Positions 1-64,000 of a stretch of 64,000 bases of DNA are shown piece after piece. The notes beneath the pieces are model-generated. The model saw nothing but the letters and a program-made list of their open reading frames with translations. It ran no database searches and had not been told where the DNA came from. This stretch comes from an uncultured Acidobacteriota bacterium (GTDB taxonomy: Bacteria; Acidobacteriota; Blastocatellia; RBC074): contig CAWCKY010000006.1 in the NCBI GenBank assembly GCA_963796275.1, positions 2,304,001-2,368,000 of the forward strand, given 5' to 3'. Position numbers and translations under genes: made by a program. Each line of letters begins with the position of its first letter. The stretch's first letter is position 1.

Positions 1-1077
1 CTCGAGAATACCTGGGTAGGCTTCGACCAGTCGAGCTTCGCGATTCTTCTTACGGTGCGAACGGAGAACAGGGCGATGCCCTGGGCTGTTGTGGAAGATA
101 TCACCTTCACGCGTAATGTGGTCCGTAACGCGGGTTCCGGCGTGCAGATACTCGGGCGCGATGGCGCGAACGGCGGCCGGGTGTCTCGGATCAGATTCAA
201 GGACAACCTGTTCTACAATATCGACTCGCAGGCGTGGGGCAAGCCTGCGTACTACACACATCCAAGAATTGCCGGGTGGAACGGCAGGAGCCTCATGTTC
301 CAGGTACTTCAAGGCCCGCCGGACGTGAGTATTGAACACAACACCTTCATCCAGGCGCAGGGTGGCGCGGGCGGAACGTGGTCGCTTTTCTTCGATCCGA
401 ACACGACTCTCGGCCTGGCGGACGGGTTTCGATTTATCGACAACATCGTTTCGTGGGGCGTAACAGGCTCTGGCAGGCCGGAAGGATCCCCGACGCTCGA
501 TTTCTACACTCCGAATGCCACTTTCCTGAAGAATGCGCTGATCGGCCGTAACAATGACCTCTATCCCGCCGGCAACTTCTTCCCGCCCGACTCGGCGGCC
601 GTCGGCTTCACCTCGACCGTCGGAAGCAATTTCCAGCTCGCCGCAAGTAGCCCATATCGAGACGCCGGCACAGATGGCAGGGATCTCGGCGCTGACATAC
701 CAGGTGCCTCGGACGCGTTGAGAGTTCTGCGTCTGGTTGCTATCAATATAAAGCCGGGCGAGAAGCAGCCGGCGACCATCAACACGAAGAGTAAGGGGAA
801 GCTGCCGTTGGCCATCTTGTCGACCAGAACATTTCCGGCCCCGGCCATGGTCAATACCGCTAGCCTGACCTTCGGCTCCACCGGCAGAGAGCGCAGCCTG
901 GCCTTCTGCAACCGCAATGGAGAGGACGTGAACGGAGACGGGCGCCTGGATCTGGTGTGTCATTTCAATACCACCGAGACGGGGTTGAAAACCGGCGATA
1001 CGCAGGCGGTCCTGATGGGCAGGACTGTGCAGAACGGCCTCATCGAGGGAAGCGACGAGGTTCGCATCGTTCAATAG
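1..1077 (+). CDS. Right-handed beta-helix (pectin lyase-like) protein with a C-terminal beta-sandwich/DxDGDG module; 5' end lies outside the window
   Basis: Frame is open from base 1 (LENTWVGFDQSSFAILLTVRT...). Repeating 'I.F.xNxx.N' beta-helix turns, the 'FQLAASSPYRDAGTDGRDLGAD' cap motif, and a C-terminal 'INIKPG...DVNGDGRLDLVCHF' module. Confidence 0.7.
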   Translation, partial: LENTWVGFDQSSFAILLTVRTENRAMPWAVVEDITFTRNVVRNAGSGVQILGRDGANGGRVSRIRFKDNLFYNIDSQAWGKPAYYTHPRIAGWNGRSLMFQVLQGPPDVSIEHNTFIQAQGGAGGTWSLFFDPNTTLGLADGFRFIDNIVSWGVTGSGRPEGSPTLDFYTPNATFLKNALIGRNNDLYPAGNFFPPDSAAVGFTSTVGSNFQLAASSPYRDAGTDGRDLGADIPGASDALRVLRLVAINIKPGEKQPATINTKSKGKLPLAILSTRTFPAPAMVNTASLTFGSTGRERSLAFCNRNGEDVNGDGRLDLVCHFNTTETGLKTGDTQAVLMGRTVQNGLIEGSDEVRIVQ

Positions 1078-1289
1078 TTCTCACCGATTTTTATATCGGC
1101 GACTACTGCTATCTCGGATGCGTAATTTGCGACATTCGGAGTTATAGCGTTTACTTCTTTTCAATCTATTATCGAGACGGTATCGAGGAGCCGAATCCGG
1201 TATCGGTGCTTTCGCAGCTGGCCATTGCGGCCTCCGCCTTCGGTCTGCTACCAGGACCAACAACTGTTTGATCATCAGAGAGGTATCAC

Positions 1290-2270
1290 GTGATCCAACC
1301 TTTTGAAATGAAAGAGATGCGGCCTATGGAGCTTCACAAGGGCGTGGTCTCTACCACCACCGATGTTTGGAATATGCTCGTAGCGAGCCGTGACGGTGAT
1401 CTGGTCCGCGTGCAGGAACTGGCCCGACGTTGTCCAGCCCTGCTCACTTGCCAATACGACTACACTACGCCTCTGCATTTCGCGGTGTGCAAGGGCCATC
1501 TCGATCTAGTCCGCTATCTGGTGGAGCAAGGAGCGCTCGATTCTACATATTTGACCCATCCCTTTCGGGACTCGCTCGTCACAATGGCTGAGGATCGCGA
1601 ATATGACGAGATCGCACAATTACTGAAGCGGAGCCTCGACGACCCCAATCTCTCCCACGCTTGGGGTGACACCGGAAAGATAGGCTACGGCAAAGACGAA
1701 ACCCAGATCCGTTTTCAAGAGCTGGTGGACAAGAATAAACACGCCGAAGTGGGGGCAATTTTGCAGGAGCGCCCGGAGTTGGCGTTGGACGAAACTGCGT
1801 TCTGGGGCGAAGGCATCCTGATGATGCCAGCCAAGGTTGGAGACCGCCAGATGCTCGAACTCCTGATGCGTAGCGGCGCGCGCGTCCCCGATCTCTCAAA
1901 ATGGGGCGCGCGCTACTACTTCAAGCATTACGAGATCGCCGCCTTCTTGCTGGAAAACGGCATGAATCCCAATCACATGAACTGGCGGCGTTTCACGCTG
2001 CTGCACGATATGGCCTACACCGGCGATCTGCGCAAGGCCGGTTTACTGCTCGATCACGGCGCGGACATCAATCCGCTTGATGATGACTACTGCTCGACAC
2101 CCCTTGGATACGCTGCCCGCTGGGGGCGGCAAGAGACGGTCGCCTTACTCTTGGAGCGGGGCGCCGATGTGAATAAAGCTGGCGAGCCATGGGCGACGCC
2201 GCTGGCCTGGGCGCGAAAGAAGGGGCACGCTGCTATCGAAACCGCGTTGCGGCAAGCGGGCGCACAGTAG
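1290..2270 (+). CDS. Ankyrin repeat protein
   Basis: Ankyrin motifs TPLHFAVCKGHLDLVRYLVEQGA, TLLHDMA...LLLDHGADIN and TPLGYAARWG...LLLERGADVN. Confidence 0.9.
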   Translation: MIQPFEMKEMRPMELHKGVVSTTTDVWNMLVASRDGDLVRVQELARRCPALLTCQYDYTTPLHFAVCKGHLDLVRYLVEQGALDSTYLTHPFRDSLVTMAEDREYDEIAQLLKRSLDDPNLSHAWGDTGKIGYGKDETQIRFQELVDKNKHAEVGAILQERPELALDETAFWGEGILMMPAKVGDRQMLELLMRSGARVPDLSKWGARYYFKHYEIAAFLLENGMNPNHMNWRRFTLLHDMAYTGDLRKAGLLLDHGADINPLDDDYCSTPLGYAARWGRQETVALLLERGADVNKAGEPWATPLAWARKKGHAAIETALRQAGAQ

Positions 2271-2546
2271 GGCGTCGGCGCACTCACGGCGTCTGCAAAA
2301 GGGCGCTAGTGTAAGCGGTGGAAAATCATCGAGCGACGCTGAAGGCCAGCTACCCTTTCAAATACGTTAAAGTTGCAAATCATCACGGCGGACGCTACCG
2401 TTACTATGACGAGGTAGAGATAGTTATGTTGCCGAGCGTGGAAGGTGGATAAGGGATTATGCCCCACCACGTCCGGCAGATGTCAGCAATGGCGCTATAT
2501 AATGGCCGAGATCGACTTTCACCTATCTCGGGAACCGGGAGAATTC

Positions 2547-3608
2547 ATGAAATATCGTCTATCGGTTCAATTCGCCGCTTTCTGCTTAGGCCTTTCAATG
2601 CTGGTTATGCCCCTACCCCTCATCGCGCAATCGACCGAGCCGACCGGGGCTCCCAAGTCACATGCCGAAGGAGCCGCGGTTCGTATCGAGACTTCCCTCG
2701 TCTCAATACCGGTTGCGGTGCTCGATGGACAGGGAAAATTTGTTCCCGGGCTCAAGAAAAGTGACTTTCGCATTTTCGAGGACGATGTCGAGCAGGATAT
2801 CGAGTGGTTTGCCGCGGTCGAAGTGCCGTTCCATCTCGTGCTCCTCCTGGACACTTCGCGGAGCACCGTTTTCCGCCTCGAGGATATCCAACAGTCAGCG
2901 ATAAATTTCGTGGATCAGTTGCGGCCGCAGGACAGGGTCATGGTTATCTCCTTCGATGACGCCGTCAGCGTAGACTCGGAGTTCACGAGCGATCGTCGGC
3001 AATTGCGCCAGGCGATTCGCAACACGCGCACCGGCACCTCGACACGCCTCTATGATGCCGTCGAACTGGCGATCACCGAGCGACTAGATGAAGTTGAAGG
3101 GCGGAAGGCCATCGTGCTCTTCACCGACGGCGCGGACACGGCCAGCCGGCTGGCAAACTCTCGCTCAACTATCGTACGGGTAGAAGCATCGGATGTACTC
3201 GTTTACGTTGTCCAATATGATACCGACAACGATCTTCAGAATTTGGTCTTGGGGCGTGGTGTCGTGATCGGCGGCATGAAGTCGGAGGGGCGTAGGGAGT
3301 CGGGTTACCTGGGCGAGCTGGCCGAGCGCAGCGGAGCCAAGCTCTATCGAACAGAGAATGTGGCGAGCCTCGATCGGGCCTTCGCGCAGATCGCCGGAGA
3401 GTTGCGCAATCAGTATTGGCTCAGCTACTACCCGACCAAGGCGGCGCGCGACGGTTCTTACCGCCGCCTCAGAGTCAGCGTCAACCGTTCCAACGCCGTG
3501 TTGCGTACCCGTGAAGGCTACCGGGCTTCGGCTGAGGAATCCGCCATCGGTCCTGACCAGGCGCCGGGGCGGATGAACCGGCCGATTCTCAAGCGCGCCA
3601 CCAAGTGA
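2547..3608 (+). CDS. VWA domain protein (acidobacterial VWFA-related family), secreted
   Basis: Signal peptide; LVSIPVAVLD..GKFVPGL; MIDAS motif LLLDTSRS; RKAIVLFTDG; ELRNQYWLSYYP. Start placed at ATG 2547 after a GGAG-like RBS. Confidence 0.9.
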   Translation: MKYRLSVQFAAFCLGLSMLVMPLPLIAQSTEPTGAPKSHAEGAAVRIETSLVSIPVAVLDGQGKFVPGLKKSDFRIFEDDVEQDIEWFAAVEVPFHLVLLLDTSRSTVFRLEDIQQSAINFVDQLRPQDRVMVISFDDAVSVDSEFTSDRRQLRQAIRNTRTGTSTRLYDAVELAITERLDEVEGRKAIVLFTDGADTASRLANSRSTIVRVEASDVLVYVVQYDTDNDLQNLVLGRGVVIGGMKSEGRRESGYLGELAERSGAKLYRTENVASLDRAFAQIAGELRNQYWLSYYPTKAARDGSYRRLRVSVNRSNAVLRTREGYRASAEESAIGPDQAPGRMNRPILKRATK

Positions 3609-3714
3609 TGATCGAGTTTTTCATGTCACTATCCCGCTTTGCGGGCTACAGGAATATCAAAAAATTTTGTTTACAGAGAACTAATTCGACATCACGGATT
3701 GACAGGGAAGAGAG

Positions 3715-4680
3715 ATGAGAGAAGAACGGCCGCGAGCCAACTCTGTCCTTTTGATACTTTTGATGGTGGGAATGATCTTATCGATCTTTGCTCAATCGGG
3801 CCGCCGACCGGGTGGGACGGTGTCGACTCCTGCAGATGATGTGGTAGTCAAGCCCAGGAAAGCTCCATTTACGATTCCCGTAAGCGCGATCGACGAGGAT
3901 AGCAAGCCTGTCGCTGGACTCGCCAGGCGCGAGTTCCATCTGTTCGAGAATGGCGTGGAACAGGAGATCATCGGGTTTAGCTCGACCGAGGAGCCGTTCC
4001 AGATTGCGCTACTCATCGACACCTCACGGAGCACCCTCACCAAGATGAAAGCAATGCAACAGGCGGCGTTCGATTTCGTCGAGCAACTTCGTCCGCAGGA
4101 TCGTGTTATGGTCTTGTCCTTTGATGATGATATCTACATCGATACCGAGATGACCGATAATCGCGACGTGTGGCGCCGTGCAATAAGCGGCACGCGTGTT
4201 GGCCGAGGCGCGCGGATATTTGATGCCATCGATTTGACGATCACTGAAAGGCTAGGCCGGCTTGAAGGGCGTAAGGCAATCGTGCTCCTCACTGACGGCG
4301 TGGACAGTGGGAGCCAACATTCCACGGCGCATTCGACCATTACGCGTGCCGAAGCCACCGGTGTCATCGTTTACCCGATTCAATATCTCTCCCGGCTAGC
4401 GCCTCGGACAGTCTTGAATTCCGATCTGCGAGGGCGTGAGGGGGGCGACCCGGCCAGGTATTTTTATTTCGAGATTGCCGAACGCAGTGGTGCCAAGTTC
4501 CACCGAGCCGACACATTGATAGATCTCAGTCTGGTTTTCCGTGAGGTTGCCGAAGATTTGAGGCATCAGTACTGGCTCAGTTATAACCCAGCTGATGCGA
4601 CAGATAGCGGCAAAGTCAGGCGTATCCGCGTTAGTGTCGAGCGGCCGGGTGTATTTGCTCGCGCTCGCAGAGGTCCTTAG
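3715..4680 (+). CDS. VWA domain protein, tandem paralogue of the upstream gene
   Basis: LLIDTSRS, DQ/EQLRPQDRVMV.SFDD shared with the upstream gene, RKAIVLLTDG, DLRHQYWLSY. Confidence 0.9.
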   Translation: MREERPRANSVLLILLMVGMILSIFAQSGRRPGGTVSTPADDVVVKPRKAPFTIPVSAIDEDSKPVAGLARREFHLFENGVEQEIIGFSSTEEPFQIALLIDTSRSTLTKMKAMQQAAFDFVEQLRPQDRVMVLSFDDDIYIDTEMTDNRDVWRRAISGTRVGRGARIFDAIDLTITERLGRLEGRKAIVLLTDGVDSGSQHSTAHSTITRAEATGVIVYPIQYLSRLAPRTVLNSDLRGREGGDPARYFYFEIAERSGAKFHRADTLIDLSLVFREVAEDLRHQYWLSYNPADATDSGKVRRIRVSVERPGVFARARRGP

Positions 4681-4783
4681 CCGACCTTTAAGGGACGCCC
4701 TACTAACTCGAAATCGGCTGCGAAAGAACTGCTCGGCAGAGCGTAAAATTTTTGACGATACCCAATTCTTCAGATTGGGTAAA

Positions 4784-5263
4784 TTACGGTGATGCGGCCT
4801 TCGCTAAATCGGCCATAGTTGCTTGTACGGCGCGTTGCAGGTCATGGGGAGAAAGGATCATCTGCAAACCGCGTTGTCCCGCGCTCACGCTGATTTGTTC
4901 GTAGTTCAGCGCACTTTGGTCGAGAAAAAGTGGATATTTTTTCTTTGACCCCAGCGGTGAGACGCCGCCACGAATGTATCCAGTGAGCGATTGTATTTCT
5001 TTCAATGCAACAAGCTCGACTTTTTTATTGCCAGTCACTGCTGCAAACTTTTTCAAATCGAGTTCTATGTTTCCGGGCACACAAGCCAGAATTACACCGG
5101 TTTTGTCTCCCCGCGCGACAAGCGTTTTGAAGGTCGCCTCGGGCGGCATATTCACTTTACGAGCGACTGAAATCGCGTCCAATTCTTGTTCACTGACTTC
5201 ATAAACGCGCAATTCGTACGGGATATTTAGTTGGTCGAGCATTCTCACGGCATTTGTTTTCAT
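4784..5263 (-). CDS. ybaK: Cys-tRNA(Pro) deacylase YbaK/EbsC
   Basis: [10 protein letters not shown] start, [26 protein letters not shown]. Confidence 0.92.
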
Positions 5264-5276
5264 AAAGTACCGTCCA

Positions 5277-6176
5277 TCATGGCGACCAGACCGGCTGATA
5301 GTCGTGGGCCGGATTACTCGTCAGCCGCATCACGGCCGATCCATCCGCGTTCATTAGGTATATCTCGACATTGTAATCAGTTGAACAACAGGGGGCGCCG
5401 TCCCGGCTGTCCGCGAATGCGATCCTCTGACCGTCAGTCGACCACGCCGGTTCGACGCCGGCATTCAGCAATCTCTGATCCGATCCGTCGGCGTTCATCA
5501 GGTAGATTCCGGGATCGTTCTCCTGGTCACTTGTGAAAGCTAGTTTGCTCCCATCTGGAGACCAACTCGGGACCCCACGGGTACGCAGGTTATAGGTCAG
5601 CCGCGTGAGCGCGGTGCCGTCCGCATCCATCACCCAGATATCTGGTGCGGGATCTAAGTCAGCAGACTCACGCGTGCTCATGAATGCGATCTTCCGCCCA
5701 TCAGGCGACCAGGCCGGGTAACTGTCAAAACCCGGAACAATTGGCCGTGTCACGTCCGATCCATCGGCATTCATGACATAAATCCCAAAGACGCGAATCC
5801 CAAAACTGACGTAGCGATCACTTGTGAACGCGATCTTCCGCCCGTCAGGCGACCACGCCGGTTCAATGTCGAAGCCGGCATCGTTCGTCAGCCGAGTGAG
5901 GCCCGAACCGTCGGCGTTCATCACGTAGATTTCCCAGTTGCCATCCCTGTTGCTCCGGAATGCGATCCGGCTCCCGTCAGGTGACCAACTGGGCTCATCA
6001 TCCCAGGCCGGATCATCGGTGAGCCTTGTCAGATCCGAGCCGTCGGCATTCATCACGTATATCTCGAAGTTGCCATCCCGGTTGCTCGAAAATGCGATTT
6101 TCGGGGTGGCTAACCCTTGCGTAAATAAGGACGTCGTTACCAGTAGACACGCCACCAGAAAAAACAGCCTTTGCAT
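5277..6176 (-). CDS. TolB-like PD40 beta-propeller protein, secreted
   Basis: Repeated [25 protein letters not shown] units; signal peptide from ATG 6176 with a GGAG RBS. Confidence 0.9.
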
Positions 6177-6685
6177 AATATGATCTCCTAAAATATTTCG
6201 TATTGATCTGCCAGGTTCCAACCGAATGAAAATCATTTGAAATTGAAACTTAGTTTGTTGGAACCGGTGCGAATTAAAATCCGACGGAAAAAGTGGCTTC
6301 ATTTTAAATGTACTTCGTGAATAGGCTTGATCAAATGAGTTTCAAGTAATTGTTGAAATCACCGATAACTAATTACTTTAATTTTCACATGATTCAAATT
6401 ATAAGGTGGGCAAACGTTGTAGCTATCGCGAGTTTTATAATCTACTTCATTACTCACACGTCCACAAGCTTCACTCCTAAAGCAATCTTTATTCCAACGT
6501 GGCAACGGTTTGAATGGAAAGAGATTTAGCGACTCAAGGGCGATTCTGAGGCCTTGTTTGGCACATTCAGTGGCTCTCAGTGAGTCAGCCTGGCGCAATT
6601 TGTTTCGCCAAGCAGTTACGGTTTAATAACGTTTCGGTAATAAAGTTCCAATAATATAAGGTTTCAGTTGGGAATGTTGGTAAAC

Positions 6686-6732
6686 AACTAAAAACTAAAA
6701 ACTAAAAACTAAAAACTGAAAACTGAAAACTG
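6686..6732. repeat. Heptamer tandem repeat (AACTAAA)x4 (AACTGAA)x2+
   Basis: Read directly, just downstream of the DUF885 gene stop. Confidence 0.9.
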
Positions 6733-6742
6733 GGTTGGGTAC

Positions 6743-8380
6743 TCAAGCCTCGAGCAGGATCACCTCGTCGTTTGATCCGAGATACTCCCACCGCAGGAGC
6801 GCGACTGGAATGTTTCCGTTCTTCCAAACGTAATCGTGAAATGCGCGCAAGCTGAATTTAGCTCCAAGGGCTTGCCGTGCTTCAGCCAGAAACTTTGTAA
6901 TTTGCAGCTTGCCGATTTGGTATGTGATGGCCTGACCGGGAAGGGAAGCGAAGAAGATGGCTTCGGCCCGCGCGGTTTCGTAATCCATCGGCGTTTTAGT
7001 CTGCAAGTACTCCGTCGCCTCATCAATGCTGAAGAGACCCAGCGCCAGCTTGACGTCAACTTCGACCCGCAGGGCGCGCAGCCGCATGAAGTTGTAGATG
7101 ATCGCGCGCGTCCGCGGGCTGTCATCGAACAACCCGGCCTGGAGCATCATCTCCTCCGCGTAAAAGCCGATGCCCTCATTGGGCCCCGAATCATAGTAAT
7201 AGCGACGAATCGGATTTTCATGCGCCCACGAGAGCGCCATTTGAAAGTAATGGCCCGGGACGCCTTCGTGCACGATGAGCGGGCGCGGGTCGCGCGCCGA
7301 TGAAAGTTCGAAATAACCCAGATTCTGCGCAGGCTGAGGGATGTAACGCACGCCATTTTCATCAAGACGAGTCGGGGATGTCAGGTCATCAACCACGCCG
7401 AGAGCCGCCAGCGGCTCAATGTATGCGGGCAGCGGCAGATTACGATAATGCCGCATCCAATCGGGCACGGTTAGAATGTTTTTCTCTTCGAGGAAGCGCC
7501 GAATATTTTTTTCGTCTTCCTCCTCGCGCGCCATCTGCGTAGCCTGATCGGGAAAGAGTGGATCTTCAGCCATGCCGGTTGCGCGTTCTTGCGCGATGGC
7601 TTCAAAAGCGATGGATCTCTCCCATTCCTGTCTGCCCATCGCCAGCAATTGTTCCGGGGTATACGGCATCAAAGCGACGTGCCGAAGAAAATAGACATAA
7701 CCTTCACGCCCGACCGCCATCTCTTCCGACATCGCAGGCAATCGCTCTTCCAGCCAGGCCCGCCAGTCTTCCAGCGCCGCGATCGCTTCTTCCGAGACTT
7801 GCCCGATCTCTCCGGCGCTTTGGCTTGCAAGCAGCGGCTGAAGTTCACGGGCGACTTGCGAGAGCCGCGGACGCAGTTGGCGCAATATCTCGAGCGTCAC
7901 CACGGCAAACGGTTTGACGGCGCCGCGCGCCAGATTGGCCTTCCCGTCGGCGAGCAATTTCGGAATGCGCCGCAGGCAGTTAATGATCTCCGCGCTGCGG
8001 TCGTGATCGAAAGGACGGTTCTTGAGCAATTCTTCGAAGAGCGCTCCCAGCGTCTGATAAATATAAAACCTCGGATTGCATTCCCAGGAGCGCAAAACGT
8101 CCAACTCCCAGCGCACGCGAGCCAACGCCGACCCGATTGATCGATAGTCTACCTGACGGGGAATCGGCCATGCTGACACATCAATGCTCTTCCACCGTTC
8201 TGTGAATACAGCCAGAGCCGCGCGCTGTCGCTCGACAGCGGTCTGCGACCAATCGGGTTCCCAACCGCGCGGGCGTTCGATGCGCGGAAGGTCGTCGCTT
8301 GAGTTTGGTTGGTGAAAAGCGCGCCACTCCCAGAAGTCGCGCGCGAGTTGATCAAGTTGATCGAAATTGTGTTCAGTCAT
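6743..8380 (-). CDS. DUF885 family protein (putative zincin-type metallopeptidase)
   Basis: HEGVPGHYFQ, EGIGFYAE, RALRVEVDVKL, PGQAITYQIGKLQI, FSLRAFHD motifs. Start at ATG 8380 avoids overlap with the upstream gene. Confidence 0.88.
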   Translation of the reverse strand: MTEHNFDQLDQLARDFWEWRAFHQPNSSDDLPRIERPRGWEPDWSQTAVERQRAALAVFTERWKSIDVSAWPIPRQVDYRSIGSALARVRWELDVLRSWECNPRFYIYQTLGALFEELLKNRPFDHDRSAEIINCLRRIPKLLADGKANLARGAVKPFAVVTLEILRQLRPRLSQVARELQPLLASQSAGEIGQVSEEAIAALEDWRAWLEERLPAMSEEMAVGREGYVYFLRHVALMPYTPEQLLAMGRQEWERSIAFEAIAQERATGMAEDPLFPDQATQMAREEEDEKNIRRFLEEKNILTVPDWMRHYRNLPLPAYIEPLAALGVVDDLTSPTRLDENGVRYIPQPAQNLGYFELSSARDPRPLIVHEGVPGHYFQMALSWAHENPIRRYYYDSGPNEGIGFYAEEMMLQAGLFDDSPRTRAIIYNFMRLRALRVEVDVKLALGLFSIDEATEYLQTKTPMDYETARAEAIFFASLPGQAITYQIGKLQITKFLAEARQALGAKFSLRAFHDYVWKNGNIPVALLRWEYLGSNDEVILLEA

Positions 8381-8490
8381 CGTCAATTCAATCACTGCCG
8401 CGAGCAGTCGCAAGAGCAGCCCCCGGCTGATACGACAGGGGCTGCCACTCTTGCTCGCCGTGCCAAGCTTACCGGACTGCGGCCGGACTT

Positions 8491-10959
8491 TTACTTCACC
8501 TTCCACTCCTGGATGCCAGCCGACCAATTCTGCTGCATCGTGATCTCAAGACGCAGCCCCGTCGTCGACACTGATTTGAAGGTGACCTTATTGAATTTAT
8601 CCTTCTCGACGCCGTAAGACTCGGTCGTTTCTACTGGCTTCCACGCCTCCCCGTCCTTGTAGAGGATGCGCCAGGAGGCGGGCGTGCGACACTCGCCGCG
8701 GCCAGTGTCGTCGTACCAATAGAGATCGGTCTCCGAGATCGTGGCGGGTTTCTCGAAGGCGTATTCCACCCATTCCGCCGCGCCTTTCTTGGGCCACCAA
8801 TGGAAATAAGTGTCCGAGTTGTCTCTCGACGATCGCGGCTCGGATTGATCGTTGATGGCGGCGATGAGGTTGGGATTCTGGTTTTCCGACGCGCGAACTT
8901 TGCTCTTCGAAGCGATTGTCGGTGGGGGCGGCAGCTTGACGCTCGATTCGTTGTTGGGGAGCCAGACGATCATCTCCCCGCGACCTCGGTTGGCCCAGGC
9001 GTAATAGGGAATCGCGGTGAAATCCTGTTCGGTCTTGATCGCTTTGCCCTCGGCGTTTGAGGCGAGGGCGACGGCTCTGCCTTTGACGATCGTGACGCCG
9101 TTAAGCAGGTCGGGTTTGAACTGGGCTGTCAGCTTCGCGTTGTCGGGCAGTACCAGGTTGCGCACGCGACCGTTCGGATTATCGGTCCACTCGGCGCAAT
9201 AGACGAGCGGTCCGCGCTGCAGCGCCACCCGCCCGCGATCGGCCTCTACCTGGTCATTAGCCACTATGCGCCGGATCGGCATCGGCAGAGCCAGTTCTAT
9301 CACATCGCCCGATTTCCAATTGCGATTCAGGCTCGCGTAGCCCTTGTCGAGTTGGAAAGTCACGGTCTTGCCGTTGACCTTGAGCGCGACCGCCTCATCG
9401 AATTTGTCATGGAAGCGATAAAGGTCGCCCGGTGCGGCTTCGTTGCGCGCCCAGCCGGGGATGCGCACGTTAATCCTGAATTGCCCGCTCTTGTCCGGAT
9501 TGACTGTCATTTTGATATAGCCGTCCCATGGGTAGCGCGTCTCCTGAACCATCTTCACCGTTCGGCCATTGTCCATCTTGGTCTCAGCCCGACTTCCGAC
9601 AAAGAGGTTGACGTAGAGCGTATCGCCCTGCTGAGCGTAGACGTAGCCGGGCACGGAGGCCAGGAATCGCGTGATGTTTCCCGGACAGCAGGCCACGCCG
9701 AACCAGGGGCTGCGCTGATGCTGACCTTTGGATTCCAGCGGGTTGGGATAGAAGAACGACTTGCCGTCAAGCGACACACCGGAGATCAACCCGTTGTAAA
9801 GCGTCCGTTCCATCACATCGATGTAGCGCGCATCGGCGTGCAGCAGGAACAGGCGATAGTTCCAGTAATCGTTGCCGATGGCGGCACAGGTTTCGTTATA
9901 GGCGGTCATATTCGGCAACTCGAAGTCGCGTCCGAATGCTTCGCCGGAACCGGTAGCTCCGATACCGCCGGTGAGATACAGCTTCCGGCCGACCATGCTT
10001 TCCCAGATTCTATCGATCGCGTTGAGATAGGCCGCGTCTCCGGTGAGAGCCGCGACATCGGCGATGCCCGAATACATATATGTCGCGCGCACGGCGTGAC
10101 CGACCGGTTCGTTCTGCTCTACGACTTTCTTATGAGACTGGTTGTAGGCGCGGCCGGCGCCCTTATCGCCATCCGGTCCGCGTTCGTCGAGCATGAACTT
10201 GGCCAGATCGAGATACCGCTGCTCGCCGGTGACGCGGTATAACTTGACCAGACCCATCTCCGTGATCTGGTGGCCCGGCCAGATGGATTTCTTGCCCGGC
10301 CCGAAAGTCTCTGTGAGCAGGTCAGCGGTCTTGAGCGCGATGTCCAGCAGCGAGCGTTTGCCCGTGGCTTGATAATGAGCGATGGCGGCTTCATAGAGAT
10401 GACCCAGGTTATAAAGCTCGTGGCTGTCGTCTTTCTCCAGAACCCAACGCTCCTTCCCGGCCCAGCGGTGAGGGTTGATGGGGTCAATTGTGCGAGTGGT
10501 GTAAAGGTAGCCGTCCTTTTCCTGGGCGGCGCCGATCTTTGCGATCAGGCTGTCGAGGTAAGCTTCGAGCTTGGCATCAGGGTGAACGCTGAGCGAGTAA
10601 GAAGCGCCTTCGAGCACTTTGTAGACGTCGGTATCGTCGAAGGGATAGCCGGGCGGTCTCTTGTCCTGAAGCTGCTCGCCGCGGAGCGCCGCAGCGGCGC
10701 GCTCGAAGTGATAAACGCGTTTCGTGTCCTCGCATTTCTCGAAAGCGAAGGGAATCGTCACCGTCCGGTTGATCTCGATTCGCGGCGCCCAGAAGACGTC
10801 GTTGAAATGCACAGCGGTGAACGGCACAGGTTTGACGGGATAATCGCGCGGCGGTTTGGTGGCCGTCGTTTTGTCATTTTGCGCAATAGTCGCCGGAGTA
10901 ACCCAAAGGCAGAATGCCGCGACAATACTAAAAATGAAGCGTTTTTTTGCGGTTTTCAT
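8491..10959 (-). CDS. GH127 beta-L-arabinofuranosidase-like glycoside hydrolase with a C-terminal discoidin/CBM-like domain
   Basis: Signal peptide; FDDTDVYK, HELYNLGHL, GHAVRA.Y, YNETCA, FFYPNPL, ACCPGN, LQRGPLVYCAE, IPYYAWANRG. Confidence 0.92.
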   Translation of the reverse strand: MKTAKKRFIFSIVAAFCLWVTPATIAQNDKTTATKPPRDYPVKPVPFTAVHFNDVFWAPRIEINRTVTIPFAFEKCEDTKRVYHFERAAAALRGEQLQDKRPPGYPFDDTDVYKVLEGASYSLSVHPDAKLEAYLDSLIAKIGAAQEKDGYLYTTRTIDPINPHRWAGKERWVLEKDDSHELYNLGHLYEAAIAHYQATGKRSLLDIALKTADLLTETFGPGKKSIWPGHQITEMGLVKLYRVTGEQRYLDLAKFMLDERGPDGDKGAGRAYNQSHKKVVEQNEPVGHAVRATYMYSGIADVAALTGDAAYLNAIDRIWESMVGRKLYLTGGIGATGSGEAFGRDFELPNMTAYNETCAAIGNDYWNYRLFLLHADARYIDVMERTLYNGLISGVSLDGKSFFYPNPLESKGQHQRSPWFGVACCPGNITRFLASVPGYVYAQQGDTLYVNLFVGSRAETKMDNGRTVKMVQETRYPWDGYIKMTVNPDKSGQFRINVRIPGWARNEAAPGDLYRFHDKFDEAVALKVNGKTVTFQLDKGYASLNRNWKSGDVIELALPMPIRRIVANDQVEADRGRVALQRGPLVYCAEWTDNPNGRVRNLVLPDNAKLTAQFKPDLLNGVTIVKGRAVALASNAEGKAIKTEQDFTAIPYYAWANRGRGEMIVWLPNNESSVKLPPPPTIASKSKVRASENQNPNLIAAINDQSEPRSSRDNSDTYFHWWPKKGAAEWVEYAFEKPATISETDLYWYDDTGRGECRTPASWRILYKDGEAWKPVETTESYGVEKDKFNKVTFKSVSTTGLRLEITMQQNWSAGIQEWKVK

Positions 10960-11184
10960 AATCGCTCCTCTTATAACGAAATAACGAATAACGAATTTGC
11001 AATTGTCGCTCTATCGCGCGACAGCAAGCGTGAGTCGAGCGGAGTGCCGAAGATCATGGCCGTCCTGACGCCTGACTGCGGCTCGATGAGAGATCGCGCC
11101 TTTCAACTAAACGGGCGATATCTATCAATCGCCCTTCCTTCATCACCGATCTTGCTTCGTATATGGCAAACCGCGGTTGAATGA

Positions 11185-11235
11185 GGTGCGTCCGCTTTCA
11201 GGCGGTCAGAGTTTAACGCCTAATGGCGGAACTCC
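11185..11235. repeat. Degenerate REP-like doublet (same family as 14741-15105 and 41075-41139)
   Basis: tccgctttcaggcggtcag ... cgcctaatggcggaactcc matches the GGAGTTCCGCCTTCAGGCGG / CCGCGTAAACGCGGAACTCC pair. Confidence 0.7.
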
Positions 11236-11785
11236 ATGCGCCTTATATTTTTATATGGGCGAGAAAATCCGCCTCCAGAATCAGTGAATCCGTCATCTGC
11301 CAACCTCAAGTGTGCCATACTCGTCGAGTTTGCGTCAGGCAAGAGCGCTCGTTCTCGGCGAGGTAATTGCCGCGGCGCTCCCCATCCGCTCGGCTCCTAA
11401 TGTTTATTCTGCGTTGCGCCCGCCATGCATTGCTTGATCGGACATCGTGATCGAAAACATCGAACAGATCGTGTCCCGCTAAACGCTGCTGCGCTGAGCC
11501 GCGCAACTCCCGCACATTAAAAAGTTAGCAGACGATGTTTGTCTTGTATTCGTTTAGGATGATTGGACGAGGTTAGCTGCGATAGGTTTTTATAGATATT
11601 TGATTTGAAACTCTTTCGTCACGTGCGGCTTGGACGATACGCCATTCCAGTAAATGGACTGTTGCCCGCAATTAGCATATCTCGGAAGACGAACCGCGAC
11701 GCCAACCCCTTGTCGTACCCTGACGAACGAGAATCTCAACAACGTCTTTTTGAAAATGTCTAATTTAATTTATAAAAGTTGCCCT

Positions 11786-14437
11786 TTATTCCGCTCGCAG
11801 AGCGATCATGGGGTCTACCTTTGTCGCACGTCGCGCCGGAACCCAACAAGCTAACAGAGCAACGATGTTCAGAATCAAAGCTATTAAGAGGAAGGTCGGC
11901 GGATCGGTCGCGCTCACTTCGAAGAGCAGGTTTTCCATCAGTCGAGTCAGCGCCAACGAGGCGATCAAACCGATCGTCACACCAGCCGATATCAGTTTGA
12001 GCCCTTGCTTTAAGATCATCATCATAACATCGACCCCGTCTGCCCCTAACGCCATTCGAATCCCGATCTCGCGCGTGCGCTGGCCGACGGAATACGAAAT
12101 GACGCCATATATGCCGATGGTGCCGATAATGAGCGCGACCGCCGCGAAAACTCCGAATAGCAGCATGCCATTGCGGCGTAGCGCCATCGAGTTGGCCAGC
12201 CTCTCATCCATAGTCATCATCTCATAGATCGGTTGATCAGGATCGCCTACCGCGACCTCATTACGTATGGCCGCCATCATAAGCCCGGGGTCAGTGGCAG
12301 TACGAACAGCCAATATTGGATCAGTGTAGACGGGAGTCTGCGAATACGGAAAATATATCTCAGGGTTCACCTCTTCGTCGAGTCCGAGATGTTTGACATC
12401 AGCTACCACCCCGACGATGGATAGCCAGGGCGATTGGGGATTATGGCTATCCAGACGTTTGCCGAGCGGGTCTTCGGCTGAAAAGAAACGACGAGCCAGC
12501 GTCTCGTTTATGATCGCCACGTGTGGCGTATCGGCGCGATCATCATCGTTAAATGCGCGCCCGGCGCGCATCTGCATTCCCATAGTACGGAAATAATCGG
12601 AGCTGACGGTGTTTAACTCGACAACCGGCTCTCTACCTTTCTCCCACGGCGGTCGGCCCTCGATGTTGAGTGTGCCGCGGCCGGACAGCCTGGTGAGCGG
12701 CAGCCACGTGGTCAATGCTGCCGATTGGACGCCGGGCAGTGTCTGCAGGCGCGAGAGCAACTCTCGGCAGTAGGCGAAGCGCTGTGGCGATCCGGGAGGA
12801 TATTTCGAGTAACTGAGCCGCACATTCAGCGTCAGCACATTCTCCGATTGAAAACCTCTTTCTACATTGCGCAGGCGGAGGAAGCTTTTGATCATCAACC
12901 CCGCCCCTATCAACAGCGCAAGCGACAATGCGAGTTCGACCACCACCAGTGTTGGGCTCGCCCGTCGCCAGTCCCCGCGATTAGAGAATCGAGCCCTCAG
13001 ACCTTCCTTCAGCGCTTCGTTCAAATCTATCCGGGATACCAGCAATGCTGGCAGCAAGCCGGCGATCGCGCAGGTCAGAGTCGAGATGGAGAAAGTGAAA
13101 CCGAGCACTGAGCCATCGATACCCAGTTCTTTGACGCGCGGGATCCAGTCTGGTTCGAGCGCCACCAAACAGCGGATGCCGGCCCAGGCTATCTGTAACC
13201 CGATCATTCCGCCCAGAATGGACAGGATGGCGGTCTCGGTCATTAGTTGCCGGACGAGCCGCGCACGTCCAGCTCCCAAAGAGGCGCGAACCGCCAATTC
13301 TTTCCTGCGCGCCATAGCCCGCACGAGCTGCAGGTTGGCGACGTTGACGCAGGCGATAAGCAGAACGAATGCGACGGCCCCGGATAGTATAATCAGCGCC
13401 AACCGCGCGTTTCCGACTATCTTCTCGCTCAGCTTGGTAACTTTGATCTCTGCGACTCCGGCTGCTCCTGATCGCTGCCCGCGGAGAGTAATCATTTCTA
13501 AATCCGATTGCGCCAGCTCTATAGTTATGCCCGGCTTTAGTCGCCCAAGCACATTGATCAATATGCTTTCATCGCGCGGCAGGTTGAGAACGTACGGCGT
13601 CCAGGCATCGATATCAGGTTGATAAGCGACTTGGAAGAGTCCAACGCTTCCAGGAAAACGAATCCCGGATGGCATTACACCGACAATCAGGAAGCTGTCA
13701 CCATCGAGCATCAACGTTTTCCCCACAATATTCGGATCAGAACTGAAGCGGCGCTGCCAAAACCGCTGACTCAACAGCGTCACGCGTTGACTGCCGGGCC
13801 GATCTTCATCAAGGCGGAAGTCGCGACCGAGCAGAGGCTTGACGCCCAGCGAAGGAAAAAAGTTGGCGGATATCCGTCCCAGTATCAGCCGCTCGGCCTC
13901 TCCGCCCACGGTGAAGTTGGCGTCGCCGGTATCATAAAAGGCGAGCTGGTCGAAACTCTGACTCTGTCTGCGCCAGTCGAGATAATTCCTGCCTCGGAGC
14001 AGCTCGATATTTCTCAATGGATATGAGACCGTGACCGTGACAATTTGATCAGGGTCCGAGTAAGGCAACTGCTTCAACAATACCCCGTGAACCACACTGA
14101 AGATCGCGGTGTTCGCTCCGATTCCGAGCGCCAGTGAGAGGACAGCCACCAGAGTGAAGCCGGGGTTCTTGGTCAGCATCCTCACACCGTAGCGTAAATC
14201 TTGCCACGCATCCTCAATCCATTTCACGCCGCGCGCGTCGCGGCTACGTTCCTTCGCCTGCTCCATCCCGCCGAAGCTTTTCAGCGCAGATAGCCGCGCA
14301 TTTTCCGGGCTCATCCCAAGACGGATGTACAGCTCGGTCTGATTCTCGATGTGATGGCGCAACTCCTCATCCAGTTCGCGCTCTGCTCGAGACCTGCGCA
14401 GTAGCGCCCGCAGCGCCATCTTCAATCTACTCAGCAT
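11786..14437 (-). CDS. ABC transporter permease, ADOP family (duplicated MacB-PCD/FtsX)
   Basis: ERELDEEL..H leader, [69 protein letters not shown]. Confidence 0.95.
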   Translation of the reverse strand: MLSRLKMALRALLRRSRAERELDEELRHHIENQTELYIRLGMSPENARLSALKSFGGMEQAKERSRDARGVKWIEDAWQDLRYGVRMLTKNPGFTLVAVLSLALGIGANTAIFSVVHGVLLKQLPYSDPDQIVTVTVSYPLRNIELLRGRNYLDWRRQSQSFDQLAFYDTGDANFTVGGEAERLILGRISANFFPSLGVKPLLGRDFRLDEDRPGSQRVTLLSQRFWQRRFSSDPNIVGKTLMLDGDSFLIVGVMPSGIRFPGSVGLFQVAYQPDIDAWTPYVLNLPRDESILINVLGRLKPGITIELAQSDLEMITLRGQRSGAAGVAEIKVTKLSEKIVGNARLALIILSGAVAFVLLIACVNVANLQLVRAMARRKELAVRASLGAGRARLVRQLMTETAILSILGGMIGLQIAWAGIRCLVALEPDWIPRVKELGIDGSVLGFTFSISTLTCAIAGLLPALLVSRIDLNEALKEGLRARFSNRGDWRRASPTLVVVELALSLALLIGAGLMIKSFLRLRNVERGFQSENVLTLNVRLSYSKYPPGSPQRFAYCRELLSRLQTLPGVQSAALTTWLPLTRLSGRGTLNIEGRPPWEKGREPVVELNTVSSDYFRTMGMQMRAGRAFNDDDRADTPHVAIINETLARRFFSAEDPLGKRLDSHNPQSPWLSIVGVVADVKHLGLDEEVNPEIYFPYSQTPVYTDPILAVRTATDPGLMMAAIRNEVAVGDPDQPIYEMMTMDERLANSMALRRNGMLLFGVFAAVALIIGTIGIYGVISYSVGQRTREIGIRMALGADGVDVMMMILKQGLKLISAGVTIGLIASLALTRLMENLLFEVSATDPPTFLLIALILNIVALLACWVPARRATKVDPMIALRAE

Positions 14438-14462
14438 TCGGGTTCCTCACTTTCTTTCGGAT

Positions 14463-14660
14463 CACACGCCGCGCACCATCAGCACGAACTGTGCCAGAGA
14501 ATCGCTGCTACGCTCTCCCTCGTCGCAATGTTTTCCCAGCCGTCGTCAACTTTATAACTTTGCGCGCTCGTTACCCTCCGACTCTTCCCAATCTGCGATA
14601 GTCAGACGCGCGTCGCGTGCAACACCCCCGCAGCGCTGGTTAGAACAGGTCGAGCATCCT
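14463..14660 (-). pseudogene. Decayed PadR-family regulator remnant upstream of the ADOP permease
   Basis: Minus-strand fragments MLDLF*, ADWEESEGNERAK and KLTTAGKTLR (frameshifted) align by eye with TLDML, AEWGVSENNRRAK and KLTRTGRKQL of the intact PadR at 52213-52539. Confidence 0.65.
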
Positions 14661-14695
14661 CCGCGACCTGAGCTCCTCTCGTGTTTCGATAGAGG

Positions 14696-14725
14696 AGGTT
14701 AATGGCTGAACCTGTCGAATGTCAA
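14696..14725 (-). promoter_or_regulatory. Putative sigma70 promoter / PadR operator of the (padR)-ADOP unit
   Basis: Minus strand TTGACA-N18-TAACCT; the TTGACATTCGA core recurs as TTGACGTTCGA upstream of the intact padR (52606-52616). Confidence 0.45.
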
Positions 14726-14740
14726 TAGGGAAAACGCGCT

Positions 14741-15105
14741 CGGAGCTCCGCCTTCAGGCTGTCTGTAATCATGAGAAAAGAAAAGACCGCGTAAACGCGG
14801 AACTCCAAACGCGATCTCGATGTTCGGAGTTCCACCTTCAGGCGGTCAGGGAATCATACGAAAGAAAAAGACCGCGTAAACGCGGAACTCCAAACGCGAT
14901 CTCGATGTTCGGAGTTCCACCTTCAGGCGGTCAGGGAATCATACGAAAGAAAAAGACCGCGTAAACGCGGAACTCCAAACGCGATCTCGATGTTCGGAGT
15001 TCCACCTTCAGGCGGTCAGGGAATCATACGAAAGAAAAAGACCGCGTAAACGCGGAACTCCAAACGCGATCTCCATGCTCGGAGTTCCGCCTTCATGCGG
15101 TCAGA
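14741..15105. repeat. BIME-like tandem array of REP doublets, 85-bp period, ~4.3 units
   Basis: GACCGCGTAAACGCGG recurs at 14785, 14870, 14955 and 15040. Each unit has GGAGTTCCRCCTTCAGGCGG and the inverted GGAGTTCCGCGTTTACGCGG; the middle units are identical. Confidence 0.93.
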
Positions 15106-15295
15106 AATCATGAGAAGTAATCTGAGAAACTGTGGTGTGAGGCTACTCCTTAATCGCAGCTTTTCTCTCAAAAACAGCGCAGGTAGTCACAATTATCGCG
15201 CCGCACCGCGCGAAGCATGAGGTTGGCGCGGTCCCGGGGTCTACAGGTGGAACGTTTCGTTCACGGTATTTCAGGCGGGGCGGTGGAAACTTATT

Positions 15296-15541
15296 TGAAG
15301 CCAGTGCAAATTAAAATCCAACAGAATCAATAATCTTGCACTCAGCGCCGGAGGCGCGTAATGACTATAGCTCACGATCCTAACCATAACCTGAGCTCCG
15401 GAGGAGCGACATATGAATGCCTACCTGTCGCTCCGGAGCTCGTGAGAATTTTGGTGACCGAATACTATAAACATTCCGCGCCTCTGGCGCTCAGGTCCGA
15501 AAATGCTGATTCCAATTAACTTTTATTTTGCACAGTCTTCA
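15296..15541. mobile_element. ~245-bp imperfect palindromic element (MITE/REPIN-like)
   Basis: Terminal IRs TGAAGCCAGTGCAAATTAAAA / TTTTATTTTGCACAGTCTTCA; nested IRs AGCGCCGGAGGCGCG / CGCGCCTCTGGCGCT and GAGCTCCGGAGGAGCGACA / TGTCGCTCCGGAGCTC. Confidence 0.65.
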
Positions 15542-15613
15542 CTTATATAAGCTTGGTTTTGACGTCACGTAATCGGGGGTCGGTGACTACGTAACGAGAT
15601 TCGTAGTCTGGCG

Positions 15614-16501
15614 TTACCGCAGGTACTTATTGAAAAATTCGAGAGTGCGAGTCCATGCCAATTTGGCGGAGGCTTCGTCATATCGCGGCGTCGTGTCGTT
15701 GTGGAAGCCGTGTTGTTTACCCTCGTACATTTGCAGCGTATAGACCTTGTTGTTAGCCTTCAGCGCCGCCTCGTAAGCCGCTATGCCTGCGTTGATGCCC
15801 TGATCATTGCCCGCGTATTGAAGCAACAAAGGCGCGGAAATTTTGGGAACATCATCCGCGCCCGCCTGGCGACCATAGAAAGCGACGCCGGCATTCAGAT
15901 CAGCCCCCAGTCGAACAGCCAATTGATTCACCATCCCGCCGCCAAAACAGAAACCGACCGCACCGAGTTTGCCGGAGGAATCGGGACGTGCCTTGAGCCA
16001 CTGGGCTGCGGCGATGAAATCTTCGGTCATCTTTTTACCATCCACCGTGCGGAAGGCAGCGACGCCTTTCTCCTCGCTCCCGGGATATCCGCCGACCGAA
16101 GTCAATCCATCGGGCGCAAAAGCGATGAAATTGGCGAGCGCAAGGCGACGCGCCACATCCTCGATATAGGGATTGAGTCCGCGGTTTTCGTGAATGACGA
16201 GGACGACGGGCAGCTTTCCATCTTTTGCCGGGCGCGCCAGATAACCTTTGATCGAACCGTTTCCTGCGGGCGATTGCACGACTTCGTACCCAACTTTGAT
16301 GCGTTTGTCATCCGGTGGCACCTGCTGCGCCCAGGCGAAGTTGGGTGTCAGGCTTTCGAAAATCGCCGCGACGGTCAGGCCCCCGGTCGCAAACTTGCCC
16401 GCACGTTCCAGGAAAGTGCGGCGGTTGATCTCGCCGTGTTGGTATTCGTGAAACAGGTCTAACAGTTCCTGTGGATAATCTGATGCTTGCTTTCGTTCCA
16501 T
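15614..16501 (-). CDS. Dienelactone hydrolase family protein (YghX-like)
   Basis: IHENRGLNPYIEDVARR, nucleophile elbow GFCFGG, HGFHNDTTPRYD; INRRTFL leader. Confidence 0.92.
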   Translation of the reverse strand: MERKQASDYPQELLDLFHEYQHGEINRRTFLERAGKFATGGLTVAAIFESLTPNFAWAQQVPPDDKRIKVGYEVVQSPAGNGSIKGYLARPAKDGKLPVVLVIHENRGLNPYIEDVARRLALANFIAFAPDGLTSVGGYPGSEEKGVAAFRTVDGKKMTEDFIAAAQWLKARPDSSGKLGAVGFCFGGGMVNQLAVRLGADLNAGVAFYGRQAGADDVPKISAPLLLQYAGNDQGINAGIAAYEAALKANNKVYTLQMYEGKQHGFHNDTTPRYDEASAKLAWTRTLEFFNKYLR

Positions 16502-16751
16502 TCTATCTCCTTGCGTATGTTGGGAGCGGAGTACGAGGCATCTATCCTACACCGCTGGTGAATCCGGATGGCCGGTGCGATCCCAACCGGGAAATTGCAA
16601 GCGCCCGGGTCATCCGTAACAGTCAATCTGTAACTTGCATTTCCTAAGACGAACGCAGGGCCGCGCCGGATTCAGCGTCTATCGAAATTTTTCTCAGAAT
16701 GAAATATATGGGGGCTCAAACGTCGCGCCCGACATCCGACTGCATACGTAG

Positions 16752-18263
16752 TCAGTCGGGTCTTGCCTCAGCAAGTGACATCTGCGAGGTCTCAGGGACC
16801 TTCGTGTCGCAGGCGCGCCGAAATTCCAGAATGCCGTCATCGATCGCTCCCAAGCGAAACCTGAAAATATCGAACGCATAGTTCTGGGGATTGCGCCAGG
16901 GACCTTTCATTCCCACTCTGGGCATGTTCTCTTCCGCGCGTTTGATGTACCCCGACTTCAGATTTCCGAGCGGTTTCACCGGCATCGTGGGATCAGGCGC
17001 TTTCGGTCTTGCCTCAACATAATCGTGTGCGTCCATAAAATTGATCAGGCGGCAAAAATACTCCGCCAGCAGGTCGGCGCGGAGTGTCCACGAAGCATTC
17101 GTGTAACCAAAGACGAACGCCAGATTGGGCACACCGCTGAACATAATCCCTTTATACAAAACGACCTTGCCGGTCTCGATGAGCTGCTCATCGACCCTGA
17201 CCTCCGCGCCTCCCGCAAACTGAAGGTCCAACCCGGTTGCGGTGATAATGATGTCAGCCTCGAGTTCCCGTCCCGCGCTTAGCTTGAGACCTGTCTCGGT
17301 GAAGGTGTCAATCTGTTCGGTGACGATGGAAACCTTACCCGCGCTGATGGCCGCGAAAAGATCATTATCGGGAACAATACACAACCGCTCATCCCAGGGA
17401 TTGTAGCGCGGCGCGAAATGCGCCATATCGAACTCCGGCCCCAATTGCTTACGAATCAGCTTGAGCAACTTCGTCCTGGCTTGCTCTGGAAACCTGCGGG
17501 CGGCATTGAAGAAGATGAGTTGCAAAACCACGTTTCTCCAGCGCGTCAACCGGTAAGCCAAACTGAGCGGCAAATGACTGCGCAACCAGTTGGCGTTGGC
17601 GTCAACCGCCGGCAGCGACAACATATAGGTCGGCGACCTCTGCACCATCGTCACGTGCGACGCTTTGTCGGCCATCGCCGGTACCAAGGTGACTGCCGTC
17701 GCACCGCTGCCGATGACGATGACGCGTTTGCCCGCATAGTTGAGGTCCTCAGGCCAAAATTGCGGATGAATAATCGTTCCCTTGAAACGCGATAGCCCCG
17801 CGAACTCCGGCGTGTAGCCCGCTGAATAGCGATAATAGCCCGAGCACAACATCACGTAGCGCGCCGTGAACGATACTTTGCGCTCTTCGTGGTCGGCCTC
17901 CACCGTCCACAACGCATCTGCAGAGGACCAGGAGAGGCGGCGGACCAAATGTTTGAAGCGTATGTGCGGAACTATCTCATACTCCTCAGCCGCTTCTTTC
18001 AGATATGCGAGGATAGCAGGGCCGTCCGCAATTGCCTTCGGATGTTTCCAGGGTTTGAAGTTGTAGCCGAGCGTATGCATGTCGCTATCCGAACGAATGC
18101 CCGGATACCGAAACAAATCCCAAGTGCCACCGATTGTGTCGCGGCCTTCCAGCACCGCAAAGGTCTTGCCCGGACAGTGCAACTGCAAGTGGACGGCTGC
18201 GCCGATCCCCGAAAGACCCGCGCCAATGATAACTACATCGAAAGATTTCATTCTCAATGCCAC
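16752..18263 (-). CDS. Baeyer-Villiger/FAD-containing monooxygenase (EthA-like)
   Basis: GAGLSG, GGTWDLFRYPGIRSDSD, FKGTIIHPQFWP fingerprint, GSGATA, GYTNASWTL. Confidence 0.93.
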   Translation of the reverse strand: MALRMKSFDVVIIGAGLSGIGAAVHLQLHCPGKTFAVLEGRDTIGGTWDLFRYPGIRSDSDMHTLGYNFKPWKHPKAIADGPAILAYLKEAAEEYEIVPHIRFKHLVRRLSWSSADALWTVEADHEERKVSFTARYVMLCSGYYRYSAGYTPEFAGLSRFKGTIIHPQFWPEDLNYAGKRVIVIGSGATAVTLVPAMADKASHVTMVQRSPTYMLSLPAVDANANWLRSHLPLSLAYRLTRWRNVVLQLIFFNAARRFPEQARTKLLKLIRKQLGPEFDMAHFAPRYNPWDERLCIVPDNDLFAAISAGKVSIVTEQIDTFTETGLKLSAGRELEADIIITATGLDLQFAGGAEVRVDEQLIETGKVVLYKGIMFSGVPNLAFVFGYTNASWTLRADLLAEYFCRLINFMDAHDYVEARPKAPDPTMPVKPLGNLKSGYIKRAEENMPRVGMKGPWRNPQNYAFDIFRFRLGAIDDGILEFRRACDTKVPETSQMSLAEARPD

Positions 18264-18475
18264 TTTGCCACTTTATGAAATAAAGTCTAAACCTTTTTAT
18301 TTACCCGTGCCAGGCATATCTTGCGGAGCACTGTCCGCAGGATTAGCAGTGTTAAATGGTTTAGAAGATACAAATAGCTTGATGCGCCGACAGCACAATG
18401 CGGTTGAAAGTTCCGGCCGCGTATCGGCGAGCGATCTTCAGGATCGTTCCATTATCAGAACTGGGGATGAGCCGC

Positions 18476-18856
18476 TTAATCAAGCTGGTCAGCGGCGGTA
18501 TGCCTGCCCACCGTGAAGGGGTCGCCGATGAGCCAGCGCCACGTGCCGTCCGGTTGCCGGCGGGCGACCTCGATTGCATATACCGCCATAGGTTCGGGCG
18601 CGGATACCTTCCACGCGGTGTGCATCAGTGCTATGTCGCCGGACTGGATAATCTGTTTGATCTTGAAGTCGAAAGTAGCTTTAACCGCCGCAAATTGGGC
18701 CAATTCCTTTTTCAGCGCCTCCCCGGTCTTTACTTCGCTTCCTCGATTCAGAAAGACCGCTTCCGGGTCATAGAGGCTAAACACCGAGTCAAGATTGCCT
18801 TCGGCCATGTACTTTTTGAAAAGATGACAAATTTCTTCAGGGCTTTTCGCCGGCAT
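18476..18856 (-). CDS. SnoaL/NTF2-like (YybH/DUF4440) protein
   Basis: LYDPEAVF, GDIAL, EVARRQPDGTWRWLIGDP; strong GGAGGAGGA RBS before ATG 18856. Confidence 0.85.
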   Translation of the reverse strand: MPAKSPEEICHLFKKYMAEGNLDSVFSLYDPEAVFLNRGSEVKTGEALKKELAQFAAVKATFDFKIKQIIQSGDIALMHTAWKVSAPEPMAVYAIEVARRQPDGTWRWLIGDPFTVGRHTAADQLD

Positions 18857-19106
18857 TGTACTCCTCCTCCGCAATTGGAAACATCGGGCGCCTCGAAACG
18901 CTAGAAGCTTGCGACTTTGCGCGCCGCGCCCCTGCTCAATCTTGCGATGGATTCACCCTTACCGCAACAGAAATTCTCTGCTACGAAAATGTGGGCAGGC
19001 TGTTTGTCCGGGTTCTTTGAGGTACTCCCCATTGTCTAGACAAAAATTCAGCGAAGGTAAGGTGGATCGCTGCAAGCGGTTTTCAAGCCGAGAGCCGTCT
19101 GACCAA

Positions 19107-19166
19107 TTCCCACCGACTACCGTGGGCGGGATTTAGAATCATTCACGACTTCAGTCGGTGGGGTTT
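19107..19166. repeat. Degenerate palindromic REP-like doublet (CCCACCGAC..GTCGGTGGG family)
   Basis: ttcccaccgactaccgtgggcgggattt ... cacgacttcagtcggtggggttt; a perfect copy is at 30240-30267. Confidence 0.6.
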
Positions 19167-19245
19167 TAATGGAAACGAAATTCTTTACTGGGATTATCTT
19201 GCATGCAACGAATGCTGGCTGGTTTACAGAACTTCTCCCTTTTTC

Positions 19246-19593
19246 CTAGGGAAGTGCGAGGCGCTTTATCTGAATGATGTGACCCATATCATCAATCGGG
19301 ACGAGCCATCCGTCTTTAAGAATATAGCTGCTGTACCAGTATATGTGCCTGCACCGCCTCGCGACTGCGCCGACATCTGGCGGAAGTCCGTGTTTGCCTT
19401 CTCCACACCTTCTGATTTCGGTCGGTGCGCCGACGACTTCAAGCAACCGCGACTCACTGTCGTCGGGATGAATGTGGCGGAATCGCCGTTCCAATGTATC
19501 GGACCTCACGAGAAGGAAGCCGAGGAAAAGTACTAATGCCGCGATTGCGGCGCCGGCCGTAACTATGATGCGTCGTACATATTTACTTGCCAT
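19246..19593 (-). CDS. Small hypothetical protein with an N-terminal transmembrane anchor
   Basis: 115-aa ORF with a hydrophobic N-terminus and a SmpA/BamE-like 'LLEVVGAP' pattern; no family recognised with confidence. Confidence 0.55.
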   Translation of the reverse strand: MASKYVRRIIVTAGAAIAALVLFLGFLLVRSDTLERRFRHIHPDDSESRLLEVVGAPTEIRRCGEGKHGLPPDVGAVARRCRHIYWYSSYILKDGWLVPIDDMGHIIQIKRLALP

Positions 19594-19875
19594 ATATTGG
19601 ATATCAGGGCGATCTCGTGCTGTCTCGTGCTGTGTTGATGCGACGCACCAGCACAGGCCGCTATTTGTAAACTTGGATTCAAACGCGCGTTCTGGACGGC
19701 TTTACAGCTCACGCTCACTCGCCGGCAATGGAAGATTTCCGGAGGCTATGAACAATCGGCGCGGCGGCCTCGACTATCATTCGATAACTTACTGTCCAAG
19801 GCGGATAATCCGAAGGCCGTTGATTATCTGCTGGTCCGCGAACGCCGTCTCGGCCTTCGCAATCGACACGCCGGT

Positions 19876-20445
19876 TCATCGGGGAGGAACCCAGGATTTG
19901 GCGAGCAGGCGCCGTACCATCGGATCAAAGGTGGAAATCGGTTCATTGTGGTAACCCGGGTCAAATGACACTTCGTCATATTTGGCGCAGAACTCGACCG
20001 TCCTCTCGTAAGCCGGGTCGCCCTTGAATCGGTCCCGCGCGTCGGGGTCCAGCCCAAGGTGGGCGGCGAAAAAGTACGTCTGGAACAGGCTGTGGTGCAC
20101 CAGCATAAAGTAGTTGTCGCGGCAAATGAACGGGCGCAGGATGGACGCTATCACCTCGCCGTGGTTGAACGGCCCGAGCGTTTCGCCGATGTCGTGCAAC
20201 AGTGCGACAACCACGTACTCCTCATCCCTGCTATCGCGCAAGGCCCTGGTCGCTGCCTGGAGGCAGTGGTCGCGTCGTGTGATGTTGTATGCGGTGTCCT
20301 GGCCGAGGGCGTCGAGCAACCCGAACAGCCGGTCGGGCAATTCCTGCAGGGTCTGCTCGTGGACCCGTTTGAGTATCCGGAAATCTTCGTCCGTCCCTTC
20401 ATCCATCCGCTTGAAATGCATCTTCTCAGGTAGTGGCTGCGACAT
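19876..20445 (-). CDS. HD-domain phosphohydrolase family protein
   Basis: HCLQAATRA, ALLHDIGE, NHGE, YDEVSFDP; GGAGG RBS. Confidence 0.88.
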   Translation of the reverse strand: MSQPLPEKMHFKRMDEGTDEDFRILKRVHEQTLQELPDRLFGLLDALGQDTAYNITRRDHCLQAATRALRDSRDEEYVVVALLHDIGETLGPFNHGEVIASILRPFICRDNYFMLVHHSLFQTYFFAAHLGLDPDARDRFKGDPAYERTVEFCAKYDEVSFDPGYHNEPISTFDPMVRRLLAKSWVPPR

Positions 20446-20999
20446 AATGTGTCACCTCCATCTGCAAGCGTTCGAACTCCGGTTGGAGTTCACTCGTTTG
20501 AGTTCCTCCTTCACACGCGGTCAGAGTAGCATCAACTGAAGGCGCAAATCCAAACTTAAAACCCGCATGAAGACGGAACTCAATAAACTCATTTATTAAC
20601 ATTTACAATATCTCATCTGTTACTTTGCTAAGCAACTCATCGGCGATTCATTTCAATCAGCGAACGTCTGACATACAGTTCACCCGTCCCTCGGAGCCGG
20701 CTTCTCAATAATTTTTTTAAGTGGCGGCCTCAAACTTTGTGCTCTTCGGCGCAGGCGCGGCCTCAATTCGGTTGAGAATGGATTACAATCAATCGGCATC
20801 CGTCATCCGGAGCATTTATTGATGAGGCCCTTGCGACTTGTAAAACGGGGCTGGTAAGTTAGTTCATGAGTCTGGTTGTTTTACTGAACTATTGTACTTG
20901 CGCCATTGTCTAGTTTTAACATTCAATGCTTAGTATCGCGGATCAATCACATAGGCTGATATCTATAACGGGAATTCGTAAAACGGGAAAAACAGATAT

Positions 21000-21968
21000 A
21001 TGAAAGCAATTGTCGTCCTTCAATACGGGGGACCGGAAGCATTGGTCTATCAGGAAATCGAAAAACCTGCCCCGAAAGCCGGCGAGGCGCTGGTCAGGCT
21101 CGAAGCCATCGGCCTCAACTTCATTGATGTTTATCACCGGACCGGACTTTATCCGCAAGAGCGCCCCTTCATTCCTGGGATGGAAGCCGCTGGTGTGATC
21201 GAAGCCATCGGTTCAGGTGTCACTGAAATCTCGGTAGGTGACCGCGTGGCTTATGCGATGTCTCCGGGCGCTTATGCTGAATATGCTATCGTGCCCGCAT
21301 GGAAGCTGGTCCAGGTCCCTGATGGCGTTGATGCACGGCAGGCTGCCGCCATGATGCTGCAGGGAATGACGGCGCATTACCTGATGACTTCCACCTATCC
21401 ACTCAAAGCTGGCGAGACGGCATTGATTCATGCGGCGGCCGGTGGTGTGGGATTGTTGCTAATTCAATTGGCGAAACGCATTGGCGCGCGCGCCATTGGT
21501 ACTGTTTCGACGGAGGCCAAAGCGCAGCTTGCCCGCGATGCCGGAGCCGCAGAGGTAATTCTTTACACCAAGCAGGACTTCGAGCAGGAGACGCGCCGGA
21601 TGACTGGAGGAAAAGGTGTTCAAGTTGTATATGATTCAGTCGGGAAAGACACTTTTCTCAAAAGCCTGAATTCACTGGCGCCGCGAGGGATGCTGGCGCT
21701 CTTCGGCCAGTCAAGCGGACCGGTCGAATCGTTCAACCCTGCGCTACTGGCTCAAAAAGGCTCGCTGTTTTTGACCAGACCGAGCCTGGCAAATTACGCG
21801 GCAACCAGAGATGAGTTACTGTGGCGCTCGGGCGAGCTGTTCGATTGGATCCTATCCGGTGAATTGAAGCTACGGATTGAGAAGACGTTTCCACTGGCCG
21901 AAGCCGCCGAATCTCATCGGCAACTCGAAGGCAGGAAGACGACGGGCAAGGTACTGCTGATCCCATGA
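21000..21968 (+). CDS. qor: NADPH:quinone oxidoreductase (zeta-crystallin family)
   Basis: GLNFIDVYHRTGLY, GMTAHYL, HAAAGGVG, VYDSVGKDTF, GSLFLTRPSL, RKTTGKVLLIP. Confidence 0.95.
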   Translation: MKAIVVLQYGGPEALVYQEIEKPAPKAGEALVRLEAIGLNFIDVYHRTGLYPQERPFIPGMEAAGVIEAIGSGVTEISVGDRVAYAMSPGAYAEYAIVPAWKLVQVPDGVDARQAAAMMLQGMTAHYLMTSTYPLKAGETALIHAAAGGVGLLLIQLAKRIGARAIGTVSTEAKAQLARDAGAAEVILYTKQDFEQETRRMTGGKGVQVVYDSVGKDTFLKSLNSLAPRGMLALFGQSSGPVESFNPALLAQKGSLFLTRPSLANYAATRDELLWRSGELFDWILSGELKLRIEKTFPLAEAAESHRQLEGRKTTGKVLLIP

Positions 21969-22118
21969 TCGTTCCCTCGTTCCCCTTCGATTCAGAGGCC
22001 GAGGAACTTCGCCCTCATAGAAAACCGTCTTCCGCTTCATCTGCTGGCCTGCATAATTGGCTCGATTACTTTGGGATTCCTACGTTATGACGTAGAAACG
22101 TTTAGCAGCGTGAGGATA

Positions 22119-23123
22119 TCAAGAGCGATCTTTTTTGCGCGCATAATAGCCTCGCCGGGTTCTGACCACGACTTTACCCTCGCGCGCTTCTACCTGTGGC
22201 GCGACCCTCAGCTCGAGTTTGCGAAACTTGCCATCGAGATTGGAGTCGGTCGGTGTGTATCCCAACGTATAGCGTGCGCGTAGATGGCCGATCACCTCAA
22301 CCAATCTACGCGCGACCTCCTTTTTTTTAGCCTTCATCACCTCGCCACCAGTCTTATCAGCAAAGGGGTCTATGCGGCCCAGTAGTGTTCCCAAAGGATA
22401 TCTGGCCTTCCCAATTATCGCGCCGAATATCTCGCTTTCCACAATCAAGCCGCAGACAACGCTCCCCGACTCGTAGAGCTGTTCCATGGCTTCATTCCCC
22501 GAATGGCCCGTAGGAATCGCGCTCGATTGATTATCCGTCACTCCGATGATGACCCGGCGGCTGAGCGGGTTGGTAGCCCGGTTCATCTGCGTCGCAGCCT
22601 GATATACCCCCTCGTTAATGCGTGTGCCGCTCCGCGCCCAGAAACCCAGGGGATTGTCTTTGACACCTGCAATCTTGTCTTCGATCAGTCGCCGATCTTT
22701 GGTGAAGCTTTGAATAAGCTTCGCCCCGCTCGCAAAGACCATGACCCCCACTTCATCTTCAGGTTTCAACTGCTGCATCGCATACCTTGCGCCGGCCTGT
22801 ATCTGTTGGAGTCTTGGCTGCACGCTTGCACTCACATCCAGCAAGAGCATTATTGAGAGAGGCAGCTTATCCTGGCTGAAATGTGAGATTTCCTGCTGCA
22901 CGCCGTCTTCGTAGAGCAGGAAATCATCCCGCTTGAGATCGCCAATGACGCGGCTCATGTTCTTGCTCATGACCAGGGCGTCCGTTACGACCAGATCGGT
23001 GTCGATCTTCACAGCTAATTCGGACTGTTTGGGCTGCTGAGTTTGTGAGCCCACCTCAGACGTGCCCAACGATAACAAGAAGAGAAGGGAAACAAGAGAT
23101 ACTTTGGCGAACCCGACGCGCAT
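22119..23123 (-). CDS. VWA domain protein (acidobacterial VWFA-related family)
   Basis: Signal peptide, LYEDGVQQEISHF, MIDAS LLLDVSAS, LRARYTLGYTP, VRTRRGYYA. Confidence 0.9.
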   Translation of the reverse strand: MRVGFAKVSLVSLLFLLSLGTSEVGSQTQQPKQSELAVKIDTDLVVTDALVMSKNMSRVIGDLKRDDFLLYEDGVQQEISHFSQDKLPLSIMLLLDVSASVQPRLQQIQAGARYAMQQLKPEDEVGVMVFASGAKLIQSFTKDRRLIEDKIAGVKDNPLGFWARSGTRINEGVYQAATQMNRATNPLSRRVIIGVTDNQSSAIPTGHSGNEAMEQLYESGSVVCGLIVESEIFGAIIGKARYPLGTLLGRIDPFADKTGGEVMKAKKKEVARRLVEVIGHLRARYTLGYTPTDSNLDGKFRKLELRVAPQVEAREGKVVVRTRRGYYARKKDRS

Positions 23124-23529
23124 GCGACAACCTCCACGAAAGCCCAAATAAACGCCTTTTTTGCGAAGCTCTCTAAATAATTCGAGAGCGTACCGATTCA
23201 GAATTGATTAATTGGATTTTTAAGCTGGTTGATCCGGGAAGATTTAACCAGTAATAAAGTGGAGGCCTTGAGAAAATGGACACCAAAAATATGACTCACT
23301 GCCTTCCGATATGCAACCTCAAATGGATAGCTTTTCAGAGGCGGGAGGGGGGCTAAAAAACCTTCTTAACCGAGATGAGTTTTTCTCATCTAGTCTGAAT
23401 TTATCGAAGACGGACGCAATCACCGTTTCCCACCCACGGGAGGCTACTCGTTTCGCATTCACCCTAAATTCGCTTAAAATCGTATCACGCTTGCAACCGC
23501 GGTGGCTCGCGATGCCGCGAGGGGGCTTC

Positions 23530-24630
23530 ATGACGCGAAAAGAGATCGAACTCGAAGATTACCTTGAGACGCCTCTTCGAAAGATCGTGCACATCGATAT
23601 GGACGCATTCTACGCTTCCGTCGAGCAGCGCGACGATGCGAGTTTGCGCGACAAGCCTGTCATAGTCGCCTGGCGCGGAAATCGTTCTGTAGTATGCGCC
23701 GCCTCATACGAGGCCCGGCGGTTTGGCGTTCGCTCCGCCATGCCCGTGATTCGCGCGGAGCGCCTCTGTCCCGGCGCGATCTTTATTCCACCCGACTTCA
23801 CCAGATACAAAGCCGCCTCGCGCGCTGTGCGAGATATCCTTTCGCGCCACACTGATATTATCGAGCCGCTTTCGCTCGACGAGGCATACCTGGATGTAAC
23901 AGAGAACAAGTCAGGTTTGCCCACGGCCACTCGCGTGGCGCGCATGATTCGGCGCCAGATTCGAGATGAACTAAACCTCACCGCTTCCGCCGGAGTCGCG
24001 CCGAACAAGTTCCTAGCCAAGATCGCTTCTGACTGGCGCAAACCGGACGGGCTCTTCGTGATTCAGCCGGATGAAGTGATCGCCTTTCTCATGCCGCTCG
24101 CCGTCAGCCGGATTCCCGGTGTGGGTAAAGTCACGGAAATCCGATTGAAGGAACTGGGCGTCGCAACTGTCGTAGACCTCCGTGATCTCGGGCTGGAAGC
24201 GCTTGAAAGCAAGTTCGGTCGGTACGGGCGCCGTCTCTATGAACTGGCGAACGGCATTGATCACAATCCGGTTGTGTCCGACAGGCCGACGAAGTCGATC
24301 TCCGCTGAAGATACCTTCGAACGCGACCTGCCGCTTTGCGAGACAGAGGATCCGATTAGACGACTCGCTGAGAAAGTATGGGCGGCTGCTCGGAAAGACG
24401 CCCGTATCCCGCGAACTGTCGTACTTAAATTGAAGACGAGCGACTTCAATATTATGACACGCAGCCATACACCGCCGAGCCCTCCAGTTAGTTGTGAGGA
24501 GTTCACGGCCATTGCGCTCTCGTTGCGAGAACGCGTCGAATCATCCCCTGATCAGCGATTCCGCCTGGTGGGTGTGGGATTGAGCAACTTCATAGTCCCC
24601 GAACAGCCACAACCGACGCTCTTCGATTAG
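23530..24630 (+). CDS. dinB: DNA polymerase IV
   Basis: RKIVHIDMDAFYASVEQ, ASYEARRFGVRSAM, EPLSLDEAYLD, KIASDWRKPDG, C-terminal clamp-binding-like QPTLFD. Confidence 0.96.
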   Translation: MTRKEIELEDYLETPLRKIVHIDMDAFYASVEQRDDASLRDKPVIVAWRGNRSVVCAASYEARRFGVRSAMPVIRAERLCPGAIFIPPDFTRYKAASRAVRDILSRHTDIIEPLSLDEAYLDVTENKSGLPTATRVARMIRRQIRDELNLTASAGVAPNKFLAKIASDWRKPDGLFVIQPDEVIAFLMPLAVSRIPGVGKVTEIRLKELGVATVVDLRDLGLEALESKFGRYGRRLYELANGIDHNPVVSDRPTKSISAEDTFERDLPLCETEDPIRRLAEKVWAAARKDARIPRTVVLKLKTSDFNIMTRSHTPPSPPVSCEEFTAIALSLRERVESSPDQRFRLVGVGLSNFIVPEQPQPTLFD

Positions 24631-24755
24631 CTATCAAGCTAGGAGATTTTTCTCTGCGCGCTTTGATTTTTTTATGACGGGCACGAAGCACACGATGCGT
24701 TTCGACAACACCGCTTTTGAGAAACTCCGGATCGGCTATTGCTAAAACCGTATTG

Positions 24756-26252
24756 CTAAAACGTGATGCTATAACTGAAACCGGGTTTATTTGCGAAGGC
24801 CAGCACGAACGAGAAGTTGTGCCTCCCGTGCGCATAGTTCACCATAGGATGCACTCGAACGCCGTCATAAATGACCAGCGATGATATCTTCTTGGTAAAG
24901 TACACATTCAGCCCGGCCACTGGCCGCCAGTTGTGCTCATACGTTCCGTAAGCCACGCCAGCATACGGAGCGATGGGCAGCCCTGTTTCACGCTTCAGGT
25001 TTTTACTGAAGGTTGCGTAAAACGACTGACCGTCGGGCGTGCCGATTCGGTCGGAACTCGTGCCGAGAATCAGCGCCGGGCGGCGTTCAGTCTCCGGCAT
25101 AACCAACCAGTTGATCAGCGGACTCACCCTGCCGCTTGCATCCTCAGCGCGTGGATTGAATTCAACCCCCGCAGATAATCTAGGATAAATCCGGTATGTG
25201 AGTGTGGTTCGGACAGTCGCGCGCGGCACGGCTCCCGGAATGACACGCGTCCCGAAAGTCCATTTATCTTCACTTACGTTCACTGCCCCGCTCACGGCGC
25301 GGCCCTCGCCCGGTCAGAGCGGTCAGCTAGGTACGCTGGAAACCTCGAGTGTCGATTTACTTTTGGCCATGGCTATCTGTTCGCGTTTTGCTTCGCGCTC
25401 GCCTTGCGCCACCAGCTTTTCGAGGTGCTTTTTGATCTCTTCCTGCGTCACGACGCTTCTATATATCGCCACTATCTTTCCATCGCGCCCGATGATGGCT
25501 GTGCCGGGCAGCCCGGGTCCGAGGCCGAACTGAGCCATCTGTTCCGTAGTTGCGCCCATCCAGACCGGGAAGTTGACGATTGTCTCCTTGATGAATTGTC
25601 GCACTGCCTTCAGTTCGGCGAATGTGTCAGCCGAAGCGCCGATGACCTGCACTCCGTAAGCAGCGTAACTGTTCTGGATAGCCGCCAGATCGGGCATCTC
25701 CTTCTTGCACGGTCCGCACCACGTCGCCCAGAAGTTCAGCACGACGATCCGCCCGCGGTATGAGCTCAATTTCTGATCCACCCCGAACAGGTCTTTCAAC
25801 ACCAGTTCGGTCTCTTTCCCTATGACGTCAGGAGAAGCCGGTTCTGAAGGCTTGGATAGAACTTTAAGATCGTCCACTTTGACAAAGTTTTGTTTCTTAC
25901 TGACGCGAACCGGGCCGGTGATTTCCACGCGGCTGCCGACATAACTCAGCCAGTTCGGCTCCGGACGTTTGAACTTTCCGTCTTCGAGTTGATAGAACTT
26001 CGTGGCGCCGTCCTGTGCCGCTACCGCCAAAAGTGTCGGGTCGCCATTGGCGATGCACTTGGCGGCTTGCGTCAGGTCTTCTTGCGAGCCGTACGGGACT
26101 TTCCGGCGGTCGGCCTTATTCCAGCAATCTAAACAACACACGATCTGACCTTCGATAAAGCCACTCGCCTTTGCCGCTTGCGCCGAGGCAGGCTGAAAGA
26201 AAAGCGACGATGTCAAAATAGATAACAAGAGTGACAATATTATTCGATTCAC
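24756..26252 (-). CDS. Candidate selenoprotein: signal peptide + Cys-rich N-domain + TlpA thioredoxin (WCGPC) + UPLU (two in-frame UGA) + putative outer-membrane beta-barrel; standard callers split it into 25323-26294 and 24756-25295
   Basis: Both ORFs share one frame. The junction reads ...VSSVPS-TGA(25325-23)-P-L-TGA(25316-14)-PGEGRAVSGAV... with a GC-rich hairpin right after. The TlpA domain (NFWATWCGPCKKEMP) is certain; readthrough is inferred. Confidence 0.7.
25288..25322 (-). promoter_or_regulatory. Candidate bacterial SECIS stem-loop
   Basis: mRNA CCGCUC-UGA-CCGGGCGAGGGCCGCGCCGU-GAGCGG: CCGCUC pairs with GAGCGG around an inner GC stem, directly 3' of the first UGA. Confidence 0.55.
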
Positions 26253-26355
26253 GGTGGATTCTCCCCGCTGATGCAGAAGCGGACACGCGGACATCAGCCG
26301 ATAGCGTGATGATTGGGGCGATGAATTTGTGTGTGCGTGAGTGAGGGTGTGGCGA

Positions 26356-26715
26356 TTAAATGCGCAGCACGGATACTCTTGGCAGAGGTGGCGAACTTGC
26401 AGGCTGTGGCGGCCCGGCAGTCAGGTTCAAAGTTTGGAAATGATAAAAATCGAAAATCTCCGAGAGCAGCAAGGGCCGGGTGAGGTGGCCCGCCGGTGTT
26501 TTCTGAATTTTCTCCGGCGGTAGATATCTGAGTGTGTCGAGTGAACAACACACGTCTTCCGGCTCGCTCGACGAAACGCTGGGTGCGTCAGAAGCGCAAA
26601 ATGATTCCCCCACATGGTCTGCGCAGTTAGCAATGCAGCCTAGAGACAAGCAGAGCACATTGAGCGCTAGCGCGAAAGAGAGGAATCTTTTTGTAATGTT
26701 ACTCCGACATTTCAT
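26356..26715 (-). CDS. Small Cys/His-rich exported protein (DUF2946-like metal-locus leader)
   Basis: Signal-like N-terminus, [12 protein letters not shown], Pro-rich tail ending [11 protein letters not shown]; same strand as and just upstream of the TlpA gene. Confidence 0.6.
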
Positions 26716-26843
26716 CGGCGGAATTATAACGAATGTTTCGTCGGCTGCCAAACGCGCATATCTGATGGTGTCCCAGACGATCGGAAGACGATGCTGCTGC
26801 CATGTTGTGTGTTAACCTGGCAGCGACCGGCCCACACACGATC

Positions 26844-27575
26844 ATGACAAGACTCCGAGACATCCCCATAGGAATCGCGCGATGGATAGAGAGCGCCATG
26901 GTCAGCGTGATCTACATGCCGATCATTTGTGGGGCCGCATTCGTATCTCGCCGGACGGCTTACCGCCTTTTACGGCGCTGGTCGCGCGCACAACTCCGAG
27001 TATTCGGAATCGACCTCGAGGTAGAGTGGGAGGCGCCGCTCGAAGAGGGTCGAGCTTACGTGTTCGCGCACCTCAACCAGACGAGCCTCCTCGAATCGTT
27101 CATCTTCCCTTGCGTGATGCCGGGGCAATTCCGGATGGTGATCAACATCGAGTTCGCGCTGGTTCCATTCATCGGTCAGATGATGGTCGCGCTGGGGGCG
27201 ACCGTGATCGTGCGCCAATGGCCGGCGCAGGGGAAACGCGCGCTTGAGGGAGCCGTTCGGCACCTCAAGCGAGGCCAATGCTTCGGTATCTCGCTCGAAG
27301 GACGACGAAGCCGCGATGGCCGCCTTTCACGGTATCGAAAAGGAGCCGTGGTCATGGCAATCAAGGGTCAAGCAGACCTCGTGCCCTTCTACATTGTAGG
27401 CGCGCGTGAGTCCTGGCCATTTGGTGCCTGGTTACCGCGGCCCGGTCGCGTTCGGGCCGTCTTCATGCAACCTATTCGCGTCGCCGGAGCCACTTACCAG
27501 GACCGTGACGACCTGGTTGAGAGGCTGCGCGACGCTGTCGAAGAGGCACTGGGCGAGCGTCCTCCCATCCGTTGA
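26844..27575 (+). CDS. Lysophospholipid acyltransferase (PlsC family)
   Basis: LEGRRSRDG, GAVVMA, LVPFYIVGA..WP, PGRVRAVF. The NHxxxxD motif is replaced by LNQTSLLE. Confidence 0.75.
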   Translation: MTRLRDIPIGIARWIESAMVSVIYMPIICGAAFVSRRTAYRLLRRWSRAQLRVFGIDLEVEWEAPLEEGRAYVFAHLNQTSLLESFIFPCVMPGQFRMVINIEFALVPFIGQMMVALGATVIVRQWPAQGKRALEGAVRHLKRGQCFGISLEGRRSRDGRLSRYRKGAVVMAIKGQADLVPFYIVGARESWPFGAWLPRPGRVRAVFMQPIRVAGATYQDRDDLVERLRDAVEEALGERPPIR

Positions 27576-27830
27576 TTGAGCAACTACACTCTTGCCTGAT
27601 TAAGGTCAGATTCATCTGCCAATTGTCGTAGCCATTCTCGGCGGCATTTTCATTTCAATGTTTTGAAAATGATTGTATTCCGGGCGCTGAATTACGGTCA
27701 CGCAGAAGTGTGGGCGACAACGCGCGCGATCAAGCGGATGAGAAGGGCTGGGAGCTGACGCCGCTGGCCTGCAGGCAGGTGAGGTGGTCGTTTCAGGGTC
27801 GTCTGTGTAAACTATTAGTCGATCCCTTTT

Positions 27831-29222
27831 ATGACAATTACAGCGCCCGATCATTCCGAGAATCAACTCATCCGCGCCTTGCTGGAAGCCCGCGCGCGTA
27901 CGCTCGAATTAGTCTCTGACCTGAGCGACGAACAGATGATCGGACCGCGCCTCGCCATCGTCAATCCCTTGCGCTGGGAGATCGCGCACGTGGGATGGTT
28001 CCAGGAATATTGGATATTACGCCATCTTCGCCAACTCGAACCGGTTTGGAATGTGGCGGATCAGATGTATGACTCGGCACGCATCGCGCACGATACGCGC
28101 TGGGACCTCTCATTGCCCTCGAAGGCTGAAACAATCGGTTATACGCAGCGGATCCTCGATCGCGTGGTCGAGCAAACGGCATCTAATCCCTCTCGCGATG
28201 TGAACGTATATAATGACGCATACTTTCTACAACTCGCGCTTTTTCACGAAGACATGCACGCTGAGGCGATCATTTATACGAGACAGACGCTTGGCTATAC
28301 TGAGCCTCGCCTGACCCCGGCTCGGGACGTACCACCGGGAGCGCAAGTTGAGGGAGAGCGTGGAAAGATGGAAGCCGCTACATCAACCGCCACTTTATTG
28401 AAGGGGTTGGGAGACGCTGAAGTACCCGGAGGAACATTCCTGCTCGGCAGCGCGCCGGACGACGGTTTTGTGTTTGACAATGAAATGTGGGCGCATCCGG
28501 TCGAGGTGAAGCCGTTTGCGATCTCAAGGACCGCGGTGACGAACGCAGAATTCGCGGCTTTCGTGGCCGACGGCGGCTATCTGAATCGCGTGTTTTGGGA
28601 TGTGGAAGGATGGCGATGGCGCGAGAGCTCCGAGGCCGAACGCCCGATTTATTGGCAACCGATTTCTGGCGGCCGATGGCTGCGCCGGAACTTCGACCAA
28701 TGGGTCGCACTCGAAAACGACCTCCCCGTGTTGCACGTCAATTGGTATGAGGCTTCGGCCTACTGCCGCTGGGCCGGACGTCGCCTGCCGACGGAGCCCG
28801 AATGGGAGATGGCCGCCAGTTCCGAGCCGGCGCCGGGTGGGCAGGGAATTGCCGATCGCAAAAGGCGCTACCCCTGGGGCGACTCGCCACCCACGCCTGT
28901 GCGCGCAAATCTGGACTGGCGCAATATGGGTTGTCTAGTTGCGCATGCCTTGCCAGCGAGCGAAAGCGCTTTCGGCTGCCGCCAGATGATAGGTAATACC
29001 TGGGAGTGGACCGCCACCGCTTTTGAACCTTTTCCCGGCTTCGCCGCCGGCCCCTACAAGGAATATTCCGCGCCATGGTTCGGGGATCATAAAGTATTGC
29101 GCGGAGGATGCTGGGCCACTCGTTCGCGCCTGATTCGCAATAACTATCGTAACTTCTACAAGCCGGACCGTCGCGACGTGTGGGCCGGGTTCCGCACTTG
29201 CGCGCTTTCAGACGAACGATGA
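27831..29222 (+). CDS. senA: Selenoneine synthase SenA-like (EgtB-related DinB_2 + FGE-sulfatase) protein
   Basis: IVNPLRWEIAHVGWFQEYW signature, HEDMH iron-binding motif, FVFDNE, RLPTEPEWE, GNTWEWT, YKEYSAPWF, VLRGGCW, YRNFY; translationally coupled to a senB-like gene. Confidence 0.85.
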   Translation: MTITAPDHSENQLIRALLEARARTLELVSDLSDEQMIGPRLAIVNPLRWEIAHVGWFQEYWILRHLRQLEPVWNVADQMYDSARIAHDTRWDLSLPSKAETIGYTQRILDRVVEQTASNPSRDVNVYNDAYFLQLALFHEDMHAEAIIYTRQTLGYTEPRLTPARDVPPGAQVEGERGKMEAATSTATLLKGLGDAEVPGGTFLLGSAPDDGFVFDNEMWAHPVEVKPFAISRTAVTNAEFAAFVADGGYLNRVFWDVEGWRWRESSEAERPIYWQPISGGRWLRRNFDQWVALENDLPVLHVNWYEASAYCRWAGRRLPTEPEWEMAASSEPAPGGQGIADRKRRYPWGDSPPTPVRANLDWRNMGCLVAHALPASESAFGCRQMIGNTWEWTATAFEPFPGFAAGPYKEYSAPWFGDHKVLRGGCWATRSRLIRNNYRNFYKPDRRDVWAGFRTCALSDER

Positions 29223-30229
29223 ATATCCTCATCACCACCCCGGCGCCGCCTCGATCCAGATACGGCAACCGTGTAACGGCGCTGCGATGGGCGCGCATCC
29301 TCAAGGGACTTGGACACCATGTCGCCGTCTCCCAGGTCTACGAAGATGGCGATTACGATCTGCTCATCGCGCTACATGCGCGCCACGGCTATTTTTCGAT
29401 CGACCGATTCCGCAGCCTGCATCCGGACAAACCGCTTGTCGTCACGCTCTCCGGGACAGACCTCTACCAGGACCTCAAGCAGAGCAAGCTTGCGCGCAAA
29501 TCGCTTGACCTTGCCACGCGCATTGTCGTGCTTCAACCGAAGGCTTTTGACGATTTGCCGTCGCGACATCACGCGAAAACGCGGGTCATCTATCAGTCGG
29601 CTCGGGGGGGTCGAGCGGTTCAGCCAGCTATATCGGACAACAACCGGCATCCAGGCAATCGGGCCGGGTCACGCAATTTCAATGTTTGCGTGATCGGCCA
29701 CCTGCGACCGGTGAAAGACCCGTTTCGGGCTGCGCTGGCGGCGCGTCGACTGCCGTCTTCATCAAGAATTCGCGTGTTACACATTGGCGGGGCGATGACC
29801 GAGGAGATGGCGGCGAAAGCGCGCGCGGAGATGAAGGTCAACCCACGTTACCTGTGGCTTGGTGAACAACCGCGATGGCGCGCACGCCGCATCCTGACGC
29901 GCAGCCATTTGTGCGTTCTCTCGTCTCGGCTGGAAGGCGGCGCCAATGTGCTCTCGGAATCGATAGTAGCTTCGGTGCCCGTGGTCGCAACGCAAATTCC
30001 CGGCACTGTCGGGATATTAGGCGCGGACTACCCTGGCTATTTCACCGTAGGCGATACCCGTGAATTGAGGGGGCTTTTGCTGCGCGCGGAGGCAGAACCG
30101 GATTTTTTAAATGTTCTCAAGTCAAAGTGCGAGGATTGTGCCGAACTTTTCGAGCCGGCTCGTGAACAGAGGACCTGGAAGAATTTGCTCGCCGAACTAA
30201 GAGTAAGGAATTCGTCAACCAAGCTTTAG
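29219..30229 (+). CDS. senB: Selenosugar synthase SenB-like glycosyltransferase
   Basis: ITTPAPPRSRYGNRVTALRWARIL, IALHARH, SGTDLY, GHLRPVKDP, SRLEGGANV, GILGADYPGYF; ATGA overlap with the senA stop. Confidence 0.88.
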   Translation: MNILITTPAPPRSRYGNRVTALRWARILKGLGHHVAVSQVYEDGDYDLLIALHARHGYFSIDRFRSLHPDKPLVVTLSGTDLYQDLKQSKLARKSLDLATRIVVLQPKAFDDLPSRHHAKTRVIYQSARGGRAVQPAISDNNRHPGNRAGSRNFNVCVIGHLRPVKDPFRAALAARRLPSSSRIRVLHIGGAMTEEMAAKARAEMKVNPRYLWLGEQPRWRARRILTRSHLCVLSSRLEGGANVLSESIVASVPVVATQIPGTVGILGADYPGYFTVGDTRELRGLLLRAEAEPDFLNVLKSKCEDCAELFEPAREQRTWKNLLAELRVRNSSTKL

Positions 30230-30239
30230 ACGATAGGTT

Positions 30240-30267
30240 AATCCCACCGACGGCAGTCGGTGGGATT
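30240..30267. repeat. Perfect palindrome AATCCCACCGAC-GGCA-GTCGGTGGGATT (REP-like; may also act as the senB terminator/stabiliser)
   Basis: 12-bp perfect inverted repeat 10 nt after the senB stop; related sequence at 19107-19166. Confidence 0.75.
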
Positions 30268-30732
30268 TAGTCAATAAAGATCTGTTCAGTCTAGGTTGAG
30301 ACTTGTTAGACAGCTCGGTGTCCCACTAAAGGGCGCTAAAGTCAGTAGCGATCGCGTGCGTAGATTATTTCAATAAAGGGAATTTCCTCCATTACAATCT
30401 GATTTCTTAGCTGGACGCCTTGTTGCGATTTCTGAACCTCGCTATTCAGGCGGGCGGTAAATCATCAGCAACGCCAATATTCAAATATTTTGCGGGCCTC
30501 GGATCTTAAGTAATGCCTGGGAATTTTCCGAATAACCCTACGTAGATTACCTATGCCGGAATACGCAATCAAAAGAGCCTGTCTACTGAACCACCGGGAT
30601 ATAAAGCCGTGCCACACATTTGTATAATGACGACATCCCAATAAAGAAGGCTGAAACTCTCCAACACAACAAAACTCGGGAACCGAATTAAGCCACAAAT
30701 CTATCGGTGGATAATTTTATAGAAGGGGATTT

Positions 30733-32110
30733 ATGTCGCTGACAGAATACAAGCCGGGAGCAAGATTCCCGGGCGTCATCGGGCGGACGCCCGACGTGTC
30801 GGAGCCAGCATGGCCGGAGCCCACCAGGCCGAAGGAAGGTGCGCCAAACGTGCTTTTCATCGTTCTCGATGATACGGGATATGGGCACCTCGGGTGCTAC
30901 GGCAGCCCGATCTCCACGCCGAACATCGACGCGCTGGCTAAGGGGGGCTTGCTCTACACTAACATGCACACGACCGCCCTCTGTTCGCCGTCCCGCTCCT
31001 GCATAATCACAGGTCGCAATCATCATACGAATCACCTGGCCTGTCTGACGAACGGCTCCACGGGATATCCAGGATCGGACGGTTACATCCCGTTCGAGAA
31101 CGGGTTCATCTCGGAGATATTAAAGGAACGCGGCTACAGCTCTTATTGCGTCGGGAAATGGCACCTCGCGCCGGAAGAGACGATGACGGCGGCGGGGCCA
31201 TACGACCGATGGCCGCTGGGACGCGGGTTCGAGCGTTATTACGGTTTCATGGGAGGCGACACAAATCAATACTATCCCGAGCTCATCCGCGACAATTCGC
31301 AGATCGAACCGGAGACGACCCCCGAACAGGGCTATCACCTGACGCCTGACCTGGTCGAGAAAGCGAAGGCGATGATCGCTGACACCAAGCAGGTCGCGCC
31401 AAACAAGCCGTTCTTCCTATACTTCGCAACGGGCGCGATGCATTCACCGCATCACGTGCCTAAGGAATGGGCCGACAAATACAAGGGCAAGTTCGACGCG
31501 GGCTGGGAGGCGTATCGCAAGCAGGTCTTCGAGAACCAGAAGAAACTCGGACTCGCGCCCCCCAATGCCGAATTGTCCCGGCCAGATCCGGACGTGCAGG
31601 ACTGGAGTAAGCTTCCGTCGGATGAGCGAAGGCTCTACGCCAGGATGATGGAGGTCTTCGCGGGGTTTCTGGAGCACACCGACCGTTACATCGGCAAGCT
31701 CATTCAGTTTCTGAAAGACATCGGTGAGTACGACAACACATTGATCATGCTGATCTCGGATAACGGTTCGAGCGCGGAAGGCGGACCGACGGGCTCAATC
31801 AACGAGTGCCGTTTCTTCAACAACGTGCCCGATACAGTGGAGGACGGGCTGAAGCACATCGACGACATCGGCGGGCCGAAAGTGTTCAATCACTTTCCAT
31901 GGGAAAGGCGATCTTCCAGTCACGACGCTGAATCGGCTGGCGCAGGGTGGCGCGATGCTTGTCGGAGCCGACACCGGCGCGCCTGTTACGCCAGAGTACG
32001 AGCCGCCATTTCGGTTCACCGGTGTGATTAAGCGGGTCTCTGTCGATGTGAGCGGGAAACACATCGTAGACCAGGAATCGGAAATGAAAGCCCTCGTCGC
32101 CAAACAGTGA
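30733..32110 (+). pseudogene. Arylsulfatase with a large internal deletion and frameshift
   Basis: PNVLFIVLDDTG, formylglycine motif CSPSR, GKWH, SDNG. After FNHFPW (~31900) another frame gives the family C-terminus GKGDLPV...PPFRFTGVIKRVSVDVSG...KALVAKQ* (stop 32110). Confidence 0.8.
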
Positions 32111-32145
32111 AGGCGGTTCAAATCATATCAATGAAGGGAGAACCC

Positions 32146-32300
32146 ATGCCGAAACAGAAAAAAGCAAAGTCGACCGATTCATCCAGGATCTCGACCGATG
32201 GTTCTGTCCTTCCATTCCCGCCCGCGCCATCCGCCAGTCAGGCGGGATTACTGTTTCGGAATCGATGCATAAGTGCCGTGTTGAACCGTCCGGCTCCCCG
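32146..32300 (+). pseudogene. N-terminal remnant of a second arylsulfatase
   Basis: RBS + MPKQ...DGSVLPFPPAPSASQAG then a frameshift to ESMHKCRVEP, resembling arylsulfatase N-termini; truncated at the convergent cyanophycinase gene. Confidence 0.55.
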
Positions 32301-32312
32301 ACGTCGTGCCCA

Positions 32313-33281
32313 CTAGGGCTTTTCGGGGTCTCCCTTCGATTGCTCCGCTGTTTGTCTTGGCCGAGCGGGAGACCGTGTGCCATTGCCGTACTTTTCGACC
32401 TGACGTGTTTTCATGTTGTATACATCGCCCTCAGAAAGAACGTAATAAGGCTTCTCCCAGGGTTGATACGCGCGACTGTTGTCGTGGATGGCCACTTTCC
32501 ACATCCCGATCACCTCAAAACGATCTCCCTTGACGATAATTGCCGTACCCTCGGACAGACCGATTCCCAATAGATTGGGATGCTTCTTGATGACCGGAAC
32601 GAGATCGTCCCATCGGTTACGAGCATTAATGTGCTGATCAATCGCGGTTTTACGGAGGAAGGAAAAGCCGTGTTCGTGTTCCGGCTCCGGCGTCATCATG
32701 ATGTGGGAGCCTGCTATCGCTCCACGCACCAGATAGTCGCCTTGAATCGTGGCACCTGCCGAACTGCCACCGATCACGCCGCCACGTTCCAACACTTTGT
32801 GGAATTCACGATAGGCGGCAGTGTTCATGTAGGAATCGACGATGTTCCACTGGCGGCCCCCCACAAACCAGACAGCGTTTGCCTCGCGCAAAGGTTGTAT
32901 GAAATCTTCCGTGTCCGCAATTTTCGGATCGTGTGTATGAAGCATCCGAACATTCTTGAGTCCTCGCTTTATCCAATTAGCAAGAACGTTTTCTTCGTTA
33001 TAGACTTTGATCTGACCGTCCGGGGTCTTGTTTCCACCAGCGGTCGGGACGATGACAAACTTAGCATCGGAGCCCCCTGCCAGTTTGATGAATGTCTCAA
33101 TGATTCCCGTGCCATCGGTCGGTCCACCGCCGACAATTACCAGTGTCCCTTTAGCCGGCCCATATTCCGGCATTACCTGAATCGCAGCAGTATTGGGTAA
33201 CTGCTGACCCGTGATAATTCCGAACACCACTAATACCGAAAGCATAGAAGCTAATATGATGGGAAAACGCTTTTGCTTCAT
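32313..33281 (-). CDS. Cyanophycinase-like peptidase (S51), secreted
   Basis: GTLVIVGGG, VPTA, GGRQW, catalytic GSSAGA, IDQHINARNR, GIGLSE; signal peptide from ATG 33281. Confidence 0.88.
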   Translation of the reverse strand: MKQKRFPIILASMLSVLVVFGIITGQQLPNTAAIQVMPEYGPAKGTLVIVGGGPTDGTGIIETFIKLAGGSDAKFVIVPTAGGNKTPDGQIKVYNEENVLANWIKRGLKNVRMLHTHDPKIADTEDFIQPLREANAVWFVGGRQWNIVDSYMNTAAYREFHKVLERGGVIGGSSAGATIQGDYLVRGAIAGSHIMMTPEPEHEHGFSFLRKTAIDQHINARNRWDDLVPVIKKHPNLLGIGLSEGTAIIVKGDRFEVIGMWKVAIHDNSRAYQPWEKPYYVLSEGDVYNMKTRQVEKYGNGTRSPARPRQTAEQSKGDPEKP

Positions 33282-33398
33282 GAACTCTCCAAGCCTCGAT
33301 ATGAAACTGATAGAAAAAAGTTGGATCGGTAAGTGAATATATTTTGGGATGTTCTGCAAAATTGTTCCGCTCCTTTCTGGTCTATATTTGTTAGTTGT

Positions 33399-33482
33399 GT
33401 TGAGCGCTGTCATCGGATCGATCTTCGTCGCACGTCGCACCGGAATCCGGCACGCCAGCAACGCGATGGCGCCAAGCAGCGG
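33399..33482 (-). pseudogene. C-terminal remnant of an ADOP ABC permease
   Basis: LLGAIALLACRIPVRRATKIDPMTAL matches the C-termini of the intact permeases in this window; no upstream body. Confidence 0.75.
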
Positions 33483-33603
33483 CGTGGGAAATTGCCGCTG
33501 CGCGATGGATGCCGAGTATATCCGGTCGAGCGCCCTACGCCAAATATTGGCAGCTCATCACCGAGCTGCGTGATCTCACTTCGGATCCCCGCAGCGGCTG
33601 GCC

Positions 33604-33691
33604 GGGGCATGGGGGCACGGGGTCACGGGGTCACGGAGCACGGGGCCAACGGGCCAACGGGGCATCGGGGCATCGGGGCAACGGGGCAACG
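33604..33691. repeat. Degenerate ~8-mer tandem repeat (GGCAACGG/GGTCACGG/GGCATCGG), ~10 units
   Basis: Read directly. Confidence 0.8.
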
Positions 33692-34029
33692 TATACACTC
33701 TCCGCGACGCATAGTATCGATATGTCGTTAGATGCTTATGATAAAATCCGGAAGGCTCGCCGAATAACTCAAGAGCAATCTTCCGGATTGCAGTCGGCAT
33801 TGACGAGAAGAGTAGCCGTCATTCTCAACAATTTTCATATTGAGTAGGGAATATGGAGATGATGATATGTGATATGGATCGAGCTTCAAGACGAGGCATT
33901 AGTGCCGGATGCAATATCCGTTTGTGCTCTTCTGCCGCATCTTGAAGCCGATCCATGGCGGAGGAAATGTCAGGGCGTTGGATTTTGACCGCCAATGTCT
34001 TAGTAATCGAAATTGTTATTGCGATTGTG

Positions 34030-34190
34030 GTGATAACCGGCGCCTGCTACCGATCTTGGTGATAAATGCATTGGTGCCGGCAAAGGGATCATTTAATGTG
34101 CTTCGAAATTCCGTCGGGAAAGCTTCCGGCGTGGTGGGAAGTCAGATGAACTGGTATAGCCAACCACATAGGCGCTCCCCCTGCATCTAT
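34030..34190 (-). pseudogene. Remnant of an SBBP beta-propeller repeat
   Basis: With two single-base frameshifts the minus strand reads IDAG/SAYVVGYTSSSDF/TTPEAF...TNAFITKIG. Confidence 0.6.
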
Positions 34191-34333
34191 TTTCTCTACT
34201 CTATTTAATTTAAATACAAAAAACAATTCATTGTGTTTGTAGTTTCACAGCGATCCTGTGCTTCGGGGCAATACCAGCTTAAGTGGTCAGCTAAATATCT
34301 AGCGTTCCACTATACAGGGCTCTGTGCGCGCAG

Positions 34334-34705
34334 CTACTTTTTCAGCCAGGCGCGTAAGAGAATGTAGTTGTTCCTGCCGGGTGGCTGATTAGAGTCAATC
34401 GTGACTAACAGATTGCGCTCGAAGGCGTCGCGCAATAAGTCGAGCATGCCCTGTCGAGCCGGAAGCCGGGCGTCATTACGAAGCTGGAAGCCAAAAAACT
34501 TGCCCGGTTGGCTATCAAGCGCAATCACTACTTCAACATCAATGAAGTCATGGGGTGGGCCGAAGCCGTCCCCGAGGTCATTCACGCGCAGCATCGTTAC
34601 CCTTCCTGGGGTAGTAAAAACCTGGGCTGACGCTGTATCGGTGAATAACACGGTGAACAACATCATCATAAACAACGAGCAAAGCACAAGAGCAGAACGT
34701 TTCAT
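34334..34705 (-). CDS. Small secreted hypothetical protein
   Basis: AAGGAG RBS, signal peptide ending ASA-Q, compact ~95-aa mature domain; family not recognised. Confidence 0.7.
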   Translation of the reverse strand: MKRSALVLCSLFMMMLFTVLFTDTASAQVFTTPGRVTMLRVNDLGDGFGPPHDFIDVEVVIALDSQPGKFFGFQLRNDARLPARQGMLDLLRDAFERNLLVTIDSNQPPGRNNYILLRAWLKK

Positions 34706-35310
34706 CAAGTCACTCCTTATTTGAGTTTATTTAATCGGCCCGAAACGGATAATGCATCCGTTTCGCATTCCTGTTTGAATACAGTTAATGTGCCCTCGGT
34801 GATCGCGAGTAGTTGAATCGCGCAGATTATTCAACTACTCGCGGTGCGCATCCCGACTGGCAAATACAGGATTCAGTCTCTCAATTTCGTGAGGTTAAGT
34901 AACGAAAAAGTGACTAAAATACGACAAAAATACCTTAGGTGTCCCCTATTTCTAATGTGTCGTAGTATGAACTGTTGCGAAAGCAGGGAGGATAGAAGGT
35001 CGCTATGGTGGTCATCCGAGACGAGGTAATCCAGAAAATGTTCGGTCAGGCATTCTTCACTAGATCGAGAGGTGGCGATAGAGGTCGTAGTGGATTCACT
35101 TGTACAAATCCCACTCAGATGGATCATCACACACTGAGAGAGACGAATCTAAACCGTGGAGTACCCGGATATGAAGGTCACGGCGGTGCGCCGGCGGATC
35201 GTGTCGTGACCGTCGCCCATATCCGCCCAGGTCCTCTCCGGTACAGTCGTGGCAATAGTCGTGCGATCGATCTGTTTGCGACAACTGGCGCCGAATCGTT
35301 GCCATACTCC

Positions 35311-35907
35311 CTACTCGAAAACTGCTTGCGGCCCGAGCAGGGCGCCGCGCATCCGATTCTTCAAATAAGCGCCGTCGCGCGGAGGTAGGGCCTTCGGGTC
35401 GTCGGTTAGCGCTACTTTGATCACAGCCAGAAACAGATCATTGAGTTGATGAATATCGACGCGCAGCGGCTCGATATAGTCAGCCTCCCGCACCGTGCGC
35501 GCGTGCGGGAACCCACAGGCTAAAGCTATCGCAGCAATGTCTGCGCCGGCGGCCGTATGCGTGCGCTGTCCTCCCGTTTCGCCATAGCATTCGTTGTCAA
35601 TTACTACGACGCGCAGATTGCGCGGGCGCGCGGCAGCAATCGTGGCCAGACTGCCCAATCCCATCAGCATTTCGCCGTCGCCCGTGATAACTAACACCCT
35701 GCGCGAAGGCTGCGCAAACGCTAATCCGAGTCCGACCATCGCTGCTCCACCCATCGCCCCCCACAGCGGGAAATCATTTGGGTGATCCTCGACGGAAGCC
35801 ACATCCCACGCTGTCGCGCCTAATCCCGCTACAACCAATAGGTCGTTGCGGTCGGCGAGTAGTGCAGTCACGACTTCACGACGCTTCAAAGGTTTCGCCG
35901 CCATCAT
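35311..35907 (-). CDS. TPP-dependent decarboxylase beta subunit (sulfopyruvate/phosphonopyruvate decarboxylase type)
   Basis: WGAMGGA, TPP motif GDGEMLMGLG...DNECYGETGGQ. Confidence 0.85.
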   Translation of the reverse strand: MMAAKPLKRREVVTALLADRNDLLVVAGLGATAWDVASVEDHPNDFPLWGAMGGAAMVGLGLAFAQPSRRVLVITGDGEMLMGLGSLATIAAARPRNLRVVVIDNECYGETGGQRTHTAAGADIAAIALACGFPHARTVREADYIEPLRVDIHQLNDLFLAVIKVALTDDPKALPPRDGAYLKNRMRGALLGPQAVFE

Positions 35908-36461
35908 TTCTCCTCCACGAATCGCTTTACGCCGATGAGACGCTGTGAAAGCAGCACCGCCACACCGCAATATCCGCCGAACGCCAGGCTGACAGCTGCT
36001 TCAAGCACGTCACGGACTTCACTCGGAGCATCAACGCGATAAACGATGAGGCCGATGGTGGAGAGCACGTTCGGCGTCGCTTGCCCCATGGGTATCTGCC
36101 AGGGATTAAACTCACCGAATTCGCCACGCATCGTGACAAGTGTGAGAAACGGCAGCTGGCAAGACTTGATCATTGAAAGCATGTTGATACAGTTACCCAC
36201 GCCGCTCGACTGCATCAGCAGCGCAGCGCGTTTACCGCCCAGATACGCGCCGGCCGCAAAGGCGACGCCTTCTTCCTCGGTGGTCAACGACACCGCTCGC
36301 GTCCTCTCATCTGCTTCACACAGCTTGATGAGGTCAAGGTGGCCGGCATCGGGCACATAAGACACCATTGAAATGTCTTGCGCCTGAAATACCTCGTAGA
36401 TGTCATGCGCCCAGTGGCGCGTAAGTTCAGAGAAGTTTTGTTGCATGATAGTAGTCATCAT
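35904..36461 (-). CDS. TPP-dependent decarboxylase alpha subunit (ComD-like)
   Basis: YVPD, TTEEEGVA, MQSSGVGNCIN, RGEFGEFNPWQIPMG; ATGA overlap with the beta subunit. Confidence 0.85.
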   Translation of the reverse strand: MMTTIMQQNFSELTRHWAHDIYEVFQAQDISMVSYVPDAGHLDLIKLCEADERTRAVSLTTEEEGVAFAAGAYLGGKRAALLMQSSGVGNCINMLSMIKSCQLPFLTLVTMRGEFGEFNPWQIPMGQATPNVLSTIGLIVYRVDAPSEVRDVLEAAVSLAFGGYCGVAVLLSQRLIGVKRFVEEK

Positions 36462-36677
36462 TTGTATACCGGAAACTATAATTGGAGAATGAATTCTGAA
36501 AAGATTGCCATTAAATCAATCGCTAATTAACATCTGCATTGCACCAAACCATACATTAAGGATCTCCGACAAACCATAGCGGCTCAACTGAAATCCCCGA
36601 TAATATACGTTCGATATGAATTTTGATTGCTGAAGTCGGAGATTTCCATGATCTAGGCGAGGCGACTTAAACTCACA

Positions 36678-38357
36678 ATGAAAAAATTTCGATGCAAAAT
36701 ATTATCCGCCGGATTGCTGACGCTGTTGTTCATCGTGTCTCAACCGCCTGCATTCGGCCGGCCTCCCGCGACTGTCGCGCAATGGACGCGCTTCGAGGCC
36801 GAGTTCACGAGCGCGGTAGAAAGCTATCCCAATCCGCTTCAGGATGTGCGTGTCGAGATCGAATTCACCTCGCCATCCGGGAGGACGATGGCAACTGAGG
36901 CCTTCTGGGACGGTTTCCGACTCTGGCGGGTCCGTTTCTCACCGGAAGAGCGGGGTCGCTGGACATACAGAACGCGCTCGTCGCAGGAGAAAGACGCGGG
37001 GTTGCATAACCGGACGGGGGCGTTCGAGTGTGTGGCATACCGGGGCCGGAACCCGCTCTACGCTCACGGCGCGCTGCGCGTATCGGGCGACCGGCGCTAC
37101 CTGACCTATGCCGACGGCTCACCATTCTTCTGGCTCGGCGACACGGCGTGGAACGGTGTCCTGAAGGCCGACGTGCCGAGCTGGGATGAGTACCTGCGAG
37201 ATCGTGCGGCGAAGGGATTCAACGTCATCCAATACGTGACGACGCAGTGGCGCACGGCGGGGGGAAATGCCGATGGCCGCGCGGCGTTTTACGGGCGCGA
37301 GAAGATAGAGGTCGATCCGGTCTTCTTCCAGTGGATGGATGAGCGTGTCAACGCGATCAACGACCATGGCCTCGTCGCCGCGCCGATCTTGATCTGGGCG
37401 CACGAGCGCACGGCGCAGTTCAACCCGGGCGGATTACTGCCCGACGACCAGATCGTGCTGCTGGCGCGATATATGGTCGCTCGCTACGGCGCTCATCACG
37501 TCGTCTGGATGCTGGCGGGCGACGCAGATTATCGCGGCGAGCGGGCGGACAGGTGGCGCAAGATCGGGAGCGCGGTCTTCGGCGAGCGGCCCTATCGGTT
37601 GGCGACGATGCACCCGGGCGGCAGGATGTGGGTGCAGGGCGAATTCGCTCAGGAGCCGTGGTTCAGCTTCAACGGCTACCAGAGCGGCCACTCGACAACC
37701 GACGAATCGCACCGCTGGCATACCGAAGGGCCGCCTGCCCGTGAGTGGCAGAGATCGCCGGCATTTCCCTCGATCAACCTGGAACCGAACTACGAAGACC
37801 ACATCGGGCGACCGATGGGCAAGGTCTTCACCGCATACGAAGTGCGCCGCGCTGCATACTGGAGCCTGCTGGTCGGGCCGCCTGCCGGAGTGTCTTACGG
37901 CGGACACGGCGTCTGGAGCTGGGAACTGAAAGCCAATCCGCCGATGACGCACCCTTACACGGGAATCGCCAGGCCGTGGCGAGAGGCAATGAGACTGCCG
38001 GGAGCGGCGAGCATGAAATTGTTGAAAGATTTCTTCACCTCGTTCGAGTGGTGGAGGCTTCGTCCCGCGCAGGAGCTCCTGGTCACGCAGCCGGGGAATA
38101 GCGCGCCCGCGAACTTCATCGCCGCGGCGAAGAGCGACGAAGTTGCAGTTGTGTACGCGCCGGCTGGCGGAGAGGTGGAACTGAAGATGGATCAGTTCGC
38201 CCGGCCGGTCACAGCCGAATGGTTCGACCCGGCGACCGGCGCGCGCTCGGGGCTGGGCAGGATAGCGAATCAGGGCACAAAGAAATTCAAGATTGCGGGG
38301 AAAGGTGACCGCGTGCTCGTCCTGAAAATGCGCGGAGAATCGGGGTCGAAGCGGTAG
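36678..38357 (+). CDS. DUF5060/DUF4038 apiosidase-like (GH140-related) glycoside hydrolase with a C-terminal collagen-binding-like domain
   Basis: FWDG...WRVRFSP, PFFWLGDTAW, KGFNVIQ, ARYGA..VVW, YQSGH, EPNYE, YGGHGVW, EWFDPATG. Confidence 0.85.
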   Translation: MKKFRCKILSAGLLTLLFIVSQPPAFGRPPATVAQWTRFEAEFTSAVESYPNPLQDVRVEIEFTSPSGRTMATEAFWDGFRLWRVRFSPEERGRWTYRTRSSQEKDAGLHNRTGAFECVAYRGRNPLYAHGALRVSGDRRYLTYADGSPFFWLGDTAWNGVLKADVPSWDEYLRDRAAKGFNVIQYVTTQWRTAGGNADGRAAFYGREKIEVDPVFFQWMDERVNAINDHGLVAAPILIWAHERTAQFNPGGLLPDDQIVLLARYMVARYGAHHVVWMLAGDADYRGERADRWRKIGSAVFGERPYRLATMHPGGRMWVQGEFAQEPWFSFNGYQSGHSTTDESHRWHTEGPPAREWQRSPAFPSINLEPNYEDHIGRPMGKVFTAYEVRRAAYWSLLVGPPAGVSYGGHGVWSWELKANPPMTHPYTGIARPWREAMRLPGAASMKLLKDFFTSFEWWRLRPAQELLVTQPGNSAPANFIAAAKSDEVAVVYAPAGGEVELKMDQFARPVTAEWFDPATGARSGLGRIANQGTKKFKIAGKGDRVLVLKMRGESGSKR

Positions 38358-38492
38358 AAAGAAGGCCGAGAAGAGGAATACATTATGGGGACGGGAAGTG
38401 ATAACGCTCTAAAAGAGAAGGGCCACGCCGATTATCTGGAACACCTATTTCGCGCTCCCGAAATCTTTGCTGAAATCTTTGCTTCGCTCACC

Positions 38493-39812
38493 TCATTCAG
38501 CTCCCAGGTAAATGTATCTCAACACAAACATCACAGCCAGAATATAAACCAGCGGGCTGGCCTCTCGCCATCTTCCCGTCAAAACTTTCAGCAGCGGATA
38601 GAAGACGAATCCGAGCGCCAATCCATTGGCTATCGAAAACGTCAACGGCATCGCCAGCATGGTCAGGAATGCGGGAACGGCTTCGGTCATATCATCCCAC
38701 TTGATAGCGGTCACGGCGCTGATCATCAGCGCGCCGACGATGATCAGCGCGGGTGCGGTGGCGATCGGCGGAATTGCGCCGGCGATCGGCGAAAAGAACA
38801 TCGCCAGGACAAATAACGCGGCCACTGTGACGGAGGTCAAGCCGGTACGCCCGCCCTCGCTCACGCCGGTGGCGCTCTCGATATAGGTCACGACCGTCGA
38901 CGTACCGAAGACCGAGCCGGCGATGGTTGCAATCGCGTCGGCGAAGAGGGCGCGGTTGACCCGCGGCATCTTTCCCTCGGATGTCAAATATCCCGCCTGT
39001 CTGCCCAACCCCATCAGCGAACCTATGGTGTCGAAGAGGTCGACGAACAGGAAGATGAAGATCACGTCAAAAACAGCGAGTTTCAACGCCCCGCGCACAT
39101 CGAGCTTTAAAAACGCCGAGCTCGCGTCCGGCATTTGAATCAAGCTGTCCGGCAAATTCGACAAGTTTAATAGAATCGAGGCGGCGGCGACGGCGAAGAC
39201 GCCGATGATGATCGCAGTCTTGTATCCGCGTGCCATCAGCGCCGCCGTGACGAGCAGGCCGCCGAGCGCGAGCAGCGCGGGTTTTGAAGTGATGTGGCCG
39301 AGCGTCACGAATGTCGCGGGCGACGCCGCGATTACGCCGGCATTCTTTAGCCCGATGAAGGCGATGAACAGTCCAATGCCCGCGGCGACCGCGGTCTTCA
39401 TAGTCACCGGGATTGCATCAACGATCATCGCCCGGATGCGCACGAGCGTAAGGACCAAAAACACGACGCCCGAAATGAAGACGGCGCCCAGCGCGACGCG
39501 CCAGTCATAGCCCATCGTTTTTACTACCGTGTAAGTGAAGTAAGCATTCAAGCCCATCCCGGGCGCCAGCGCGAAAGGATAATTCGCGATCAGCCCCATC
39601 ATCAGCGAACCGACTGCCGCTGCGAGACAGGTCGCGAACAGCGCTCCCGAATAGGGCACGCCGGCTTCGCTCAGAATTTGAGGGTTGACGAATATGATGT
39701 ATGCCATGGTCAAAAACGTCGTCACCCCTGCGGCGAGTTCGATTCGAATCGTGGTCTCGTTTTCCGACAGCTTGAACAATCGTTCAAGCGCGTTGCTGAT
39801 CGAATTTTTCAT
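38493..39812 (-). CDS. NCS2/AzgA-family purine permease
   Basis: AGVTTFLTMAYII.VNP, APGMGLNAYF, DLFDTIG, YIESATGV..GGRTGL, MPLTFSIANG. Confidence 0.93.
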   Translation of the reverse strand: MKNSISNALERLFKLSENETTIRIELAAGVTTFLTMAYIIFVNPQILSEAGVPYSGALFATCLAAAVGSLMMGLIANYPFALAPGMGLNAYFTYTVVKTMGYDWRVALGAVFISGVVFLVLTLVRIRAMIVDAIPVTMKTAVAAGIGLFIAFIGLKNAGVIAASPATFVTLGHITSKPALLALGGLLVTAALMARGYKTAIIIGVFAVAAASILLNLSNLPDSLIQMPDASSAFLKLDVRGALKLAVFDVIFIFLFVDLFDTIGSLMGLGRQAGYLTSEGKMPRVNRALFADAIATIAGSVFGTSTVVTYIESATGVSEGGRTGLTSVTVAALFVLAMFFSPIAGAIPPIATAPALIIVGALMISAVTAIKWDDMTEAVPAFLTMLAMPLTFSIANGLALGFVFYPLLKVLTGRWREASPLVYILAVMFVLRYIYLGAE

Positions 39813-39918
39813 TTCGGTTCTATCTTCCAACACCTCAAAGTATTAAAGAAAAGCTGAACTCGATCATCAATCCTTATTTCGCCAAAGGTTCCTGGGCTTT
39901 ATCGCAGTCGATACTATG

Positions 39919-40542
39919 TCAGGCAATTCTCTTGATGGCGGAAACACTATCGAATTCCTCCTCGGGGAAATGTGCCCTGAGGGAATCAATTGTTGAATAT
40001 CCCCATGACACGGCTCCAAAGGCGATATTTTCCTTACGCGCCGCCTCCAGATCGGTGACTTGATCGCCGATATAGATTACTTCGCGATAGGGAATGCCGG
40101 TCTTTTTGAGTACTCTCTGTATTCTGGCTGCCTTCCCGAAAATTGACATTCCGCACTCAAATTGGCTAATCAGCTTCGTATTTCCAGGCCCCAGAATCTG
40201 ACTAACGTTGTCGTAGGCATTCGATGAAACGATTGCTAGCGTGACTCCCTTATTCGCCAGATGAGCCAGCACGTCATCAGTATCTTTAAATAGCGAGATG
40301 CTCGCCGCATTTTGCCTCATAAGAGAGATAAAACTCCTTGCAACGAGGGGGAGTTTCCAGGCAGGCATCCCTACCTGATCCATTATCTGCCTGGCGTTGT
40401 AGCCCCTATATATAGACGCCAAATCCGGGTCGATTCGCTTAAATCCGTGTTGTTCTGCGAGTTGATTGAATACTCGGAGAAAGAAGGGAAATGAGTCAGC
40501 TAAAGTTCCATCGAAGTCGAAAATTGCCAGTCGATATTTCAT
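39919..40542 (-). CDS. HAD-family hydrolase (phosphoglycolate phosphatase-like)
   Basis: FDFDGTLADS, IVSSN, YIGDQVTD, AVSWGY. Confidence 0.9.
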   Translation of the reverse strand: MKYRLAIFDFDGTLADSFPFFLRVFNQLAEQHGFKRIDPDLASIYRGYNARQIMDQVGMPAWKLPLVARSFISLMRQNAASISLFKDTDDVLAHLANKGVTLAIVSSNAYDNVSQILGPGNTKLISQFECGMSIFGKAARIQRVLKKTGIPYREVIYIGDQVTDLEAARKENIAFGAVSWGYSTIDSLRAHFPEEEFDSVSAIKRIA

Positions 40543-41074
40543 GTTCAGGATTGCGCAAGCGTAGCATCGGCAGGCGAGCGGTGCGCTAAGGCGCGATTTT
40601 GTGATGGCAATACAACCACTAAAAGGATAAGTCTGCTCAACAGGCGGGAATATCTCATAATATCTAGCGCTAGCCTCCTGAATGAGTATCGTTCGATCCG
40701 CTCGAAGCTATTCGGAAAGAATTTGGTCCATTCGCTGATTTTAGCGCCTCCAATACTTGGCCGCCATTTCACGCTGTACGTCTTTTCATCAAGAACCTAT
40801 GCCTGATCAAGATGTTCGGCGCGATGTCAGTTCTCGAGTGGTACTTGTTGTACACCAATGCAATTTCAGTTGGGCAGCTTACCACGATAGATTGTGGACG
40901 CTACAGGCCGGGGCTCCTCGATGATGGATATAACTTCGAATGTTTTGTCACTGCATTTGGTGAAGACAGTAATCCGGTCGCCGCGATAAAACCCAATTGT
41001 ATAGACAACGGGACGGCGAGAACTGGTGAGCGCTCACGCGGTCTCATCGAAGAATCGATTGAGAAACGAGTTGT

Positions 41075-41139
41075 GAGTTCCGCCTTCAGGCGGTCAGAAA
41101 CTACATGCGGAAGGAAAGACCGCGTAAACGCGGAACTCC
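41075..41139. repeat. Single REP doublet of the 85-bp array family
   Basis: GAGTTCCGCCTTCAGGCGGTCAG...GACCGCGTAAACGCGGAACTCC. Confidence 0.9.
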
Positions 41140-41658
41140 AAACGGAGTTCCAAACAAACAACGCCCGAACTCCTCTTTTCGAACTGAGAGTGGTCTCGCT
41201 ATTCCAGGGCGCCCGACGCGAGAAGGAATTTGACCACTTCTTTATGTCCTCCCTTTCGAGGAGTGGCAATCGTATGTTGGCATTCAATAGAATGTGACTG
41301 AAATTCATGCGGGATTTTTTGTTTTAACTTTTATACTTTGGTTACCTTCGCGTGTGCAGTATTTATTGATTTTGGGGTACAGTGCGCCAATCGAAAGTAT
41401 TCTGTGGGGTGGCGCAACCTATATCACGGGCCGGGTAGCTCTTATGTACCTTGATGGCGTGCGCTCGTTGAACAAGTGGACACAGTTCAACGTATCCTAT
41501 TTCTTAGGCGAAAAGCTATGAGGCGGAATCCTTATGAGATGGCCAGGGTGCGATCCGCGGGGCGCGGAACACCAGGTCATTTCCTATGTTACGGCGGGAA
41601 AATGTTGGCTTTCGTGTCCGCGCGAACTTATCACTGAATAAACAAAGGAGCTGGGAGC

Positions 41659-42390
41659 ATGCAGATTTATCTCTTTTTTGTCTTGGTCACAGGGTTACTA
41701 CTGGCGCAAGATCGCGCGCCCAAACCTGTGGTGGAAAAAGACCAACTCAAACAAGGCAAGGCGCTTCTACAGCGCGCTCAACGAGCGATGGGCGGCGCCG
41801 AAAAGCTGGCGGCAGTCAATGACGCGATGCATAAAACGGAGATCGATTTTGAACCTACTGCTGGCGGATTCAAAATGAAGCAGACCAGTCTCTTCGTTGC
41901 GCCTGACCACATCCGTTATGAACAAGAGGATCCGTCCGGAAAAACCATCTTTTATTCGGACGGCGAAGCAGGCTGGCTATCTACCCAGCAAGGCATGCAG
42001 CCTATGACCGCCGATGTCTTGCACGCGGCAAAGGGGGTCATCTTTCGCCAGACCGCTACACTGTTGATGTCGGATCGTGACACTTCTCGCCTGGTCAAAG
42101 CCATCGGTGATAACGCGGTTGAAATCTCGACCAAAGATGGGTTATGCGTTCGCCTTGAGTTTGATCCGGCTACCGGGCTTTTGGCGCGGCAGCTTTACAC
42201 CGAAACGAGCGCCGACGGCAGTCGCCGCGAACGAGAGGAGGAGTTATCTGACTGGCGCGACGTAGGCGGAGTCAAAATGTATTTCAAAGGGGCGCTGCGG
42301 GAAAACGGTGCAAAGATGCTGGAGTTGAATGTGTCTGAATGGAAGATTAACAGCGGCCTCACTATCGAGCAGCTCAGCGGGAAACCATAA
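41659..42390 (+). CDS. Secreted hypothetical protein (LolA/lipoprotein-sorting-like beta fold)
   Basis: AAGGAG RBS, signal peptide, AMGGAEKLAAV, FDPATGLL, SDWRDVGGVK, INSGL pattern. Confidence 0.7.
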   Translation: MQIYLFFVLVTGLLLAQDRAPKPVVEKDQLKQGKALLQRAQRAMGGAEKLAAVNDAMHKTEIDFEPTAGGFKMKQTSLFVAPDHIRYEQEDPSGKTIFYSDGEAGWLSTQQGMQPMTADVLHAAKGVIFRQTATLLMSDRDTSRLVKAIGDNAVEISTKDGLCVRLEFDPATGLLARQLYTETSADGSRREREEELSDWRDVGGVKMYFKGALRENGAKMLELNVSEWKINSGLTIEQLSGKP

Positions 42391-42656
42391 TGATGTCGTT
42401 ATCATTCGTGGATTTTCTTTCCTTCTCGATCGCTGTAGAAATCGCCACCGCGCGATGAGCAATAGCATTATCCTTATCGTGGGAAGATCATTCGGCATAA
42501 AAGTTTGCGCAGCCCCTTGTATGAAACTTGCCAGAATTTCCGTTCAATCATGATCCGTTTGTTCTGCGATCTCTGTTCCGTCTATATTTCCCGTACACAG
42601 ATAAGAAAATCGCTGTTTATTCGATACCGAATTTCCGAAAAACCGGAGGAACAATA

Positions 42657-44042
42657 ATGAAATTTCGCGCATTGTTGTTATTTGTATTCGCCGCGTTGCC
42701 TGTAGGTGTGGGCGCGGATGGCTTGCGCGTCGGCGCCGCGGCGATTGTGATTACGCCTCCCTCGGGCACGCCGCTGGCGGGTTACTACTACAAACGCCTT
42801 TCGGATGGCGTGCTGGATGACCTTTATAGCAAGGCAGTGGTTGTCGAGCGAGATGGGATTAAAGCCGCGATTGTCGTGCTCGACCTCATCTCGCTTCCGC
42901 GCGCAGTCGTCGAAGCTGCGCGCAAACTGATCGAATCGCAGACGGGGATTCCCGGCGCGAATGTAATGATCGGCGCGACACACACGCACACTTCGCCCGT
43001 CGTCTCGGAAAATAGAACCCGTGGCGTGCTGGACGGCGGCGATACGGAACCCGCGTTGCGATACACTGCGGCGCTGCCCGGGCTGATTGCGCAAAGCGTC
43101 GCTGAAGCGAATAAGCGACTCGCCCCGGCGCGTGGGAGCGCAGCAATTGCGCGCGAGGAGGCGATAAGTTTCAATCGTCGCTTCTGGATGCGCGACGGGT
43201 CGGTCAGTTGGAATCCGCCAAAGCTGGACAAAAACATCATTCGTGCAGCGGGGCCGATAGATCCCGAAATCGGGTTTCTCTACTTCGAGACGCCTGATGA
43301 GAAGCCGATCACGACAATCGTCAACTTCGCACTACACGCCGACACCGTGGGCGGGACCAGGGTTTCTGCTGATTACGCAGGGCAGTTGTCGCGGCTGCTC
43401 GGCGAATTCAGGGGCAGGGAAATGCTGACGCTCTTTGCGCTCGGCGCTTGCGGCAACATCAACCACCGCGATGTGTTCTGGCGAGACAGGCAGAAAGGGA
43501 TCAATGAGGCATTTCGCATCGGCTCTGTGTTGGCGGGCGCGATTAACCGGAGCTGGGATGATCTGAAGCCATTTGACCCGGGCGCGATTCAGGTGCGGAG
43601 CGAACTGGTCAATCTGCCGCTGGCGCCGATCACAGATGGAGATGTGATGCAGGCCGACGAAGTCTTCAAACGCGTGAATACTCCGCAGACGAAATTCATG
43701 GAGCAGGTTAAGACGTTTCAGGTGCTGGATGTTAAGGCTCGGCAGGGGCGCCCGCTCGAAGTCGAGGTGCAGGTGATCACGATAGGCAGGGATGTGGCCT
43801 TCGTCTCTTTGCCGGGCGAAGTCTTCGTCGAGTTGGGCATCTCGATCAAGAAAGCCTCTCCGTTTCCGTACACAATGATCGTTGAGCTGGCGAACGGCTC
43901 CATCGGTTATATCCCGAACAAGTCTGCCTACCCTGAAGGTAACTACGAAGTCGTCAGCGCGCGCTGCGCGGCCGGGTCGGGCGAAATGCTGGTGACGACG
44001 GCGGCGAAGATGCTCGGCGCAATGTTCGAAAGCGCGCGATAA
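42657..44042 (+). CDS. Neutral/alkaline ceramidase-like hydrolase
   Basis: ITPP..PLAGY, GATHTHTSP, FNRR, NFALH, SADY, GACGNIN, LPGEVFVE, NGSIGYIP. Confidence 0.8.
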   Translation: MKFRALLLFVFAALPVGVGADGLRVGAAAIVITPPSGTPLAGYYYKRLSDGVLDDLYSKAVVVERDGIKAAIVVLDLISLPRAVVEAARKLIESQTGIPGANVMIGATHTHTSPVVSENRTRGVLDGGDTEPALRYTAALPGLIAQSVAEANKRLAPARGSAAIAREEAISFNRRFWMRDGSVSWNPPKLDKNIIRAAGPIDPEIGFLYFETPDEKPITTIVNFALHADTVGGTRVSADYAGQLSRLLGEFRGREMLTLFALGACGNINHRDVFWRDRQKGINEAFRIGSVLAGAINRSWDDLKPFDPGAIQVRSELVNLPLAPITDGDVMQADEVFKRVNTPQTKFMEQVKTFQVLDVKARQGRPLEVEVQVITIGRDVAFVSLPGEVFVELGISIKKASPFPYTMIVELANGSIGYIPNKSAYPEGNYEVVSARCAAGSGEMLVTTAAKMLGAMFESAR

Positions 44043-44112
44043 TCCAAACCATTTCGACCGCTGCATATAATTGAATCACACGATTCGAGCGACCGGTGGT
44101 CCCCCGACGAAT

Positions 44113-46833
44113 CTAGTCATGCCTGAGCGCCAACATGGGATCTACTTTGGCCGCCTGACGGGCCGGAATGTAGCTGGCCAGGAGGGCCACTGCTATGAGA
44201 AGCGCGGTGACCGCGATTAGCGTCAGCGGGTCGCCGGGCTTGACGCCATAGAGCAAGCCGGATAAGAAGCGCGTCAGGCCCAGGGCACCGGCAATGCCGA
44301 TCGCCACGCCGAGCAATGCCAGCTTGATTCCCTGGCTGATGACCAGCTTGAGGATTTCATTTTTTTCCGCCCCCAGCGCCATGCGAATGCCGATCTCCCG
44401 CCTTCGCTGTGAAACCGAATAGGCGATCACGCCATAGAGGCCGACAATGCCGAGGAGCAGCCCCATAGTCCCGGCGACAATCAGCATCACGAGCGTGAAC
44501 GAAGTACGCGCCATCGACCTGGTGTAGTAATAGTTCAACGTGTTGACCTCCGCCAACGGAAGATAGGAGGCGACTGACCACACCGCTTGCCGCATCTCGT
44601 TGATCAAGCCTTCCGAGCCGGCGCGTGGGCTGCGGACGGTGAAAGTCGCGTTGCGGAGCGCATAGTCCTCGAAGCCCGGGTTGCCCCCGAAGTTGGCTGC
44701 TATGATCGGCCAATAGACGGAAGCCGGCGCTTCCTTATCCACTCCATCCTGGCGAACATCTCCCACGACACCGACGACCTCTCGCCAGTCGTCAGTCTGG
44801 CTCGCCCGGACTTGCTTGCCGAGGGCGCTTGCAGGGGCACCCCAATACTCGCGCGCGAATTTTTCTGAAACAATGGCTATCAGACCCATGTTGTAGATGT
44901 CGCTCCAGGTGTAATCGCGGCCGGCGAGGAGCGGCGTGCCTAACGTTTTGAAAAAGCCTGGCGCAACGAAATGGAATCGGCATGTCGGATTCTCATCTGG
45001 AGCGTGGGCGCTGTTTCTTGCGTAGATTATGTCCGTCCAACCAGCGCCACCACCAATGGGGATAGCTCCGGAAAGGCCTACCGAGGAGACGCCCGGAATG
45101 GCCTCGATCTTGTGCAACATCTCCTCCTCAATGCGAAGCACGTGTTTTGGTTCTTTCACCTGTGCGTCGCGAATCGCAATGCGGAATGTCTGCAATTCCG
45201 CAGGAGGCGCAGTGAATCCGAGATGGACTCTGGTCAGGGCGCGAAAAGTGCGAATCATCAGTCCCGAGCTCACGAGCAGGATAAGCGCCAGCGCCACCTG
45301 TATGATCACCAGTACGCCGCGCAACCGATGCCGCTCGCGGCTTTCACTCATTGAACGTTCGCCCGCACGCAGTCCGGTTCCGAGACTTGCACCCGCGTAT
45401 TTGAAGACAGGGGCGGAGCCGAAGAGCAGACTCGCAGCCAGCGATACCGCGAGCGTGAACAGCACGACGTTTCCATCAACACCGATTTCATTGAGGCGAG
45501 GCAGGCCTTGTGGTGCCAGGGCGACTATGACTCGCAAGGCTCCGTAAGCCAGTCCCAGGCCGAACAATCCGCCGAATACCGCCAAAATCAGACTTTCAAT
45601 GAATAACTGCGCAGCGATGCGGCCCCGGCTCGCTCCCAGCGCAGCGCGGATGGCCAGCTCATGCCTGCGCCCCTCAGCCCGGACCAGAAGAAAGTTGGCC
45701 AGATTGGCGCAGGCGATGACCAGTACCAGGCTGATGCCGCCCAGCAGAATCCACAAGACCTTGCCCACGTCCCCCACCACCTCCTGCTTCAGCGAACGGA
45801 GGCTCGGCCTTAGCTTCCAGTCTTCAAACATTTTGAGACTGTAACCCGGCGCCGGTGGGAAACTTCTGTCTACAATGGGTAGCATGCGCGCCACGTCAGC
45901 GTTGGCCTGCTGAAGCGTGACGCCCGGCTTGAGCCGGGCAATCCCCACATATATCATCGCTCCCAAGTAGGTCTTCTCGCGATTTATCTTCGTGGGCAGA
46001 AGCATCGCCAGGTTGGTTTGGTCCAGGAAGCGAAAGCCCTCCGGCAACACGCCGATGATCATGTGCAGCTTGCCATCCACTTCGATCGCTCTTCCGATCA
46101 CTGAAGGGTCGCCGCCGAACTTGCGGCTCCAATAGCCGTAGGTCAGGATCACCGTATCCGCGCTGTCTGGGGAATCGTCCGCCCGCGTGAAAGCGCGTCC
46201 GATCAGCGGTGTAACTCCCAGAATAGGAAGCAGGCCATCTGTCACACGGAGAGCCGGCACGCGCTCGGGCTCCCCAAGACCGGTGACGTTCACCGAGTAG
46301 CCATTAGAGAGACCGATGTTCTGAAAGGCGCGGCTCTGCTCGCGAAAAATAATGTAGTGTGCTGCAGTTATATCCGTGTCCTGGATGCCAAGCCCGTCAG
46401 CTGTGAATCTGACGGAGACCAGTTCTTCTGGATGAGGATAAGGCAGCGGCTTGAGCAAAACACCGTTGACTACGCTGAAAATAGCCGTGTTCGCGCCGAT
46501 GCCGAGCGCCAGCGTGAAGACGGCAATCAAGGTGAAGCCGGGTTTCTTCAGCAACATTCGCGCGCCATAGCGCAGGTCCTGAACCAGCGTTTCAATCGAA
46601 TTTAGACTCCACATCTCGCGACTCGCCTCCTTCAGCCAGGTTTGATTGCCGAATTGCCGCCGGGCGGCGTAACAAGCATTCTCCGTCGACATTCCGGTTT
46701 TTAGGTTCTGCTCGATCTGCAATTCGAGATGGAGGCGCATCTCCTCTTCCATCTCGCGCTCCAATCTTCCCCTGCGGAACAGAGACAACAGCAGACGCCA
46801 GAGTTGTAAAAGATGTTGGAATAGCTTGTTCAT
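44113..46833 (-). CDS. ABC transporter permease, ADOP family
   Basis: EMEEEM..H leader, [56 protein letters not shown]. Confidence 0.95.
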
Positions 46834-46843
46834 CGCACGCGAC

Positions 46844-49519
<2,676 letters not shown>

Positions 49520-49529
49520 TCGTGATCAC

Positions 49530-52193
<2,664 letters not shown>

Positions 52194-52212
52194 TCCGTAT
52201 ACTCACTCGCCG

Positions 52213-52539
52213 CTAGGCTGTTTGCAGTACCTTGGCGATGGCCTCAGTCAGCCGGTTATAGGAGGAGACTTCGCCCTCCAACTGTTTGCGCCCCGTCCTC
52301 GTCAGTTTGTAGTACTTGGCCCGCCGGTTGTTCTCCGACACTCCCCATTCCGCCTTGATCCACCCCTTCAGTTCCATGCGGTAGAGCGCCGGGTAGAGCG
52401 AGCCTTCGCCGATCTGGATCACTTCGTCGGTGAGCTGGCGGATGCGCAAGGCGATAGCGAACCCGTGCATCGGATCCTGGCTGAGCGTCTTGAGGATCAG
52501 CATGTCGAGCGTGCCCTGGAGTATGTCAACCTTGGTCAT
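52213..52539 (-). CDS. PadR-family transcriptional regulator (acidobacterial type)
   Basis: LQGTLDMLILKTL, MHGFAI, GSLYPALYR, WGVSENNRRAKYY.LT..G; heads the ADOP cluster. Confidence 0.95.
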   Translation of the reverse strand: MTKVDILQGTLDMLILKTLSQDPMHGFAIALRIRQLTDEVIQIGEGSLYPALYRMELKGWIKAEWGVSENNRRAKYYKLTRTGRKQLEGEVSSYNRLTEAIAKVLQTA

Positions 52540-52735
52540 GTCACGATCTCCTCCCAATGAAACCCTGTCGGATAAAAGTTCGAGCGAAGTCTCGCAGAAC
52601 TCACATCGAACGTCAAGGGAAGAGGCCGCTGGCCAGACGAGTAATTACTCCAAGAATGGCTATTTGATTGATAAATGTAAGTAATATCGTGAATATTATC
52701 GGCGCAAAGCCTTCTTTAGAGTATCTAGGTCAGGG

Positions 52736-52911
52736 CGGTTGTCGGTTGTCGGGTGTCGGTTGACGGTTGTCGGTAGACAGTAGACGTCGCGAGACGGGCA
52801 ATCGATAGTCGGTTCGTAATATGATGAGAATTGATTCGCTTGACAAACTCTTTGCAGACTCTATTCCTGAACCGGCAACCGGCAACCGGCAACCGGCAAC
52901 CGCCAACCGAC
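52736..52911. repeat. Two oppositely oriented heptamer tandem arrays: (CGGTTGT)n at 52736-52786 and (AACCGGC)n at 52870-52911
   Basis: Read directly. Confidence 0.85.
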
Positions 52912-53254
52912 TGCCATACCCCCCCGCCAATAAGCGCCGATGCCGATTAATTTGCATTTCTGATGTAAGAGCGTGTAGCATCTCTGCTTGTGGCTGTGAT
53001 CGGATCGAAATTGCGAAACTACTCTACAGCTTTGGTCGCCTATGATTGTCCGCTAAAAATGAGTTACACGCGTCCGTCAATGACTGAACCGCCATCGAGA
53101 CAGTATTGGCGTAAGGGCGTGCTGTGACATATCTCTTCCAAAAACTTTCTAAATCCACCATCAAAATGGGCAACGCGAATGTGAGATACAAGCTGCTCTC
53201 TATTCGGCTTCTGTGTTTGGAAAATAGCGGACAATGTTTAGGAGAAGATTGAAA

Positions 53255-54346
53255 ATGAGTTTGACCAATCAACAATTGGCGCGTTACGGCTGGAACGATT
53301 TCTTCGCCGCGCATTTTCACGATTTCCTCGAGCGTGGATACACACCCGGGCGCGTCGCGCTTGAATACAATCAGTTCTATCGCATTTACACCGAGCAGGG
53401 CGAGATATTGGCCGAAATCGCCGGACGATTGAAGCACGAGGCCGAGAGCCGTGCCAGCCTTCCAGCCGTCGGTGACTGGGTGGTGCTGCGCGTAATTGAA
53501 AGCGGAAACAAAGCCGTGATTCATGCCGTGTTGCCGCGCCGCAGCAAATTTGTGCGCAAGACCAAAGGCTCCAGAACCGAGGCGCAGGTCGTCGGAGCTA
53601 ACATCGACACCCTCTTTCTAGTCACATCGCTCAATCAAGATTTCAATACGAGACGAATTGAGCGGTACATGACCGTCACACGGGAAAGCGGCGCGAGCCC
53701 CGTCATCGTGCTGACCAAGACCGACCTTTGTGACAATGTGGAGGCGAGAATCGCGGAGATGGGGGGTGTCGCAGCGGGGGCGCCTATTCACTCCGTTTGT
53801 GCGATCAAGGGTGAAGGGCTTGAATCTCTCGAGCAATATTTCAGTCCGGGCAAGACGATCGCGCTGGTTGGAACATCTGGCGTAGGCAAGTCAACCTTGA
53901 TCAACCACCTGCTCGGTTTCGACCGGCAGAAGACCAAAGATGTCCGCGAACACGATGATCGGGGACAGCACACGACGCACCATCGCGAACTGATCCCGCT
54001 GCCGAACGGTTCGATGGTTCTGGATACTCCGGGCATGCGCGAGTTACAGTTGTGGGATGTCGAGGAGGGCGTGGAGATGACCTTCGAAGATATCGAGGGG
54101 CTAGCCGCGCATTGTTATTTCAGTGATTGCAAGCATAAGACCGAGCCGCGCTGCGCCGTGCGCGCGGCTCTGGAATCAGGCGCGCTCAACGCCGGGCGTT
54201 TCGAGAACTATCTGAAGATGCAGCGCGAGCTTGATGATTTGGCACGCCGCCAGGATCAGCTTGCGCAGCGAATCGAAAAAGACCGCTGGAAGAAACTATC
54301 GAAGATGGCCGAAGAGAGGTCGAAATCAAAGCGTAAGGGAAAGTAA
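53255..54346 (+). CDS. rsgA: Ribosome small subunit-dependent GTPase A
   Basis: PAVGDWV, circularly permuted G motifs TKTD / GTSGVGKST / HTT / DTPGMRE, zinc site CYFSDCKH..EPRCAV. Confidence 0.95.
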   Translation: MSLTNQQLARYGWNDFFAAHFHDFLERGYTPGRVALEYNQFYRIYTEQGEILAEIAGRLKHEAESRASLPAVGDWVVLRVIESGNKAVIHAVLPRRSKFVRKTKGSRTEAQVVGANIDTLFLVTSLNQDFNTRRIERYMTVTRESGASPVIVLTKTDLCDNVEARIAEMGGVAAGAPIHSVCAIKGEGLESLEQYFSPGKTIALVGTSGVGKSTLINHLLGFDRQKTKDVREHDDRGQHTTHHRELIPLPNGSMVLDTPGMRELQLWDVEEGVEMTFEDIEGLAAHCYFSDCKHKTEPRCAVRAALESGALNAGRFENYLKMQRELDDLARRQDQLAQRIEKDRWKKLSKMAEERSKSKRKGK

Positions 54347-54472
54347 TGCGATGATTTTACTGCGATGTTCTGGTTGAGATCAGTCGCGAGGGATGTCAAT
54401 ACGCCAGAGATGCGCCTCAACATCGGGTTGGAACGGAATGTTTGAGGGATATCCACTCGGTTAAGGTCGATT

Positions 54473-54509
54473 TTGTATTGCGTTCTCCTTCGTTTTACAA
54501 TGTGAAACG
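54473..54509 (+). promoter_or_regulatory. Sigma70 promoter of the IclR gene with an overlapping palindromic operator
   Basis: TTGTAT(54473)-N17-TACAAT(54496); near-palindrome CGTTTTACAATGTGAAACG at 54491-54509. Confidence 0.6.
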
Positions 54510-54510
54510 C

Positions 54511-55293
54511 ATGAAAGATCGATTCATTGAAACACCAGCGTCCGGCGTGCGCGTTCTGCACAAGACGCTGAACATCCTGGAGACGCTGCGCACGTACAGT
54601 GCCGGACTATCGCTCTCCCAATTAACGGCGCGAGTCGAGCTTCCGAAACCTACCGTCTATCGGATCGTGGCGACGTTGGAATCCCGCGGGTATCTGGATC
54701 GAACCTCGGAAGGGAATTACCGTCTGGGGAGAAAGTTTTTCGAGCGACACCCCGAGGGGAACGATCAACAGGCGCTGATTCAAGCCGCTCGGCCGGCCAT
54801 GAAAGAGCTCCTTGATTCCTGCAAGGAGACCTTAAACCTTGGCATACTCGACGGGGGCGAAGTGGTGATCATTGAAACCCTGGAGAGCCCCCTGACAGTG
54901 CGGATGTCATCAAAGATCGGCAATCGACGCTTTCCGCACTCGACTGCGCTGGGCAAGGTTTTACTCGCAGCCTTGCCGGAGAAGGATGCCCATCGCATCG
55001 TGCGGGCCAGGGGACTGCCGCGGTTCACGGACCATACCATCACCACCTGGCGCTCGCTGGCGGTCGAGCTTGAGAAGGTGCGTCAGCAGGGATATGCCTT
55101 TGATAACTGTGAAAATGAGCCGGATGGGCGATGCGTCGCCGCTCCGATTTTCGGTTCTGGCGGGAGCGTCGTCGCTGCCCTCAGTATGTCCGGGCCATTG
55201 CCTCGGATGACGATGCCCCGCGCGCGCGCTTTCCTTAAAACACTATGCGAGACGTGTAAGGCGATATCGGATGCGATCGGCGGCAACGGCTGA
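54511..55293 (+). CDS. IclR-family transcriptional regulator
   Basis: HTH LSLSQL...LPKPTVYRI, ETLNL, HSTALGKVLLA, GYAFD..E, CVAAPI, AALSMSGP. Confidence 0.94.
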   Translation: MKDRFIETPASGVRVLHKTLNILETLRTYSAGLSLSQLTARVELPKPTVYRIVATLESRGYLDRTSEGNYRLGRKFFERHPEGNDQQALIQAARPAMKELLDSCKETLNLGILDGGEVVIIETLESPLTVRMSSKIGNRRFPHSTALGKVLLAALPEKDAHRIVRARGLPRFTDHTITTWRSLAVELEKVRQQGYAFDNCENEPDGRCVAAPIFGSGGSVVAALSMSGPLPRMTMPRARAFLKTLCETCKAISDAIGGNG

Positions 55294-55393
55294 GAGCGTT
55301 TATTGAAAGCTTATTGAAGCCCTGAAGGGCGTGATACGGTTCGTATATGGCTTCGGTACTCACGCCGGATTTCACCCACCAATGACATTTTTC

Positions 55394-55462
55394 TTGACTT
55401 CGATCTTTGTCGTCTCTATTCTCTGTTTCGAAATCCGAATATAAGCATTTCACAATACGAAA
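55394..55462 (+). promoter_or_regulatory. Sigma70 promoter of the TonB-receptor genes with putative IclR operator(s)
   Basis: TTGACT(55394)-N17-TATTCT(55417); TTTCACAATACGAAA at 55448-55462 resembles the site before iclR. Confidence 0.6.
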
Positions 55463-55485
55463 CAATTTACGATCAGGAGAGCGCC

Positions 55486-58400
55486 ATGAAATCTGCCGAA
55501 GAGCTCAGATTCGGAATGGCCTGGTTCTGGCTGATTTTAGTGCTGGCCAATCCCGCCCTGGGACAAGAGACACGCAGCACGATCTACGGGCGCGTGTCGG
55601 ACCCACAGAGCACATTGATCGCCAGGGCGAGTGTGATAGTAAGCAACATCGAAACCGGCGTCTCGATTACGATAACGACCAATGAAACCGGCTACTTTGA
55701 AGCGCCGCTGCTTTTGCCGGGCAAATACCGGGTGAGCGTGGAGATGCCCGGGTATAAAAAGTCGGTCAAAGACGGAATATTGCTACCGGTCAGCACAAGA
55801 TCAGAGATCAATTTTCGGCTTGAATTGGGGGAACTGGCCGAGAGCGTCACGGTGACAGCTGAAAATCCTCTCCTTGACACGAGCAATATCTCATCGGGTC
55901 GAATCCTGGATAACCGCAATTTGATGGACCTGCCCTACTTCAATAACAGCCCCGCGCTGTTGGTGAAGATTACGCCTGGAGTCCAAAGCAGCGGCGAGCG
56001 TCGTTACAACGGGGTCAACGCCTTGGGCGGTGTTTCAGATCACCGGGTCGCCGGTGGAGTCGGAGGAAGTGAATATTCAATTGACGGCGCTCCGAACGCA
56101 GGGTCCGGGTATCAAGCAGCCTATCTGCCTTATTCCGACACGATTCAGGAAGTTAAGATAGAGACATCGAATTTCGATGCCGCGGTAGGCCACAGCACAG
56201 GCGCCAGCGTCTCCCTGATGACCAAGTCTGGGACGAACGCCTATCATGGAACCTTGACCTGGCAGCACTGGCAGCAGCGATGGAATGCGGCCAGGTTCTT
56301 CACCAACACGCTCCGCAACCGGCAGATCGCCGCCGCCGAGGCCGCAGGCGACCAAAGCCTGGCTGAATCTTTGCGCGCGCAGCCGGGCCAACCTTCCGGG
56401 CATTCCAACAACTACGCGGGGTCGATCGGCGGTCCACTGGTGATCCCCAAACTTTATAATGGCAGGAACCGCTTGTTTTTCTTCGTCAGTCTCGACGGGT
56501 TCAAGGATAAGAAGCCGGCTGAGTTCGGGGTTAACCGCACGCTGCCGACGCCGGCCAATCTGCAGGGTGACTTCTCGGACCTGCTCAAGATAGATCCGGT
56601 GCGTTATCAGCTATATGACCCGCTTACCGTTAAGCCCGACCCCAACCGCCCGGGTCATGTTATCAGGGACCCATTTCTAAACAACATCATCCCGCCCGAC
56701 CGTATCGTCAACCCGGCGTACCATCATTACGTCAGATTCTTGCCCCGACCGAACAATAGCCCGGTGGATCCCAGGCTGGAGCCGACCAACAATTACCTGG
56801 CTGTGGCCATGCCGTTTGATTGGACATATAACGCCCTGGCCAATCGGCTGGACTATGTTCACTCTGAAAAACATCGCTTCTTCTTCAGGTGGAACTGGCT
56901 CAAGTATCGCGAAGACCGCCTGGATTGGACCTACGAATCGGCTCGCGGATTACACAAGGACGGAGTCAACCGGAACAATCGCAGCGGGACCGCGGACTGG
57001 GTTTACACCCACAGCAGCCAGACTGTTTTCGATTTCGTGATCGCCGCGAGCGATTTCAAAACAGGCCCATTGTTCGAGGTGCCCTTCACGTTCAAACCAT
57101 CTGACGTGGGTCTACCGGCTTACATCGACGCAAAGGCCGGCGACCAGCACGTTCTGCCCTCAATGAGGTTTGTGAATGCGATGAATGAGACGGTCTACGA
57201 GACGATCGGCCTCAATGTTCCGACGTTCACCTACTTTCAGACCATCAGCGGCAAGGTCAACGTGTCTCATGTTCGGGGCAACCATTCGCTACGCGGCGGA
57301 TTTGAAATGCGCCAGTTCTACCGGTTAGGCGGAGGGGGAGGGAACACCTCCGGTAATTTCGGTTACAGCAACATCTTTACTCGCAAGGATGATGATGGCT
57401 TCTCTCCTGCCGGCGAGCTCGGCCATAGGTGGGCCGCATTCATGCTGGGATTGCCGAACAGCCTGACCATTGATACAAACGACGACTATGCGACGAATAA
57501 CCCTTACTATGCCTGGTACATTCAGGATCAGTGGCGTGTGACTCCGAAACTGACCGTGAATCCAGGATTGCGCATCGAGTATGAACTTGGAGCAACGGAA
57601 CGCTATAACCGCATGATCGGCTATCTCGATCCTGCGGCAAGGTTGCCGATCACGGACGCGGCCCTGGCGACTTATGCTCAAAATCCGATTCCCGAGTTGC
57701 CGGCCTCGGGGTTCCTCGTAACGGGAGGCGCTCTCTATCCCGGAGCAACCGGCTTGGACCGAAGATCGTTCAAGAACGAACTTATGTGGTTGCCCCGGTT
57801 CGGAATGGCCTACCAGATCGGTTCCAAAACGGTCCTCCGTGCCGGGTATGGAATCTATTTCGACACCATCAACGTGCTCAACCAGGAGCCTGATCAATCC
57901 GGCTTCAGTCAAACGACTTCCAGCATATTAACCAACGATTTTGGGCAGAGCTGGTTGCTCGGCGATCCGCTCAATGGCATCTCGCCGCTGACCGACCCGT
58001 TTCCTGTGCGGGGTGATGGAACGCGTTTCAATGTTCCTACGCGTGACGCGCTCGGGTTGATGGCCCGGGCCGGACGCGGATGGACATTCATCGATTTCAA
58101 CTCGAAACGGGCACGCCAGCAGCGTTGGAGGATCGGTGTGCAGCGGCAATTAGGGGCCAACATAGTGATTGAGGTAGCTTATGCCGGATCTTACTCAGAT
58201 CGAGTTCCCATCTCCAGGAGACTCGATTTTTTGCCGGAGCAATTTTGGGCAGACGGGTTGGTTCGCAACGGCGCCATCGCTACAAATCTCAACCGCAATG
58301 TGTCCAATCCTTTCAATATAAGCAATTTCTCCGGGCTGCAATCCTCCGATCCGGGGCTTTACCAGGAAATGTCCCGCCTCGGATTCTTCTCCAGCCCCAC

Positions 58401-59154
58401 TATCCGCAAGCATCAATTATTACGGGCCTTTCCGCATTTCAATGGCTTGACCCAGGCGCGTACCCCCCTCGGAAAAGTGCGAACCGATGCTTTGGAAGTC
58501 ACCTTCGACCGGAGGTTTTCCAATGGGTTCACCTTAAGCGCCAACTATACCAGGCTCCGCAACGACACGGCGGACTTCTTTCTCAACGAGTATGACGAAC
58601 TACCGACCTGGCGGCAGTCAAATTTGGGAAGACCGCACCGTATCGCCGGGTCGGGCATTTTCGAGTTGCCGTTGGGAAAGGGAAGGCGATGGGGTAAGAG
58701 TGGCGTCTGGAATTCCGTGTTCGGTGGATTCCAGATTGCCGCAACCTTTGAATGGCAGCCCGGCCCCTTGCTCGATTGGCCCAACCTGTTCTTTTACGGA
58801 GACCCCCAAGAGATCAAGACGAATGGGCGGAATCTAGAGCAGTGGTTTACGACTGACAATTTCGAACGTAACGCTTCCAGTGCGCCTGCCGCGTTTCACC
58901 GCCGGGTCTTTCCTACGAGGATTGATGGAGTGCGAGCGGATGGACTCAACCGCTGGGATACCAATATTCAACGGAAATTCAGAATCAACGAGAAGTGGAC
59001 GCTCGAACTAAGGTTGGACGCTTTGAATCTGTTTAACCGCTCACAGTTCAGCGCTCCCGTCACCGACCCCATCATGACGAATTTCGGGCAAGTCGTTGGT
59101 GAAGAGGCCACGACCAAGCGATTTCTACAGATTCAGGCCCGGATCAGATTTTAG
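55486..59154 (+). CDS. TonB-dependent receptor, Oar-like, with a carboxypeptidase-regulatory-like N-domain
   Basis: GRVSDPQ..., IDGAPN, SNFDAAVG, TKSGTN, YIQDQWRV, WLPRFG.AY, RAGYGIY, C-terminal QIQARIRF. Confidence 0.93.
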   Translation: MKSAEELRFGMAWFWLILVLANPALGQETRSTIYGRVSDPQSTLIARASVIVSNIETGVSITITTNETGYFEAPLLLPGKYRVSVEMPGYKKSVKDGILLPVSTRSEINFRLELGELAESVTVTAENPLLDTSNISSGRILDNRNLMDLPYFNNSPALLVKITPGVQSSGERRYNGVNALGGVSDHRVAGGVGGSEYSIDGAPNAGSGYQAAYLPYSDTIQEVKIETSNFDAAVGHSTGASVSLMTKSGTNAYHGTLTWQHWQQRWNAARFFTNTLRNRQIAAAEAAGDQSLAESLRAQPGQPSGHSNNYAGSIGGPLVIPKLYNGRNRLFFFVSLDGFKDKKPAEFGVNRTLPTPANLQGDFSDLLKIDPVRYQLYDPLTVKPDPNRPGHVIRDPFLNNIIPPDRIVNPAYHHYVRFLPRPNNSPVDPRLEPTNNYLAVAMPFDWTYNALANRLDYVHSEKHRFFFRWNWLKYREDRLDWTYESARGLHKDGVNRNNRSGTADWVYTHSSQTVFDFVIAASDFKTGPLFEVPFTFKPSDVGLPAYIDAKAGDQHVLPSMRFVNAMNETVYETIGLNVPTFTYFQTISGKVNVSHVRGNHSLRGGFEMRQFYRLGGGGGNTSGNFGYSNIFTRKDDDGFSPAGELGHRWAAFMLGLPNSLTIDTNDDYATNNPYYAWYIQDQWRVTPKLTVNPGLRIEYELGATERYNRMIGYLDPAARLPITDAALATYAQNPIPELPASGFLVTGGALYPGATGLDRRSFKNELMWLPRFGMAYQIGSKTVLRAGYGIYFDTINVLNQEPDQSGFSQTTSSILTNDFGQSWLLGDPLNGISPLTDPFPVRGDGTRFNVPTRDALGLMARAGRGWTFIDFNSKRARQQRWRIGVQRQLGANIVIEVAYAGSYSDRVPISRRLDFLPEQFWADGLVRNGAIATNLNRNVSNPFNISNFSGLQSSDPGLYQEMSRLGFFSSPTIRKHQLLRAFPHFNGLTQARTPLGKVRTDALEVTFDRRFSNGFTLSANYTRLRNDTADFFLNEYDELPTWRQSNLGRPHRIAGSGIFELPLGKGRRWGKSGVWNSVFGGFQIAATFEWQPGPLLDWPNLFFYGDPQEIKTNGRNLEQWFTTDNFERNASSAPAAFHRRVFPTRIDGVRADGLNRWDTNIQRKFRINEKWTLELRLDALNLFNRSQFSAPVTDPIMTNFGQVVGEEATTKRFLQIQARIRF

Positions 59155-59181
59155 GAGCCGGAGCGATCGATAATCCGGCTC
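59155..59181 (+). other. Intergenic hairpin between the two receptor genes
   Basis: GAGCCGGA-N11-TCCGGCTC with no U-tract, more like an mRNA stabiliser than a terminator. Confidence 0.5.
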
Positions 59182-59229
59182 AGGCCGCTTAACCATAGTC
59201 AATCAACTTAAAATTTAAAGGATGCACCT

Positions 59230-62200
59230 ATGAAAAGGCTGTTTTCGCATCTGCTACTGACAGCAGTGCTATTTCTGGCTGGTTTTGGCGCCTTCGCACA
59301 ACTCGACACCGGCACAATCAGCGGCGCCGTAACCGATGCCACCGGCGCCGTGGTTGCCAATGTGAAGGTCGTACTGAAAAATGAATTGACGGGCGCGCTT
59401 CGCGAGGTCATGGCCAATTCGCAAGGCTACTACACATTCTCCCTCATACCCAGCGGTCGTTACTCGCTGCAAGTAGAGCGGCAAGGATTCAAAAGTTATC
59501 GCCGCACGGGTCTCATCCTGCAGGTCAATCAGAACCTCAACGTAGCTCTTACCCTCGAACTTGGGGAGCTTAGTGAAAGCGTGACCGTGAGCGGCGCGCC
59601 GCCACTGGTTGACACCTCCTCTGGAGTATTACGGGAGACAGTGGACCATACGCGGATAACGGAACTTCCGCTCAACGGGCGCAATGTGCTGCAACTTCAA
59701 AGTCTTCTGCCGGGCGCTGTCGCCACCGGATCGCTCGATCAGGGCGCCAACACGCCAGGGTTCGCCATCAACGGCGGCATCAGCTCAACGAACAATTACT
59801 CGCTCGACGGGGGGCAATATGTGGATGCATATTTCAATGCGCCGCTCCCGTTTCCGAATCCCGACGCGATCCAGGAGTTCACCATCCAGACGAATTCTTA
59901 CAGCGCCGAGTTCGGGCGCAATCGCGGGGCTTCCATCAATGCAGTGACAAAATCCGGGACGAACCAATTCCACGGCGGCGCATTCGAGTTCCTGCGCAAC
60001 GATATATTGGACGCGCGCCCCTTTTTCGCTCGCACGGCGCCGGACTTCAAACGCAATCAGTTCGGAGCGCATATTGGCGGGCCGATCAAACAGAACGAGA
60101 CTTTCTTCTTCTTCGCCTGGCAGGGAACGCACGAGCGAGGCACCCCGAACACCAGCACGTTTGTTGTCCCAACCTCCAAGATGCGGATGGGCGATTTCTC
60201 CGAATTGACCCGCCAAATAATCGACCCGACTGGCAACCCATTTCCCGGGAATGTGATCCCGGAATCACAGCTCAACCCGACTGCCGTGCAGTTCCTGGCG
60301 AGATTCGTTCCGTTACCCAACACCGGCCAATTCAACTATGTCGCCCCGCGCAACCGGCCGCTGGATGGCAATCAGTATGTCGCCCGCATCGACCACGAAC
60401 TGGGGAAGAATGACCGCCTCTATGGCCGTTATATGTTCACTGATGATGAGTCATTCAATCCCGGCGGTGACATCGAGGGGTGGGGCAGCGCGCAGAAGTT
60501 CCGCCGCCAAAGCATAGTGCTTAACCATACTCACACATTCAGCCCGGCGCTGCTCAACACGGCCTCCTTCACCTTCAACCGCGTGAAGGCACTGGTGAAT
60601 CCGGAACCACGTTTTCCCTGGTCGGACCTCGGTTCAAAGACGCCGCCCGCAGCGCCCGACATCGTCGGCTGGCACACCGTAAACGTCAGCAATTACTTTT
60701 CTGCCAATACCAGCACTTTCTGGGATCTGGCGCGCAATTCCTTCAATTATGAGGACACGATGAGCTGGCAGCGCGGGCCACATGCCATGAAGTTCGGCGC
60801 GCAAATCTCCCGCTCCCAAGTCAATCAGCTCAACGAGTTCCTATCGCAGGGCAGCTTCACCTTCAATGGCTTCGCCACCGGCGACTCGCTGGCCGACTTC
60901 ATGCTTGGGCGGGTTGCCAATATGAGGCAGGTCTCCCCGCTGAGCAACACGCTGCGGCAGACGCTTTGGCATTTCTTCGTTTCGGATGACATCAAGATGA
61001 ACCGGCGCTTGACGCTCAACCTGGGGTTGCGTTGGGAGCCGAATCTGCACTTCACCGAACGCGACGGCAAGCAAAGCAGCTTCCGCCTCGGGGAGAGTTC
61101 GACGGTTTATCCAAATGCGCCGCCGGGGTTGCTCTTCAAGGGGGACCCGCAACTGCCGCCGAACGTGCTCAAGAACAACTGGGCTAACCTGGCGCCGCGC
61201 ATCAGCTTTGCCTTTGATGTGTTCGGGGACGGCAAGATGGCGGTGCGCGGCGGCTATGGCATCTTTTACGACGTGATCCGCTCGATCAATCTCAACCGCT
61301 TCCCGCTTATCCAGCCCTTCGTGCTCGACAAGACGGTCTTCAACGTCGACTTCAGCGACCCTTACAGCGGCACAAACGACTTCCCATTTACGCCACCCAC
61401 CACACCCGAGCAGAAGCGGGCGTTCCAGTTCATCGAAGAGGCCGCCACGACGGTCTTCACCGAGGATTTCGCGACGCCGTACTCGCAGCAATGGAACCTC
61501 AACATCCAGCGCCAGCTTCCGCTGGATGTCGTAGTCACGGCAGCTTACGTCGGCTCGAAGAGCACACGTCTGTTCGGTTCGCATAACATCAACCCGGCGG
61601 TCTTCAAGGCCGGTGCGACGGTGAGCGACACTCAGGATCGCCGTCAGCTTCCGCAGTTCGGAGTGATCGAGGAGACGTCGACGGTCGGTTATTCGCAGTA
61701 CCACTCCTTTCAACTGACCGTCAACAAACGATTGTCTAAGGGCCTGACGGTTCTGGGGGCCTATACTATATCCAAGAACACGGGGCTGGTGGCGCCGCAG
61801 TCGGAAGGATCCCAGGGAAACCGCGATCCCTTGAACTGGAATCTGGATCGCGGTGTAGTGGGCGAAGATCGTCCGCAAACGCTTGCGATCTCGTACGTCT
61901 GGCATCTGCCCACCGGTGGTTTGCAGGGAGTGGCGAACAAGATATTAGGCGGCTGGGAATTGTCGGGAATAATGACGGCCTCGAGCGGCGCGCCACTGAC
62001 TGTTCGAGCCGGCGTTGACCGCTCGTTGACCGGGCAGAACCTCGACACGGCTGATTTGATTAGCGACCCAATCGTCTCCGGTGATCGCTCGCGTGGCGAA
62101 CAGCTCGTCCAATGGTTCAATACGTCGGCGTTCGCGCTTCCCGCGCAGGGTACGGTGGGCACTACCGGAATCAACACTCTGCGCGGCCCGGGGTTCTTCC

Positions 62201-62397
62201 TGATGGACGCTGGACTTCACCGCAATTTTAAGATTACGGAACGGATCAACCTGCAATTCCGCGCGCAGTTCTATAATGTCTTGAACCATACGGTCCTCGG
62301 AAATCCCAATACGAATCTCACGAGTGCGAACTTCGGTCGGATTCTGGGAACAGGGACACCACGCGTTGGTGAATTGGGGGTGAAATTGTCATTCTGA
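59230..62397 (+). CDS. TonB-dependent receptor, Oar-like
   Basis: GAVTDATGAVV, LPLNGRN, NPDAIQEF, YSAEFGR, TKSGTNQFHG, LAPRISFA, C-terminal GVKLSF. Confidence 0.94.
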   Translation: MKRLFSHLLLTAVLFLAGFGAFAQLDTGTISGAVTDATGAVVANVKVVLKNELTGALREVMANSQGYYTFSLIPSGRYSLQVERQGFKSYRRTGLILQVNQNLNVALTLELGELSESVTVSGAPPLVDTSSGVLRETVDHTRITELPLNGRNVLQLQSLLPGAVATGSLDQGANTPGFAINGGISSTNNYSLDGGQYVDAYFNAPLPFPNPDAIQEFTIQTNSYSAEFGRNRGASINAVTKSGTNQFHGGAFEFLRNDILDARPFFARTAPDFKRNQFGAHIGGPIKQNETFFFFAWQGTHERGTPNTSTFVVPTSKMRMGDFSELTRQIIDPTGNPFPGNVIPESQLNPTAVQFLARFVPLPNTGQFNYVAPRNRPLDGNQYVARIDHELGKNDRLYGRYMFTDDESFNPGGDIEGWGSAQKFRRQSIVLNHTHTFSPALLNTASFTFNRVKALVNPEPRFPWSDLGSKTPPAAPDIVGWHTVNVSNYFSANTSTFWDLARNSFNYEDTMSWQRGPHAMKFGAQISRSQVNQLNEFLSQGSFTFNGFATGDSLADFMLGRVANMRQVSPLSNTLRQTLWHFFVSDDIKMNRRLTLNLGLRWEPNLHFTERDGKQSSFRLGESSTVYPNAPPGLLFKGDPQLPPNVLKNNWANLAPRISFAFDVFGDGKMAVRGGYGIFYDVIRSINLNRFPLIQPFVLDKTVFNVDFSDPYSGTNDFPFTPPTTPEQKRAFQFIEEAATTVFTEDFATPYSQQWNLNIQRQLPLDVVVTAAYVGSKSTRLFGSHNINPAVFKAGATVSDTQDRRQLPQFGVIEETSTVGYSQYHSFQLTVNKRLSKGLTVLGAYTISKNTGLVAPQSEGSQGNRDPLNWNLDRGVVGEDRPQTLAISYVWHLPTGGLQGVANKILGGWELSGIMTASSGAPLTVRAGVDRSLTGQNLDTADLISDPIVSGDRSRGEQLVQWFNTSAFALPAQGTVGTTGINTLRGPGFFLMDAGLHRNFKITERINLQFRAQFYNVLNHTVLGNPNTNLTSANFGRILGTGTPRVGELGVKLSF

Positions 62398-62468
62398 TTG
62401 AGCGTCATGGAACATGGGAAGATTGGACCGGTTGAAGTGAGGGGGGCTTGTTGGGCACTGGAGGATAG

Positions 62469-63002
62469 ATGAGCGAATTGACCGATCGGATGCAGGAGCA
62501 ACAAGACGCTCGCTTTATGGAACTCGCACTGAGACAAGCGGCCGCTGCGGTAAGCAGAGGCCAGACGCCTTTCGGCGCAGTCCTGGTGGATCGAGACGGA
62601 CAGCTGATCGGCGAAGGCCACAATACGGTGCGCTCCGACCTGGACCCGACGGCGCACGCCGAGATCGTTGCAATTCGACAGGGATGGCGGCGTCTGGGGA
62701 AGTGGCAGTTGCTAGCAGGCGGCACGCTCTACTGCAGCTGTGAACCTTGCCTCTTGTGCTCCTTCGTTATCACACAAATCTCCCTCGGCCGTGTGGTGTT
62801 CGCCGCGCGCGGACGTGACGTTCCTACTTATAAGCCGCTGCTCGGCGCTGATCTGGCGGAGGCGGCGGCCTGGGTAAATGCGCAGAGCGATTGGGCGCCG
62901 TTGGAGGTGGTTGGCGGTTTCATGCGCGAACGCGCGATGGAAATGATTTCGTCATTTCCATGGTCGGAGGCTCAGGCGAGGAATGTCCTGGACACGTTGT
63001 GA
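62469..63002 (+). CDS. Zinc-dependent nucleoside/nucleobase deaminase (CDA superfamily)
   Basis: PFGAVLV, DPTAHAEIVAIR, EPCLLC; GGAGG RBS. Confidence 0.88.
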   Translation: MSELTDRMQEQQDARFMELALRQAAAAVSRGQTPFGAVLVDRDGQLIGEGHNTVRSDLDPTAHAEIVAIRQGWRRLGKWQLLAGGTLYCSCEPCLLCSFVITQISLGRVVFAARGRDVPTYKPLLGADLAEAAAWVNAQSDWAPLEVVGGFMRERAMEMISSFPWSEAQARNVLDTL

Positions 63003-63192
63003 TACTCAGTAATATGGATATGGCCCGCCTTTTCTTCTGGAATAATTGCAAGGCAGCTTCATATGCTTGCGCGTTCCCGCCAGATCGCTCGCGGATATTT
63101 ATTGGATATTCCATCGTAGGGGCAGACCTTATCCCTTACCCATAGAAGCCCATGGAACAGTCTGAGAATCGGATTTGTTCGTTTACTCAGCC

Positions 63193-64000
63193 TTAAGAAG
63201 CCGAACGCGATCGCCTTCTGTGCATGCGGGAAGAGCGGACGTGGACGCGCGGCCACAGCCGTTTGGCGCCGGGAACGAGGCGCAGTTTCCAGGCGGCGAG
63301 TGCGCGGCCGCGCAGTGTCGGGGCGAAGACATAGTCGAAACCGTGGGTGCGTGTTTGGTTGGTCCACTCGCGCTTCCACGGCATGTCGTCGCCGAGAAAG
63401 TCGAACTCGCGTATGCCACGGGCGATGAGGTCACGGGCGACGGCATCGACCAGGAGATGACCTAGGCCGTAGCTGGCGAGCTTGGGGTCGCAGCCGGGCT
63501 TGAAGAGGTAGTAGGTGTCGTCGTCGACGAGGGCGAAGTGGAAGGCGACGCGACGGGCGCCAGCTTTGAGGAAGTAGCACGCGAGGCGGCCGAGGGCGGC
63601 GAAGGCATGGGCGAGAGTGCGGTACCGGGCGCGCAGCCGCGGGTCGCAGGCGATTGCGGTGCCGAGCTCGCCCTTCCAGCCAGCGGCCTCGAGGGCGAAG
63701 CCTTCGTCGAGGGCAGCGTCGAGGATGGCCCTGTCGACGGCCGCGCCCGGACCATCGCCGTCGATACGCTCGAGGGTGAGCGGGCCGACGTCAGCCTCGA
63801 GCTTGCGCGCGCGCCGGCGCAAATTGCCGCGAAACTTGTTGCTAAGCTGGCTGTCGAGCTCAGCAGCGTTCGATGGCAGCAGCAGGTATGGAGAAGTCAT
63901 CGAAGGCCAGGTGCCCACCGGCAGGCGGGCTGCGCGCGCGGCGGCGACCAATCGCGCGGCGGCAGCGCACGCCGGCACCGACTGCAGCTCGACGGCATCC
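63193..64000 (-). CDS. GNAT-family acetyltransferase (CelD/BcsL-like); 5' end lies outside the window
   Basis: KFRGNLRRRARKL, LEAAGWKG, K.G.DP...SYGLGHLL, FDFLGDD..WKREW. Confidence 0.85.
   Translation of the reverse strand, partial: DAVELQSVPACAAAARLVAAARAARLPVGTWPSMTSPYLLLPSNAAELDSQLSNKFRGNLRRRARKLEADVGPLTLERIDGDGPGAAVDRAILDAALDEGFALEAAGWKGELGTAIACDPRLRARYRTLAHAFAALGRLACYFLKAGARRVAFHFALVDDDTYYLFKPGCDPKLASYGLGHLLVDAVARDLIARGIREFDFLGDDMPWKREWTNQTRTHGFDYVFAPTLRGRALAAWKLRLVPGAKRLWPRVHVRSSRMHRRRSRSAS

Follow-up and report, generated by a model that had tools for sequence, protein, structure and literature searches.

In the window, the whole 64,000-nucleotide stretch of acidobacterial DNA that was analysed, two open reading frames lie on the minus strand in a single frame and are divided by nothing but TGA-CCG-CTC-TGA, as described in the earlier note. 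In the ORF listing, ORF A (25323..26294, 323 aa) begins with a signal peptide, is TlpA-like and ends in ...SSVPS. The same frame continues through TGA (25323-25325), CCG CTC, a second TGA (25314-25316) and codons for PGEGRA to a GTG (25293-25295), from which ORF B (24756..25295, minus strand, 179 aa) runs to ...GFSYSITF and a TAG stop. The features of the locus are given below, with residues counted from the ATG at 26294 throughout.

26723..26751, minus strand: promoter-like TTGGCA-17-TATAAT (11/12), consensus scan; 1 found versus 1.0 expected in shuffles
24756..26294, minus strand: entire predicted selenoprotein gene, 512 codons from ATG, with two in-frame TGA codons and TAG at 24756-24758
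26178..26294, minus strand: signal peptide, residues 1-39, core IILSLLLSILTSSLFF, with a cleavage-like site between A-S-A and Q; by inspection of the translation
25845..26162, minus strand: N-domain with four conserved Cys (C53/C54, C57, C80; GQ-V-CC-x-x-C-W-x-x-ADR); from alignments
25410..25814, minus strand: thioredoxin-fold domain of the TlpA/ResA-like kind, in which W-C-G-P-C occupies residues 192-196 (25707-25721)
25347..25445, minus strand: long helix and charged linker, residues 284-316; AF2 secondary structure
25323..25325, minus strand: first UGA, predicted Sec324; TGA at 115/116 loci and TGC at 1, Cys in homologues
25314..25316, minus strand: second UGA, predicted Sec327; TGA at 116/116 loci, Cys in the same homologues
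25285..25303, minus strand: SECIS-like hairpin GCCGCGCCGUGAGCGGGGC, 19 nt, 3 bp + G.G mismatch + 3 bp, loop CGUGA
24759..25262, minus strand: predicted 12-stranded outer-membrane beta-barrel, residues 345-512; AF2 pLDDT 91.3, pTM 0.84

The length of about 498 aa given in the earlier note is obtained from an alternative start, GTG at 26252, which lies 14 codons inside the ATG-started ORF and leaves 498 codons. Because a Shine-Dalgarno-like GGGGAG stands 8 nt 5' of this GTG and a typical signal peptide (MNRIILSLLL...ASA, followed by QA) results, the 498-aa reading is no less likely than that of 512 aa, the ATG at 26294 being also a possible start. Equivalent signal-peptide N-termini were found in 13 relatives. 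The consensus scan of 24400-26800 detected the promoter-like site as the sole one in that range, and neither a promoter nor a terminator was found between ORF A and ORF B.

The junction and its two in-frame UGA codons

The relatives show the identical full architecture, in frame. S-[ST]-V-P-S-TGA-P-x-TGA-PGEGRA was found in frame at 15/15 loci (the window's genome and 14 relatives), and P-[S/A]-TGA-x-x-TGA-P-G-E-[G/A] at 115/116 related loci, the exception being a locus with TGC at the first site alone (L106), which gives Cys-x-x-Sec (CxxU). A pattern-limited scan of GTDB species genomes returned 534 relatives; the best 80 of these carry TGA..TGA in 79 cases and TGC..TGA in 1. The 95 acidobacterial loci yielded 87 distinct junction sequences, some loci being the same contigs fetched twice. 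A divergent marine subfamily reads EVP[ASR]-TGA-[VL]-M-TGA-PGE at 21/21 metagenome loci, and its proteins consist of a signal peptide, UxxU and a barrel, with no other parts. The flanking codons vary synonymously over the 116 loci: the Pro and Gly positions are each written by four codons, Val by four codons plus one ATT, and Ser at the Ser/Ala position by AGY as well as TCN codons.

Homologues with an uninterrupted ORF carry C-x-x-C precisely where the UGAs stand. The Cys forms P0001 and P0002 read VPSCALCP and VPSCPVCPGEAR, respectively. P0070, P0091 and P0137 are composed of a signal peptide, PTCAGCAGEA and the barrel, and P0134 of a signal peptide, ATCAGCAGEA and the barrel, while P0066, P0087, P0099, P0115 and P0103 join YHS/TRASH domains to PTCAGCAGEA and the barrel. 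The earlier note had proposed a search of homologues for a frame kept with TGA or Cys at both positions and had named TAA, TAG or a lost frame as contrary evidence. The frame is kept, with TGA at both sites in all loci except the single CxxU form and with several CxxC families, and no TAA, TAG or frame change was seen at the junction among the 116 loci.

The output of gene callers is precisely two genes, one for a TlpA-like protein, either a lipoprotein or periplasmic, that stops at tandem TGA-x-x-TGA and one for a 179-aa protein starting at GTG 25295, and many database entries begin at [MV]SGA. In the window GAGG lies 9 nt 5' of this GTG, and at 98/116 loci the GTG follows a GAGG/GAAG-like stretch that could permit separate initiation of ORF B. 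TGA-x-x-TGA also ends 59/2721 long TGA-ended frames in the window's genome, of which 2 are followed by at least 150 open codons: the present locus and one clearly accidental case, in which the gene that follows starts with a Met and a signal peptide of its own. Because of these 59 cases the pattern is insufficient as proof, which lies instead in its conservation at 115/116 loci. Several observations speak against two genes, in addition to the lack of other stop codons and frame changes and the occurrence of CxxU and CxxC forms. At 18/116 loci no ATG, GTG or TTG is present within 11 codons 3' of UGA2, and the amino acids encoded by the six codons from UGA2 to the GTG are conserved, while the codons themselves change synonymously. 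ORF B encodes an outer-membrane barrel and, as the earlier note had remarked, has no signal peptide of its own; in the marine subfamily the sole signal peptide lies 5' of the UGAs. Moreover, the supposed GTG start forms the loop, itself conserved, of a hairpin whose pairs covary. Two separate genes are regarded as very improbable. Judging from the sequences, ORF A and ORF B very probably encode one envelope protein with U-x-x-U between the thioredoxin-like domain and the barrel.

The hairpin and the selenocysteine machinery

The SECIS-like hairpin sets in 11 nt 3' of UGA2, with its loop 17 nt from UGA2 and 26 nt from UGA1; the GUG of this loop is what was called as the GTG start codon of ORF B. 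The hairpin is its own minimum-energy fold (-10.0 kcal/mol). Pairing was found in 97.8% of the cells of the hairpin alignment versus 22-61% in slid controls, with compensatory changes at 4/6 pairs; pair 36-52, for instance, is CG in 66 sequences, UA in 13, GC in 11 and AU in 4. The loop has an invariant U and a G conserved at at least 90%. The marine subfamily reaches an equal hairpin geometry from different base pairs, and the 4/95 acidobacterial loci without the consensus hairpin (L024, L025, L026 and L081) have another, of 7-8 bp, about 4 nt further 3'.

The bSECIS model describes a stem of 4-16 bp located 16-37 nt from the UGA, a loop of 3-9 nt with G within its initial two positions followed by G/U, and a minimum free energy of -7.5 kcal/mol or lower (PMC13188914). 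With its CGUGA loop, 6 bp, distances of 17 and 26 nt and the energy given above, the hairpin falls within all of these limits. The spacing of UGA1 does not conform to the strict geometry of E. coli fdhF but is still covered by the consensus range.

Two further structures, the minimum-energy stem CCGCUC/GAGCGG and an inner GGC-GARG-GCC hairpin, were considered and dropped, since the inter-UGA codons and the third positions concerned show free variation with no compensation. The 111-nt junction region showed no unusual stability (z = 0.52, 137/200 shuffles at least as stable), the RNAalifold consensus on the first 15 sequences was weak (-7.6 kcal/mol), and an Rfam scan of 24400-26800 gave nothing relevant.

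The sel genes that the earlier note had wished to see confirmed are all present in the genome: tRNA-Sec (62.6 bits, anticodon TCA), SelA (457 bits), SelB (wing domain, 75 bits) and SelD. FdhA and SelD are bona fide selenoprotein genes with one in-frame TGA each, and their minimum-energy folds place hairpins 3' of the TGA with loops GUC and GUU. Among the relatives, SelA was above the cut-off in 41/41, and is therefore uninformative as co-occurrence; the match reached E <= 1e-100 in 37 of them, G012 had a fragment, and the matches were weak in three genomes that are 70-82% complete, G004, G008 and G010.

Read-through without selenocysteine would require near-cognate Trp, Cys or Arg, or opal-suppressor or 'allo-tRNA' decoding as reported in Acidobacteria, and acidobacterial allo-tRNAs may, according to PMC5389517, be nonsense suppressors. 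ARAGORN, however, identified 47 tRNAs in the 9.46-Mb genome, and the tRNA-Sec is the only one with a TCA anticodon. The fit of the hairpin to the bSECIS model, the FdhA and SelD selenoprotein genes in the same genome, and the alignment of Cys at both sites, with one locus bearing Cys at site 1 alone as in the usual Sec/Cys pattern, all argue against such decoding, which is given hardly any credence.

The best explanation, which is held to be highly probable, is that 24756..26294 (minus strand) constitutes a single gene and that its product, some 500 residues long, is a secreted selenoprotein with two selenocysteines inserted by SelB and tRNA-Sec; this explanation includes the function proposed in the next section, which is graded there on its own. 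SelB and tRNA-Sec would decode both UGAs as selenocysteine, and a single hairpin would direct both events, both UGAs being inside the 16-37 nt UGA-to-loop range. The locus would thereby offer a natural test case of one bacterial SECIS serving two UGAs 9 nt apart.

Domains of the predicted selenoprotein and its proposed function

The product is predicted to consist, in order, of a signal peptide, the four-Cys N-domain, the TlpA-like C-G-P-C domain, the helical linker, VPS-Sec-P-L-Sec-PGEG and the 12-stranded barrel. The envelope architecture drawn in the earlier note (signal, thioredoxin, UPLU, barrel) is supported by the homologue frames and the predicted fold.

The N-domain motif was found at 53/76 evaluable loci. 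DUF5818 gave weak matches to the N-domain in 4/13 members (best E 0.0079), and a PDB sequence search with the N-domain profile returned nothing. A relationship to TRASH/YHS domains gained no support, with an hhalign probability of 1.6% against the YHS-bearing Cys forms and a match confined to 7 columns, VCCxxCW / FCCxGCD. The thioredoxin domain exceeded the Pfam cut-offs for AhpC-TSA (77.2 bits, cut-off 26) and Redoxin (76.5 bits, cut-off 26.6) and did not reach those of the TlpA equivalog NF047696 (65.2 bits, cut-off 230) or the ResA equivalog NF002854 (100.7 bits, cut-off 170). C-x-P-C stands in frame 5' of the UGAs at 76/76 evaluable acidobacterial loci. In the window protein the predicted Sec324 and Sec327 lie outside this domain (161-295), and the active site W-C-G-P-C is written in Cys codons.

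The C-terminal domain, taken for an outer-membrane barrel in the earlier note, is predicted to be one, with 12 strands at pLDDT ~91; the junction was modelled at pLDDT ~50. Its terminal Phe is invariant or nearly so among relatives, and R350, E401, K431 and H482 are conserved polar residues. Foldseek with the predicted barrel returned FapF, NanC and KdgM (E 1e-4 to 8e-3), and VIA-align against solved 12-stranded outer-membrane barrels gave Z 13-15, with values of about 15 for the KdgM, autotransporter, FapF and COG4313 barrels, and an rmsd of ~3 A across 149-169 residues. Neither the barrel nor the junction was matched by a Pfam or NCBIfam model. The KdgM/NanC, Autotransporter and CopB Pfam models had no match at E <= 1 in the window protein and 57 family members, DUF5777 matched weakly in 3/57 family members (best E 0.025), and a PDB sequence search with the barrel profile found no solved sequence relative. 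The ESM Atlas gave unnamed or 'TonB-like barrel' clusters alone, from Acidobacteriota and Armatimonadota.

The order of the parts, signal peptide, N-terminal passenger, linker and C-terminal 12-stranded barrel, would suit an autotransporter-like model, in which the N-domain and TlpA passenger would be exported via the barrel to the surface and UxxU would lie in the pore or at its outer mouth, where it could, for example, reduce or bind extracellular substrates. Translocator domains of autotransporters rank with the best VIA-align matches, namely EstA (Z 15.0), NalP (14.5), AIDA-I (14.1), BrkA (13.1) and Hbp (12.4), and the alignments extend to model residue 4-6, the UxxU segment. However, KdgM/NanC porins, the COG4313 channel and FapF, which has a periplasmic N-domain, score equally well; the barrel of ~170 residues is far below the 245-303 of the autotransporter targets, whose Pfam model is unmatched; and no passenger exists in relatives whose motif is preceded by just ~8-10 residues. 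TlpA/ResA-type reductases are periplasmic, so a thioredoxin at the surface would have no known reductant, which also counts against export. The model is considered quite unlikely.

As for function, UxxU is tentatively proposed to serve at the barrel as a selenolate site on the periplasmic side, for metal or for redox chemistry, which the tethered thioredoxin domain keeps reduced; confidence in this model is somewhat less than even. The barrel would lie in the outer membrane and have its two ends on the periplasmic side; as UxxU precedes strand 1 by ~18 residues, the motif would then be placed at or in the periplasmic mouth. UxxU may form a very soft, high-affinity site, in which the two selenolates could either bind a thiophilic metal, for instance Cu(I), or serve as a diselenide/selenol redox couple. 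The reduced state of UxxU would be maintained by the tethered TlpA-like domain, for which the usual periplasmic pathway presumably supplies the reductant, and the barrel would give passage or anchorage. The conserved core would then be UxxU (or CxxC) with the barrel, to which TlpA, YHS/TRASH and His-rich linkers would be added as interchangeable feeder modules. No conserved neighbour genes were found in 14 acidobacterial or 21 marine loci.

The same selenoprotein could instead carry a pure redox centre, with UxxU as a diselenide/selenol rather than a metal site, either as a TlpA-domain terminal acceptor/donor on an envelope or outer-membrane substrate or as a redox-gated barrel plug. The UxxU/CxxC spacing is that of redox motifs, a thiol-disulfide reductase domain is tethered at all 76 evaluable acidobacterial loci, and most selenoproteins are redox proteins (PMC13188914). 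Yet the motif exists without any thioredoxin domain (the marine subfamily, P0070 and others), is fused to YHS/TRASH metal-binding domains in Cys forms, and stands beside a His-rich linker, HxHGGVG[IML]EGAS in place of the helical one, at 12/80 related loci. These fusions, linkers and thioredoxin-less forms point to metal handling, and a pure redox centre is possible but doubtful; the redox and metal roles of UxxU are mutually compatible. Metal handling at UxxU is a lead drawn from the domain associations just named.

A bolder model, thought unlikely, takes the core P-[S/T/A]-Sec-x-x-Sec-P-G-E-G and the 12-stranded barrel as a new outer-membrane device, whose selenolate pair in or through the lumen would pass a thiophilic metal or electrons across. 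The feeders would be TlpA in Acidobacteriota, YHS/TRASH in the Cys forms and none in the marine forms, and one SECIS would decode two UGAs three codons apart.

The proposed family would add a selenoprotein common in a dominant soil phylum (534 relatives by the pattern-limited scan, the best 80 all with predicted Sec), with a second subfamily in marine metagenomes. Gene callers and family libraries at present report such a gene as two, a "TlpA family protein" plus a "hypothetical protein"; annotation pipelines would gain a new model and metaproteomics a defined junction peptide. Rather than occupying a thioredoxin active site, the Sec pair would belong to the tail of a small outer-membrane barrel, for which selenium chemistry has scarcely been thought of. 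Microbiologists would gain a link, open to testing, from the availability of selenium to the way in which soil bacteria handle metals or redox at the envelope.

Comparison with known systems

The earlier note did not recognise the protein as a member of a described family, and neither Pfam, NCBIfam nor the 119 selenoprotein families of the 2026 prokaryotic catalogue (PMC13188914, Table 1) contain a match. The family is likewise not described in the accessible parts of the literature, including PMC9312934, PMC12013277 and PMC5389517, whose supplements could list it.

Two types of thioredoxin-fold selenoprotein come close. Prx-like PF00578 UxxC/UxxU selenoproteins (PMC13188914) share the AhpC-TSA/Redoxin fold, the two-Sec UxxU and UGA/SECIS decoding. 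Their Sec residues form the thioredoxin active site, whereas in the window protein that site is Cys-Gly-Pro-Cys (193-196) and UxxU follows ~130 residues on, outside the thioredoxin fold and immediately before the outer-membrane barrel. The UGC-containing TlpA family/ResA-like WAxxUGC proteins (cd02966; NF041054) have the TlpA/ResA-like domain and the envelope site in common with it, but they carry a single active-site Sec and no barrel; NF041054 matched the window protein at 44.8 bits (cut-off 300), covering the thioredoxin domain alone.

The NF041115 'putative mercuric reductase' and the FmdB-family UxxU proteins likewise have two Sec in place of a presumed metal-binding CxxC (PMC13188914). 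The 21 NCBIfam families that matched at E <= 1 include neither NF041115 nor TIGR02605, and these proteins differ in fold and lack a barrel. They are not known to be secreted. Sec also occurs in outer-membrane barrel proteins of the GSU2204/MtrB-PioB type (NF041027) and the TonB-dependent receptor FCYXU type (NF049945) (PMC13188914). These models were not among the 21 families either, and each type has one Sec. Their barrels are much larger; that of the window protein is predicted to have 12 strands, with the Sec pair in the N-terminal tail outside it.

The predicted fold and C-terminal Phe are shared with KdgM/NanC, the COG4313 channel, FapF, autotransporter translocators and LpxR, at 5-15% identity. 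None of these 12-stranded barrels is known to have a CxxC/UxxU tail. The PcoB/CopB copper-export barrel (7pge) is also a small outer-membrane barrel, and aligned at Z 7.7 and rmsd 5.0 by VIA-align, without sequence similarity; a flexible metal-binding region lies N-terminal to it. Bradyrhizobium TlpA and the ResA/CcmG-type reductases have the thioredoxin fold and C-x-P-C in common with the window protein. A reductase that serves a metal-binding CxxC has a precedent in Bradyrhizobium TlpA, which reduces copper-binding cysteines in Sco and CoxB; unlike in these reductases, the presumed substrate motif is here fused in cis and carries predicted Sec.

Gene layout and conservation of the reading frame

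The candidate double-selenocysteine gene is read on the minus strand, where, as the earlier note had proposed, ORF A, the junction and ORF B share one frame that is split only by TGA-CCG-CTC-TGA. UGA1 and UGA2 denote the first and second in-frame TGA, and UxxU the corresponding selenocysteine (Sec) pair.

Features of the gene and its product
25323..26294 (-): ORF A including its TGA; 323 aa, C-terminus ...LEVSSVPS
25323-25325 (-): UGA1 (TGA), followed by CCG CTC
25314-25316 (-): UGA2 (TGA), followed by six codons (PGEGRA) and the GTG taken as ORF B start
25285-25303 (-): hairpin GCCGCGCCGUGAGCGGGGC; 3 bp, G.G mismatch, 3 bp, loop C-G-U-G-A
24756..25295 (-): ORF B; 179 aa called from GTG, C-terminus GFSYSITF, stop TAG
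Residues 45-150: N-domain with four conserved Cys; weak DUF5818 matches only
Residues 161-295: TlpA/ResA-like thioredoxin fold with W-C-G-P-C; Pfam AhpC-TSA and Redoxin, ~77 bits each

Translation from the ATG at 26294 with TGA as U gives 512 residues, numbered here from that ATG. The GTG at 26252 is preceded 8 nt upstream by GGGGAG and results, by inspection, in a textbook signal peptide, so the ~498-residue form proposed earlier is at least as likely. Upstream lies a Cys-rich ORF of 131 aa (26356..26751, minus strand) with no Pfam match, and its TTG start overlaps the only strong promoter-like sequence of the region (TTGGCA-17-TATAAT, 26723..26751, minus strand). There are two ways to read this overlap: a spurious ORF, with a long leader on the selenoprotein mRNA, or a chance promoter match.

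A six-frame search of 41 genomes (40 relatives and the window's own) matched ORF B in 18 of them at E <= 0.001, with 17 strong matches across 16 genomes. Fifteen loci were fetched, one from the window's genome and 14 from relatives in several families of the same class, and in all of them S-[ST]-V-P-S-TGA-P-[L/V/S]-TGA-P-G-E-G-R-A continues the upstream frame (14/14 when L018, from genome G004 flagged as unpublished, is left out). The whole order of signal peptide, N-domain, thioredoxin domain, junction and C-domain is in frame in 14 of the 15; the remaining locus, L016, is cut by a contig end and holds only the distal thioredoxin domain, junction and C-domain. A scan of GTDB species genomes yielded 534 stretches encoding a relative, and the best 80 of these (Blastocatellia, Pyrinomonadaceae, Terriglobia/Bryobacterales, Chloracidobacterium and a few MAGs labelled otherwise) carry TGA..TGA in 79 cases and TGC..TGA in one. 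The 95 acidobacterial loci (15 + 80, some contigs shared) represent 87 distinct junction sequences, and in 76/76 loci with an uncut upstream frame, that frame encodes a thioredoxin C-x-P-C. The TGC..TGA case, L106 (junction ~1971-1982, on a contig labelled Actinomycetota MAG), encodes Cys-x-x-Sec and is the sole mixed form found. One relative, G018, has the whole gene twice with UxxU in both copies (C117:5833-6366 and C114:34407-34940; L050 and L059).

Protein entries such as P0069 and P0104 start at [MV]SGR, and a metagenome scan with three of these as query found 21 loci (L134-L154) on marine and other metagenome contigs. Both TGAs are present in 21/21, in the order signal peptide, ~8 residues, E-V-P-[A/S/R]-TGA-[V/L]-ATG-TGA-P-G-E-[A/G], followed by a linker of ~40 residues and the barrel; the thioredoxin domain is absent from all 21. 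These loci are a divergent second Sec subfamily. Their sole export signal precedes the UGAs, so read-through is required for the barrel to arrive at the outer membrane. A DNA polymerase IV (IMS family) gene (23311..24630, plus strand) converges on the selenoprotein gene of the window, and a similar-looking ORF, its translation read by eye, adjoins the marine gene on four closely related contigs (L143-L145 and L154); this recurrence is probably coincidence.

The codon count over 116 loci gave TGA at the UGA1 site in 115 and TGC in one, and TGA at the UGA2 site in 116/116. The Val, Pro, Gly and Glu codons next to the TGAs differ at their third positions, and Ser at the Ser/Ala position of the junction alternates between AGY and TCN codons, a pattern that marks sequence translated before, between and after the two TGAs. 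The putative GTG start of ORF B is replaced by GTC, GTT or ATC in 18/116 loci, and these 18 lack ATG, GTG and TTG in the 11 codons past UGA2.

Chance occurrence was assessed in the window's genome, where 59 of the 2721 TGA-ended open frames of at least 250 codons have a second TGA three codons on. At least 150 open codons follow in two of the 59, the present locus and one on contig C1 (976916-978538, plus strand), the only other TGA-x-x-TGA of the genome that unites two long open frames. The C1 case is accidental: its downstream gene has its own Met and signal peptide, and its upstream frame is phosphorylase-like, as judged from the translation by eye. The pattern is thus not unique within the genome, and the case therefore rests on cross-genome comparison.

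Probable Sec insertion: hairpin, Cys homologues and machinery

The bacterial SECIS consensus, as set out in section 5 of PMC13188914, has an apical loop of 3-9 nt whose first or second position is G, followed by G/U, a 4-16 bp stem, a UGA-to-loop distance of 16-37 nt and MFE <= -7.5 kcal/mol. The window hairpin, which is its own minimum-energy fold (-10.0 kcal/mol), begins 11 nt past UGA2, with the loop 17 nt past UGA2 and 26 nt past UGA1. Paired cells made up 98.5% in the 95 acidobacterial loci versus 20-66% with slid partners, and 13 distinct sequences show a C-G to U-A switch at one pair that is synonymous at a Gly codon and turns Ala into Thr. The marine hairpin has the same position and geometry with other base pairs. 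Aligning the acidobacterial and marine loci together (116 loci, 98 distinct) gave 97.8% paired cells versus 22-61% in slid controls, with compensatory changes in four of six pairs (67 cells versus 10.5 +/- 2.8 in shuffles), one pair being CG 66, UA 13, GC 11 and AU 4. In the loop, U never varies and the G before it is at least 90% conserved; this hairpin loop is what had been called as the GTG start of ORF B. Four loci outside the main model (L024, L025, L026 and L081) have an alternative hairpin ~4 nt further 3' (7-8 bp, loop GGG or GUG), and their peptide shifts along from VSGA to [IV]RG[IT]; that the same need is served in another way supports structural constraint. The stability of the 111-nt junction region as a whole was not unusual (z 0.52), and the RNAalifold consensus of the first 15 sequences was unconvincing.

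The fused sequence with U entered as C was searched against 5.8 billion proteins, and uninterrupted ORFs with Cys at both sites were recovered in P0001 (...LVPSCALCP...) and P0002 (...TVPSCPVCPGEAR...). With the junction and C-domain as query, a full HMMER search through 1.84 billion representatives yielded 238 matches at E <= 0.001. In P0070, P0091 and P0137 a signal peptide directly precedes P-T-C-A-G-C-A-G-E-A and the C-domain, P0134 has A-T-C-A-G-C-A-G-E-A in the same arrangement, and P0066, P0087, P0099, P0115 and P0103 carry one to three YHS/TRASH metal-binding domains ahead of P-T-C-A-G-C-A-G-E-A (YHS, Pfam E down to 5e-18). Many other entries, starting at [MV]SGA or further in, are split calls of Sec forms. 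The expectations that homologues keep the frame with TGA or Cys, and that gene callers split the protein, were thus both borne out.

The window's genome (9.46 Mb, 94.7% complete, 5.2% contamination) encodes a tRNA-Sec (62.6 bits, above the Rfam cut-off; called tRNA-SeC with anticodon TCA by ARAGORN), SelA (457 bits) and the SelB winged-helix domain (75 bits). Among the 47 tRNAs found, only tRNA-Sec has the TCA anticodon; just one tRNA in the genome could read UGA. SelD (C7:302299-303228, plus strand) and formate dehydrogenase alpha (C6:913900-916929, minus strand) each contain one in-frame TGA, with 3' hairpins whose loops in the minimum-energy folds are GUU and GUC, respectively. The sel genes asked for by the earlier note are therefore all present, indicating that the organism makes selenoproteins; SelA co-occurrence is uninformative either way, since SelA was found in 41/41 relatives searched. 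The observations are a single reading frame in which both UGAs are conserved, a SECIS-type hairpin that covaries, homologues with Cys aligned to the UGAs, and the Sec machinery; Sec decoding of both UGAs is, on this comparative evidence, very probable.

A selenoneine biosynthesis pair, SenA (NF041186, 497.7 bits versus cut-off 420) and SenB (TIGR04348, 387.6 bits versus cut-off 300), lies ~1.5 kb away on the strand opposite the selenoprotein gene (27831..29222 and 29180..30229, plus strand) and shows that the organism has a second selenium pathway. The adjacency may be coincidence, because it is absent at the 14 related loci examined.

Domain architecture and possible role

The WCGPC thioredoxin domain was recognized as proposed, with scores under the equivalog cut-offs of the NCBIfam ResA and TlpA models. 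The C-domain has no sequence match in Pfam, NCBIfam or PDB, and its model (57-sequence alignment; pLDDT 91.3, pTM 0.84) has 12 beta-strands, in agreement with the proposed outer-membrane barrel. Foldseek matched it to FapF, NanC and KdgM, and the structural search against representatives gave Z 13-15 at ~3 A rmsd to the COG4313 channel, KdgM, FapF, LpxR and NanC; PcoB reached a Z of only 7.7. The terminal Phe is conserved, and the junction was modelled at low confidence. All matches at Z 13-15 are 12-stranded outer-membrane barrels, including the autotransporter translocators EstA, NalP, AIDA-I and BrkA; despite this shared fold, autotransporter-like surface display is improbable.

In outer-membrane barrels with an even number of strands, the N- and C-terminus both face the periplasm. 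UxxU, ~18 residues before strand 1, would therefore lie within the barrel lumen or at its periplasmic opening. The associations suggest that motif and barrel form the constant core, found alone, behind a TlpA-like reductase, behind YHS/TRASH domains or beside His-rich linkers. On account of these partners we tentatively favour a selenolate/thiolate pair that would bind a thiophilic metal at the barrel, the tethered thioredoxin domain keeping the pair reduced; a role of UxxU in redox chemistry alone is somewhat less likely. Gene neighbourhoods of the related acidobacterial and marine loci give no clue to the role.

His-rich linkers (at least four His within the last 35 residues), H-x-H-G-G-V-G-[I/M/L]-E-G-A-S, directly precede UxxU in 12/80 loci (L071, L072, L074, L075, L077, L080, L081, L084, L085, L097, L099 and L114), and several of these proteins are without the 4-Cys N-domain.

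Comparison with known selenoproteins

From the sequences compared, we infer a real double-selenocysteine envelope protein that is widespread, has not been catalogued so far and is mis-split by gene callers. The view that it belongs to no described family held against the 119 families in Table 1 of PMC13188914, a 2026 review of prokaryotic selenoproteomes, and against the full-text literature searched, supplementary tables aside; passages of PMC9312934, PMC12013277 and PMC5389517 likewise hold no description of it. The outer-membrane selenoproteins listed in PMC13188914, the GSU2204/MtrB-PioB family protein and a TonB-dependent receptor, are not among the NCBIfam matches of the window protein. 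UxxU occurs in only three families of that table. Two of them, the NF041115 metal-binding protein and the FmdB-family protein, are also not among these matches, and in the third, the Prx-like oxidoreductases, the Sec pair is the thioredoxin active site, whereas the window protein keeps Cys there.
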